Below the pieces are notes generated by a model. It made no database searches and was not told where the DNA came from. It was given only the letters and a program-made list of their open reading frames with translations. Of a stretch of DNA of 64,000 bases, positions 1-64,000 are shown in pieces. The stretch covers positions 69,190-133,189 of the forward strand of contig JALMLS010000340.1 in the NCBI GenBank assembly GCA_038496445.1. The letters are read 5' to 3'. Source of the DNA: Trichosphaerium sp. ATCC 40318 (taxonomy: Eukaryota; Protista; Tubulinea). Every line of letters begins with the position of its first letter. Position 1 is the stretch's first letter. A program made the position numbers and the translations under genes.

Positions 1-1691
1 CTTGATGCTGCTCTTGACTTTACATACTATGCATCTCGTGGTTATACCGACAAAGCAATCTACGCTGAAATGAAGGGTTTGGCTGATGGTGAGCGCTTGC
101 TCTATAATAATTTTTGTGCTCATTGCCTCCTTAGCTTCTGGCGCTGATTACAATACGATGGTTAAGGTTCATATGATTGCTGGACTCACACAGGCACGCG
201 ACGATTAATAGTTTGTTTCATTTTCTTACCTTTATACAGGGTGCTTGCTCCATGTTTGGTGCTTGGGGATCTGCTTTAGGTAATGGCACAACCGACTTAC
301 TTCAATTGCGCGCTTTAGATTGGGATATGGATGGTACAAATTGTTTGTATGTTGTAGCTAAGTCTTGTCGACAGGTCCTTTCCGTGACTTCTCCGCTGTC
401 GTTGTCTATCACCCATCCGAGGTACAATCATATCTACTGTGTGCTATATTGTATTAAATCGAGCCAAAAAGGGTGGACACAAGCACGTGACTGTTGGTAT
501 GACAGGTTTTGTTGGTGCCTTGACAGGTGTTTCAGAGACACAACTTGGTATGACTCCTCTACCCGCCCTGGCCATCTTCTGTCTTAACAGTATGTTCAAG
601 GTATTTCAGAGATTGGTGTTACCTTCCCTGACGAGACTTTTGGCGAAATGAGCCGTATTGGTATTCCTTTTATCGTACGCCCTTGATTGTTTTGACGGTT
701 TTGTTTTGATCTTCGTACTTAATTGGCTTTAGTTCCTTCTTCGCGATATCCTTAGATACGACAATACTGTAGATGATTCCATTAACCGTATGGCAAATGC
801 TAGACGCACATGCGGTACTGTGAAGCACGTTATTTTATATACACTAAATACTAAGTTTAGATTTAATTCTTGGTGTTGGCGATGGTAAATCGAGCACTTT
901 CAAGGGCTTTGAGTACTCCTATTCTACCCTCAACATTTTTGACGACAAGAACATGATGCCTTACAACGAAACATGGCACCCTAGAATGGATGACGTTGTA
1001 TATTGGGGCATGGACTGGTACGGCCGTTTATTTATAAAACCGTTAATCGAAATCTTTTGTGATTTATTATCAATTTTTTGAATTTGTGGGTGACTTTTCC
1101 TCTCCTACAATTTTACCCCAAAAAACAATTAAGACAAAAATATAAAACCGTTAGGGTAACGCATTGGTTTTTTTTAATTTACGCCTCGTTTGGGTTTTTA
1201 TAAGTATCTGTCCTGACCTTACTTTATTTTAGGATTTGTCCTTCTTTTAACTTGGTTCTATCTCAACAAATCAAAAAGTATTATGGTAATCTTACACCAG
1301 TGAACGCTCTTCGTTACTTGACAGCAGTTGAGAAATCTGGAGATAACCGTACGTCTTCGAAAAACTCCAAAATTATCCAGAAAATAATTTTTTTGGATTA
1401 ATTTTTTTTCCGAAACAACAAAACAACTAACGGTGCTCAAGATCTCGCTTTTTACGATTTAACGAACATGGACATGTGGATTGCATTTGCTGCACCTCAT
1501 GGCGTTGGTGGTACGTTGAAAGATACCATGCCCATCTCTGGAAGTTAACGACATTCCTAAACTTTTCTTCTTTAACATACCATCGTTCTGAATGCAATGT
1601 AGGAAACAAAGCCGCTTACGCTCGCCAATTCACTCGTTTTGATATCAACGCATTGTTCAACGAACCCCCACCAACTAAAGCGTTGTTGTAA
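1..1691 (+). CDS. dcd1A-like / acid ceramidase-like Ntn hydrolase (5' end outside window, multi-exon)
   Basis: Spliced reading gives ...MIAGLTQG-ACSMFGAWG...LLQLRALDWDMDGPF...GFVGALTGVS...IPFIFLLRDILRYDNTVDD...VVYWGMDW...ALFNEPPPTKALL*. CS nucleophile and RALDW motif are typical of the C45/acid ceramidase-like family. Confidence 0.8.
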
Positions 1692-2149
1692 GGAAAAGAT
1701 CGTTGTAATAAAGCTCTTTTAACGCGACCTGGTGTTTGCTTTTTTTTCCGTTTTTCCATCAATTTTTTGGCCTTGTTTGTGAAAAAAAAGAAATAACGTT
1801 GTGGGAACCGTTATGTTTTTTTTTTCATGTATACCCTAGTTCACGCATACGCTCCAAAAAACGCACTAAGACGAATACAGCAAATATTGGGAACAGATGT
1901 AAATACTTATAGAAAAGGCATACGTGCTAGCGTACCCGAACGCAATGCAAGCCAATTTACGTCACCTCTACCACCTATAGGGTAAGTTTGAGAGGTTTGC
2001 AAAATAACGCATTATTACGTTTTTCCGGAACTAATTTAGCGTGCCTTCGCACGTGATTTGAAGCGACATTCGACGCACAGGAGAACACAATACAAAAATC
2101 GCGAATTTTTGAGTAATATACAAGGTATTACAATTTCTACCAGTTCAAC

Positions 2150-3151
2150 ATGCAGCAAACAACACGTCCTCGCGATAGCCACTTCCTACCATACCCTGTA
2201 GCCAATCAATATACCTACACGGTACCAACAAGACAATACGAACTAAAAAGGCTGAAGAAGGCACTAAAGGAAGTACAGGCGCTACAACATAGGTTTTTCG
2301 ACTTGCCTTTTGAAATAATTTGTGTTATTTTGGCATATCTGAACGTAGATGGGGACAGGTGTAACGCTTCTCGATCGTGTTCAATTTTCGCACGTGCTAT
2401 CCGCGAAGTTGTTGGTGTTTCAAATGTTTTTGTTGGGAAGGAAACACTGGTAGCTAATTTGCCTAATTACAAAGGTATTCTAACACGTGCGCGTGTCAAA
2501 GCAACTTACATGAAGAACGGTTATTTCTTCAAAGGTGTTAAAAACATTGATCTTCAAGGATGTAAGCACGTGACGGATGAAGACGTAAAATGGCTTGGAG
2601 GTGTTCATACAATAAATCTTTCTCGGTGTTACAACGTAACTGACGAAAGTATAAAAAGACTGGGAGGTGTTCACACTATCGATCTACGAGGTACAAAGGT
2701 AACGGATATTGGACTCAAGGCTCTTGCTGGTGTACACACGATACAACTTGGTAGAACTAACATTACGGATGATGGCATAACAGCTTTGGCAGGTGTTCAC
2801 ACTATTGCCTTGACGTGGTGCCGAAAGATTACGGACGCAGGCGTTAAGGCGTTGGCCGGGGTACATACGATCAATTTGAGCAATAATATCATCGCTGATT
2901 CTGGCATTAAAGCGCTCTCTGGAGTGCACAAAATAAATCTTTTTTCTTGCCAAAATATTAGCGACGAAGGTGTCAAAGCGTTGGCGGGTGTACATACTAT
3001 CACGCTTGCTTGGTGCAGAAACATTAGTGATGTTGGCGTTAGGGCTCTTGCTGGGGTTCATACAATAGACCTTCGAGGTACATCTGTAACGCCACATGGC
3101 ATGTCGGCCCTAGAAGGTGCTCACACCATATACAGACCTTTGAATGATTGA
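2150..3151 (+). CDS. Intronless F-box + leucine-rich repeat protein
   Basis: 333-aa ORF with F-box-like FFDLPFEIICVILAYL and about 9 repeats of GVHTI(N/D)LxxCxxITDxGVKAL. Confidence 0.9.
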   Translation: MQQTTRPRDSHFLPYPVANQYTYTVPTRQYELKRLKKALKEVQALQHRFFDLPFEIICVILAYLNVDGDRCNASRSCSIFARAIREVVGVSNVFVGKETLVANLPNYKGILTRARVKATYMKNGYFFKGVKNIDLQGCKHVTDEDVKWLGGVHTINLSRCYNVTDESIKRLGGVHTIDLRGTKVTDIGLKALAGVHTIQLGRTNITDDGITALAGVHTIALTWCRKITDAGVKALAGVHTINLSNNIIADSGIKALSGVHKINLFSCQNISDEGVKALAGVHTITLAWCRNISDVGVRALAGVHTIDLRGTSVTPHGMSALEGAHTIYRPLND

Positions 3152-3374
3152 AAGTAAATAAAACACTTTGACGATCATATTTGTTTTGGTCACGTGACTT
3201 TACCCTTTTGTGCCGAAGTTCTGTTTACTTAATTTTAACGGTTGCTAACGCGTTAGGAGGAAGATGCAAAATTGACAACATTTCATTTCTGCTTTGACAT
3301 TTCGCACTTTTTGACATGCGGTTTTTGGATTTGGTCGTGCTTCTTCCGTTTGCCTTTTTTTAAAACCGCTTCAG

Positions 3375-5003
3375 ATGACCGACTACAGCGAGATTTTAGG
3401 CTACATAACAGACGTACTCTTTGTACTATCTATACTGGGTGCTCTCTTTACGATTATCTCATTGTACGATAATCAAATTTCCGTTTTAATTACCACTTAC
3501 AAAGCCTTATTTAGTACCCTCTTCAGTAAGATTCGAACATATCCAATCAAGGCACCTCAAAAACTGAAATTTATAAAAAACTCGTCTTCTGATTGTTTTG
3601 AAAATTAGTTAATTATTTACCTCTGTGTTACCATATTCTTTGGTCAGCTAGTGTTTTTGGGAGGGTGCGGGATAATTATTTTTACTAACTTTTTTTATCA
3701 CGTGCTTATACGTTGAAGATTCTCTTATGGTCTGGGAAGCAAGATGTGTGCGGCGATAGCAGCAACAATACATTTTTTCTTCCTAGCGTACGTCTGTTCA
3801 ATTTTATTTAGTAGTCAAGTCACTATTGCTTACTTTCTTCATGTTTAGTAATTTCTTTTGGTACGTGCACCCTACTTTTATACAATTGTGTGATCAGATT
3901 GGACCCCGTGTTTTTTTACTTAATGGAACTGTTTTATTAGGTGCTTTTGTATTGCCTTCAACTTTTACCAAGTGCGAGAACCATTAACCACAAAAGCTTT
4001 TGAAAAATAACTAACGATTTTGTAGATGATTGTAAAGAGGAACAGCCGTACCAGAGAATTCGAAAAGTGGTAAGTACTTGAATTGAATGTAATCTAGTTG
4101 TAATGACGCCATTTTAGGTACCACATGACAGGATGGGGTTCGGCTATTCATTCCTCATTTTGGTGTTAATTTTTTTAGGCATCCCTTTGCTATTTATAAT
4201 CGGTGTTGGCTTGAGCAGATCTTATGGACAAACGCTGCAAGGAACAGAAGAAGATCCACATAGAGGAGCGTAAGCACAAAGAAACACAGAACTAAAGCGC
4301 CTATACTGAACGATTTATAGATGCTACATCAGGAGTGGATTGGCTGTTTTTCTTTCGTTTTTCCTTCCTGGACTAATAACTATATCTGCAAATGCGGTAC
4401 ATAACTCTTTCTATCTGTTTGCATTTGTTGATGTCCTTCTAAGGTTCTGTTCTTCTTTGTCGCCTCTGAAATTCATGGTACTCTATCAAAGGCTCCTGAA
4501 ACCGAGCAAAGAGAGAAAACAAAGGTACTAACCTTATTTACCTAAAATCACGTGATTCTCTGACAAGTGAACGAAGGAATTCCGTGTACTAGTGAGTATC
4601 TTTGTAACAGTTGGACTTACCTGGGTATTCGGGTTCTTAGCGGCTGTTTTGGCATTTTTACCAAACACAACGATACCTGCAGATATTTTCGAGTTCTTAT
4701 TCGCAGTGACAACTCCTTTACAGGCACGTGTTGTTCGTTTCTATTTTTTTTGGAAGCCACTTTTTGTGCTTTTTGTACTTGTTGGATTTTTTTTGACATT
4801 GTGTTTCTCAGGGTTTCTTTATTTTCGCGGCATACTGCATCAATAGGAAAGTACGCAACCAGTGGATCAAGTTTTTCGGAAAATGTTTCCCATGCTGCAA
4901 GGTCGAAGAAAAATCTACTACCAGCTCTGCTACCTTCTCCACTCGTGGAAATACCACTTCTGAGGGAGGTCAAACATCTAACTACAACTCAGAGAGAGTT
5001 TAA
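3375..5003 (+). CDS. 7-TM GPCR, family-2 (secretin/adhesion-like) TM core without a large ectodomain
   Basis: Spliced motifs CAAIAATIHFFFLANFFWCFCIAFNFY, YHMTGWGIP, GLTWVFGFL, PLQGFFIFAAYCINRKVRNQW; about 11 short introns. Confidence 0.85.
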
Positions 5004-5284
5004 AATTCGTTATAATCGTAGTTTGATGTCTTATAGCTCTAATAAACTACTCTTGTTATTAAAAAAAACCCACAAGTTCCAACTGAACAACCTTTTTCTT
5101 CTGTTGGAAAGGTAATAACTTACAGATAAAAGTATAATCGAGAATCATTCAGCCGGCAGTATTTCTTTGTGTGCACAAGAAGCAATGAAAGTGCATGTCT
5201 GGTCAGTCAGGAGTGGATTGTGGTGATTGTAAAAAATGGCAAAAAGACGCGGTTTCTTCCAATCAGACAAAGAAAAAATGGAGA

Positions 5285-5340
5285 TGTGGTGGTTCTACAG
5301 TTACTTGTAGCTTCCGTTGTTACATCGGAAAACCACCACA
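5285..5340. repeat. T/Y-shaped three-way hairpin
   Basis: TGTGGTGGTT (5285-5294) pairs perfectly with AACCACCACA (5331-5340). Inner hairpins at 5295-5310 and 5312-5330 are separated by a single C. Confidence 0.9.
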
Positions 5341-5829
5341 GTAAATAAGGGTGCTGTTTATTATGCAGCATTACACTGAATGACACAGATTGAGATATAG
5401 CAAAATCAAGAAGATTAAAACAAAAGACTTACAAGTACAATCAAGTTTTTGACTAAAATCAAACGGAATCTCAACCCTTTTTGCTCTTTATTAACACGTG
5501 TTTTTTTAGCTTTATCAAGAGCAAGTACACGATGAGCTGGGTGGAAGTTACATACACATATCTAACTCAAGAATTGGTGAAAAAGCTATGACTGATACAG
5601 TTAAAATGGCAGAAAAAATGTGTTTTCTACATGTAGCTCTGAGAGATGCCCATCCAATTAACTTTACAGATAAATTCTAGAATCTAGAAATTAGAAATAC
5701 TGCTTCTATAAGCCCTATATTGTCCGTGACTTACCTCAGCTGAATAAAATAAAAAAGTATTGATAATTTGTTTATTGATAGTAGTATATACAAGGCGTAT
5801 CATCCAACGATACGAAAGTTCGCATGTGA

Positions 5830-6738
5830 TCATACCTTCGCCAATACAGGCCTGAATTTTTTGAGTGCTGGGTCATCTTTACTGACCAAACCCTTCTTTG
5901 CTTTACGAACTTGTGAAACGACTGTATCAAACTTTTTCATTTCAGGTACTTCAAATATGCCATCTCCATTGACCTTGTTATTTGGCATCTGCTTATAACG
6001 TTGTGATAGTTTTGTTCCTTTAACCCAACCACATGCCCAAAGTGCATTAGATTCAACAAGTGGACGAATAGAACCCTTGGAATTCAAGTAGAATCCACTA
6101 TTAAACCTTTTACATCCTGTTTTGTTGATCACTTTACGAGCACCCTTCAATACCTCAAGTACAGCCGTAAGTGTTGCATTTGCTTTTGGCATTCCTGTCA
6201 TCACGTAAAATGTTCTTTTACTGATTGGTTGATTTCCTAGACCATAGGGTGAGTCATACATCACGATCACAAAAAGTAAACAAAGCAAACAATTACATAC
6301 CTAAACCAGATTTGATTTTTTCTTCAATCCAAGCTGTACGAACTGCTTTTTGAATCTTATCGTATGTTGTCCACCATGTCCCCATTGAGCAAGAGTCGCT
6401 GACATGAGCACAATAACATGTGCCATTTGGATTTGGGCTGATGATTCCGATACATGTTGCCAAACCAGCAACACCACAAGGTTTTGCTATCATAAACTGT
6501 TAGAATACATCACAGGCTTTAGAACATACGCAATGACTTCATGAATGTGCCTCCGACACCTCCTCCAACAGTTGCAGGGGTAATTGTGGGTTTCTTTGTA
6601 CTATATCATGAAGAGTGTCAGTAATCATTGGATTTCACTTGACGATAAATTAACGTACACTGGCGCCTTTGATGGTTTCTTCTTTTGAGTGACACGTTTC
6701 TTTGTTTTGTTGTTGGTTGATGTTTGTTTGTTTGACAT
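5830..6738 (-). CDS. Basic protein of about 250 aa with a CheD/CNF1/NTAN1-like Cys-His deamidase motif (3 introns)
   Basis: Spliced: MSNKQTSTNNKTKKRVTQKKKPSKAPVTKK...PKPCGVAGLATCIGIISPNPNGTCYCAHVSDS...FYVMTG...FRPVLAKV*. All three introns are GT-AG with CTRAC-type branch sites. Confidence 0.65.
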
Positions 6739-7109
6739 TTAGCTTGTTGTTGATTTTGATTTTGATTTTTTTTTCAAATCAGTGAAACAAGAATGACGTG
6801 ACAACCACAATTTTTATTTGGTTTCCTCGATAAACACTTTGCTGCACGAGCACTTCTTTCGCGATACCTAGTATTAGCGAGTGCTAATACTATGTATTGG
6901 AGCTTTATCAACCTATTTAATGGTATGTATAGTTTATAGTCTATACTACCGCTTTTAGGGTTGATCACGGTCATTCTTAAAGCAGAAACGTGACAAGAAG
7001 CCCTCTATCAATAAGTTTTACGTGAAATCTCACGAGAAACATCGTGAAATAAATAACGCGAATCTTGACATCAATAACAGACTAGAAACGTAAACGAGGA
7101 GTTCGCTAC

Positions 7110-7504
7110 ACTAATCAAATTGATATCACTCGAAGCACCCATCCACAATGAACGATACCAGATCTGGCGTCGCAGCAAGTGGTGGTACAAGGATGGCTCC
7201 TTTGGCGGAGCTAGCTTGCCTTCCAAGCGTAGTCTCTTTCTAAGAGCCTTCCTTTTTGCATAGATATTAGGGTTCTTCTTGTTCATCGCGGGAGCTGCAG
7301 TCTCTAGGGATTCTAAGAAGACCGCCAGCTGGCATACTAGCACATCTCTGACACGCTCTTAATTTGGTCATCAAATGCTATTAAACCCTGCCCAAGTGCC
7401 TGGAGTAAGTGGTAGAGAAGACTGAATATCAGCTTCAGAGCGAAGAGAAAGAGATTGACAGATTGCTGTAAGGAGAGTACTGGAACTATACCAAACATAT
7501 ACAT
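7110..7504 (-). pseudogene. Frameshifted copy of the orphan ORF at 52634-53026
   Basis: Collinear with 52634-53026. A 2-nt insertion (TCA GA GAT GTG vs TCA GGT GTG) near 7348 splits the ORF, and there is also a 21-nt deletion. Confidence 0.75.
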
Positions 7505-7813
7505 TATACGAATTAGATTTCCGAGTCCAACAAACCGGTAAGTTATAATAAACCGAAATATCGGGAAATTAGAATAGGCCGAAAACACTTTTTTGCCCGT
7601 TGAGTAGATCATTACAGGCTACATTTTGCGTTGTCTAGGCACGTAATAACAAGACACAGATATTGCTCTTACAACAGGGTAAATTAAAACTGGCCGTAGC
7701 CAGCCTGGGGAAAATACAATAGACCGAATAGTTCCGCCTAAAAACCCGAAAATATACGAAATTTCATGATGAACTCGCACCTCTGAAGTCATACCAAATA
7801 CAATACTACAACA

Positions 7814-8715
7814 ATGACAACAACTTACAAACTTACGTACTTTAACTGGCGCGGATTAGGAGAGACTGCCAGGTATATCTTCGCAGCTGCAGGCAAAGGT
7901 AAACCAAATAAAGGGAGTTTTCATATTTTCAACAGAATTGACATTTGTTGCATTTAGACTACACGGACGTGCGCTTTACCAGTAAAGAAGATAAAGATTG
8001 GCTTGCTTACCAACCTACGACACCTTTTGGGCAAGCTCCAACACTTGAAGTCACTGTTGACGGAAAATGTAAGCTGTCTGTGCATTCACTTGTTTTTGTT
8101 TTGAACTTTTTTCGTTTTTAACTTTTCCTAACACTTTCAATAGCCTCTTTATTTGGACAATCATCAGCAATCAACAAATTCTTATCGCTAGAATTCGGGT
8201 ACATGGGTAACAATAAGATGGAAGCGTTTCTCATTGACTCAGTTTGTACGTTGCTGACAAGTAGTATCTTGCCACGTGCTTACAACATAACATCTAGACG
8301 AGACATTGAACGATTTACTGTATGTATGGGCTGACGTTGTGTTCCAAAAGCCTGAGAAAGATAGACCAGGTCTTAAAAAATGGTTCGATGAAGTGACTGT
8401 CCCTGCTGTCTTAAAAAAACTAGATGCCATTTGGGGCAAAACAAAGGTAAAAAATTTCTTGTCGAAATACTTGGCAATAACACCTTCTTCTTAGGGACCA
8501 TACCTTCTCGGAGATAGAATATCACTCGCTGACATATATTTCGCCCGTTCAGTGGATGAAGTAGATATGGATGGTAGTGTAACCAAGCAACTACCGAACA
8601 TGCAAAAGGCCAGGTAAAAATATCTCTGATTACAAGCGATTTAACTCGTTATAGGGATGCTACTGATGTGTTGTTCAAAGCTTGGAGAACGACTAGACCT
8701 CAAACGCCTCTGTAA
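7814..8715 (+). CDS. Glutathione S-transferase (sigma/alpha-like)
   Basis: MTTTYKLTYFNWRGLGETARYIFAAAG...TPFGQAPTLEV...GQSSAINKFL...YLLGDRISLADIY; multi-exon. Confidence 0.9.
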
Positions 8716-8908
8716 CGTAGTGATGCTTCCAATAACATGTGAACAGAATAAATAACTTTGTTTTGCTTCAATACCTGCGGAAAGCATAGTTACCTTTATC
8801 GTACCTTTTCTTTTGCAACACAACCTACTAACATAAGAAAACACAATTTTTATGACGAGGCAACGTGTAAACATCTTACATAATATTTTCTTTTTTTTGT
8901 TGTACATT

Positions 8909-10620
8909 CTACAATTGTAGTTCGGGCGTCATCAACACGTTTGGCTTAGGAGCACGCCGGTTTATCAACCTTGAATCAATAGCGCTGCCTTGATTATTTC
9001 TTATCAAGTCTTGAATTGCATTGTAGTCCTTTGGGTTCACCCAATACGGTACACACACTAACTGAATCCCTACAGTGCAACAATGTCAGAAAAAGAAATT
9101 TGTTGAGTTAGTGTTCATTACATACCAAGTTTACCACAAATGTATGCCTTCTCATCATCTCTGCCTTCAAATACTGATAGAGTAGACGAATAAGGTAAAA
9201 TATCGTGATAGTGATGCTCTCCTAAAGCAATTTTAGTATAAGACAATAAATGTTTTAAATTAAAACTTACCTTGATACTCAAACGCAATGTTGTAGCTTG
9301 CTACATATATATCTAATGTAACAGGTTTGTAGCTACTACGGCTAACACCTAGGTAGTGCTCTTCAACAATATCTACGTCTGGAAATATTTTTCTAATAGT
9401 CTCGAACAGTGTGCTTCAAAATGATAAGGCTTTTTTTTTTAAATCAGCATTGGCCTTGCTTACCGCTGATGTGACTTCTTTGATGACGGAGCATAAACAC
9501 TTCTATCCCATTGAAAATTCGGATAGTACTTTTGCAGAGCATGTGGTAGGTATTGATATGCCCCAGATGCTCCAGATAGATTGGCCTGATCTTGAGAAAA
9601 GCGAAGCCTGAAGAAAAACTTAGATTTTCGATGGCTGACTTGACGTACCAAGACGATGGGCTAGATAATTCATGCATGTACTGTGCATCTCTCAGAAACG
9701 CAAGTTGCGTTTCGGTTGATGACCAATGTCCACGGACATGGCGACTAGAGTAAAATCAATTTGAGTCAAAACCCACTTTTTTAAAAAAAAAACACTTAGT
9801 GATTGGTATGCGTACTTTCCGAAGCGGTTTTCTTCCCATTTGAAGTTAGGGTATATATTTCGCAAAGCCTTGGACATGGACCAGTTGTACCTTGTCGAAG
9901 TTAAAAAAAATCAAAAACCAACTCTTTGTAATCACGTGTTTTTTTTTCCATCCAAAACGAAAACTTTTTTGAAGACTACTTACTTGCTTAATATACCTGA
10001 CCCAATGCGTTTATACAGTCCTCTTCCACCATACCAATCATCTAGTGTTTTCATGCCATACTCGTGTTCAATTTCGTTTATTTTCTCTGCTTGGAAATCA
10101 ACTGAAGACCAGTATTGCCTGGGTACACACCTTTCATTTTGGGAGTTAATTTCTCATTTCAAAAAAAACCCACATGACCAAAAGGCACAAAGTGTGAGTA
10201 GCTTGTAGGTATGGAACCAAAAAAAACGCACTTAAAGCGCCATGGTATCCAGTGATGGCCTGGATAAAGCGTCTTGAGGGCTTGGTATATAGAACCGTTA
10301 TAGTAGCTGTAACAGACTATTAACATCTTGATTCAGTTTACTAACGTACGATCTGATAATGCCAGCAGCCTTTCCGAATGATTTTTGTAGTTGTTTGTAT
10401 GTGACATTGTACCAATCCACAATTCGTTTGATCTTAAGTTGTACAGCAATTGTCCTGTCAAAATATTGCCTTGAGGCTCATGTTAGTGCGTAGAGTGTGC
10501 AAGCAAGTAAATTATGGTACCTTTGGCGGTTTAAATTCCAAAATCCGCTTGGCGCGGTAATATACGCGCCGTAGGTACGATTATTTACATTATGACGCTT
10601 AGAAACAAGTTCTAGTTTAT
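8909..10620 (-). CDS. Trp-repeat protein with C-terminal PD-(D/E)XK (Vsr/DUF559-like) nuclease domain; 5' end uncertain
   Basis: Repeats such as PSGFWN..RQYFD..IKRIVDWYNV and KALRNIYPNFKW. C-terminal LDIYVASYNIAFEYQGEHHY...RDDEKAYICGKLGIQLVCVPYW. Confidence 0.75.
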
Positions 10621-10931
10621 CAGCTTAAATAGTACTTATGACGACTTACTCGCACGCAACGCAGCGCTTTGCATCAGTTCGCTACCATGTTTATGTCATC
10701 TTAGTTGACGTGTGGCTTAACCATTGCCTTCTTTACTTACAAGTAGACTGTACGTCCGAACCAGGGTCGATTGCGCACCAGATTATTTATTATACAAGTA
10801 GCAGCGCCACTGCCTTCGAAAAAAAAAAAAGGTAAAAAATGATGTCTTTTTTTTTTGTTCGTCTGATGTCTGCAGCCAAGATAGAGCTTTTCAAAAAAAA
10901 CTAAAACCCTCATATTCCTTTCAACATTTTT

Positions 10932-13230
10932 TAAATCTGAGCTTGGAATTGCTGATGTTGTTTTGCTGCAGTTGCAGAGCTGTGGTTTTCTGGCTTATCA
11001 CTCAATGGCTTAACATCAATTTTTGTTTTTTCAATATCTGGCGGTTGTGAGCTGCCAGGAGGCAAGTAAGGTGATGAAGATGGCAAGTCGCTATTGAGCA
11101 TCTTCTAGTTCGTTGTTAGTACGAAAAACTGGAATAAAGAGGTGTTTATGTACCTTTGAATCTGTATCAGGATCGGATATTACTTTGTGTTGTGTTGGAA
11201 TTTGGTCTGCTAGGAGTGTCTTTTTCCTACCAGCGCCACGTGCACCAGGGCGCCTGGATACCTTCTTAGCATTCTTTTTAATGCTGTATTCTCCAAAAGA
11301 GTAACCCTAAAAGCAGTGTCAACACGAAAACATCCCATAAATGTCAAAACATTTAAGACAATTTCTATTATAAAACAGATTTTTTGTATCACGTGTCAAA
11401 GCAAAAAAAACATTTGTAACTTCATTTGAAGTCACCAAGGTGCAAGCGCTTTTATGTACCTTTTGTTGTAAGCCAGTTATAATGCGATTTAGCTTGGCTT
11501 TACTCTCTCCCAGTTTGAACATTGCAGCATCAATGTCGTAATTGCAAACTTGCAAAACGCCATAAATATGTCTGTAAATGACAGCATCGAGTTGAAACTC
11601 CTCCGGATTGTACATTGATGGATTCTTACTACAAGGTGTGAGACAAGTCAAACAAAAAAGAACCCCGTACAGTAAGTCATGCAAATGCTTTGTAATCAAT
11701 TTATCCTTGTTACGGCAATCTGCCTCAAGTTTACGTATACGCAGCTCTTGATCAACAGTTTTCTTCTCAAGATCACCATAATCTTTTGAGAACGAATCAA
11801 TTGTTTGTTGCTGTTCTCGCTCTGTTGCCCATCGCACTGTCATCGATTTTTGTTTAAACTACAACAGGTTGTCAATTGATGGAGATGGCGGAAAAAAAAA
11901 ATAGGATTGAGTAATGAGCAAAGAACAACAGGCTGTGCTCGATAATGTGTAGTACGTACTTCATCTATAATTTTGTTTTGAAGTCTATCTAATACTTTGC
12001 TTGCATCACTGTGAAGGCCAAAAGTGACAACAGCGAAAGGAGCTACAAGCATTCATCAGCATTTTTTTTTTTTTTCAACAGAGAAAATTTAGTCGTGTTA
12101 ACAAAGAAACATACGTGTTTTGGCAACATAAATGTCAACAATATCATCTTCAAGACCAACAGTTCTAATAAGTTTATCAAGTTCCTAGTACACGATGAGT
12201 ATAGAGCGCATAGACAAGCTACACGTACAATCTTTGTCATATCGCCAATATGAAGGAAAATCAGCTTTTTAAAATCAGAAGCAGGACTAATCTTGCATCG
12301 TTGAGCCTATAATACAAAAAGGTAAGCGATAAATGCAAAACCAGAACAAATAAAAATTGTCAAACAGACTGAAAAAAGTACAAAGTGAATGCGACGTACC
12401 TCTACAATTACACCAAAAGGCTTATACTTTTGTTGCATAAGCAACTCGTAGTGTTTTTTTGGTAGATAAACAAATGCATTGGTCCTAAAAATAAGTGATT
12501 AGTCACTACAGCACGTGGATAAACGGTAAAGAAAAAAAAATGAAAAAAATTGCAAAAAAAAAAAAAGAATTTTAGTTTACCTGTAGGCTTGTTTGTATCG
12601 TGTTTGTATAAAGCTAGCGTGGTATGCTTCTAATGTAATTCCTTCCATTGTCATTGCAGCAAACGCTTCTTTAATGGACCTCTCACTGACCATAGATGGA
12701 ACGTTATGTAACAATAGTTTCTTGGCACCCTCTGGAACTCCTTTTGGTCTGCTTGATTGTCGTAAATTACTTGCTGAAACTCTACATAAAGATGTTATTT
12801 AGGGTTAAAAAAATGACTCACTGAGTACAATTTTTTGGTGTTTTTTTTTTGTTTTTTTCAGATTGTTGGAATAAGAAAATTTTTTGTAGACTTCCAAATA
12901 AAACGAAGCTACGCGTATGATATACGTACGCTTTTTGTTGCTTAACCTCAATATCCAGTTTTTTAAATTTATCGGATGCAGCATCGTAAACGTTGGTTGG
13001 TTTAGGTGTGCTCTCAGAGCTGAATTTTTGCTGGTAGTCAGCAGAGAAGAATTGGTCCGGTGACGGAGATTCCTTATTGTTTTTGTAAGCAAAATTGAGT
13101 GTATGTAAGAAAAGGGTATACGACGTCAAGCGTATGCGTGGGACTGGTTGTCCAGTTCGAGTTTTACACCATAAACAAAGCTGCTAAAAAAATTAACTTC
13201 GCACCTCTCGCTTGGCTTTTGCTGGTGCAT
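10932..13230 (-). CDS. Hypothetical multi-exon protein, possibly with a degenerate RRM-like segment; boundaries approximate
   Basis: Chain of open exons separated by GT-AG introns (KKLLLHNVPSMVSERSIKEAF..., coiled-coil DLEKKTVDQELRIRKLE). Confidence 0.45.
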
Positions 13231-13616
13231 TTACATTTTCTACATGGTTGTGAGCGAGGTTCAAGGCAAATTAAGGCAAAAGCGTCGTACCTTTGCCATA
13301 CGTTTCTCTAAAGTCGCGCAGTGTCTCTATAATGCTTGGTCGCGCATTTGTATTACATGTAAAGTGATAAGAGCGCTGAGTTTGTTTATTTACGCAACGC
13401 TTGTTAACAACGGTTACGCTACGCCTAGTTTGCTTATTGTACTTTCGACATTGAGAAGGTGGTCGGAATACAATGATCGCCCTTGCGCGAGTAATAGACG
13501 CTGGCAGAGTATACATAAGAAGCTCGCGCGTGAGTTCAGCCTTACAAGTTGTTTCGTAATTAAGTAAGTTTAAGCAACTGCTATTTGTGCTTCTTGCTGA
13601 TCAAACAGGAGAGTAT

Positions 13617-14967
13617 ATGTCTACAAAGATGTCTGATTGGAATGCCAAGCTTAGGCAGCTTGGTGATGTTTACATGGACATGCAAAATCACCTAGGTGAC
13701 CTGGCTGCACAGCAGGCAGATGCTGTCGCTAGTTTAGAGCAGTTTAAGGAAACAGCTCGACAAGAACGCGCAGCAATGTTAAAACTGTACAAAGAGGAAA
13801 CGAACAAACAAGAGAAGCTACTAGGAGATAAAATTAAGGTAAAACAAATTCTAGAACCAATAACTACAGAATGTCACATTACGAAAACAATAATAACAAG
13901 GGCCCGTCCATAGGCGCTGGAGGATGAAAAAGCGACGCTTTCACAAATCGTTTATGACGTTCCAAAATACGTCACACTAAACGTAGGCACGCACCACGCC
14001 GCGAATGCAGCACTTCTGGAAAAAAAACGTTATGAAAGTTTTTAACATTTTAATTCCCCCTTTGTTTACATCGCTGGGACTTACAATTCTCCAGGAGGGC
14101 GCATTTACAAAACGACGCAAGACACACTTTGTTTACAAGTGCGTACAGCCTTAAAAAGGGGTTATCCTTACAGAAAAACGAGGATACAATGCTCTCGGCC
14201 ATGTTCAGTGGACGCCATGATTTGTCAAAAGACTTAGTGCGTCACATTAGTCCTGTTTCAAAAATAAGCTGATTTCGCGTCTTCCAGGACGAGAACGGGC
14301 ACTACTTTCTTGATAGAGATGGTGATAATTTTAAATATATCCTTGCTTGGCTGCGTTGCAGACATGATGTACCTGAGTTGGAGACAATGGAAGTTGGGCA
14401 GTTACGAAGTCTTCAGATTGAAGCCAATTTTTTTCAAGTGGATTCTCTTAGTCATAAAATCTTTAAGATATTGAAAGAGAGAGAAAAAGGTACGTCCTTG
14501 AACAACACTTTATTATTTTAAAGTAATAATGATTTTTATCAAGGCCCTCATTGCTCTTACGCCCTCCTGGAAGTCAACTTCGAAGCAAATAGTCTTGTGA
14601 AGGGCATGATCGCCAGGTATCTTTTTTGTTGAAAATTGTTTTTTTTGGATTTTTTATTTATTTTTTTACAGTGCTTATTGGCGTGATACGATACCTGAAC
14701 CTACTTTATTGCGTTTGGACTCAACGCCTTCTCGTAAGAATAATACTTTTTTTCCAGTGTACGTACACCAGTTTGGTATAAATGTGAATCTTTAATGACA
14801 TTTTTTTTTCTGTTTTTAGATCAGGTCAACAACCTACAAAGTTCAAATCTTTGACTCAGATTTTTGGAGAGTTGGACGCACTTGGTTGGGAGTTAGTCAC
14901 CAGTGAGCAAATTAGTGTAAGAAATTCAAACGTGTACCATTTTAGAAAAGCACTGGGACGTCAGTAA
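13617..14967 (+). CDS. Coiled-coil + BTB/POZ (KCTD-like) protein
   Basis: VTLNVGGRIYKTTQDTL...DTMLSAMFSGR...DENGHYFLDRDGDNFKYILAWLR...EANFFQV. Confidence 0.9.
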
Positions 14968-15059
14968 TTGAAAAGAGGTACCTGTAACTAATAATAAAAT
15001 CCGAGTTAGCTTTATCATACGTTTGGTTCCTGTTGCTTCCTTTATGAATATCTGGTATT

Positions 15060-15980
15060 AATGATCTTAGCACTAAGTTGTTACGTCTTTTTTGCTCCTT
15101 TAACTTACTGCTTGAAGTGTCATAGGACTGTCAAACATGTTTATTACTCACACTGGTGACTAACTTACAAAGTAATAATAGGCAGTAAACAATAACAATA
15201 GTTTGCTACAAACAACAAGCACATAAACTTTTAGGCATGGCAGGATATTAGAGCTATGAATATGGTAAGCCCAGTGTAATTAACCACAATAAGGCAGTTG
15301 CAGCTGCAAAGACAATAAGACCAACCCATTTTATGACCAAGATCGCAATAAAACCCTGAAAAAGAGGTAAGTTCTGTGTTTTACAATCACCACCTAATCC
15401 TATGATAACACTTGCAAAGATCAATGCCAGTAACAATACAACACAACAACAAACTAAAACCGATTAGCATAATAATAAAACGCGGTAGAATAAAGGAAGA
15501 AACTCAATCCATAAAAAAAATACACGTGGATACGTTCAACTAATTTGGTAAAAAAGGAACTGGTTTTTGTTAGATAGTGCTCTAATGTACCTAGGATTAT
15601 GGTTGATACGGTGCGATATTTCTTTGGCTTAGACAAGTGCTTAGAAGCTATTACTGCTGCGACAGTACCGACTACAAATAATAGTACACTGTCTGCTATC
15701 GTCCATATTGATAGAGATAGACCTAAATCCACTATTTGTCGTGTGCTAGCCACGTGCTAATTTCGCAATTTTATGAAACAAAACACTCTACAACGTACCT
15801 AGAGTTTTACAGTCATCTACAGAAAAATACACAGCGCCAACCACTATTTGTATAGTCGCCAGTAGATAAAAAGGGCTAGCGAAGATAGCGCGATACAATA
15901 CAATAGGTTGGCAGCATGACCTCATCTTACGTTATAGGCGGTTGGAGTGCTTCAAAGAATATGATTGCCATTGACTCCAT
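15060..15980 (-). CDS. Hypothetical multi-pass membrane protein; 3' end uncertain
   Basis: Hydrophobic exons (LLATIQIVVGAVYFSVDDCK, LSLSIWTIADSVLLFVVG, LLALIFASVIIGLGGDCK). Confidence 0.5.
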
Positions 15981-16178
15981 TAGTTCTTGTACAAAAAATG
16001 GTAGGACGTTCCCAAACTAAGGCTTGTTGTACTATATGTATCGCGAAACGTCCTCGACTACAGTAATGTAGTCAAATAAACCAAACAAACAAAAAATGGT
16101 TGTATCGAAGCTATTTATTAGACTACTAGTTTGCAAACTAGTATGTGAATGGAATTAGCACCAAGGAATAGTACAAAA

Positions 16179-17318
16179 TTATGACAAGGCACTGCGTGCT
16201 TGTCTAAACTTATCATCGTCATCTATCATGCCATCTAACTTGTTGTCTTGGAATGCTTTGTAAACTTTTGTAAGTTTATTTTTTTCGTCAAGACTTTCGA
16301 ACATAGCTTTAGGCGTCTTGCCATCACCGTCAGCACAATCAATATCAACACCAGCAGCCAAAAGTATTCCCAAAGAGATTTTCATAGGTCTTGAAACTCT
16401 TCTACTTTCCATCGCACGTGCAAGGACAACATGAAGGCAGTTTTTCCCTGTCTTATCAAGTTTATTGACATCCAATCCGAGATTGTGCTTTTTGTTTAGT
16501 ACCATTATATCACGCACTACGTTATGAGTAGATTGCGATTTATACTCACAATAGAACAGCATTGTCATGCCTTCTTTGTCTGTCCCACCGAAGCCAACTC
16601 CTCCCTCTGCAAAGATTTTAAGCAAAGCAGACTTGTCAACTGGTTTTTGCTTCTGTTTTAAAAAAACTTTCAACACGTGTTGTTGTAGGCTTTGTTTGGC
16701 ATGAGAAATATTCTTTACTTCATCTGAGGCACCTTGCAAGGCTTTGTTAAGGGTTTCGACATCGAATTCATCAATCGCTTTGTTCACCGTGGAGACTAGT
16801 TGTTTTGCTTCTTCGAACTGTTTTGTTCGGTCTGTGCTTATACAGTTTCCTTTAAGATACTTAATTGCAGCAGCATTTTCCATAGCAACGGCATGGTCAA
16901 GAGGTGTTTCCAGGTCTTTGTTTGGCTGCGTAAGCAAATGTGGTGCTTCTTCTTTAACCCAGTCAAGAACGTATTGTGTGACCTAACGTGGGTTTTTAAC
17001 GGGCGGTTAACGGAGATAATAGTTTATTTCTCTTACCTCTGGGTACTCTTCGAACTCAACGCATTGAAATACTATTGAGTTGTTTTTAGTTAGTTCAAGC
17101 GCGGTTACGTCCGCTCCCTGCTCTCGTAGTAATTCGATCATAGGCAAGCGATTATACAATATTCCTGCCCATAATAACGGCTCATCACCCCAGTAGCAGT
17201 CTTTGATCTCTGGATGCTCTGTTAAGAAATCTTTGATACTCCGTTCGAAATACGCTGTGTTATCGAGCTTGCCAAGCTCTATTTCCATTTCGTCCGACAG
17301 ATGCACTGGTTTTGCCAT
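16179..17318 (-). CDS. Ankyrin-repeat protein (1 intron)
   Basis: PLLWAGILYNRLPMIELLREQGADV, ETPLDHAVAMEN, GLDVNKLDKTGKNCLHVV, GVDIDCADGDGKTP. Confidence 0.85.
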
Positions 17319-17628
17319 TTGCGTTGTATTTACAAATGAACTTCCCAAAAAAAGTCTGTTGGTTAAAAATAGCAAAATTGTTGCGGTCCAGCATGGTCAA
17401 ACGACAAGAGTTTGACCATGAGCACCTGTTAATGTCAAAAGTCGACCTATTTCTAGCCGGTGACCGAGTCTACTCAATTGGGGTTTCGGAGGAGCGTAGC
17501 GACTTAGCATGGCTTGTCATTCTTTTGAATCTTTTATGTTAATAACTCAAAGCGTATGTTTAATCGTTTACTAACTTGTTCCGTTTTTTAAAACAAATAT
17601 GGATTATACTTTGTTAACAAGTATTGAG

Positions 17629-19926
17629 TTACAATCCATTGAGTTTAGCGTTGTCCACAGCAATCATTTTTGGAGAGAAGATAGTGACTGTGTCGGGTAA
17701 TTGTAAAAATCTAGGAAGTTTCTGACCAAGCCAAGAATCATGTCTAACACGTGTTTGTCGTAAACTCAACGCATGAAGATTTGTCATTGTCTTAAACACT
17801 TCAAAAGACTTCTCTGTAATATTGTTTCCTTTAAGATCAAGATATCTAACATTCAACCCCATCAAGTAATCAGCTACTATTGAATCTACAAAATATTGGT
17901 AAACGGCACAAAAGGAAAACAAAGTACACTCGATAGAGTGGTGCCACTTGCCTGTTAGGTTACTTTGGCTTAATGTCAGTGCCATTAAGTTTGGTAACGT
18001 AGTAATACTAGATAGAATATGGGGCGTGTCCCTTAGTTTGTATTGTCTAGAGATTGCAACAGTTTGCAACGAAGTGACCCCTTGATTAAGTCAGAAACTG
18101 TTTTCAAACAAGACGTACTTGATAAATGTTCTAGAGAATTTACTTTAGAACATCCAAGAATTAATAGAGACTTGAGTACAGGCAAATTCGCATTAGATAA
18201 AAAATGAGTAAGCAACAACTAATGTAATGTCAGTTAAAGCAAAAGTCAGAGTAAGTACTGATAACTTACAGAGTTACAATAGCTCATGTCTACTGTTTCA
18301 AGGTGTAGTGATTGTGCTGGGTATAATGTTGGATTCACAAGCTTGCTACATTGTTTGGCTGTAAGTGACCTAATACAGTTATGTCCGCGGATATACAATC
18401 CAGCACTGGGTGTACGTTAAGCAAGTGCTCAATGTCGAAAACATGAGGTCGTCAACATTGGTGCCTGATACGTTGAGAGATGTAAGTTGAGGAAAAGGAG
18501 GGATGTATGCCAATTGTTTGTTCTCTTTCACACTAAGAGTTTTCAAGTTTGTGAATCCTCTCAAAGCGGCACTATGACGGATTGATAACTTGGTGTTACT
18601 CAAATCCAACTCAACCAATTGACTACCAAGCTAAGATAGCTGTCAATGATAAGACTAAGGATGTAGTGTACTCTTTCTGAAACAGCTTGGAGTACATCAA
18701 CAACAACAAGCTTACATCCAGCCATATTCAAGTGTGTCAAGTTCTGTAGTGTAGCTGCGTATGTTTTAGATGATTGGCAAGCCGTTCAATCAACTTTACG
18801 TACCTAATGCGTTTGCTTGCCAATTGGCGAGAAGTAGTGCTGAAGGGCAATACCCAAGGTTCAAATGCGTCAATTCTTGGAGCTTTGTTATGTGTTGAAG
18901 AAGTGATCGCTTAGGGTTAACGTCTTGGAGTGAAAGGCGCTTCAGCCGTGTCATTTTGGAGCAAAAATCAGCTATCCAGTCATCAGAACGGAAAAGATTA
19001 TACTCAGAATTCAGGTTGAGAGCGCTAAATACACAATAAATATTTTTATGAGCAGAAAATTGTACGTTAAATTAGATAGTCTAACCAACGACTTTACTTC
19101 TCTAGTTTTCATAGGTGGTGATAAGTGACACAATTCTAATGTTTCAATAGTCATAGATAAACCAGTGAAGAACTCTTCATAAATTATGGATTTTGTAAAT
19201 CCAAGCTATTTGTTTTGTTATTTTTAGGTATATAAAGATATCGAATGATCACGTGCGTACTTTCAGAGTTTTGAGTTTCTTTAGGGAGCTGAATAAATAT
19301 GACGGTTGCTCTCTGTGTATCTTACTACACTATTTATATGTCAACAATTATGAAGGAGAAGAGATAGCAGCAAAGATGAGAGAACGTACAGTTAAGTCCA
19401 AATGTGTCAAATTTGATTGCAAGTGAATAAAATTTAAACCCTTCTCTGTAATACCACAAGACTTTAATATCTATGAAATCTTGGTCAAAAGAGACAGTAC
19501 AGTAGGAGAGCTTCAGTATGTTTTTGTAGGTACCAAAGTGTCAAGATTTGGAAGTGGCAAGTGGAGAATTGTTCGTAGGTTTCTGATACGTTTAGAACAC
19601 TAAAGACCATGTGGTAGTACCTGTCTCGTATTATAGAGTTCCATGGGGTGGTAGAAAAGTCCTGAATATTGTAAGGTCTTTTAGATGCGTTAAAATATGT
19701 ACCAAACGCGTAATATATCGATAACAAGCGTTTTGCGCTTGTTTAGAGCAAATACATATCAAAAGCTGTGAAATTGTCGTAAGATGTGCAAAAATCTCCT
19801 GTATCATATCTCGTGGTAAGTGTAAGAACCCAAAAGCTGTGTTTACAGCATCTACTTTAATTTAGCTAACTATGCAGGCTTCTGATGTGTACCATCGAGC
19901 CTGCGTTTTATTTGAAGGGTTGTCAT
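17629..19926 (-). CDS. F-box + RNI-like leucine-rich repeat protein (multi-exon)
   Basis: N-terminal FLHLPRDMIQEIFAHL followed by many LxxLxLS repeats (LVELDLSNTKL, LTSLNVSGTNV, VRYLDLKGNNIT). Confidence 0.8.
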
Positions 19927-20088
19927 GAACGTCAAAAAGGCAGACACTGGCCGACAGTTGATTCGTGATGTAATAAACCTGATAAAGTCTAGCACATCAA
20001 GTCAACGCTATTCAGCACGTTCTGTTAAAAACACTTTTATTTCCTAACCACTTGTACTTTGCGCTTTGGCATTCGCAAAACTACACGA

Positions 20089-21158
20089 ATGAGCGAGGAT
20101 TACACTATTTTAATACAAGTTGTACCACCGTTATTAGTTGACGAACTGAAACCTTTATTTCCTTTGAAAGTATCCAAGGATGCTACGTTTGAGTGGCTTG
20201 AAGATGAAATACCACCACTCATAAAGAAAAACACCACCCGTGACCTTGATGTAGAGGAGTTTAAGTTATTTACAAAAGGTACGTGCACCCTACGCAGTTG
20301 ATTGCTTCTAACTCTGTTCTGAAGGGCATCCACGAGATTTCGATGACAACGTTCGAAAATGGGTACCACATGGAGGTGTAGTGCACTTTGTCATGCTTTG
20401 TGAACCTCAAACAGACGATTGGATCTATCAAAGCGTAAAAAATGATCACGTGTTTGAAGGTAAGTCGCTGGGTTTTTTTTTGTTGAGTGAAGAGCTGTGC
20501 TAACCCATCATTTGTTGAGACGATTGGATTAATAGTAATGCATATGGTGATGCTGATGCTATGAGTAAGCTACTGACAACGAAGAAAGTTACGCCGCACA
20601 GCAGAGACAAATCAAAGAGAACAATGTTGCATCAGGCGATTGACAATCCCAATGAGGTTGTGTGGGATATGCTATGGAAGGCTGGGTTTGATCTCGACGC
20701 AACAGATGACCAAGGAAATACAGCACTACATAATTGTGCAAAATGGGGGTTGAGAAAACCTGTGAAATGGTTGATTAGACACGGAGCTTCGTGGACCATA
20801 CGGTACTAAAAACCGATGTGGAAAATTTGAAAGTCTAAAGTGGTACTAGGAATAACTCATTTATGACACCTCTTGAACAAGCATGTGCTTCAAAATGGCG
20901 AGGCGAACTAGACGTTACAGGGGTAAGAATAAATCCCAATCTATAGGATCAGCATCGGCTACATTTAGCACGCTGAATGTTGTTATTGACATTGTAATTT
21001 CAAGTCGCTCACTAGTTTACTAGGTGATTATAACGGAAATCATAAAGCAGACATATTGGGTGAGAAGAAGGCTCCTGATTTTGTGTAAATGGTCGGGAGA
21101 TCCTTTTCTAAATAGTTTACCTAATGAACTATTTGTTCATATTGCACGATTCATGTGA
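20089..21158 (+). CDS. Ankyrin protein with possible N-terminal ubiquitin-like fold and C-terminal F-box-like motif
   Basis: RTMLHQAID..., GFDLDATDDQGNTALHNCAKWG; last exon WVRRRLLILCKWSGDPFLNSLPNELFVHIARFM*. Confidence 0.8.
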
Positions 21159-21428
21159 AATGATTCCTTTTGTATGAATCTGTATACTACTTGCTATTAA
21201 CAATTTACTCATAAATGTACATTACAGCCACTCATTTTATGGTTTGACTATCTTTTTGAATACACTGCGCAGTTTAGGACATCATTACCACAAAGCTATG
21301 AAGTGAGTGCTACACTAATTCATCGGGAACTAACCGATCTTGTGGTGATTTTTATGGATTTTTTTTTGGTCCCACTAACTTACGGCATTGTTTTGAACAA
21401 TTTTAGTTTATTTATACAGTATGACAAG

Positions 21429-24400
21429 TTAGCGCATTGAAGCGTCATTAAATATCTTGTCTATCATGGAACTTAAATCACGTGTTTGTTGTTCATCTTT
21501 ACATATAATATTCATGACATTTGCTGTTGTTGTACGTTTAATTACAATCCTGGGATTATGATAATCATCAATCACAACAAACACTTTTGAAATATCTGAT
21601 ATTGATAGCAAAAAAGTTAGTAAGAAATAACAAAGGGTGGGAGCACTTCAGCCAAGAACGTGATAAGAGCGTACCTTGTAATAAAACAAAATCCCTTACG
21701 TTCTTCCCTCGAATTACAGCTACCATCTTGTCCGCTATAATGAGGACTTCGTCTAAAAAAAACAATAAGAAAACAATCATCTGGCATTCATTCGAACAAA
21801 AACTACGTACTCAAACCAACGTTTTCGTGATGTATATAGCGATAGTTAATAAAGCTTCTATCTTTTACAGTGTGTAGTAGACGTTGTCCGACTGCTTTAC
21901 CAGCAGAAAATCCCTGCTCATAGTTAAATAAAAGACCAGTTGTAGAACAATGCAAGTACCATTAAGTCACCGTAAATACCGAACACTCTTGGATCTCTTT
22001 TTCTATCGGGTACCTTTGCTGAAACGTGGCTAGCTACTCCAGCAGTTGTTCTACTAGCTAAGTCTAGAACACCAACTGTAGGTCTGACAACAACGCTAAA
22101 AATCCATCAGAAAGACAACCTAAGATAACAAAAAACCAATCAATTTACCCAACGACGCCTCTTCCAACGCCTTTCACAAAACCTCCAACACCTTCTTTCA
22201 TAGCTCCCTAATACATATGTTAGTATAATATCTAGTCGATATGTTGTACCTTGACAGGTTGTGTAACTATACCAGTAACACCATGGAACAAGCCAACACC
22301 CTAGTTCAATCAATAAATAAAAACAAACCAACTTTTTTCTTAAGAAAAACAACATACCAGATCACGCATGCCAAGTCCAAGCCCGAACAGAGCGTTAGAT
22401 GGTTTTTCGTGTTGCATTCTATCACGTCTAGATTTTTGATAGTCCTTATCCATCGATAATAAAGCAACACCACTACCAACACTTCCAGTGATTTTAGATA
22501 CACTATTAGAAACGCCTAATCAGATCGTCAGTATCCTCAAAAAAAAAAGACTACAACTGAACGCGTACCAGAAACAGTATTCTTAATGAGACTTGCTGAT
22601 CCTTTACCAACACCTTTAAAAAACTCCTCAGGACCAAGCTAAATAATTGGTGAGTACAACCAAGAAAAAAAAAACCGAAGTGAAAACAAAATCGTACTGT
22701 TATGCCTTTTGCTGGTTCATAAAAGAAGTCGTGGACACCAGTACCTAGTAAACCATGTTAGTCATTTTCTACAAAGCAAGATACGCACCAAGAGTACTGA
22801 CAAAATTAACTGGATTTCCAAGAATATCCATAGAACCAAAAATCTTGTAGATTTGTTTTGTTGCTTGTTTTTTGTAATGTTGCCAAATTCTATCAAAAAA
22901 GTCTTGACGTGTAGAAAAAGCGTTCTCGAACATTAAACCTAACAACCCAATCATCAGTATGTGCACTTTAGATAAAACCAGAAAGAGTAGATTCTTACCA
23001 TTAAGGAGAAGTGGCGCTTGATCAATGTTTGGTGTGAGACCTTCAGGCAAAGCAAGGAACGCAGCTGTGCTAGTTGTCCTGTTTTACCAGCCGTTAGAAA
23101 TTATTTTCTTTTACTAATGAAGGGAGTAACATACTTGAAGGTTTCATCATCGCTGTCTCCTTTGCGTGCAAGAAAACTTATGTTTACCTTACAAGGGTTA
23201 AGATGCCACATCTTTGTGTATATCAGCTTCGAAGCATCATCGCTGTCTGTCTCAGCAAGGGTTAAAATGTTGCTATTTAGAATACAATAAGTATAAAGTC
23301 CAAGTATAATGTTCAGTGTTGTACAATTCTTTCTGCCCATCTCCTGAGTCATCTGTATCATTTAGACTATCCATAGATAAATCAATAAAACTTAAGAATT
23401 TAATGAGAAGTTCTTCATCAATGTTGACTTTTACTTCACGTAAGAGCATTGAAAAGTATTCAATATAGTCCATGTTTTTATCTTAGACACAAAGTTAAGG
23501 ACAAAGAGCCACAAAAATGGCGTTTGAAAAAATAAAAAAGGATTAAATTTGCTAGGATACAGTCTTTTGATCTTATGATAGAAAGCTTAAAGAACTTTTT
23601 AGGTTCAGGAGCATTTGAATACATAAGAACCTTGTACGGTGTACTGACAAGCTGGTTATCAATCTATTATTTTAAACAAGGTTTAGTGGTTGGGATGTAT
23701 CATAATTTAGTTTTACCTGACAATCTTTGATGTCAATCTCTAATGTTTGTTTGTCATTGTAGCTTCGGAACATCATAATGAATCCAATCAGTGAGAGGTA
23801 TATAAGCTCTTCTGGCTGATCATTAATCAATGACAGTCCCATACCCTTGAAGTGCAAGTTGACGCTCCACTTCTCAGTAGACTTTAAACATCAAAGAGTT
23901 AGGTCCAAACTCAAAAAGTACTTCACAGCTTGACGTACGATTGGCTTAAATCCTTCAACTGCCTCAATAGGCTTCATGATTTGAATGATATGTGTGACTT
24001 TATCGATAATGACACGAATCTGGCTTGTTCTTCTTGTACCACTTTTGTCCTAAGTGTTCCTTGTCAGAACGTGCATGATCACTAGCTAGTAACGTACAAT
24101 ATACTCTACAACTTTATCTGTATTCTCAACAACATCAGCGGCTACTTCAACAAGAGAGCTGTCAGGAAATTGCAATCTAACAGATTGTTAAAATAGACTC
24201 TTTAAGTTCAAACTGTAGTACACAAGGATACGCTCTCCAAGAGGATTCGCCCATGCCCAAGGAATGCTAGCCCATGGAGGTATAGACTCGCCAGTATCAG
24301 CGTTCTAACAAGGATAACGTTATTAAGAAAAAGGGTGAAGCAGGAGTTGTGCCTTTTGCCATGCTTTTAGACTGCAATTGTTCAAATTGTTTATCTTGTA

Positions 24401-27400
24401 ACTTGGTGTATCTTTATCTTGTATAGTGAAACCAACTACAAACATGTTGCGTTTTACTTTAATCTGACACTGTATCAAGAATGGATTTTCTGGATCAGGT
24501 TTCAAATTTCTCATCTAAGCAGGAATTAAGCATTAAAACACTATCTTGTAAAAGTATTGTACCTTCACAGGGAATGTCTGTAGTGCGCTTAGAGGGAATC
24601 CGATGGACCAATCGCTTGTTTTATTAGATATAATTGAATGTTATAAGCACTGACGCACCATTCGCTTTCACTCAAACGTATTTGAAGGCGTCTTTCTGCG
24701 AGTGCACCGTTTTCCCAGTGATAAGGAATACTCTCACCAGGCATAATGCTGTGCAATTTATGAACTGTGAATTGTCTAAAGTATATAATATGTGATGTCT
24801 TGTTGACCAAGACAGTCCTTGGTGCAATAGTGATGAGCCTTGTTCTCCAAAACTAATAAAGAGGTTACAATTGTAATAAAGCAATTTGTTGACTTACGCT
24901 GTTCTTAAGGGGTGTGATCGTTACAGATAGCTCGTACAACCGTTGTGGTTCTTTACCATTCTTGCTATCCCATAATTGAATGAAACTTGATTGGTTTTGT
25001 GTATTAAGATTTACACTGTCCGACCAATGCGATTTACCAACTTTAATCTTCATTTCTTTTGATCCACGTGGAGAGTACATCAATGTAGGTGCTGTGAACA
25101 AGTCTCTGTAATGCCAATCACGGCACTCCCCTCGAATAGGCATTGGTGATTGCTCCATACGCTCTGTACATTAAATGAGAATGGGTACAAATCAGTAAGT
25201 GTTCATGCTTACCTTGGCCATAAGTAATACCACTAGTGTCAGCAACAAGTATTGGGAGTCCACTTTTATTGTTTATCCAGTAAGGGCAATAAATAGCTAT
25301 CCTTCGTGTGCCAAATGTATCAATCCTTAAAGAATTTATTAAAAGGTCAAGAACTGGGTTAAGAGGTTTTACCTATTATCGATTCCAAGTTTGACTGATC
25401 TCTTTTCGTCTATCGGATTCTTTAACATTATGTTCTGTTGTATGTTTTGTCTGTTCATAATTAATACAGTGCCTGTGCTCCATACTCCATTTTCTAAATA
25501 TCTAATGTAAATAATTGACGTGCTGTAGTAAGAACGAACCTGGGCGAACTTGTAGAACTGGTTCAGAGCTTGGTTTCTTTAAAATTAGCTCATTTTCTCC
25601 TTTGTGAAGAATACCACGTGCAATATCAATATCTTCGTGGGACTTTAAGCAATATTCTAGAGCCACAGGTAGTAGATTTACAATCTTGATAGGAGCGGAG
25701 AATGCAATAATTTTTTGGTGTCTACACTGCCTAAAACAAAAAAGGTTAAAAAAAAAGCAAAGACTAAATAAGTTAAAGGTACAAGTATTTGATTGGGTTC
25801 AATAAGCCTGTATGTAATGCTAACGAAAATATGTAGGTATCTCTTCTGTTAGCTGAAGTACATTGGAGGCGTTGGTAGATTACCCTTGATTCAGTAAATG
25901 GCAAACGAGCAGGGTGACACCTAGATAAATGTTAGTATAAATATTAGAACATTTGCGTTTTAGTACCCTTCACGACTGAACTCCATCATTGTGTGGTCAC
26001 CACCACGGAACTTGAGGGCGTGTTCAGGTCCTGCAAGGAACGTAAAATCGAAAGGCAAGCTATAATCTTCACCAGGTTCTACAGTAGCAAGAAGGTATTC
26101 CTTGCCACTATGCAAAGTAGCTTGAATTTGCAATGGTATGTGAAGGTTGTTACGAACAAGAGTATCAGATCTAAATTGCACTACCTTGCTCCCTTTCTCA
26201 TTAACAATCTACAAAGAAAGAGGGTGCTTAGCGAGGAGTACAAGACTGAAAAAGTTGTTTTTTTTCACAGAAATACCTGTACTATAATTTTCTTGCCATC
26301 TTCTAGTTGTACTGCTCTGCGTTTAACGTTGTCTACCGAAATATTATGTATTGATTGCATAGATGACCCAATCTAGACAAGGTATAAATTAACAAGAAAG
26401 TCAAAGGTTTTGATGTTGGAAGACGCACGAGGAAAGAAATTTTGTACTTTTTATTTCTTGCTTCACGACGATTAAACTTTTCTTCAAATAGACTTTTAGA
26501 CTCTAATATTAGAGCTTCTCTATGTCCGTGCGGTAAATTATGTTCTTCCTAGGCAGAAAAATGACTAAGGTCCGAAAGAAGACAGTATCAATGTTTCTTT
26601 ATCAAACAATAAAAAATAAAAAATTACCTTATCTGTTGTCCAGTAGCGAACAGGTAACCCGCTCACGTTTTCAATGTAGTAAGCATGTTTAGTGTATTTC
26701 TTTTCTATGAGACTCAAGCTCAGTGATGAAGAAACGGGAGACGCCGCAGAGCTCCTACTACCACTTGATTTTGTATCTTTGAAAAAGTCAGCACTCCAAT
26801 TCTTTATGGCAAGACGAAGCGTATCCATAAACGCTTTTGTAATGTTAACATTTAGCCAGTAAGTCGATGTAATGCTCAATGCTTTGTGTTGAAACTAAGG
26901 AATAGGTGTGAGGATAAAAGTAGTCAAGTATTCTCTGTTTGTGAAGTCATACCAAAAAGTCAAGTTTCCAAGGTTCTATCATAGGCTCCCAACACTCCAA
27001 GCTTTGATTATAGCAATCAGCGTTCAGCACAGATTGGAGTACAACAGTTGGAGTTGTTGACCATGATGATACTTGCACTTGCCACTCGCTTAAGTAACCT
27101 CTAAATAAAGGTATACTGATGCCCTAGTAACAATAAGCCTTTGCTACAATTCGCCATAGAAAACTCACCAACAAATCATCTATGATTGTTATCTCAAGTT
27201 GAGAAGGAGAAATAATGACCTGTGTATTGATAGTAAGCTATGTGTATGTGTACTTTTGGGAAAGAACCTTTTCACGCTTCCCATCTTCTGGATGTACATC
27301 TTTAGTGTGTTTTTCTGCAACAATCTTCTTTGGGTCTTTAGGAGCTGGTTCAGATCCTGAAAAGATCCTCTTCCACTGAGCTATTATCGATGTCATCAGT

Positions 27401-30400
27401 TTAACATCCTTAAAACAACTGGTTAGAGTTTATAGGTATATCTACAGTAAACATGACATTACCTTGTATGAAATGATAACATGAACAGGAGCAATACTGA
27501 GGTTAGCACTGAATAGCTTTGGATCCATTGTATAATCTCCAGAAATATTGCAAGGCTCTGAAAGGAAGATTAATGCCTCGTATTGTAGAGTTCTGGTACG
27601 TACCAAGCAAAGAAATTGCACTTGCTGACTCTTGAGATAGTTGACACTTAAATATTTCAAGTCCTTGTAATAATGCAGAAGAAGAATAAACGTCGCCCTT
27701 GTCACTTGAATACTTGTACACAAATGTACTATTTACAATAAATCCTGATGATTCCGGGTTCTGCAAGTCTTGTAATACACATAACTCTGGCTCTGTTACT
27801 GTAACACTAACATCAGTCCTTGACTCTGGCTGCGGAGGTAGATAAATATTCTGTTGCTTCTGAATACTTGCTAGAATCTCCCCACGTCTTGTAACTACTT
27901 TTTGAATTTCACCAAAAAGTGGTTCACCAAGTTCATGAACTTGTTTCAAAAGTGAAGGTACAGCAATAACTCTAAACTTATCAAGGGTCGTTTGTATTCT
28001 TTGTGTTCCATCTTTTGTTCTTGTAACACGTAGAATGAATTGACCGGCAGCATTAGTAACAGGGTGAATGAATTTACGAAAGTCAGGGAAGATGGTGGAG
28101 TCATCTCTCGTATCATGGACTTCCAAAGAACCCAACTCCAAGTCAACCTAAATCTCACGTGTTAATAATTTTCGGAGAATAAAAAGTGATGTTATCGTCA
28201 TCAGTTCTTGCCTCCATTGTTGTGTCTGAGTGTACATTTGTTACTGTTGCTAGTTTATTTGCGCGTAGTTTAATGAGTGAGCATCCGATCATGTCATTGT
28301 GGCTTTGTAGTATCTCAAAAGTAACTAGATTAACATTGACACTAACAGTTTGATACAAGTATTTTTTCTTGTTTGCTTCTGCAAGAGCCTTAAAATAGAA
28401 AGTAAGCCACATGAATAGAAACAAATAATCAATTAAATACCTTTGCATTTTCTATCTCCGTAGGTGATTGCTTCATTGTTTGTAAGTGATTACGCATACG
28501 TGTAACTACATTCAGTTAGAAGTGGGTGTAAAAACAAATTTCTGATAATTCTATGTACAATGTTTAGCTGTGATGTCACATAAAATATTCTCGTTCCACA
28601 TATTTAGCAAGAATCGAACTTGGTCTGGTGAAACTATAAAATTAACCTCTGGTATATTGACTGTAATCTAAACAAAGTATAAGCCTATGTCACCAACCCA
28701 AAGTAAACATTACCTTATTCGTGTCATCTATATCTGGTGGTATCAGACACGTTACTTGTACATCTGTGTTAGTCAGTATAGGCAACGTATTGACTTCTTC
28801 GCCAATTAAGCCAGTTCTTTAACATATAATTAATTGAATTGTAGGGGTAGAGGAAAGGTACCTAGAGTTGAGAGAGCGGATCTTGACATTAACTTTTTGA
28901 GAGAGTTTCTTGATGTTCTCGTCTTGTAAAAAGTACGAATTTGTAATTGTGATCTTTCCAAGATCGTTTATACAAACCTCAGATGACGACGTATTCCGTG
29001 GTAATATTATGAGAGGATTGATCATTACAACACTGAAGTTTGTTACTAAGAAAGAAAATTAGTATAACTTGAACGTGAACTTGTTAAAGTAACTATACAT
29101 ACCAACACTTTGTAGTTCATCACCACCTTTATATAGTAGCTGATATCGCTTAGAAGTACGTGCAAATATCTCCATAAAATCCATAAAGAACCAAACAATC
29201 TCTTCAACAAAGCGTTCTATGAACCACCACTTCATAGAGTGAAACTTAACCTCTGAAAAAAAGTTATTTAAACCGACTGCAAACTCTGAATCTATACCAA
29301 AGTTGTACTCATCAGTCACAAAATCAAACGTATTGCAGGGACCCAAGTGTAGCTTGAAATCTACCATGTGTTCTCCTTTAATTTCAACCACTTTGCGGTA
29401 CCGATATTCCTCAATATCGCGGAGAGAGAAGTCTCCAAGATGACCCTATTTACCATTAATACCTTTTTGGTTGAAGTATGACACTTACGTTAATACCAAT
29501 ATGGTGATCGTGAATATTCACTTCGAGTAGAGAACCACTTACACCAGCAGTGGCTATTAGTGAGTCTTCCTGTGCTAGCTTGACTTCAACAGCGCGGACA
29601 TTAACAGTCACCTAAATTTCGTAAACTAAAGTGTAACTCTCCATTTCTTGAATACCTTGATAATAACGTGGTCTGGATCTTCTTCTTCTGTCTGATCGGA
29701 ACTTTCTCTTTCCTCTTTTTCAGTTGTCATTGGTTCTAAGTTATTGTGAATTCCAGTTCGATTGATTGAGTTCAAAAAAAAAGGAAGAAACGTACTTTGA
29801 TCGAAAATATTCAGAAAAAAGTAAAGAAGTTCAGATACAGTTTCACGATTACATGTTGACGATAGATTGTTGAGAGTAACGTCAAGATATGCATCTATGT
29901 TAGCATAATTCGGAGATCCCTTTGAAAAAGTAGTTAGACCAATAGTATAATAAACCTGGTACCTCCGGGACATAACGGAAATGTGATAATATGATTTCAG
30001 GCAAAGCGGCGTTCTCTTCTTTTAAAACACTGGAGTTTACGTCCTGGATATCAGATCTTGCAAGCCATTGGAACTCGGGACCATATGGTTGCATCAAATC
30101 AATGACAGAGAAGCTTTGTAAGAAGACCTGACTGACAAGATCATATTTTCCTTTTGACAGCTTCATACCCAAGTGTTGTAGATGAACCTATGTTTTTAAT
30201 TGTAAGCTTCATAAAGAGATACATCTTTTAATGAATACCATAACAATATCTTTTTTTCTTGTTTCATTCTTCAGGTGCACGACAATCTCTGGTATTGAGA
30301 AATGACCTTCGAAAAGACGACCCTTTACCTACAATTGTTTTAACGTTAGCATCTATTTAGTGTAGAGTTGATGATTACCTGGCCACTTAAATCAACATTT

Positions 30401-33400
30401 TCTTGTGCGTCTTCATAAAAACTCATAATAGAAGCAGCAAACTCTTGTTCTTTTTCTTGCTCGAACAGTGTTATTGCTGGTCTTGATTCCTAAATAGTAC
30501 ATAAGAAAAAAGGTAACGTGAGGTGTTGCGCTGAACGTACGTGACTGAAAGGCATATCTATTGTATTTATTACCATCCTTATGATAGCCACAACGGACTG
30601 TAGCTCCATGGATGAACAGTTAAATGCCAAGGAAGGTAAACTACCTTCAAAACTAAATAGCTAATGGTAAGTATACTGACAAAAAAGGATTCAGGAACGC
30701 ACGTGAACTTCGCAAGAGATTCGATATTGAGCTTACATTGACGAAGGATAATGTCTAAAGTAAATGGCTCAACGAGCTGCTCTTCTGCTTCTCTAAAAGC
30801 ACCCTAAACCAGTACATTAGCATGCGTTTTACAAACATACAACTACCTTGTCAGGAGACGAAAAGTCAATCAGTTTAGCTGTCTTTACAATAGCATGAAT
30901 ATCCTTTACACAAATATTGTAGGCGTCATAATATGCTTGAGAAGTAGATGTTGTCATGTCAACATCAATCTCACTCTCTGATAGATTCTCTTGTGCTAGT
31001 CTTGTTGCAAACTTTAAATGTCCCAAGTCAAGAACAAGCGTTGGTGCATTCTCATTTTGAACGTGTTGCGGGACAAACAAAGTTGGCGCCTGGAAAGAAA
31101 ATGAATACGGACTGGGCTTAACAACAGTTGTGACGACTTACGTGGATATCCAGAGCTACTGCAACCTTATTAGAGCGCGATATGATGTATTGTAGTTGTG
31201 TGTGGTTATAAAGAAATCCTTGTTTACTCTCAAACTCAGAACGTAAAGGTCGAAGAAAGAAAACAACTAAATAATAAAAGAACATAAGTCTAAGCACTCT
31301 TCACTACCAGTCGATCATACGTATCCTATCAATTAGAGGTTTATTGTAAACCATATTGAGTGGTTGCATGTGTAACCCAAGACTCATATCTAGAGGCACA
31401 TCCAGAGGTTTTAATTCCTAAAAGAGTTGTGGTTAGCGGTAATGCAAAAAAAAAAGTAGGCGCACGAGTTGTAGTCTAAATAGTGGTATGTCATCTTCTC
31501 CACCTGAGCTTGTTCCAGTTGGTAGCACAATATAAGGAAATATTGCATCTTCAGTGAAACGATCAAGGAGTGAGAGGTTTCCAAGAGAGATTTGAAAGGA
31601 GTTCCACTCCTCACGAAGTGCAACGTTTATTTGAAGCTTCTCAAATGAAAGTGTTGTCAATACAGTATCCCCATTCAATAGATTAATAGATCCCTTCTCT
31701 AATAGGAAGCTCACTTTGTATTTAATCCACTGTAGTAAAACTTAGACAACAGCAACATGAACGAAGGTAATTGACAAAGTTGTTTTTCTTTCAGTTTTTT
31801 TTTTTTGCATTGTACCTCTGGTGGCGGTTTAATGGCGTAGTATTGTTCTGACTCATCGAAGTCTATAGCTGCATATAACTCCTCCCAATCTTCAGTTTTT
31901 AATTCTACACCTTCTGGTATTATGCTATCAAAAGAAGTAGTCGGCTGCTATGAAATGTCAAATAAAGGCACTTTTACAACTTCCGAAAAACTCGCACGGT
32001 TTCCTGTTGTGGCTTGCCATAAAAGGGTTTAAACCACCCTGAACTTTGTGATTGTTCCTCTTGAACTGGTGCTCTACGCAATCTAACTTCAGCTAATGTA
32101 CGAAAACTAGAAAAGGTTACAACAAACAAAACTAAGTAAAAAAAAAAAACTAAACATACTAAAGAATGTCTTCAAAATCAAGTATATCTTCAAGCGCCTC
32201 CAAGATTTTCTTCTCTGACTCAGGTAATTTCTTTAACATAAATGAGTGGATCACGTAGATGTATAAACACTAAACTCTTGGCTAGCAGTGTTTTAAAAAA
32301 CACGTACAGGTGTTTGTTTCATTTTGGTATAATACTCAATGTACTTCTTCCTATAAGTACTACGTTGTTTCAAGTAACCCCAAGTCCATTTTTCCTGTCT
32401 CTCCCTAACATCACGGAGAACGCTATTACATGCAAACTGCCACCAAGCTTTAGGGTTTTCTGTAGCGGAAACACTTGGCCGATCTTTTCTGTGCTAAGTT
32501 TTTTTTAAGTCAAAAGTAAAAGCAACTTTGTTGCATTTTCTAGTACCTTAGAGCCAACTTTATAAAGCTCGAACCTTTTCATAAGGTGAACTAGATCTGC
32601 ATACTGATCTTCTTCAACATTAAATATAATATTAGGTACATTAAACATAAGTTGTCCTTGAGGTGTGGTTTTATTGGTGCCAATATCTTTGTTCCAAACG
32701 AGCTAATCTTTGGTGAACAAAGTGCCGACTTTACTTTATAGTGAACTTTACCTTTAGCTCACCGGATACAGGTGCAAGTATATACCTCAGAGTCTGATAT
32801 GTGCCAATCATGGCATGCATTTTAGCTTGAAACTCTTCATCTGAGCTCCAAGTTAAAAACGCATCGCGAGGATTCCAATATAGAGCACAAGCCCTCAAAG
32901 ATACAAGCTAGGTAAATCAAAATGAGTTTAAAAAAAATTGTCCAAAAGCACGTGTGTGCAACGTGGTCAAATAATAAAAAGGAGAAAACATAAATCGAAT
33001 ACCTTATAAATCAATTTATCTTTCAATGCTGTCAAACAAGCGTTCCAGTTGCTATCAGTGCTATGTCCTTGGAACCTTTGTAATGTCACACCACAACAAA
33101 ACGGTCTCTAAACCAGAACAATCAATTGCTGCAATACAACAAGCATAGAGACTACAAGACAGGTACCTCAGCATTGGTAATATTATCCTCGTAACGAACG
33201 TGTACGTCGTTAACATATATTTGAAGATTTTGAATAATCTTACTCTGGAGCTTCTGCGCGAACGTCTGATTGCCTTTAGAACCTTTCTCTGATGAAAAAA
33301 AAAAAACGTTAACAAAAATCAAAGGAACTCGATTATTGAAATAAAAACAGCTCTGAGTTGTGAGTAATGCGACGCCATGCTCGAGAGTGTACTTACTTCC

Positions 33401-33888
33401 TTTTTGTTTGGCCGCTTTCATTATTTCCATCATTTCTAGTTTTTTACGCTTTGCTTCCTTTTTACGCGCAGCCGCGGATGTCTTTTTGATGTTAGGGCTA
33501 TTTTACACAATTGTACGTGAAATTTTAGGTAACATTTATCGTTTTGATTGTTTACGCACCTCATCTATTTCTTTAGGCTCTACTAGAAGGAAAAGACGTT
33601 CCAGAGTCACTGTAGTCGGTTTTGATCCTAATTATATTAATACGCGTTCTACATCCGCTGTTGTAAGCTACCTAGCTCTGTCCATGGTATAACTAGCTTG
33701 AATGACCCAATAACACCACGTTTCAATGTTAATGGTAAATCTAGCGTGTCAAGTACATTATCATGTAATTCAATGTTATCTAGTTGTAATTCGCCACTAA
33801 TAGAGAATTTTACAGATTCTTCATCAAAACCCTTGGCATAGCTCTTTAAAAATGACCGTAAAACAGTCGTGGCTATTGACCTTATCAT
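21429..33888 (-). CDS. VPS13: VPS13-family lipid transfer protein (many introns)
   Basis: Chorein-N (GELQLDNI...LDLPLTLKRGVIGSFKLVIPWTELGSKP; IIQNLQIYVNDVHVRYED), VAB/SHR-BD repeats, and C-terminal KIFGSMDILGNPVNFVSTLGTGV with a G-rich ATG_C region. Confidence 0.95.
23482..23560 (-). other. U12-type (minor spliceosomal) GT-AG intron in VPS13
   Basis: 5' splice site GTATCCT; branch site TCCTTAAC (23501-23494) 12 nt before the 3' end; removal restores the frame IIRSKD-Y-KNMDYIEYF. Confidence 0.8.
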
Positions 33889-34286
33889 TCTTAAAGGCTA
33901 AATGCAACTAAATGACACTCATGGTCCACCACGTAGGCTTTTCTGAATTTGGAAATTAAATCAAAACAGAACTAGTCACCTAATTTCAGAGTTTCAAAGT
34001 AGCACTTTTCATTCAAGTTCCTTTAGAAAGACATTGCACTTAGCATCTTATTCTCTCAGTTGCACGACATTAGTACGATTTTGACGCGATATTTAGACAG
34101 TAATCAGAGTTGTGCAAACTAAGAACTTGAGTTTCTTTTCGAAGCCGCGGACAGTCCTCTTGAATCACTTCCTCATCAACGTGAATACATATTAATCACG
34201 TCTTGCTTGTACTTTTATTAGGCAGTACTAGTGCTGTCCATGCCTTAACATAAAGGTATAAGCAACACCATTTCATACCCACACAA

Positions 34287-34915
34287 ATGGAGAAGAATTC
34301 TAGCTTAATACCTCACACATGCGCTACATGCAATAGCGTAGAGCAGGAAGGAAAAAAACTGCTTAGATGTGGTAAATGCCGTACAACTTATTATTGTGAT
34401 AAAAAGTGCCAAATAAGCGACTGGAAGAGTCATAAAATAAATTGTGTTGAAGCTACAACAAAGTCAAAGCCCCTCTCAAAAGCGTACGTGGATTTTCTAC
34501 AACTAGTGCATTTATCCCTGGGATCCGTCCAAGGGTATCAATGCATTTGTTATTCTTATTTTTTTACCCTCAGTGTCTAAAATTGGTCTTGTTTAGCCAA
34601 ATACATGAATTATGTGATAAAGTGGCTGATATCAAACTATGTGATCCTACAGATTGTCGTGAGTATGAAAAGAAGACACGTATGATTATGAGAATGTATA
34701 ATGCCGCTTTGCCTAATCTAAGAGAATCTGAAAAAATGAAGCAAAAAAACAATGAGCCTTCATGGCTAGGTATGTACTAAATAATCGATTATTCGTTTCA
34801 AGTACTGAGTGATTTAGATATGATTGTATTAGCAAAAATGGCAGAGTTGACAAAGTCATACAAAGGCACAACTTTTAATGAAGACATGTTGAGTAAATGT
34901 GCAAGAAAGCAATAA
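34287..34915 (+). CDS. MYND zinc-finger protein
   Basis: CATC...LLRCGKCRTTYYCDKKCQISDWKSHKINC. Confidence 0.9.
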
Positions 34916-34986
34916 AATGATAGCTGTATAAATAGCACCAACATACTGACACGTTTTGGGTGACAAAACCATATGTAGCTATTTAT

Positions 34987-36234
34987 TTAGAAAGGTAAAT
35001 CAGGATACACATAGTTTGGTACAGACTCTTGTGAGTTTGTAATTACCAGAGCACCAGATATCCATTCTGGACGATAAACAAAATCATTTTCCATACGGAC
35101 ATGCTCATAAAAGAGCTTTTTATCTCCAAAGTTCGATCCAGTAACTTCAGAAGTAATAGTGAGAGTGGCAATAACCTCTGGTGTAGCAAAAGGAGAATTT
35201 TGAGCATAGACATCGTAGATCTTTCCTTTAGGGAGTGTCTCCAATTGTGTTGGCAAATCAACGCCTGGATCACTGTCTGGGTACTTGTAGTGTACGCTTA
35301 GCGCTGGATGGAAGATGAGTCTGTATGGGAAGTTTGGATTGGAGACTGGGTTTCCGCTTTGGTCTTGCTGTGCCCACGTGCTAAGACCAAGCATGTTAGG
35401 CCAAGCTGAAGCTTCTTCGAATTTTTTGAGGAAAGCTTGTTGCTGTGGTGTAGCAGCTGTACCAAGCATTGGTACATGGTTAGTGAGATCGTGTTTAAAG
35501 AAATTGTAGCTATCTTGACCAGTCAAGGAGTACCTGAAAACAAAAATCAAACAAAGGAAGACAAAAAAAAACAAGACAATATTGGCCACTCAAAAATACC
35601 ATACTACGCTGGTTTTTGTTTACGTACATTGCCATAACATTAACGGATGGTTTACCGTCAATTAAAACTTTAACGCTTATACCTGGAGAGAAATCTCCCG
35701 GTATAGGCTTTGCAGCAGTTGATAAACGGCATAAAACGTTATCAGCACCACTTTGGAAAATACCAGTGTAGTTATGGACGCCAGAAGGTTCCCATACACA
35801 TTGACCAATACCACCGACAGTGTGAATCAACTTATGCCTGTCAGTTTGCGAAGGACCTGAAACAAATAAGTATCACGTGATCATAATTTGTATTTGGCGT
35901 TTTGAGTCAAATAATAACAAAAACACAAAAACCAGCAAGATGAGCTTTAGTAAGAGGTACCTTGCTTAGGTAGGTCGTCAGCGACGGTGTCAAAGGTAAT
36001 ATTCATAACCTCTGTGAATAATTCAGCCATTTGAGGACGAGAGAACCATGGCAGAGGTGTAGTATCAGCATTAAGGGTCTTCCAAAGAGTGCTCATTTTC
36101 GAATCAGCAGATTGTTGTTCCCAAGTAGGACCACTGTACGGATCGGCCGCATTACTCTTCATATGAGCATAACCCATTGTGGAGGCTATACTACATACTA
36201 CAATAATACAAGAAAGGGTGCGTGCACTTAGCAT
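34987..36234 (-). CDS. Secreted catalase-like (heme-dependent catalase superfamily) protein
   Basis: Signal peptide; RHKLIHTVG, YTGIFQ, CRLSTA, PGISVK and SVNVMAM parallel the catalase distal-face motifs (H, RxS, GxxxK, N); 2 introns. Confidence 0.7.
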
Positions 36235-36951
36235 TGTGTTAAAAACTGGCCTACATGGAATTCGTTTGAAGGTGACTTAACGAGCATCATATTAATAAAA
36301 ACCCAAGAATATTTCGACAATGTAACATGGTATTACTCAATATACCGATAAAATATGAATCTGAATTTCAACAATGTGGAGCGAGAAATTCTATAAACTT
36401 TTCAACGCTAGCGTATACCAAAACTGGTATGCGGCTAATCGCTAAAGAAATTTAATGGTCTCAAAGTTCAAATACGTGGTTTGAGCGAGATGAAAATTGT
36501 TACTATTGATCCGGGCAAACTATTTCCAACGCTAAGCAAGTATTCATGTAATGTACGCAAAACTATGCGGCTAAAGCTATGTAATAATTAAAGGTAAAAA
36601 AGCGCGTACAGGAGAATTTAATGGTACTCACTCTTACTTAAGGACAGTACGCAATGGTTTGAAATTAGAAAGGCTTCACGTATTGATTCTCCGACCAAGC
36701 CTTGCCATATTGGCCCTCGATGAAACTAAGACTGATTTCGAAAGGCAAATGAAACTAGCCCTATTAGGGAAAGACTTTGCTAAACTTAAAGCTTCGTTGT
36801 ATTGATTTAAACGTAAAGAATAAAAACAAGTTTCGTTCTCTGTCACACGTGATACAGATATTCAGTCCTACAATGTGTTTCTAACGCTACTACAATGTCA
36901 CTTGCGTGTATGGCGTTTCTAACATCTTTATCAAATACAGACTCTTTATTT

Positions 36952-37926
36952 TTACTCACATACAATACGAGATGAGAAAAGAAACATATTCCCAACAAGT
37001 TTATTACAGTCACCATCAGTAAAAGTATTATACTTTATATAAGCATTCAATCCAATAATCTTACCCTTACGAGATTCAGGAGACTCTGATGATGATGACG
37101 ATGGCTCACCATCGTTGATAACGACAACAAAAGGGAAATCATTTAGTACTGCTTCTCCACCCTTTTTTTTGACATGAGCAATCTGCTTCGCTTGATCATT
37201 TACTGAACCAAGAGCAAGATAATTGATATTAGTTATCTCTTCCACGCCTTGTAGAATAAAATGATCTGGTTCATCCTTGTTAAACGATTCATACTGACTA
37301 CAATACAACTGTGTCCCTACAGAGTTGTTTTGTTCTTTGTTAGGTATGATAGGCATATAAGACTCTGTCCATTCTCCTTTTGGCGTCTCAACGAAGGAAC
37401 AGCCTGTAAACACTGCCGAGATAACGCCTACGCCCTTATCCACGTTTTTGCGCAGGTAGTCTCCGAGTTCTTTGCCCTCTTGGCGTCCATATCCGAAATC
37501 TGAATCTACGAGAATAGCATCGTACTGGTTGGTTGGCATCCCAACTTCTTCATCTGACGAATTGAAATAGTCGCAATTGATGCCTAGGTCTTGCATTGGT
37601 TTCGTAAGGTTATTTACAGCGCGATTATTAATGTATAAGTACTTTCCGGCCTATTTTAGTTAAACTGACATAAACCTGCCGTAAATCAACTAACGTACAA
37701 TTAAACGCTTACATAGCGTAAAGTATGGTCGTTTAAGCTGTAGTTTTCGTATGCTCTCCTCAGAAAATGCAACTGGGTAATGAAACGCTAATAACTTCTT
37801 CCAGAGGCAACGAGAATGTGTAACAAGATTATTAAATAACCACGACACACGTTGTAATGTATTAACCTCAGAACTATCTGCAGAGTCAATAATACATTGC
37901 CATATCTCTGGTGGTACACTTGTCAT
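36952..37926 (-). CDS. F-box protein with C-terminal alpha/beta (class I glutamine amidotransferase-like) domain
   Basis: MTSVPPEIWQCIIDS..LQRVSWLFNNLV..LWKKL; YDAILV..GKELGDYLRKNVDKGVGVI..HFILQGV. Confidence 0.7.
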
Positions 37927-38201
37927 TGAACGCCGAAAAAAATAAAGGAAACCGTTCAACAAAAAAAAAGACCAGAAAAACACAGATTGACTATTTATCA
38001 CTGGTACTTCACTGAACACATTTCAAGGTCAAGTGTTGCGTGGTCTACAAAAGAGTAGTGTTCCATTATGACTAGTTCTTGAGAAAACACTCGACCTGGT
38101 GCCTGTCACGCAAAGAAGAAGTATGGTAAAAGTTGCAAAAACAAAAACCAAAATAAGTTGAAAGTAAGCTGTGTTGAATAGTAACATTATAAAGCGCTTG
38201 C

Positions 38202-41200
38202 TCATTCATCATCATGAGATAGCAACTCGGAAGTAGTGCTAACACTAAGTCCTCTTCCTGTAGCTTCAAGTTCTACTTGGTTATCATCCTCAACAGCGAT
38301 ATCATCAACACCTCCATATTCCTTAAAAAACACGTTAGCAGATGTAAACATAAGAAACAAAAATAAAGTACGCACCTTGTTTTTGCTCGATCGCATCTTT
38401 CTAACAATCAAAACAACAAAGATAACCACCAGAGATAATACAAGAACACCAGCTGCACCTCCTAGTACACCATAGATGAGCACAAGCTCATCAGAGGCCC
38501 CAGTATCGATGCTGTTAGTTCCATTTACTGGAATGTCTGTAGCACCTCCGTTTGGTTCCCCTCCAGTTCCCATGGAAGGAACGAAGTCTTCAGGGTCAAC
38601 GTCCTGTTTAACGAGTAAAGCCCTTTCCAAAGACATGTGAGCATCAGAGAAAGAATCTCCATCAACTGGAGCGACTCTTATATCAACAAAAACCCTTGCA
38701 ACCTCTGCGTTAAATGATTCCGGCATACCAAGCCAATCAGCAATTATAAACGAAAATTGAAATCTTGTAGTGTTGCTATCTACCTCTGGTTCTAAGAACT
38801 GCAATTGAGCTGATTCACCATGTTGTGTTAAACCAAGAGAGGCATTCAACAACAATGCTAGATAGAGATAACGTGAGATAAAGACATAGACATAGAAAAC
38901 TAAAAAAAACATGTGTTGTAAAGTGTTTTCTTCAAAGTTGAGAACAGTGATTGAAAGGTGAGACTTTGGAATCAAGTACTTTTTGAATGTTTTACACTTT
39001 TCGAAAATAGGATTTAAAAAAGTACTAACGTGTTATAAGATCTTCTACTGAACCACCATGAACAATGATAGCATGTATATAAAGAGTATGATCATGAAGA
39101 CCCTCCATTTCAGCTATAATATCACAATAAACTACATCCTGCATTTTAAATTGGTCCTTCTCTTCTGGAGTAGTAGTACTATTACTGAAACTTTCACCGA
39201 ACACTTTAAAAGTACCTGCAAATAAAAAAGTTAGCAAAAAAGTTTATCTGTTTCGCAGGTTCTCAATTGCTTGGAACAAGTTGCTATAAGCCTAGTATAC
39301 GTACTCAGTGGTGAAACTGAATGATACATGAGAGGACAAGAATCATCCGAATTAAATATGACATTTAATTCTAAAGGTACAGCACGGTCTTCTAGTTCTA
39401 CAACAGAAAAAATTAGAACAAATTTTATATTGTTATGACGTACGTCCTGCAAAATGAAGGATTGCTTTGCGGTCGTTTATAACACAGCTCTTCATATCAA
39501 TAGCTAATTTAACATGCCATATCTGTTTACAAGTAATATTTTCTGTTGGTAAGCAGTTTTCTAGCAATTTAATGCTGCTGCCTTCATACTGTTCTTCAAT
39601 TATTTCTGAAAAAAAAATCCAGTAAGCTTTTTGATAATATTAATAGATAACGGCATTTCTCCTCTCTCTTGTATTCCTACGTACTTGGTTTATACAAATA
39701 CTTGTACATAGCAACATCTACTATTGTAGATATAAAGACATTCATAAAACCATCAGACTTTGTTGTATTAACAACACGTAAGCGTATGTCATCTGCATCT
39801 GTAAGATTTTTTGTAATATCAAATGATACAGTGACGACATTTTCTATGAATTCAATAGCACTCAATGTCAGATTATGTGCCACCGTAGTATTGTCATCTT
39901 CTGTCATGGTATTTACTTGAATTGTACCTTCGTATAATCGCCTATGCTTCTACAAAGGATGAGTTAATAATACCAAACTCTGAACCAAAAAAAAAAGAAA
40001 ATTACAGCATGTGTACATTTTCGTTCACAATGGTGAAGTCACAGTTATCTATTGTGGTTGACCAATCAGCTGTAAAGAGAAACTGATCAACACATCCAAC
40101 ACGATTATACTGCCACCTTGGACCAGGAAATTCGCAAAAAGTAGTAGGAATACCTGTCCCAGAAAAAAAGTTAACAACAATGAAAGAACTTTTTTTTTGT
40201 TCGCACTTGGTAGTTTTCCTCCTTCAACTCTGGTATTTCTGCTCTCGTGAGTGAATTTGATAGAGGCTGGAGAGATTCTCTCTTGAATAACAGGTATTGT
40301 AAACCCTGTGGACAACAGACCAGTTGTACGATTGAATCTGCTTTGTGCTAGCTCTGGCTTGTTATTTTCAGCTTCTGATAAAGGTATTGTTGGAGCTGCA
40401 CATTCAGCGATGCACTCATTTTCCAAGTAAGTGTCTACTTCGTCCCAAGCAACAATTTGACAACCTGAGTCTGTACATAAGTATGCTTTATCAGTAGCTG
40501 TATCAGTAATTGAAGGGTGATCTGTGAGGTATACTCTAATGAATACTTGTCCAGTTAAGGTAAAACCAGCACCTTAAATAAAACGTAAGAGGAAAAAAGT
40601 GGAGCAACAAAAATAAAACAAGCTTTAATCTACGCACACTCCTCGATGGCTGATTCAAGTGACACCAAAGCACACCCATCACCATTTGTAGCAACAGGTG
40701 ATTTTGCAATACAAGAAGTCCTACAGCCTTTTATGAACTCCAAATTTAGCTTAGTATTCGCCAAATGTTGATACTTGGAATTTGCTGAAGATATGCAATA
40801 CCTAAAAAACAGAAATGAGTTTCTTTGAAATTAATCATGTGGTGAGCTTACTGTATAATGCCACCTGTAGAAGGTCCAATGGTTACAACTGCCATTTTTT
40901 TCGCAGTTATTTCAGCAGAAAAGCCACCAATTGAACTATCATGCTCAGCTTTAGGCACCTGATTAAGCTGGTTCACAGCCCGCGGATTGTTTATATCCCA
41001 ATCAATTGCTAATGCATCAAAGCGCAAATGCGCTGATCTTATAGAGCATACAGATTCGTCTGTACCACAATGTTCTCCAGGATGGAATTCACCAAACTGA
41101 CAATCTCCAATCCACCTAAAAAAGTAACAGGTCAACGAGAGAAATAAACAACTAAGCAAGTAACACCAAACGTACGTTCTATCACATCTACCATCAACAA

Positions 41201-44200
41201 CTTCATCTTCATCAATGAACTGGTTACAACAAGCACCTAAAAGAACTTTTAGGACTCTATGATGTAATAAATAGTTACCCAAGCAATCAACGCTGGCACA
41301 GGTTTTTCCACGAGTAAACACGCTTCTTAATTGTGTGTTTTCACCAATCTCATCGCACGCTGTCTTTGATTGCACATCGGTGCAACTTGGAGCCACCAAA
41401 TCGGATACTTCTTTAACACAACAAGCACCTTCACCGTTGCATTTGATATCAAGGCAACTCTCTCCAGCGTGGAAGTAGGAATGAACAGCACCGCCATTGG
41501 CAGTAGCACAGGCTGATTTTGTCAAAGCGCTGTGACACTCTCTTGCGCCATCTTCGTCTTCTGATTCCATACAACAAGCGCCAGTTGCTATACCGTCCAG
41601 TTAATACCAAGTAAATAATGCCATAAATTGTTTTAACATACGCTCTGCACTCACAGATGGAGCTACTGGCTCAGCATCTGCGACAATAGTATGTAACTCT
41701 CCCGTTAATGGAACTTGACGACCAATATCATTAAATATTACAGCTTTTATGTCCATCGATCCAAGACTTGGTAACCATACCCAAGAATGATCTACAGTTA
41801 CTTCCCAATTCTCAGGGATATCTAACATTATCATTAAATCGTCTAACACTTAGGGGTAAGCTCGTACCTCTAACACGAACTCTAAGAAGTGCTGGTGCTT
41901 GTCTTGGGTTCTTTAGGCTGAATGTAATGTAGATTGGTTCATGAGAAGATAATCCTGTGTTATCAAAAGTAACTAAAGAGAATAAATAAAAATAGGATAA
42001 ATCTTTCTTATGGACTTACAAATATTCTCGTGAGCCCAGTTATCCTCTGCGTCAGTTTCTCCTTGTCTGGATTCAATGACTACCTTAAGGCTTGTCTGAT
42101 GTTCTCCATGCGGTTTCAAAAGTGGTGCGGTCTCTGCAGGTTCAGACACACGTCTGCTTGTTCCCCGTGGCATATCTGTATAATGGGAAGAATGTGCTAC
42201 CCTGAAAAAAAATAAATACGAAAAAAAAAAGTAAACAGGTATCATACCAATCGCTGTTATCTCCTACACCTGGTGGTGTATCTAATTACAGGATTAGTTA
42301 ATATTAAATATATGCTAGTGTATATATTCAAACGTGCTTGTGTAATACGTCACTAGTACATTCTCAGCATCGACGTTTCCATCATTCTCAAAAAATGAAT
42401 GAATACGGTTTCTATGATCAACCCATGGTTTATCTCCGTTGCCTGTAGGGTTACCTGTACCATCCTCAAGAGGTTGTGAGTATGTTTCAAACCCATTCTT
42501 TGCGCTATCAACCCAAACATCATTGCTTTGGTACTTAGAATCCTAAATCGATAGTAAGCAACCCAAAAAGTTTGGTACTTTTTTTCGTACCCAATCACGC
42601 ATTCTCAAGTTGAATATGCTATCCTGACCTGATACTGAACTATCCCATATAACACGAACAGTGAATAAAGCAGGGTGAGTATTGTCCCCTGTCTTAGGTG
42701 ATTCTTGGCGAACTACTTCAATGCGCAAGTTGTTTTTACGATCCTCAACAAAGTCACCTAAACAATACGATTTAACAAAGGTGTTATCTAGAGATATAAA
42801 TATACAAACCTTCTTGTAATAGTTTATGAACATCATCATCACTTCCTTCAGGTTTTAAAGCTGAGATAACACGGAAGTTTTGGTTCAAATCATCAGTATG
42901 TTGTGTGAATACTTTTGTCACAATAATACCACTACGATGCTCTGTAGGAGTAGCAGGATCGCCATCTATGTGGACATCAAAAAGTTGGTATCCTTTAGAA
43001 GAAAAATCCCAAGCGCTTTGAGCGTCACTAAGCATAGTCAAGTCAGTTTTTGAACTAACAGTCTACAATCACATGTCAATATTATGTTTTCCTCAGAAAA
43101 AAATTCAGTAACTTACCAAAGCGTATGGTACATCAGTAGATCCTTGTCTACATTCTATGTAATAAACCTCGCTTGGATTTGCTTGAATCTTGATAAGATG
43201 AACATTATCTATTGAAAACATAAGAGCTGGTGTAATAATAAACAAACATACCATCACTTGCGTCTTGGGTAAGTCCATGTGCTCTAACTTTGTATTCTGG
43301 TCGTGTTGAATTGTAGCTTGTATTGTATTCAAGTGTTACAACATTTGAATCCGAATACCAACCCAAATACTCATGCATATTAACACCCTTACAGAAACGA
43401 TAAGCAAATAACTAACTCACTTTAACAAAGTACCGAAAATAATGGAGCTTTGTTGGCTTCTCCCATCATGTCTACTTCAGAAGCAGAACCTGATAACTTG
43501 GCTATGATTTTCTTAGTAAAGGCTTTGTATTAATACTACTTCGAACATACCAACGCTATATTGCTCTCCCGATAAAGCAGGATGACTTAGTACATGCGCA
43601 CGTCTACCCCAATGTGCAGTCCAATCAACATACCATAAGTTTGTGCTATGAAGAGCAATTGTATTGCGGGAGCTACGATCTTCTGTTACAAAGTCTTTAA
43701 CGCCAAAACTGTGTCCTCTAGTATCACTAGTTGCTATATTAAGCATGACACCATCGTAATCGGTAAAGGTATGGTTCTCTACAACAAAGCATTAATGACT
43801 TTATTTCCTTTTGGATCCATACAACATACAAAGAAAGGAAAAAAAAAAAAGTACCTGATGCTGCTTTTAAAGCGTCATAGAGCAAATCATAGCCTCTTTT
43901 TGTTGTCCCTTTATTAACTGTAACTACCCCGACCACCTGTGTTGCTACTTCACGTTCAGATTGAGTACTATTCGGGTTCAAAAGAATGCTCTTGAAGGGT
44001 GTTAATGAAACTTGATGTAAGTCAAGATAAACATGCCTGAGCATCGCTCATATCGGATTGTCGCCAGAAATAGTAATCATCATCTTCTGGCAAAGCATAG
44101 AAGTCTGTAAAGGTGAAAGTAGGATTATACTGATCATAAGACATTTGTTTAAGCAAGTCACGCGTCAAATCATTAAAAACTTTTGCTTGCAACTCTTTAG

Positions 44201-44948
44201 CCTCAGTTTCACCTCCAGCTAAAACAAAGGACAAATCAATACGCTGAGTGTTATTGATGGTAAAAAGACGCACCACCTGATTCTCCCCACCATGCGCTTG
44301 CAGGGCCTCTATCAGTACTGTAGCAGTTCAATACAAGGATCTATACAAGTGTTAAAGGCGTAGTAAGGGCTAAGTACGTTGGTGTGAATTGTCTTCTTTT
44401 CGGAGGAGATTGCCCTTTTGGAGATGTATGTACCAGGCGGTCCGACATGACCTGTATTTGTAATCAGTGGCGTCAACTAACGAGAAGAGTTTTTTGAGAG
44501 TTGTACCTACTACGCCAATGTCGGGAACGTCATCTAACGACCCGTTGGCATATCTAAGGATTGGTTCCTCAGTGTAGAACACCTTGTTGTCATATTTAAA
44601 CTCAAGCGGAGAAAGTTGTATTTTTTTAAATGGCGGTATACGAATCAAAAACGACTCGTCGTTGTTAATTTTCGCTACCAAAACCTCTTCATCACTATTG
44701 TTTGCATTAGTACTTGTTCTGTGCCGAAAATAAATAATTGCGTTTTACCCAATCCACACGCGTGTGTTAGAGTACAATGGTGGCTCAAGTAGTACGTCTG
44801 AGTAGTTAACCGCGACGTTATAATCGTAGCTCACCTGAACCAGGCTGCCAGGGTAAACTACTGCTGGCTGTAACACAAGATCAAAGCATGTAGTTACAGC
44901 CAGTAAGGAAGCAAATAAGAAAATAACGCATTGGGTACTTGAGGTCAT
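38202..44948 (-). CDS. Large type-I membrane protein: signal peptide, M6 (immune inhibitor A)-like metalloprotease module, GACC Cys-rich repeats, C-terminal TM
   Basis: KQMSYDQYNPTFTFTDFYALP, WGRRAHVLSH, Met-turn-like VDMMG..PLFSG..LGWY, YYIECRQ, DVWVDS..NGDKPWV, three GACC repeats, TM LIYGVLGGAAGVLVLSLVVIFVVLIV followed by RKMR. Confidence 0.75.
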
Positions 44949-45947
44949 TGCGAGAGTGAATACGCTTATTAGCGTTCACGTGAGTAGCGCGTTGTAATCG
45001 ATTTGAGATAAAACAGCAAATTTCACCGTATTTCTTCAACACTAAATTCGCGAATACAAACAAGTTTCTGAATATGTCGTAGTTCATCTGAACGCCCATA
45101 AGAGCCACATTTATAGAACAGGCGTTCTTAAGGCGATGGTAAGCTTTGAAGCAAAAACACGTGAGTTTAAACTGCTTGTCAATGGGAAAGCTTTCGTACA
45201 TAGAGCAACTGGGGAGCGTGTAAGAAGTTTGGAAACCGTTGAAACGTTTTAAGTGGTCGTGCTTAAAATTATGATTTCAGTTTTTTATTTGGTTCACAAA
45301 CATCCATACAAGCGGTTGTGGTAGTTGTTCTGTCATATAACAATAAATAGCGCAGTACATTAAAATATGGAACCAAAGCAAGTTGAAGTTGATCCTACAG
45401 CGCAAGATTTCACACTGCTGCTCCCCTATGAGGTTCACAGGATGCTGACTCGAACAAAAATTTTCCTGAATGTACAATAGGTTTGCAGCATTATCTACGA
45501 GTACCTACCGCTAGAGCAACTAGGTACGCACCACTCACTTTACTGGTTAAAAGCGTTAACAAAGTATAAGGCGTTTTACCTCGCGTATCGCAGTTGTGGA
45601 ATAAAGTGTTGAACCGGGAAGGGTTATGGGTAAACAAAAGATCAAAGTGACATTTGCGACTCATTTTCCTCATAGATGAACCTATGCGTTCACTTGGGCA
45701 TGGTAAAAAGGCTACCTCAGAAAAGCAGCAAATGGCGAGAATTATTCATTGGACGCTTTAAAATGTACCAGAAAATGTTTGAAATGAAGCTATCGAATAA
45801 GCGTACGCGTCGTGGAACATTAGAGATTTATTTTTGTCGTCTTTAAAGAGAGCCTCATCGATTTCAAGAAAATGCATTTTCGTCTTTTTTGTTTTTGACA
45901 AGATTGGCCTTGTAGTGTATTCTATAACTCTTTTAATAGATTTAAAT

Positions 45948-48133
45948 ATGGCACGTATTGAGCTTGTTGAGGATGGGAGGATACTAAAGTACATTGCAGA
46001 AGAAGGGCCTGCTGTACGCCGAGTTTTTTTTGTTTTTTTTTTTTTTTCATTTCATGTCATCTTACTCGCTTTCTGAAAGGGCTGTCAATGTACTCTTCCC
46101 CTACAAGTGTTACCAATAGGCGAAGTATGCTTTGTAGCATACTATGAGATGTTTCTTTTAGATCCAGGAGATAAAGGGTATCAACCATTTAATAAGCTAT
46201 TTTCAAAACAAGGAATTTGATCTGCTGACATGACGTAGAGCTGTTGGTATTGGTATTGGTAAAGATACGTTTGCAAAAGCAAATGTATTTCCTGGATGGC
46301 TTCAAGGAAGCTTCGGTTATCATGGGTACGTAGTAACATAAAAACAGAAAGAAAGGCATTTTCTGAAGATCATTTTTATTTTTTCACCGTGCGAATTTTT
46401 GCACAGCGCTTCTTTATCAATGCGATTACTTACATACGCTATAGTGATGATGGTAAATTCTTTCAAGGTACTATAAAAATTAAAACACCCACGTGATGTG
46501 GAACAGTGTATTTAAAAACAACAAAATTTTTCTGTTGTGTAAACTAAATTAATAGAGCATGGATGGGGAGGTACCTTTGGACCTACGTGGGAAGTACATG
46601 ATACAATTGGATGCGGATATGATTTCAAAAGGAATGCGCTATTTTTTACAAGGAATGGAAAGTTCCTAGGTGTTGCTGAAACGGTACTTACTCAGCCAAA
46701 AACAAGAGTAACCTAAATTTTTTGTTTTAGGATATAGCAAGTATTGCAACATACTTTGCTGTTTTTGGTGTTGAATCAAAGGGAGCTTCTTTTGAAGTGA
46801 ACTTTGGTAAGAAACCTTTTGCGTTTGATATCATTGCTTATATTGATGAGCAACTCCAAGAAGGTAAGCATAAATACTGTTCATCTTTTTTCTTTTGAGC
46901 TGTTCCTTATTTCCGTTTTTAACCCTAAACGTTTAGAGCCTCTCAGTTCAAGTTTGAATATACCTGTTCCAAGAGGAAATATGGGTATGGATAACGTAGA
47001 TTGGGAACAAATAAAACGTGAACAAAACCCTTACACTTGGATCGTTAAACAACTAAGTACATACTTCTCTTTTTTTTTATTGCAGTTTGATTTTCTAAAT
47101 GAGAGTTTTCTTTATCTAGAGAAGAGAGGCAAAGATGAGTGCAGGAAAGACGAGGACTTTATGGGTCATGTCAAACAATCTATAGCGCAATGGAATTTCT
47201 CAGACATAGACGTTAACACTGCAACGCCAGATGTAAGTGATACATTTTTCTTTATAATTATGTTCTCTTGTTAATCAACCAGTTGTCTAAATGTTTTTAT
47301 TTAGAGACTATTTGAACTTTCAGAGGGATTATACCAACTATGTGAAGACCGTATTTTCGAAGAGAGACTTTGGAGCCATCTTCCAGCAACTGAACAAATA
47401 CCATCAGTTCGTAATGCTGATTATGCTAATATTGTCGAGATTCTTGGTGTCTTACAAAACCAAGATATCGGTTTTGATGATCAACAAGTACAAGCAGCAC
47501 TCGCCCTTTGTGCTGAACGCGCTGGGGTAGAGGATAGTAAGTGTTTTTAACAGACTTATGGTTAAAAAAAACTGTTTTTTTGCGGGATCCAAACAGAACC
47601 TTCTTTCTAGTTTATTATTTTTTGAATCTAATATATATAACGCTCACGTGATTATAGATGATGCAGATTCTGTAAAACGTAGAAAAGTGACAGAATTTCT
47701 TACAAAGGAAAAGACTCAATACGAAAGACAAACGTACTACTTTTTTTTCTTTTCTTCGTAAACTGTAACTCTACTGACTGGTTTTTTAGTATTATCCTTT
47801 ATAAGACTATCCTTGAAGACAAAGAAATACCAGACAATCATCAATTCATTACTCATATCATCCTGAGCTTAGTACGCGCAACTCTAGCGATTTTATTTAT
47901 TAACCTCCACCCATTAGATACCGTTGGTGCACCAAGGACCAGAGCCAGTGCCTGAAAGATATTTACAAGAAGAAATGCGTGGTACTATGCGTTCTTTACT
48001 CCTCAAGTACGTCATTTTTCTAAACAATAAGCAGCCAACGGGGTGGCCTTCCTGCCTTTTGTCAAACTTTTTTTGAACTAACTTTTTTTTTTTTTTCAAA
48101 GGATCATGCACGATAACACACAAAAAGCTGTAA
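45948..48133 (+). CDS. SPRY (B30.2; RanBPM/Ssh4-like) domain protein; 3' end approximate
   Basis: YYEMFLLD..VGIGI..FPGWLQGSFGYHGDDGKFF..FGPTWEVHDTIGCGYD..LFFTRNGKFLGVA. Confidence 0.85.
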
Positions 48134-48618
48134 AAGATAATACTTCACAAAATTCGATAAGGGGTAGTTTTATGTATATGGCAAGATTTATATTTTCGCC
48201 AGTATTCTTCTTAACAGCAGGGTACCATTCTCTTTTTTTTCTTATGGATTTTTGATTAATTTAACTCGTTTAATAGACTTCGATCTGTTGCTGGATTATT
48301 CTTTACTGGTGCTCGTGGTATTTGGAGATTTATATACAAACTCTTTGGATATAAAAAATAACCTATCATTACCGACAGAAATTCAAAAAAAGCAGTGAAG
48401 GAATTCAACCTAAAAAACCTGACATTTAGAACAACATAAAAAAATTTATTTCCTTTCATATTGTTTTTTGTAATAAATTAAACGTCATATGTATCTTCTA
48501 TGCCCAACAAGGAATACATTGATTGTGAAGAATGTAAGAATACAAATGCATGTGAGGTATGTTGTCAGCTCAGTAAACGAGAAAAGTTGTTAGGACTACA
48601 ATGTTTGGATCTACCACC

Positions 48619-49902
48619 TCAAAGAATGATGCAGTCATCGCCCCCACCGCAAGATCCACAAGACCCACATGATCCGCATGATCCGCATGATCCACAAGAC
48701 CCACAGGAACCACAGGAACCACAGGAACCACAACAACCTCCTGAGCCGCCTTCACAATCAGTTAGAACAAAACGAGAGTTTAACAACGCACAACTACAAC
48801 ATCCACCAGAGCTGTTACCATCACTACTGTTACCTCCACATCCACAACATCCACCACCAGAGCTATTACCTCCTGTATTACCGCCACCAGCACCTCCAAG
48901 GTTAAGGCTAGGACCGCTACCAACACTCACACTATAAGACCCTTTTAAAAGTGTAAGAAAATAAAACACAACAAAATGAGTAAGCAAATAACAAATCACG
49001 TGCCACTTGCAGAATCGTCATCGCCGCCAGCCTTGACTTTAGCTTTACCAGGTTTTCCAACACCATTACCGCTAGGATGCCCATTACCATTCATTCCATT
49101 CATCTCAATATGAACATCTCCACCTACATCCCCAACATCAACACCACTCACACTTCCAGCAGAGGCACTTAAATCTCCACCAACTTTACCATCAATATCA
49201 ACGTCTCCACCAACAGATACACCACTCGATTTTGACATAGATATCGAACCACGTGATCCTTTCATATCACCATTACTGTCTTTACCACTCTTTTTTAACG
49301 ATATGGATCCTTTAGATCCTTTTGAAGTAGCACTGCCGCCTGAATGACGTTTTCTATCTCCCTCATAGCCGCTATCGTAATCCGCACTATTGCTACTACG
49401 TCTACGCTTCTTAGTACGCTTCCTTGAGCTTCCTAGGTCACTACCACCAGACCATGAGTCGCTTGCGTCAGAGGACTCATCCGAACTAGAGGATTCACTG
49501 CTTGACTGCACATTAAAAGCGTTAGAAGCCGCTGTATTAATACCAAAAGCGATGAAACGTTTTTTTTTTTGATAAAAAAAGCCCAAAAAAGGCAGTATCC
49601 CAACGTACTTTTTGTAAGTATGCGAATACGTTTGCTTCGTTTGGTAAGGATTTTACTTGTTTGTCTCTTTTGATTTTCTTCCTTTTCGCCTCGTTGTACG
49701 TGGAACCACGTCCTATCGTTTTTAAAGTACCAGCGTCTTTAGTACGTTAGACAATTATAAAATAAACTTATATACCTTCAGGGTCGAGTACTTGAGTCTG
49801 TATAATCTCTCGAAGCGCTTTTATTGTATTTACTTCAAGTTCGACAGTTTGTTGTTGCGCATTATCCCTTGTACCGTAAAATACGTTGATTACCTTACTC
49901 AT
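48619..49902 (-). CDS. Ser/Gly-rich protein with (CGS)9 Cys-rich tail and CaaX (CIIL) terminus
   Basis: Exons joined by GT/GC-AG introns; ends GGCC(GSC)[10 protein letters not shown]; third codon positions vary within the repeat in this frame. Confidence 0.75.
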
Positions 49903-50400
49903 TGCTTGACGTTTATGTTTTGTCCAACACTGCCCATTATCCAATAACTTGAACAAAATTTTTTCAGCAAACAAGAAATGAAAACTGCGAAATTTCGGTT
50001 GTGACATTTAATGGAGCCACCATAGACCAATAACCCCGAAGGTCTTTATACGCTATATTATAGTAAGTGAGATGGTTTTACAAGGTTTTTAAACCCGACA
50101 GGGCAGTGGGTTCTCAGCTTCTTGTGAATTATTTTTGCGAATGCGGTTTTAGTGAGCTCTTGAAAGTTTGGGAATGAGTTTCTGCTGTACCTAGCCGTCT
50201 TCAAGTCTGTAAAATTTGTCCGAAGCATATATGATACATGTGTAAAACAGGTAATACGATGTAAGCGGTTAATTTATATTGCAAAGCGACAAAAATCGTA
50301 TTTTGTTTTCAGTTTTATGAAAGAAATTTACTCATTTTTCAATGAGTGCCTTGCTGTACCGCCTTCTCTTCTAAATCTAAAAGACTCTGTTTGAAGTTAT

Positions 50401-51802
50401 TTAATGTATCAAATAGAAAAGTATAATAACAAACATAGCCACACTCAAGGTACTCTTTGCCGAACTGTTCTCAGAAGTAGGTGATAGACTGGTGGCTACA
50501 GTTGGGCCACTTGTAGGTTGTGCTGTAGAATCTTGTGATTGAGTCGGTACTTCTTGTTGTTTTGTTGGTGTAGCATCGGTTACAGGTGTAGATTCAGTAG
50601 GTGGGTTAGGTAGAGAGTCATAATGAATATTCATAAAATCAATAATTGCTTCAGCAACATTATCGCCATAGGAAGGCAAAGTCGAAGCTTGTCTTGTACT
50701 TGGTGGTGACTCTATTTGTATTGCATCAATTGTTCCTTCATTCCTACTACCATGCATAGCTACTATAAATCCGCCACTAAAGTATAAAGAACTACCAGGG
50801 CTCGTTGCATTAGGAGAAGGAACAGTGTAGTATCCTGCTCTTTCTAAAAAAGCACCAAAACTGTTTTGACCACGAAGGAGTTCTGAATGAGTTATTTGGC
50901 CTTTAAGTCTTTTAGCCAAGTATGTTATAGCACCTAAAGTACTAAAACCATTCAAAGTTGTATCTAAAAGAGAGTTAAAAGGAAAAACAGAAACAACAAA
51001 GAAAGTTAAGAATTTGTTTACCGTTTTTGTTTAAGTTGTCTGTAGATATGGCGTATCCTAGTTCTACCCATCCTTGTAAATGAGTAGAACCCACAGCATG
51101 GATATCTAGGAGAAGACCTGTGCCATGCGTAGCATTCACCCTTTCACGTGCACATCTCAAGAAGGAATGATATTTGTCCCTTTTTGAATACAAAAAATCA
51201 GTTGCTGAGTTTTATTAAGTTTATATTTACCATGTGTCTAGTGCTACAGTGTCTGTAGCTTGATCATCATCTGTTCTATCACGGTTCATATCAACCTGGA
51301 AAAGTTAAAATGAGCTCTTTAGACTTTTCTGTTTTCCTGAAATGTGGAGCTACCTTTCGTCTTCCAATGTAAGCAATTACTTGATGGGCAATACCACCAG
51401 TCAAGTTCGCTATTTTCGATGCTATTCGCTCTGCTAGCGGTATTGTATTGCCATCAACAAATAAGCTACCTCAAATAGCGTTAGAAAAATACTGTAAACG
51501 TTTGCGATCGAAGAGATGATTGTTTTGGGAAAGCGTACCACTTGTTCTATCTTCTATTGCTGTTGGGTAATCTGTGCCGCCGTGTGGAGCCGAAATAATG
51601 ATCGGTAGATTTCCAACAATATATTTTACATAATTCTCACTGCTATCGTAGTGTGCTTCGCCTGGTGCGAATGAATTCACAGGGCATGGTTCGAAAGCAA
51701 CGCTAGTTACAACAAAAGCGAAAAGCACTACAAAATGTCATATTACGGCGAGAAGCTTTACACAGTACCCGCGATACAGGCGCTTGCAATTAGGACTCCC
51801 AT
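50401..51802 (-). CDS. Secreted or membrane-anchored N-formylglutamate amidohydrolase-like Zn hydrolase
   Basis: GNLPIIISAPHGG, VDMNR, LLLDIHA, ELGY, YFSGGFIVAMHGS..IDAIQIE; Ser/Thr-rich stalk and hydrophobic C-terminus. Confidence 0.85.
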
Positions 51803-52627
51803 GCGCTTTTTATGCCCACAACAGAAGTAGTTTGAATTAGATTGTCTTTGTTTACCTCTCTAAAACTCACCTATAGTGAAGGCGTTTACGGTTAACGTGG
51901 TTCATAGCAGTTTGGATCTTTCAATAGAAAATACCTCAGATTGCAGTCATAGCGCTTTGAAATAACATTACTACGCGCAGAGACTTGTATACGTAGCTTA
52001 AATCGACTGTTATAATTTTTCTTGCTGAAATTCAAATGGCTATGTTTTTGGATTTGTGATTCGGCAATTGCCGTGTCTGTCAGATGATTTGCGACTGTAT
52101 GAGTGATACTATAATTTTAACGGCTACAATTTACTAGAAATCTCGATACGGCCGTATTCGCAGCCATTTCAACAGGTTTTACTGCGACTGTGAACGAAAC
52201 GACACCTGCTAACCTAAAAATGGAAGAAAAAACCAGTTCGTTTCACAAATTCGTATCGTCGTTCTACTTTTCTTTGCAACTCATTTCACCGAATATCCAC
52301 CATAGCTTCTTTTCGTGTTGTAGAACGAAGGCACCAAATGTTTGCTAGCACCGGTGTAACGCGGTGGAGCAACTAAAATTACATTCGATATAAAATCGGA
52401 CGTAGTACTCGTTTAGAAGCACATGTTGCGATCCAAAAAATCGTCAAAACGGTTCTCACACCCTAAAGTAACAACCACAAGGGTTTACAAGCGTTTGTAA
52501 ATGTGCATTATCCATAATTGAGTAATTAAAATGGATATTTCTGTGAAGTGTATCCCACAATTTATTTCGATTGCTTTTTTAAGGGTTTATAAACAAATTT
52601 GGCAACATTTATAGACACAATAAAAAA

Positions 52628-53111
52628 CGTATTATGTATATGTTTGGTATAGTTCCAGTACTCTCCTTAGAGCAATCTTTCAATCTCTTCCTCTTCAGTG
52701 TACAACTGATATTAAGTCTTGTCTACCGCTTACTCCAGGCAATTGATGAGGGTTTAATGTCATTTGATGACTTAATGAAGAGAGCGTCAGGTGTGCTTCT
52801 AAGCCAGCTGATAGTCTTCTTAGAATCTTTGGAGACTGCAGCGCCCGCGACTCACAAGAAAAACCCCAATATATACGCAAAAAGGAAGGCTCTTAGAAAG
52901 AGACTACGCTTGGAAGGCAAGCTAGCTCCGCCAAAGAAACCGTCCTTGTACCAAGTCAGACGTCGTAGCAAGCACCACACGCTGCGCCGCCAGATCTGGT
53001 ATCGTTCATTGTGGATGATTGAGTGATCATTCGATTAGTGTAGCGTACTAGTCCGAGTGGAAGAAACGGTAAAACCGCGTCTTTTTGCCATTTTTTGCAA
53101 TCACCACAATC
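52628..53111 (+). repeat. Dispersed repeat; inverted paralogue of 7078-7510 plus 5217-5268
   Basis: Direct nucleotide match by eye, e.g. AAACCGCGTCTTTTTGCCATTTTTT(G/A)CAATCACCACAATC. Confidence 0.9.
52634..53026 (+). CDS. Orphan 130-aa protein (hydrophobic N-half, basic C-half), intronless
   Basis: Intact ORF. Compared with its paralogue at 7110-7504, changes in the FLESLETAAPA..KKNPNIYAKRK..PSLY segment are mostly synonymous. Confidence 0.65.
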   Translation: MYMFGIVPVLSLEQSFNLFLFSVQLILSLVYRLLQAIDEGLMSFDDLMKRASGVLLSQLIVFLESLETAAPATHKKNPNIYAKRKALRKRLRLEGKLAPPKKPSLYQVRRRSKHHTLRRQIWYRSLWMIE

Positions 53112-53348
53112 GATCAAGCATACAGCGTCATATCAACCAGTTAGGCCTTTGCATTGTGACTGTTTTTAGTTTTTGAAACCGAGTATGTCTCGATATCACG
53201 TGTTGACCCATACGAGATGAAGAGCAAGATTATGTATCTCAAGTTATTGATGGAGTTATGTGCGGGCGTGGTTCTGCAGGATTGTAAAAACGCCAACAGG
53301 TAAGTCACAACAAGTCATTTTAACGTGAAGTAACGACTAACGCTCAAC

Positions 53349-54131
53349 ATGCTCTCTATGATGCCCTTCGATGTTCAATATGAGATTGTCAAAGCTTTAG
53401 ACGTAGAAATGAACCTGGCAATTCAAGTTACATGTAAAGCGCTTAAAAAAGCTTCAATGCGTGTCTTAGAAACTCTAAACGAGATTATCGTCAGTCACAG
53501 TTCATTGATACTTCTTAAGCAATGTAAACATGTAGAACGCGTGTACATAGCTCCTGAACCTGAACCAATAGATTTTAAAGTACTTTGCACTTATCTGTGG
53601 AAAACAAGCGTGACATCTCTTGATATATCATACTGCGACTTCTACGAGCCCATACAACTAGATCTACTGCAATCCCTCAAATCTTTACAATTACTAACGG
53701 CACTTTGTGTACCAATCGATCCTACAGACTTGTCACGATTGTACAACGAGTATGGGACATCTGAACAGTTTAGATTTAAGGTAATCAGGCTATTGGATAT
53801 TCTCGTTGGGACATGGAAGTGTACATATGACACATTTGGTCCTGAGAGTATGGCTGGTGAAGTTCACAAGTATTACGAAGATGGACACAGTATATACCCT
53901 AACACAAACGGTTATGTGACGACATTCGTTGAACGGCCTCAACTGGGACCTAGATGCTATTTGTTGGAAGTCAAAGCAGCTAATAGAGCGGGTATTGCTT
54001 TGATAAAAGCAGAAGATGACTATATAACCGTTGTGAACGGTTACGAACACGTGCTTAGAAGCTTAACAATATTTCCAGACCGATCATCACATCTTGCTTC
54101 CTTGTCTTTTTGGAGAAAATCAGAACAATAA
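53349..54131 (+). CDS. Intronless F-box-like/LRR protein
   Basis: 260-aa ORF; LSMMPFDVQYEIVKALD..IQVTCKALK; VTSLDISYC. Confidence 0.75.
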   Translation: MLSMMPFDVQYEIVKALDVEMNLAIQVTCKALKKASMRVLETLNEIIVSHSSLILLKQCKHVERVYIAPEPEPIDFKVLCTYLWKTSVTSLDISYCDFYEPIQLDLLQSLKSLQLLTALCVPIDPTDLSRLYNEYGTSEQFRFKVIRLLDILVGTWKCTYDTFGPESMAGEVHKYYEDGHSIYPNTNGYVTTFVERPQLGPRCYLLEVKAANRAGIALIKAEDDYITVVNGYEHVLRSLTIFPDRSSHLASLSFWRKSEQ

Positions 54132-54645
54132 CATCACGTGTACATCATTTTCTTGTTGAGAATACTACAGTAAGTGCGGAAAGCCACGTGCCAATAGATA
54201 ATACGGGGTAGTACAATGTATTTTATTGTGAAAACAGTGATTATTGCAATAAACCTCATATTAGATTGTGACATGCTGTCTTACATACGTGATTTCGATA
54301 GACGAGTTAATGCATCCACCAATGACAACAAATGTAGAAGGCAAGGGCTTGTAACGGAGAAGTATGTTGAGTGAAGCACTAAAACAACATTGCGTTATTG
54401 CACGTCAATTCTGACATTGGAGCCCTTTTGTACAAATAATGATAGCTCCTACGCTGGTAACATACAGCACTTTACTATAATAAGTTTTTCTCTGCAACTT
54501 ATTTTTGTATTCTACATCGTGCGCCGTGTGAGGTTATTTTATTCGCTATTAGAAGAAAGGGAGAAGTTGGTTTAATATGGTTTTATTAAGACCGATGGGT
54601 AATAAATTATACAGTATCCGTAATGATAAAAAAAAATGTGAACGT

Positions 54646-55267
54646 TTAGTTGTCATCAGTCATCATTAAAGGTTGTGTCAATTCAGGTAGGTTTGAAGCC
54701 CGGGCAGCTTTGAGTCCACCGTTGCGTGCCTTGATCTCACGAGCCTCTTGGCAGATGCTCATTTGCCAGCAAACAAGAGCTGAAACAAGATCACCAACAA
54801 AACTTCCGCCAATACCGTATTTTTCGCGAACAGATCCTCTCCAGCATACACGAACGCAAGGAATGCAGTAGCAAAGGACAAAAGAGATAAGACGGGACAT
54901 ATCGTCTTGTACCATACCAGTTCCTAGTTTTACATCGTTAGCGTTGTTTAATGATAACACCGTTGATTTACGCACCTAGGGGACCATTCCCCTCACCATG
55001 TTCCGGTTTTTCGATTTTCATTTTGTTTTCAACTGCCAAGCATTGTGGGGCTAGAGCACCGTATAGGCTAGAAAAAACGATATAAGCGACGGAAAATGCA
55101 AATAAACAAACAGAGAACTTCGTCGTTTTGAGAAAGCGCACAGAACTCACACTCTCGTGCAACAAACCATACGAGTGTTTAAAACAACTAAATGAGACTC
55201 TTTGGGGTACGTACAAGACTTCCAAATCAGCGAAAACGTGAAATAGACCTGTTGACCAAGTTGCCAT
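54646..55267 (-). CDS. PLAC8/cornifelin-family Cys-rich protein
   Basis: MATWSTGLFHVFADLE...RGSVREKYGIGGSFVGDLVSALVCWQMSICQEARE. Confidence 0.85.
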
Positions 55268-55539
55268 GATGGTACTAAGCAAATTATAAGTTTGTGAATC
55301 AAAACTGGAAGCATAAAAGCTTGTTTTAGGGTTTGTGAAAGAAACTAACTCATCAAACGACGAGTGGTGATTAACGTACTTTTTTGTGAAGAGGAGTTGC
55401 TGTGATTGCAGAATAAAAATGCAAAAGACAAATCTAGTAAATTCAAGCACACTTCACGTAATCAGCGTGGTAGTTGAATGTTAAGTTAAGTGCCGCCGAT
55501 AATGCAGAGTAGAGATGCAAGTTTCACTCGCGTTTGATA

Positions 55540-56775
55540 GAATAGAGCGATGTCCAACTCTTGAAGTGTCTAATTCAGTGTTTATTGGTACCAACTTCGT
55601 TTCCATTAATTTTTTAGACGTTTTTCGTAACACGAGCGTCAGGTTCTGGATCTGGCGATGCGTTTAGAGTTTGTAAATCGGTATACGCTACAACACTACT
55701 AAATCCGTCTGATGCGCGTAAAACATCACTCATTGGCGACTGGGAATGGAAACAGTGGGTAATGGAGAAAATTAACCAAGCGTACAACTTGGAGTCCAAA
55801 ATACCTCAAAACGATAGAATTGCGAATATAAAGAAGCCACCAAGAGATATGGACGATTTGGAGTGGTCTTTGGATCTAGTGGTGTCAACAGCCTTAGATG
55901 ATCGCGAATTCCACCACATACTATGTCAAGGTGCCAATTAGACACTTATTGAAAAAAAAAATAGTCATGCACTGTTCATGAAGTTGGTTGCCTTTTTTTG
56001 ACGTCAAACTAGGATGGTTATTCGAAGACGATGTTTCAGATGGCACAGAACGCCTTGGCATTTCACGTTATCCTCTTATTGGCACGTGAGTGATATTACA
56101 AGTTCAATTTTCTTATTAATGTTTAGGTTTATATAATGCGACCAATTGCAAGTTAGGCGATTTAGCAGATCCCGGCACTGTGCGATACTCTTTTGGTAGT
56201 TGGTAGGGCCTGACGTGGGTAATTAAATTAGCGCTGATGTGATTGCTGCGACGGTTGTTATTCCACAAACTCTTAAAGTTCCTCAAGTCAGAACAATCAT
56301 ATCAGCGTTTATTCTGTTACCAACTACAAGCCTATCATTGTTGTTTGTTTATTAATACGGTATAGATAGGCTTTGATTCTCTAAGACCAGCAGATAAACA
56401 CGTGCATCTTGTAGAACCAATTGTTGCTGAAATTGATGGTAAGGCAAACTTCATTCTTTTCTTTGCGGTTTCTTTTGTGTCGCTGACTCTTCAAAAATAT
56501 TAGGATTTGTTATACCTCCAGATTGGCATTTTGGATCTAATATGGGTAGATTTATTGTTTCTAAAAAAGTGGAGTATGCAAAAGGTTGGGTAGTTATCGT
56601 AGACTTGGAGAAAATGCGATGTAAAGTGACATACATGATTATTTCCAGAAAAAAAGCAGATATTAAACTTCGCAAAGGTAAAACAAACATAAATGAGTTA
56701 CTACTTGTGGTGGAAGCGTATAGTGATAAGAGCTCGGCTCAAAGTATTGCTGAGACCATAAAACATATCGCTTAA
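55540..56775 (+). CDS. Hypothetical multi-exon protein; 5' end uncertain
   Basis: Open exons with canonical introns, ending ...AQSIAETIKHIA* followed by AATAAA. Confidence 0.45.
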
Positions 56776-57781
56776 TAATAAATAACTTGAGTGTCTTCTA
56801 ACTATAAAAATATGCATCATAATTCCTTCCTTTGATGGCGAAGGCAGTAATTCTAGAGCAATGTTAGCTCAGTTTTGTTCACACGCGAAGCAAACACCAT
56901 AATCTGGGCAGTAAAAGCAAAAGAGGTGATAGCGTGGCGTGCCCCAAAGTGTTTTTTTGCGCTATACTGCTTGCATTTGCAATGCAGATATGAGCGCTCT
57001 AAATACGAAGGAACTCCCTGGAGAAATCCTCCATCCCATTGGAACGAAGAAAGTTGTCTTCACACATTTTCAGCCTTCAGTTCAACGAAGTAATGCGGCT
57101 GAACAGAAACCCCATGAATGATTTCACACGAAGTATTTGCGGGATTTCAAGTATGATGACGTGGGACACGTTCACTGTGCATCTCTACTAATAAAACAAT
57201 AGTATGATGAATAAATACAACTCCAGCTAGGCTAACCAAAAAAACGTGGTTGAATATGAAGCGAATTTTCTAAACAGCAAAAAGTAAGAATCTGAATTTG
57301 AGATGCTGTTTTTACCACTTCCCGAGCTTTAACAAGGGGTACTAGATGTTTAGTACTTTTACCAAATACCACACTAGGGTGCTCATTTTTTCTCGGACAA
57401 AGGTAACTGGTTGTACAGATATTTTTTAATGTAACTTGTTGATGTGCTGTTAAGGTTCGTTGCCATGACTTTGTATTTTATTGCAACCTCAAAGGGAGGT
57501 CCCTTTTATTTCAACAATTATAAAACACGAAAGTACGAAAGCTGCTAGCTATTACCCCAAAAGTACGGTGGAGTGTATTGTCATATTCTGTGATTCTTGA
57601 TTAATAATGATACGTTGTTAAAAAGCATTAAATGAAATTCTCTTACATTCTTTGAAGGTTCATTATTAGTTTTGTACAAGCACAACAGCAGTTGTATCAA
57701 GTGCCAGTGAAGCTTTTATATTTATCAAAATCCTCTCAAACGAAATAAAGAAACTTCAAGTTATTAATAGTTAAACAAAGT

Positions 57782-58552
57782 ATGAGTGACATAATAAGTA
57801 CATTAGTCTCAGATGTGTTTTGTATGATTTGTACAAAATGTGACTTCAATGATGTCAAGTATTTGCTCATGACTACAAAACAACTTTACACCAAGCACAA
57901 AAACAACAGTGCTTTCTGGCAACAATTGTTATCCTTGAAGTCTCCTACATGGCGTTTGAGATCTATTATCCAGCTCATAGAAGACAAAACCGCTCTAAGG
58001 AGTTTGTCACTTCTTCGCTGTATTAACGGAATCTACACAAGTGATTTTGGATATCTCTGGCTTGTGAACTTTTTTGTTCAACCTCAACAACACCTATTCC
58101 CAAGAGAAGGAGTGTGGAAGCGTGGAAGAAATAAGGGTAAAATACACGAGTTTTTTGAGAGTATTTATGTCTGCATCAGATGGAGAGGACCGCAATACCC
58201 ATCACCACATATTTGGGAATATCTGATCGATCAAAGACTTGTTTCTCAGAAAGATATTGATGGTTCTTGCTCAATGTTCGCTACTTTGAGGATTGAAAGT
58301 GGTTCTAGCTATTACGGTACAACAGTAGAGATAGGAACATTTACTGTTGATGAAACAAAAGGCGCTGTTTGTTTGAATCGCTTGGTTTTAGATGAGACAG
58401 CAAGCTGTCTTCAAAAGAAAACTGACCGTATCTTTGTTTCTAAAAATACAAGATGCCTCAATTACAAAATAAGCGATGGAGTGGTAGAGGTAGGGAAATA
58501 TTCTAAACATTCTGGTCACAAATTGTATTCTTCAAATTGCTCCTATGGATGA
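57782..58552 (+). CDS. Intronless protein with divergent N-terminal F-box-like motif
   Basis: 256-aa ORF; ISTLVSDVFCMICTKCDFNDVKYLLMTTKQLY...FWQQL. Confidence 0.7.
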   Translation: MSDIISTLVSDVFCMICTKCDFNDVKYLLMTTKQLYTKHKNNSAFWQQLLSLKSPTWRLRSIIQLIEDKTALRSLSLLRCINGIYTSDFGYLWLVNFFVQPQQHLFPREGVWKRGRNKGKIHEFFESIYVCIRWRGPQYPSPHIWEYLIDQRLVSQKDIDGSCSMFATLRIESGSSYYGTTVEIGTFTVDETKGAVCLNRLVLDETASCLQKKTDRIFVSKNTRCLNYKISDGVVEVGKYSKHSGHKLYSSNCSYG

Positions 58553-58937
58553 GTTTCAGGTTCTATGCAACGCGTTGTTGATTCACATTAAAGATTGAAT
58601 TGCCTCTAATGAACATTAATGATAGATAAGGAAGCTATGTACAATGAATAACGCACAATCTAACTCTACCGTTTTTTTATTCTGAAAGTACATTCCTGCA
58701 AAATTTACTAACAAACTAGTTGAGAAGAAGTCACGCATTTTGAAATAATGTTACTCTTATTTTTAAACTTCAGAAGGTACTTCATTTATATAACCAACCA
58801 GTACTTCATGACGATGTTAACAATTAAGAACACTCAAACTTGTTTTCATGGTGTAATATTTACAAGGTTTATTATACAGTATCAGATTTATGGACATGTC
58901 ATTGTTGTGTTGCGAAAAGTTTGAGATTGTTGTTTTT

Positions 58938-59620
58938 TTATCTTGGTCGAAAAATGGCGAGTGTTGCAATCACTGCAGCCGTTACACCAACTCCAGTAAG
59001 TCCTAGGCACCAATTCCTTTTAATGTGTAAGTAATATTGATAGAAAGTATTAAGAAAGTTGGTACCGTTTGCGTTTTGCTCGCTGACTTTTGTCAGCTTT
59101 TTGAATTTCTTTCAAAGCAATCTTGGTATTTTCTCCTACATCATCAATATGTGTTTCAATGTTATCTAATTTACATAATGAGACATGCTCGGCAAAGATA
59201 TGAAGAGTACGCACCAATGAGATAACCATCAGCCTCAACCATTTCTGCAAGATCCCTCATGACTTCATTGATGTCAGCCATGTCCCTTTAAGTAGTCAAT
59301 AAACGATCAGAAAAACCTTATTTTTTGGGGTACCTTGTGATGCGTGTAACGTCTTTATCTCTTGTATCAATAATATCAGACATGTAGGATGCGTCATCCC
59401 ATGATTTAACCTCTAAAAACCCTTCTGGTAGATTTCGTTGAGAAACAGCTTGTTTTCGTTTCTTTAGAGTTTGTACTTGCCTCCCTTCCCTTTTCAACGC
59501 GTAAGCCGGCTAATAAACGGCAAAAAAGAGTAGTAGGCAAAAGCCAGGAACGTACCATGGATTGTAAAGGTTGCTGGTATTTTCTTCGTATTGTCTTCCC
59601 CAAGTTCTTGTAGATGCCAT
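58938..59620 (-). CDS. Short syntaxin-like t-SNARE
   Basis: IIDTRDKDVTRITRDMADINEVMRDLAEMVEAD...LDNIETHIDDVGENTKIALKEIQKA plus C-terminal TM (CLGLTGVGVTAAVIATLAIF). Confidence 0.8.
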
Positions 59621-59901
59621 GTTGTTACGTTATGGGGTTTTGTTTGAAGTATAATTTCTCGCCATTTTATTTGAAATTCATCAAAGAAAATCCGGTTCCC
59701 ACCTAAGTGAAGCACAACCACCTAAGTAGAGGCTCTCCACCTTGTAAAAAAAATACAACCTAATTTATGTGCGCCCGAAAAATGGGGTTCGGGCGTTGGA
59801 AAGCGGCGTATTACTGGATGCTTTCGGGAAGTTTTGTTGACTCAGCACACGGAAAAACTCGAATTGACCAAAAAGCGTATTAGAGCGTGAACATGGATAG
59901 C

Positions 59902-61543
<1,642 letters not shown>

Positions 61544-61638
61544 ACAAAAAAAACCGTAAGGAACATTCTTATTATTATTATTCCACGTGATAGCTTTTTT
61601 TTTGACGTGGATTTATTGTACAAACATTAAAAAAATTG

Positions 61639-63033
61639 TTACTGGTGTTTTAAACCTTCTTGTCTGTTGAGGAAAATCCAAGCACCTGATGCTCCCTTTT
61701 CTTGATTCTCTGATTTGTTAACTACTGGAAACACCTTCAACTGGTTTTTTCTTTTTGATGGTGAAACATACAGAAAAAAAACTTTATCAATCCAAAAGCC
61801 AGTCTTGCTGATTGTGTTATGTTTTGGTTTGTGAAAGAAATCCAACCTGTTCTTTGTGTACAAATGACATGTTTTTTTTTCTTTTTATTTACAAGGAGTA
61901 TCGATGTCACTCCATAGAGTCATAAACAAGCCAATCCATGTGATGTAACTGAATAATCTTGGTTGTCTAAGCAAACCAATAATCACACGAAAGTTTAAGT
62001 CCTGCATCAAGAAGCTATCAATGTATTGAGCATATACAACGACCTCTCCAAATGCTACAAGATTCCAAAACATTTTCACAATGAGATATGTCAAACCTAA
62101 AACAAACGAATAAGTCCTTTTTTTTTTTTGACAAAAAAGAAGTTCTGTTGGTTGTCTTCTGGTGCTCTGGTAACTTACCTCTTTCATATATGAGGAGCCA
62201 ATTATTAGCATATATCCATAAAGGCAGAAGAGGGAGAAGAATATTCGATCCAAGCATATTCCTTACATCTCGAATGAAGTTCATGTACAAAATTGAACAA
62301 ATGGCTTAACAAACAGTCAGCGAGGAACAAATATTTTTCTAAAATCTAATCTGGTGTACCAACGCAGCACGAGTAACTGAGGTGCATAAAATGACTAGAG
62401 AATATAAAAACAGGTAGTAGGTTTAAAGCTACCAAGGCAACAAAAGCGACCGTGTAAGGTAAGTGTAACCAACGTGCTAAAAAATTAATTTAGTAGGTCA
62501 TCAACAACTTTTAGAGGTACCAATTTGATTGACCATTCGACGTCTTTCAGCCATTGCAAGACATACTAAAATGCAATTTAGAAATAACATATGCTATGGT
62601 CATTCTTACTCATTAACATTGGTAGCAACGCACTGGCATACTTGGCAAACCGTGCAAGCGATAAATAATCGCAAGCCTTGTTCAGAGTTAAAAAAAAAAA
62701 GGCGTTGTATGGTACCCAACAAGGTAAATCACGCACGTGAAAATAAATAGCTGGACAACAATATACAAAAGCCAATGCGACAGCATAAGAGTAAGGTACG
62801 AGACCTAAAGGTAACAGATTAGGACAAGTCCAAAATGAAACAAAAATTGTTTCCTTACCAAGAAAGAAATGAACTTGCTTTAGCTTCCTTATCACTTTGA
62901 TATGTCTGGGAAAAAACGCGCTACCAATATAAACTATTTCTACTATATCGCCCGGATATAGAGGTGGGTGCATCTTAGGTAGTGCGGAAGTAAGGAAAAA
63001 CAATGTAGCTGAACCAGACAAGGCACGAATCAT
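61639..63033 (-). CDS. Hypothetical multi-pass membrane protein; 3' end approximate
   Basis: Series of hydrophobic exons with GT-AG introns. Confidence 0.45.
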
Positions 63034-63189
63034 TGTAGATGAGTTTTTTATACTTTCAACTACAACACCTCTACAATAAAAATTATTTCAATCAATCGTC
63101 ACGTGATAAGAAACGTGATAAGAAGAGACAAAGAAGATTCGTTCAATTCTTATTTTAATAGTCAAATAGGAAGCTGGCAGAAGAAGAGT

Positions 63190-63817
63190 TACCTTACTTT
63201 CCATCCTCTATTGGAATAGATAGAAGAGACAGAGGACATTTTAGATAGTTTGATATCAACCATTTTATTCCCTTTCATTATAATTTCGTCTTGAACACGC
63301 CATTTATATTTATATGTAGCCTACACAATAACTTAGTTCCTCAAGTCATCTAAAAACACAGTTTTTTTTGGTTTTTGACACTTCAGAAATTTTTTCGGTG
63401 GTTGTAAGCGCAAACGCGTTGAATCGGTAAGTAGAGGTAAATCAAATGATTTCTAGGTGTTTGAGGATAAATAAAAAAAAAAACCCGTACGTCATACTCC
63501 AGCCATTTGTCAGCCATTAAAGTGTTGAAAAAGTGTATATCTGTAGTAGAAACAGGGCTTTCTTTTTCAGTACGTAAACGGGCGTACACCTGTTTCCATA
63601 TAACGTTTGTTTCGCTCACTGTGTACCTAGGATGATTTTAGGTTCGCGTTAAACGGGTTTTTTTTGAAATTATATTATTCTGAGCTTACCAGTAACTACT
63701 CACGCGAGCAACGTTGCATATATCTTTAGGGTCTAATAGAGACACGATAGACGCATGTACCTCCTGATTGACGGAATAAGGGATTTTCCGCTTGAAAACA
63801 CGTCGTACCGTTGGCAT
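63190..63817 (-). CDS. F-box protein; 3' end approximate
   Basis: QEVHASIVSLLDPKDICNVARVSSYWYTVSETNVIWKQVY. Confidence 0.75.
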
Positions 63818-64000
63818 ACTGTGTATTAGCGCGTTGCATGGTGGTTTTGAAATAATGACACGTTCTTTACGCCAAAACCATGGTCGTCTTGTATTGTTCG
63901 GGTCACGTATAATAAACTCAAATATAAAGCTAATGCGGTCGTTTTAGTAAAATAATTAAAATGCTACATACGCCACCACAAGAAATAGCCACCAAAGCAG

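Follow-up and report, generated by a model that had tools for sequence, protein, structure and literature searches.

A 1.8-kb Gene-Bearing Segment Distinguishes Two Inverted Copies of a Small Cassette, Most Simply through Ordinary Gain or Loss between Duplicates

A cassette of about 480 bp was detected as two old, diverged copies lying in inverted orientation about 45 kb apart in one eukaryotic genome, and one of these copies is interrupted by 1.8 kb of DNA carrying a complete gene. The 1.8-kb difference is most simply explained by one of the duplicates having gained or lost DNA in an ordinary way, and mobility of the extra DNA is unsupported. The history judged to have about an even chance of being correct is that a two-gene segment was duplicated in inverted orientation and then reciprocally resolved, the larger gene being lost from one copy through a CAGAC microhomology and the small ORF decaying in the other.

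The blastn analysis of the window (the whole 64-kb stretch of DNA analysed) paired positions 7100–7510 (copy A) with 53049–52628 (copy B) at 80.6% identity over 432 columns (E = 4e-116) and, in a second block, positions 5216–5255 with 53111–53072 (39/40 identical). This was the sole repeat pair in the window besides internal LRR repeats. The limits of homology identified in the global alignment were A 7513/B 52625 and A 5216/B 53111, so that the cassette begins about 8 nt upstream of the ATG of the small ORF and stops about 85 nt past its stop codon. Copy B (52625–53111, plus strand) is uninterrupted, whereas copy A, located on the minus strand, is split into a 5′ part (7078–7513) with the remnant of the small ORF inside and a 3′ part (5216–5268) including the nearly identical, T-rich 40-nt block. 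The two parts are separated by 1809 extra bp (5269–7077) absent from B. The original prediction of a continuous copy B and an inverted, split copy A was thus borne out by both kinds of alignment. Five further small indels (2, 21, 5–8, 16 and 8 nt) were noticed between the copies, showing that the pair has a history of indels. A larger ancient duplication around both copies was ruled out, as tblastx revealed paralogy nowhere beyond the cassette.

The frame of the small ORF is stop-free in both copies. In copy B the ORF is intact (130 aa, 52634–53026), and its product has a hydrophobic segment at the N-terminus and a tail that is basic. Copy A is indeed an inverted paralogue, as had been proposed, but not an intact one. 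A 2-nt frameshift near position 7340 breaks the ORF into pieces at 7612/7504–7337 and 7343–7071; a further 21 nt are deleted in frame, and the stop codon is gone. The hydrophobic segment of 19 aa is retained in both copies, and 9 synonymous versus 7 non-synonymous codon changes were counted between them in the C-terminal half. Judged from the sequence, the small ORF looks coding and its product is predicted to be a membrane-type protein. The search for homologues of the 130-aa ORF among proteins of 72–228 aa gave no result, and a homologue search with the neighbouring 260-aa ORF was likewise blank.

The extra DNA, read on the minus strand, starts with about 340 bp upstream of a four-exon gene and ends with about 560 bp downstream of it. 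The gene (5830–6738, minus strand) has its exons at 6738–6659, 6600–6530, 6486–6301 and 6236–5833, with a TGA stop codon at 5832–5830, and its three introns of 58, 43 and 64 nt have GT..AG boundaries throughout. It encodes a protein of 247 aa with a Lys-rich N-terminus followed by a Cys-rich domain. The gene model was confirmed by the MMETSP transcript protein P0001, which is colinear with the product and 87.4% identical to it. P0001 was the sole match to the 247-aa protein in a phmmer search against 1.84 billion proteins (representatives), and the gene is a lineage-restricted orphan. The segment had been predicted to hold one complete, intron-containing, deamidase-like gene; the gene is complete, but the deamidase/CheD-like identity was rejected. 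At E ≤ 10, Pfam gave only a chance wnt match with CheD absent and the phmmer search of the PDB gave no deamidase, while NCBIfam contained nothing for this protein. An AF2 single-sequence model (pLDDT 36) was unusable for fold comparison.

The pentamer CAGAC flanks the extra DNA as a direct repeat on the plus strand, with the left copy at 5264–5268 and the right copy at 7078–7082, 1814 nt apart, and this part of the original prediction was confirmed by a position check. In copy B the pentamer occurs once, as GTCCG (= CGGAC) at 53051–53055, within the region regarded as the empty site (53048–53067, plus strand, global alignment). The joined flanks of A match these 20 nt at 18 positions, in agreement with the prediction, and the claimed lack of gaps holds across those 20 nt only. 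A 16-nt block unique to A and an 8-nt block unique to B directly adjoin the junction, and therefore its right-hand anchor is just an 8-nt island (CAGACTAG versus CGGACTAG). The 5-bp repeat exceeds chance, with a probability of about 1e-3 for a blunt event. No longer imperfect direct repeat around CAGAC was significant (P = 0.18), the similarity stopping at the pentamer. Microhomology joining typically leaves such a junction, marked by a 5-bp direct repeat alone, and the signature of a microhomology deletion or template switch was found, with CAGAC present twice in A, CGGAC once in B and the flanks in register. A 5-bp target-site duplication would leave this signature just as well, and the signature is therefore not discriminating.

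Near the left end of the extra DNA, at a distance of 16 nt, a three-way (T-shaped) hairpin occupies positions 5285–5340; its outer stem consists of 10 perfectly paired bp. Folded as DNA, the hairpin had an energy of −16 kcal/mol (z = −4.1), which was equalled by none of 200 shuffles. Towards the other end, a nest of short repeated words was identified at 7007–7077 (CGTGAAAT twice, ATCAATAA twice and TCACGA/TCGTGA), whose fold was no better than that of shuffles (z = −0.9); the description of the module as hairpin-ended applies to one end only. The repeated words may be promoter motifs. A near-perfect palindrome (z = −3.7) was located at 6862–6899, about 125–160 nt upstream of the ATG of the gene. 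Two of about six non-trivial hairpins with a 10-bp stem in the 64 kb fall within the 1.8-kb module. That the cassette or the hairpin might contain a tRNA, a SINE or a known RNA family was rejected, as no tRNA and no Rfam match at the gathering score was obtained. A SNORD79 match (E = 0.6) was judged to be due to chance because proper C/D boxes were missing.

In the proposed history of duplication and reciprocal loss, the ancestor would have carried two genes on one strand, the small membrane-protein ORF followed by the 247-aa orphan gene and a conserved tail of about 50 nt, as in copy A. The segment would have been copied and inverted about 45 kb away, and copy B would have been left without the 1.8-kb segment by the joining of the two CAGAC pentamers. 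Such joining could have occurred during copying, if replication-based repair (MMBIR/FoSTeS type) switched templates, or afterwards through microhomology-mediated deletion. The stable hairpin, which lies 16 nt from one of the two breakpoints, would be a plausible point of stalling or breakage. In the reciprocal resolution, the small ORF would have been retained in B, where the orphan gene was lost, and the orphan gene would have been retained in A, where the small ORF decayed. The presence of one intact gene per copy (the module gene in A and the small ORF in B) is the pattern expected of a duplicated two-gene segment reverting to single copy. The non-transposon reading is also favoured by the character of the module, which carries an ordinary gene flanked by upstream and downstream DNA of its own, with three spliceosomal introns and a transcribed relative.

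A similar scheme, in which a two-gene cassette lost one gene from its other copy by microhomology, had been one of two alternatives offered in the original prediction. Aided by the complementary state of the two copies, it explains the data no worse than the other one, with the exception of the enzyme and of the speculated toxin plus partner, for which Pfam, NCBIfam and PADLOC provided no support. The search for toxin, antitoxin and defence families resulted in a 13.5-bit chance match in PADLOC only and none in NCBIfam or Pfam, and a toxin–antitoxin or defence pair gained no support.

Small inverted segmental duplications formed by MMEJ or MMBIR/FoSTeS and followed by reciprocal gene loss resemble the present case in their diverged inverted copies with sharp ends, a single 5-bp repeat where the parts meet internally, additional small indels, a hairpin by the breakpoint and one intact gene left per copy. 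The case differs from them in that the direction of the event and its mechanism, as well as the role of the hairpin, are inferred here and microhomology at the outer ends was not established. With two copies compared, searches beyond the window blank, and neither an outgroup nor a third copy, the direction is not polarised. Some observations also speak against the duplication and reciprocal loss. Decay can strike either one of two duplicated ORFs, so that the complementary pattern could have arisen by coincidence. The extra DNA corresponds neatly to a single complete gene and its flanks, and the enrichment of hairpins in this segment, including one located 16 nt from the end, would be predicted more naturally by a mobile unit.

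Among the other explanations, the one that survives best, though it appears unlikely, assumes a staggered double-strand break in the already decaying copy A, whose repair brought in a 1.8-kb gene-bearing piece copied or captured from another place in the genome, with the fill-in of 5-nt overhangs producing the CAGAC duplication. Copy A is degenerate (frameshift, lost stop codon and indels) and would therefore have tolerated an insertion, the B cassette is compact (484 bp) with sharp ends, and P0001 could represent a second, donor-type locus. The 16-nt block unique to A, 8 nt from the junction, weakly resembles inverted nearby sequence, but the test for an inverted templated patch was not significant (P = 0.06). 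Moreover, tblastn with P0001 detected this gene alone in the window, without a donor copy or fragment. Non-transposon insertions of kilobase scale are much rarer than deletions, which also weighs against such a capture. Filler DNA and templated insertions at repaired breaks are similar in consisting of unique non-transposon DNA with short junction homology; they usually measure tens to hundreds of bp, unlike the module, for which no donor locus was found.

The second explanation, which is improbable, corresponds to the other alternative of the original prediction, a mobile cargo-carrying element whose type is unrecognised. Under this view, an undescribed class of eukaryotic elements would include the 1809-bp module as a non-autonomous form, mobilised in trans by an HUH/Y1-like or similar enzyme recognising the three-way hairpin and generating a 5-bp target-site duplication, with copy B as the empty site. 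The perfect 5-bp direct repeat bounding the module, the strongly folding hairpin 16 nt from one end, the enrichment of perfect 10-bp-stem hairpins relative to the window and the content of exactly one gene with its flanks are in line with this proposal. On the other side, the cargo is a normal intron-bearing gene, the second end lacks significant structure and the hallmarks of known termini are absent. Neither a terminal inverted repeat (P = 0.37 against shuffles) nor a terminal direct repeat (P = 0.55) of the module was detected. No A-run or poly(A) was present at either end on the sense strand, and the module ends are AAAG..ATAA instead of TG..CA. The Helitron combination of 5′ TC and 3′ CTRR did not occur in any of the six registers permitted by the 5-bp repeat on either strand; one register only had a 5′ TC, with TCTTTG as its 3′ end, and CTRR was found in none. 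The predicted lack of TIRs, TG..CA ends, poly(A) and a Helitron CTRR end was thus upheld.

The searches for further copies and for a mobility enzyme were also negative. The module was unique in the 64-kb window (blastn). Among 42 window ORFs tested, nearly all of at least 100 aa, no transposase, RT, Rep, integrase or helicase domains were detected. No contigs encoding P0001 or four window ORFs were found, and no match was obtained in a viral contig collection queried with P0001, the 130-aa ORF and the hairpin pattern or in metagenome contigs queried with a 32-nt conserved word of the cassette and P0001. Mobility of the module therefore gained no positive support, as it is single-copy in the window and shows none of the terminal hallmarks tested.

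The Helitron-like elements HLE1 and HLE2 are hairpin-bearing, gene-capturing eukaryotic transposons (PMC11417382). The canonical Helitron (HLE1) has autonomous relatives encoding RepHel, starts with 5′ TC, ends with 3′ CTRR after a short hairpin and inserts between A and T with no target duplication, and the Helentron (HLE2) has TIRs of 12–16 nt and inserts between T and T (PMC11417382). The module is like these elements in the subterminal hairpin near one end, the host gene inside and the lack of long terminal repeats. It is unlike them in having a 5-bp flanking repeat and a gene that is complete with introns rather than a fragment, in lacking TC/CTRR and 12–16-nt TIRs, in the absence of A|T and T|T host sites in any register and in the absence of RepHel from the 42 window ORFs scanned. 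LTR retrotransposons, solo LTRs and Transib-type TIR transposons share the 5-bp direct repeat at the boundaries; the module differs in lacking TG..CA, LTRs, TIRs and coding capacity for pol or transposase. The lack of TIRs also sets it apart from Pack-type derivatives. Unlike a non-LTR retroposon or processed copy, it has no poly(A) and its gene retains three introns. The IS200/IS605-type HUH (Y1) elements and their derivatives also have no TIRs and carry a subterminal imperfect hairpin, a possible recognition structure in the module as well. They are, however, prokaryotic, with hairpins at both ends and no target duplication, whereas in the module one end folds and TnpA/TnpB are absent.

It is very improbable that copy B is a retrocopy of an A transcript in which splicing had removed the 1.8 kb as an intron: the homology has a transcript-like span, but none of the six registers of the removed segment has both GT and AG (and hence no match to a spliceosomal intron or introner), no A-run is present at the 3′ end of B and the removed piece holds a whole same-strand gene, so this candidate was rejected. 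A mis-join of the 1.8 kb into copy A during assembly has nothing directly in its favour and is just as hard to credit, because the flanks of the module align in register to one site in B with a clean 5-bp repeat, and the 20% divergence of the copies makes a repeat collapse unlikely.

If the ordinary reading is true, the locus represents an unremarkable two-gene duplication returned to single copy by complementary loss, with a microhomology junction beside a hairpin. Two lineage-restricted genes are flagged by the analysis, the 247-aa orphan with one transcribed relative and the small ORF of predicted membrane type. If more copies were to be found that share these ends but have other 5-bp flanks, the module would be a new kind of cargo-carrying eukaryotic element, bearing on the spread of orphan genes. 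The organism is a eukaryote having about 38% G+C, short introns of the GTAYGT..AG form and a relative in MMETSP.

Self-comparison of the whole window revealed the two cassettes as the sole dispersed repeat pair in its 64 kb: copy A on the minus strand (7513–7078 and 5268–5216), and copy B (52625–53111, plus strand), uninterrupted and inverted, about 45 kb away. Copy A contained 1809 extra bp (the module, 5269–7077) between CAGAC at 5264–5268 and CAGAC at 7078–7082; B had one GTCCG (= CGGAC) at 53051–53055. The geometry of the original prediction was accurate and the feature is real, but its functional labels failed and its mobile-element reading was unproven. As it stands, the difference is an ordinary indel between paralogues, with two orphan genes involved.

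A blastn comparison of 5000–7800 against the window aligned 7100–7510 with 53049–52628 (80.6% identity over 432 columns) and 5216–5255 with 53111–53072 (39 of 40 positions identical). When the A flanks were joined and aligned globally to B, homology was sharp at either end, starting at A 7513/B 52625, about 8 nt ahead of the ATG of the 130-aa ORF of B, and stopping at A 5216/B 53111, 85 nt past the stop codon of this ORF. By tblastx, the surroundings of the two sites showed no additional paralogy. The alignment was a mosaic of exact runs of 60 nt (7200–7259/52877–52936), 36 nt (7469–7504/52634–52669), 30 nt (7140–7169/52988–53017) and 25 nt, with about 70–80% identity elsewhere. The three longest runs took in synonymous sites, and the mosaic suggests gene-conversion patches or a strong local nucleotide-level constraint in the small ORF. 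The distal 40-nt block of the cassette (5216–5255/53072–53111) stood out from the other cassette DNA, which was about 80% identical. It contained two T5–T6 runs on the cassette sense strand, was still conserved in A at a distance of 1.8 kb from the small ORF, and might be a common 3'-end/terminator signal or a promoter element.

The predicted match of the joined A flanks to B at 18 of 20 positions held in the global alignment. Because an A-only 16-nt block and a B-only 8-nt block directly adjoined the junction, the right-hand anchor is a mere 8-nt island. Past the 5-bp repeat, similarity was no higher than for pairs of identical pentamers drawn at random from the window (P = 0.18). That the long form has two copies of the repeat and the short form one is explained equally well by a 5-bp target duplication and by a microhomology deletion or template switch. 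The A-only block (7086–7101) resembled inverted B AGAAACGGTAAA (53062–53073) at 11 of 12 positions with one gap; it could be an inverted templated-repair footprint, yet the resemblance was not significant (P = 0.06). On the opposite strand, a Cys-rich ORF of 49 aa (5195–5344, plus) spanned the left junction and covered a hairpin there. It had only the 13-residue stretch DCGDCKKWQKDAV in common with the antisense ORF of B (52956–53117, minus), and is probably fortuitous since no family match was found for it.

The module holds one complete intron-containing gene, as had been predicted, with four exons on the minus strand (6738–6659, 6600–6530, 6486–6301 and 6236–5833; stop codon 5832–5830) and a spliced product of 247 aa. 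The product was colinear without gaps with P0001, a transcript-derived protein from the MMETSP collection of marine microbial eukaryotes (87.4% identity), which confirmed every splice junction and indicated that the gene is real and that a close relative is transcribed. P0001 was the one external relative found, and a phmmer search with it against 1.84 billion representative proteins returned nothing else. Searches of Pfam, PDB and NCBIfam were blank and PADLOC gave only a 13.5-bit chance match, so by these comparisons the gene is an orphan and its description as deamidase-like was unsupported. The AlphaFold single-sequence model was unusable (pLDDT 36). Identity to P0001 was uneven, at 92–96% for exons 1–3 and 82% for exon 4; this difference could stem from selection on the C-terminal half, either relaxed or positive, or from a mosaic paralogue. 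A SNORD79 (C/D-box snoRNA) candidate at 5602–5679 (minus) was attributed to chance (24.6 bits vs. a gathering score of 47, E = 0.6, proper C/D boxes not visible).

The 130-aa ORF was intact in B. In A a 2-nt frameshift near 7340 and a 21-nt in-frame deletion disrupted it, and its stop was lost; neither copy had stop codons in the ORF frame. Codon differences between the copies were 2 synonymous vs. 19 non-synonymous in the N-terminal half and 9 vs. 7 in the C-terminal half, and a hydrophobic 19-aa segment in the N-terminal half was kept in both (Kyte-Doolittle 1.76 and 1.93). On these grounds the product was read as a putative small protein of membrane type that evolves fast and has a basic tail. 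It matched nothing in Pfam, NCBIfam, PADLOC or PDB, and no homologues were found among database proteins of 72–228 aa. With neither protein matching Pfam or NCBIfam, the suggested pairing of a toxin with a partner was also without support. Nothing emerged from look-ups of contigs encoding the exact products, from searches of viral contigs, from searches of metagenome contigs with a protein query and with a 32-nt word of the cassette, or from a homologue search for the neighbouring 260-aa ORF.

The T-shaped hairpin predicted near one module end is real: a three-way hairpin at 5285–5340 was stable as DNA (z = -4.1) and as RNA (z = -3.4). At the other end the predicted repeated words were present, but their fold was no better than shuffles (z = -0.9). 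These included the 8-mers CGTGAAAT and ATCAATAA, each occurring twice in 7007–7077, about 270–340 nt upstream of the module gene ATG. Together with a second strong, near-perfect palindrome at 6862–6899 (z = -3.7), about 125–160 nt upstream of the ATG, they are candidate promoter motifs. The window contained 11 perfect 10-bp-stem hairpins vs. 4.7 in shuffles; 2 of about 6 non-homopolymeric ones lay inside the module, a mild and post-hoc enrichment.

Terminal inverted repeats (P = 0.37), as predicted, and terminal direct repeats (P = 0.55) were absent. Among Helitron-like elements, HLE1 have TC..hairpin-CTRR ends and insert between A and T, and HLE2 have 12–16-nt TIRs and insert between T and T (PMC11417382). 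The module, in agreement with the predicted lack of a CTRR end, fitted neither type in any of the six registers open to the 5-bp repeat, on both strands. GT..AG boundaries occurred in none of the six. Domain scans of 42 window ORFs gave no transposase, RT, Rep or integrase match.

Loss, or non-copying, of the module in B is favoured, at about an even chance. This was argued above all by the complementarity of the copies: A kept the orphan gene and its small ORF decayed, and in B the small ORF was kept and the orphan gene is missing, as would be expected of a duplicated two-gene segment back at the single-copy state. The module also lacked hallmarks of any tested transposon class, was unique in the window and contained a normal gene that has introns and flanks of its own, and several other indels separate A and B. 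It is distinctly less probable that a staggered break in A, which was then decaying, took up a fragment with a gene on it during repair. A non-autonomous cargo element of a new kind is improbable; the hairpin 16 nt off the breakpoint would suit its recognition element and structure-provoked stalling or breakage equally. A retrocopy was disfavoured by the lack of GT..AG and poly(A), and misassembly is very improbable.

The window DNA is eukaryotic in character (G+C about 38%, short GT..AG introns). No tRNA genes or Rfam families were found in it. The only recognisable domains, identified with Pfam, were F-box/LRR_6 (2150–3151, plus), F-box (37690–38019, minus), ankyrin (16179–16937, minus) and LRR (17629–18069, minus), the remaining ORFs tested having no Pfam match. 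The F-box/LRR gene contained periodic internal repeats at 2534–3130.
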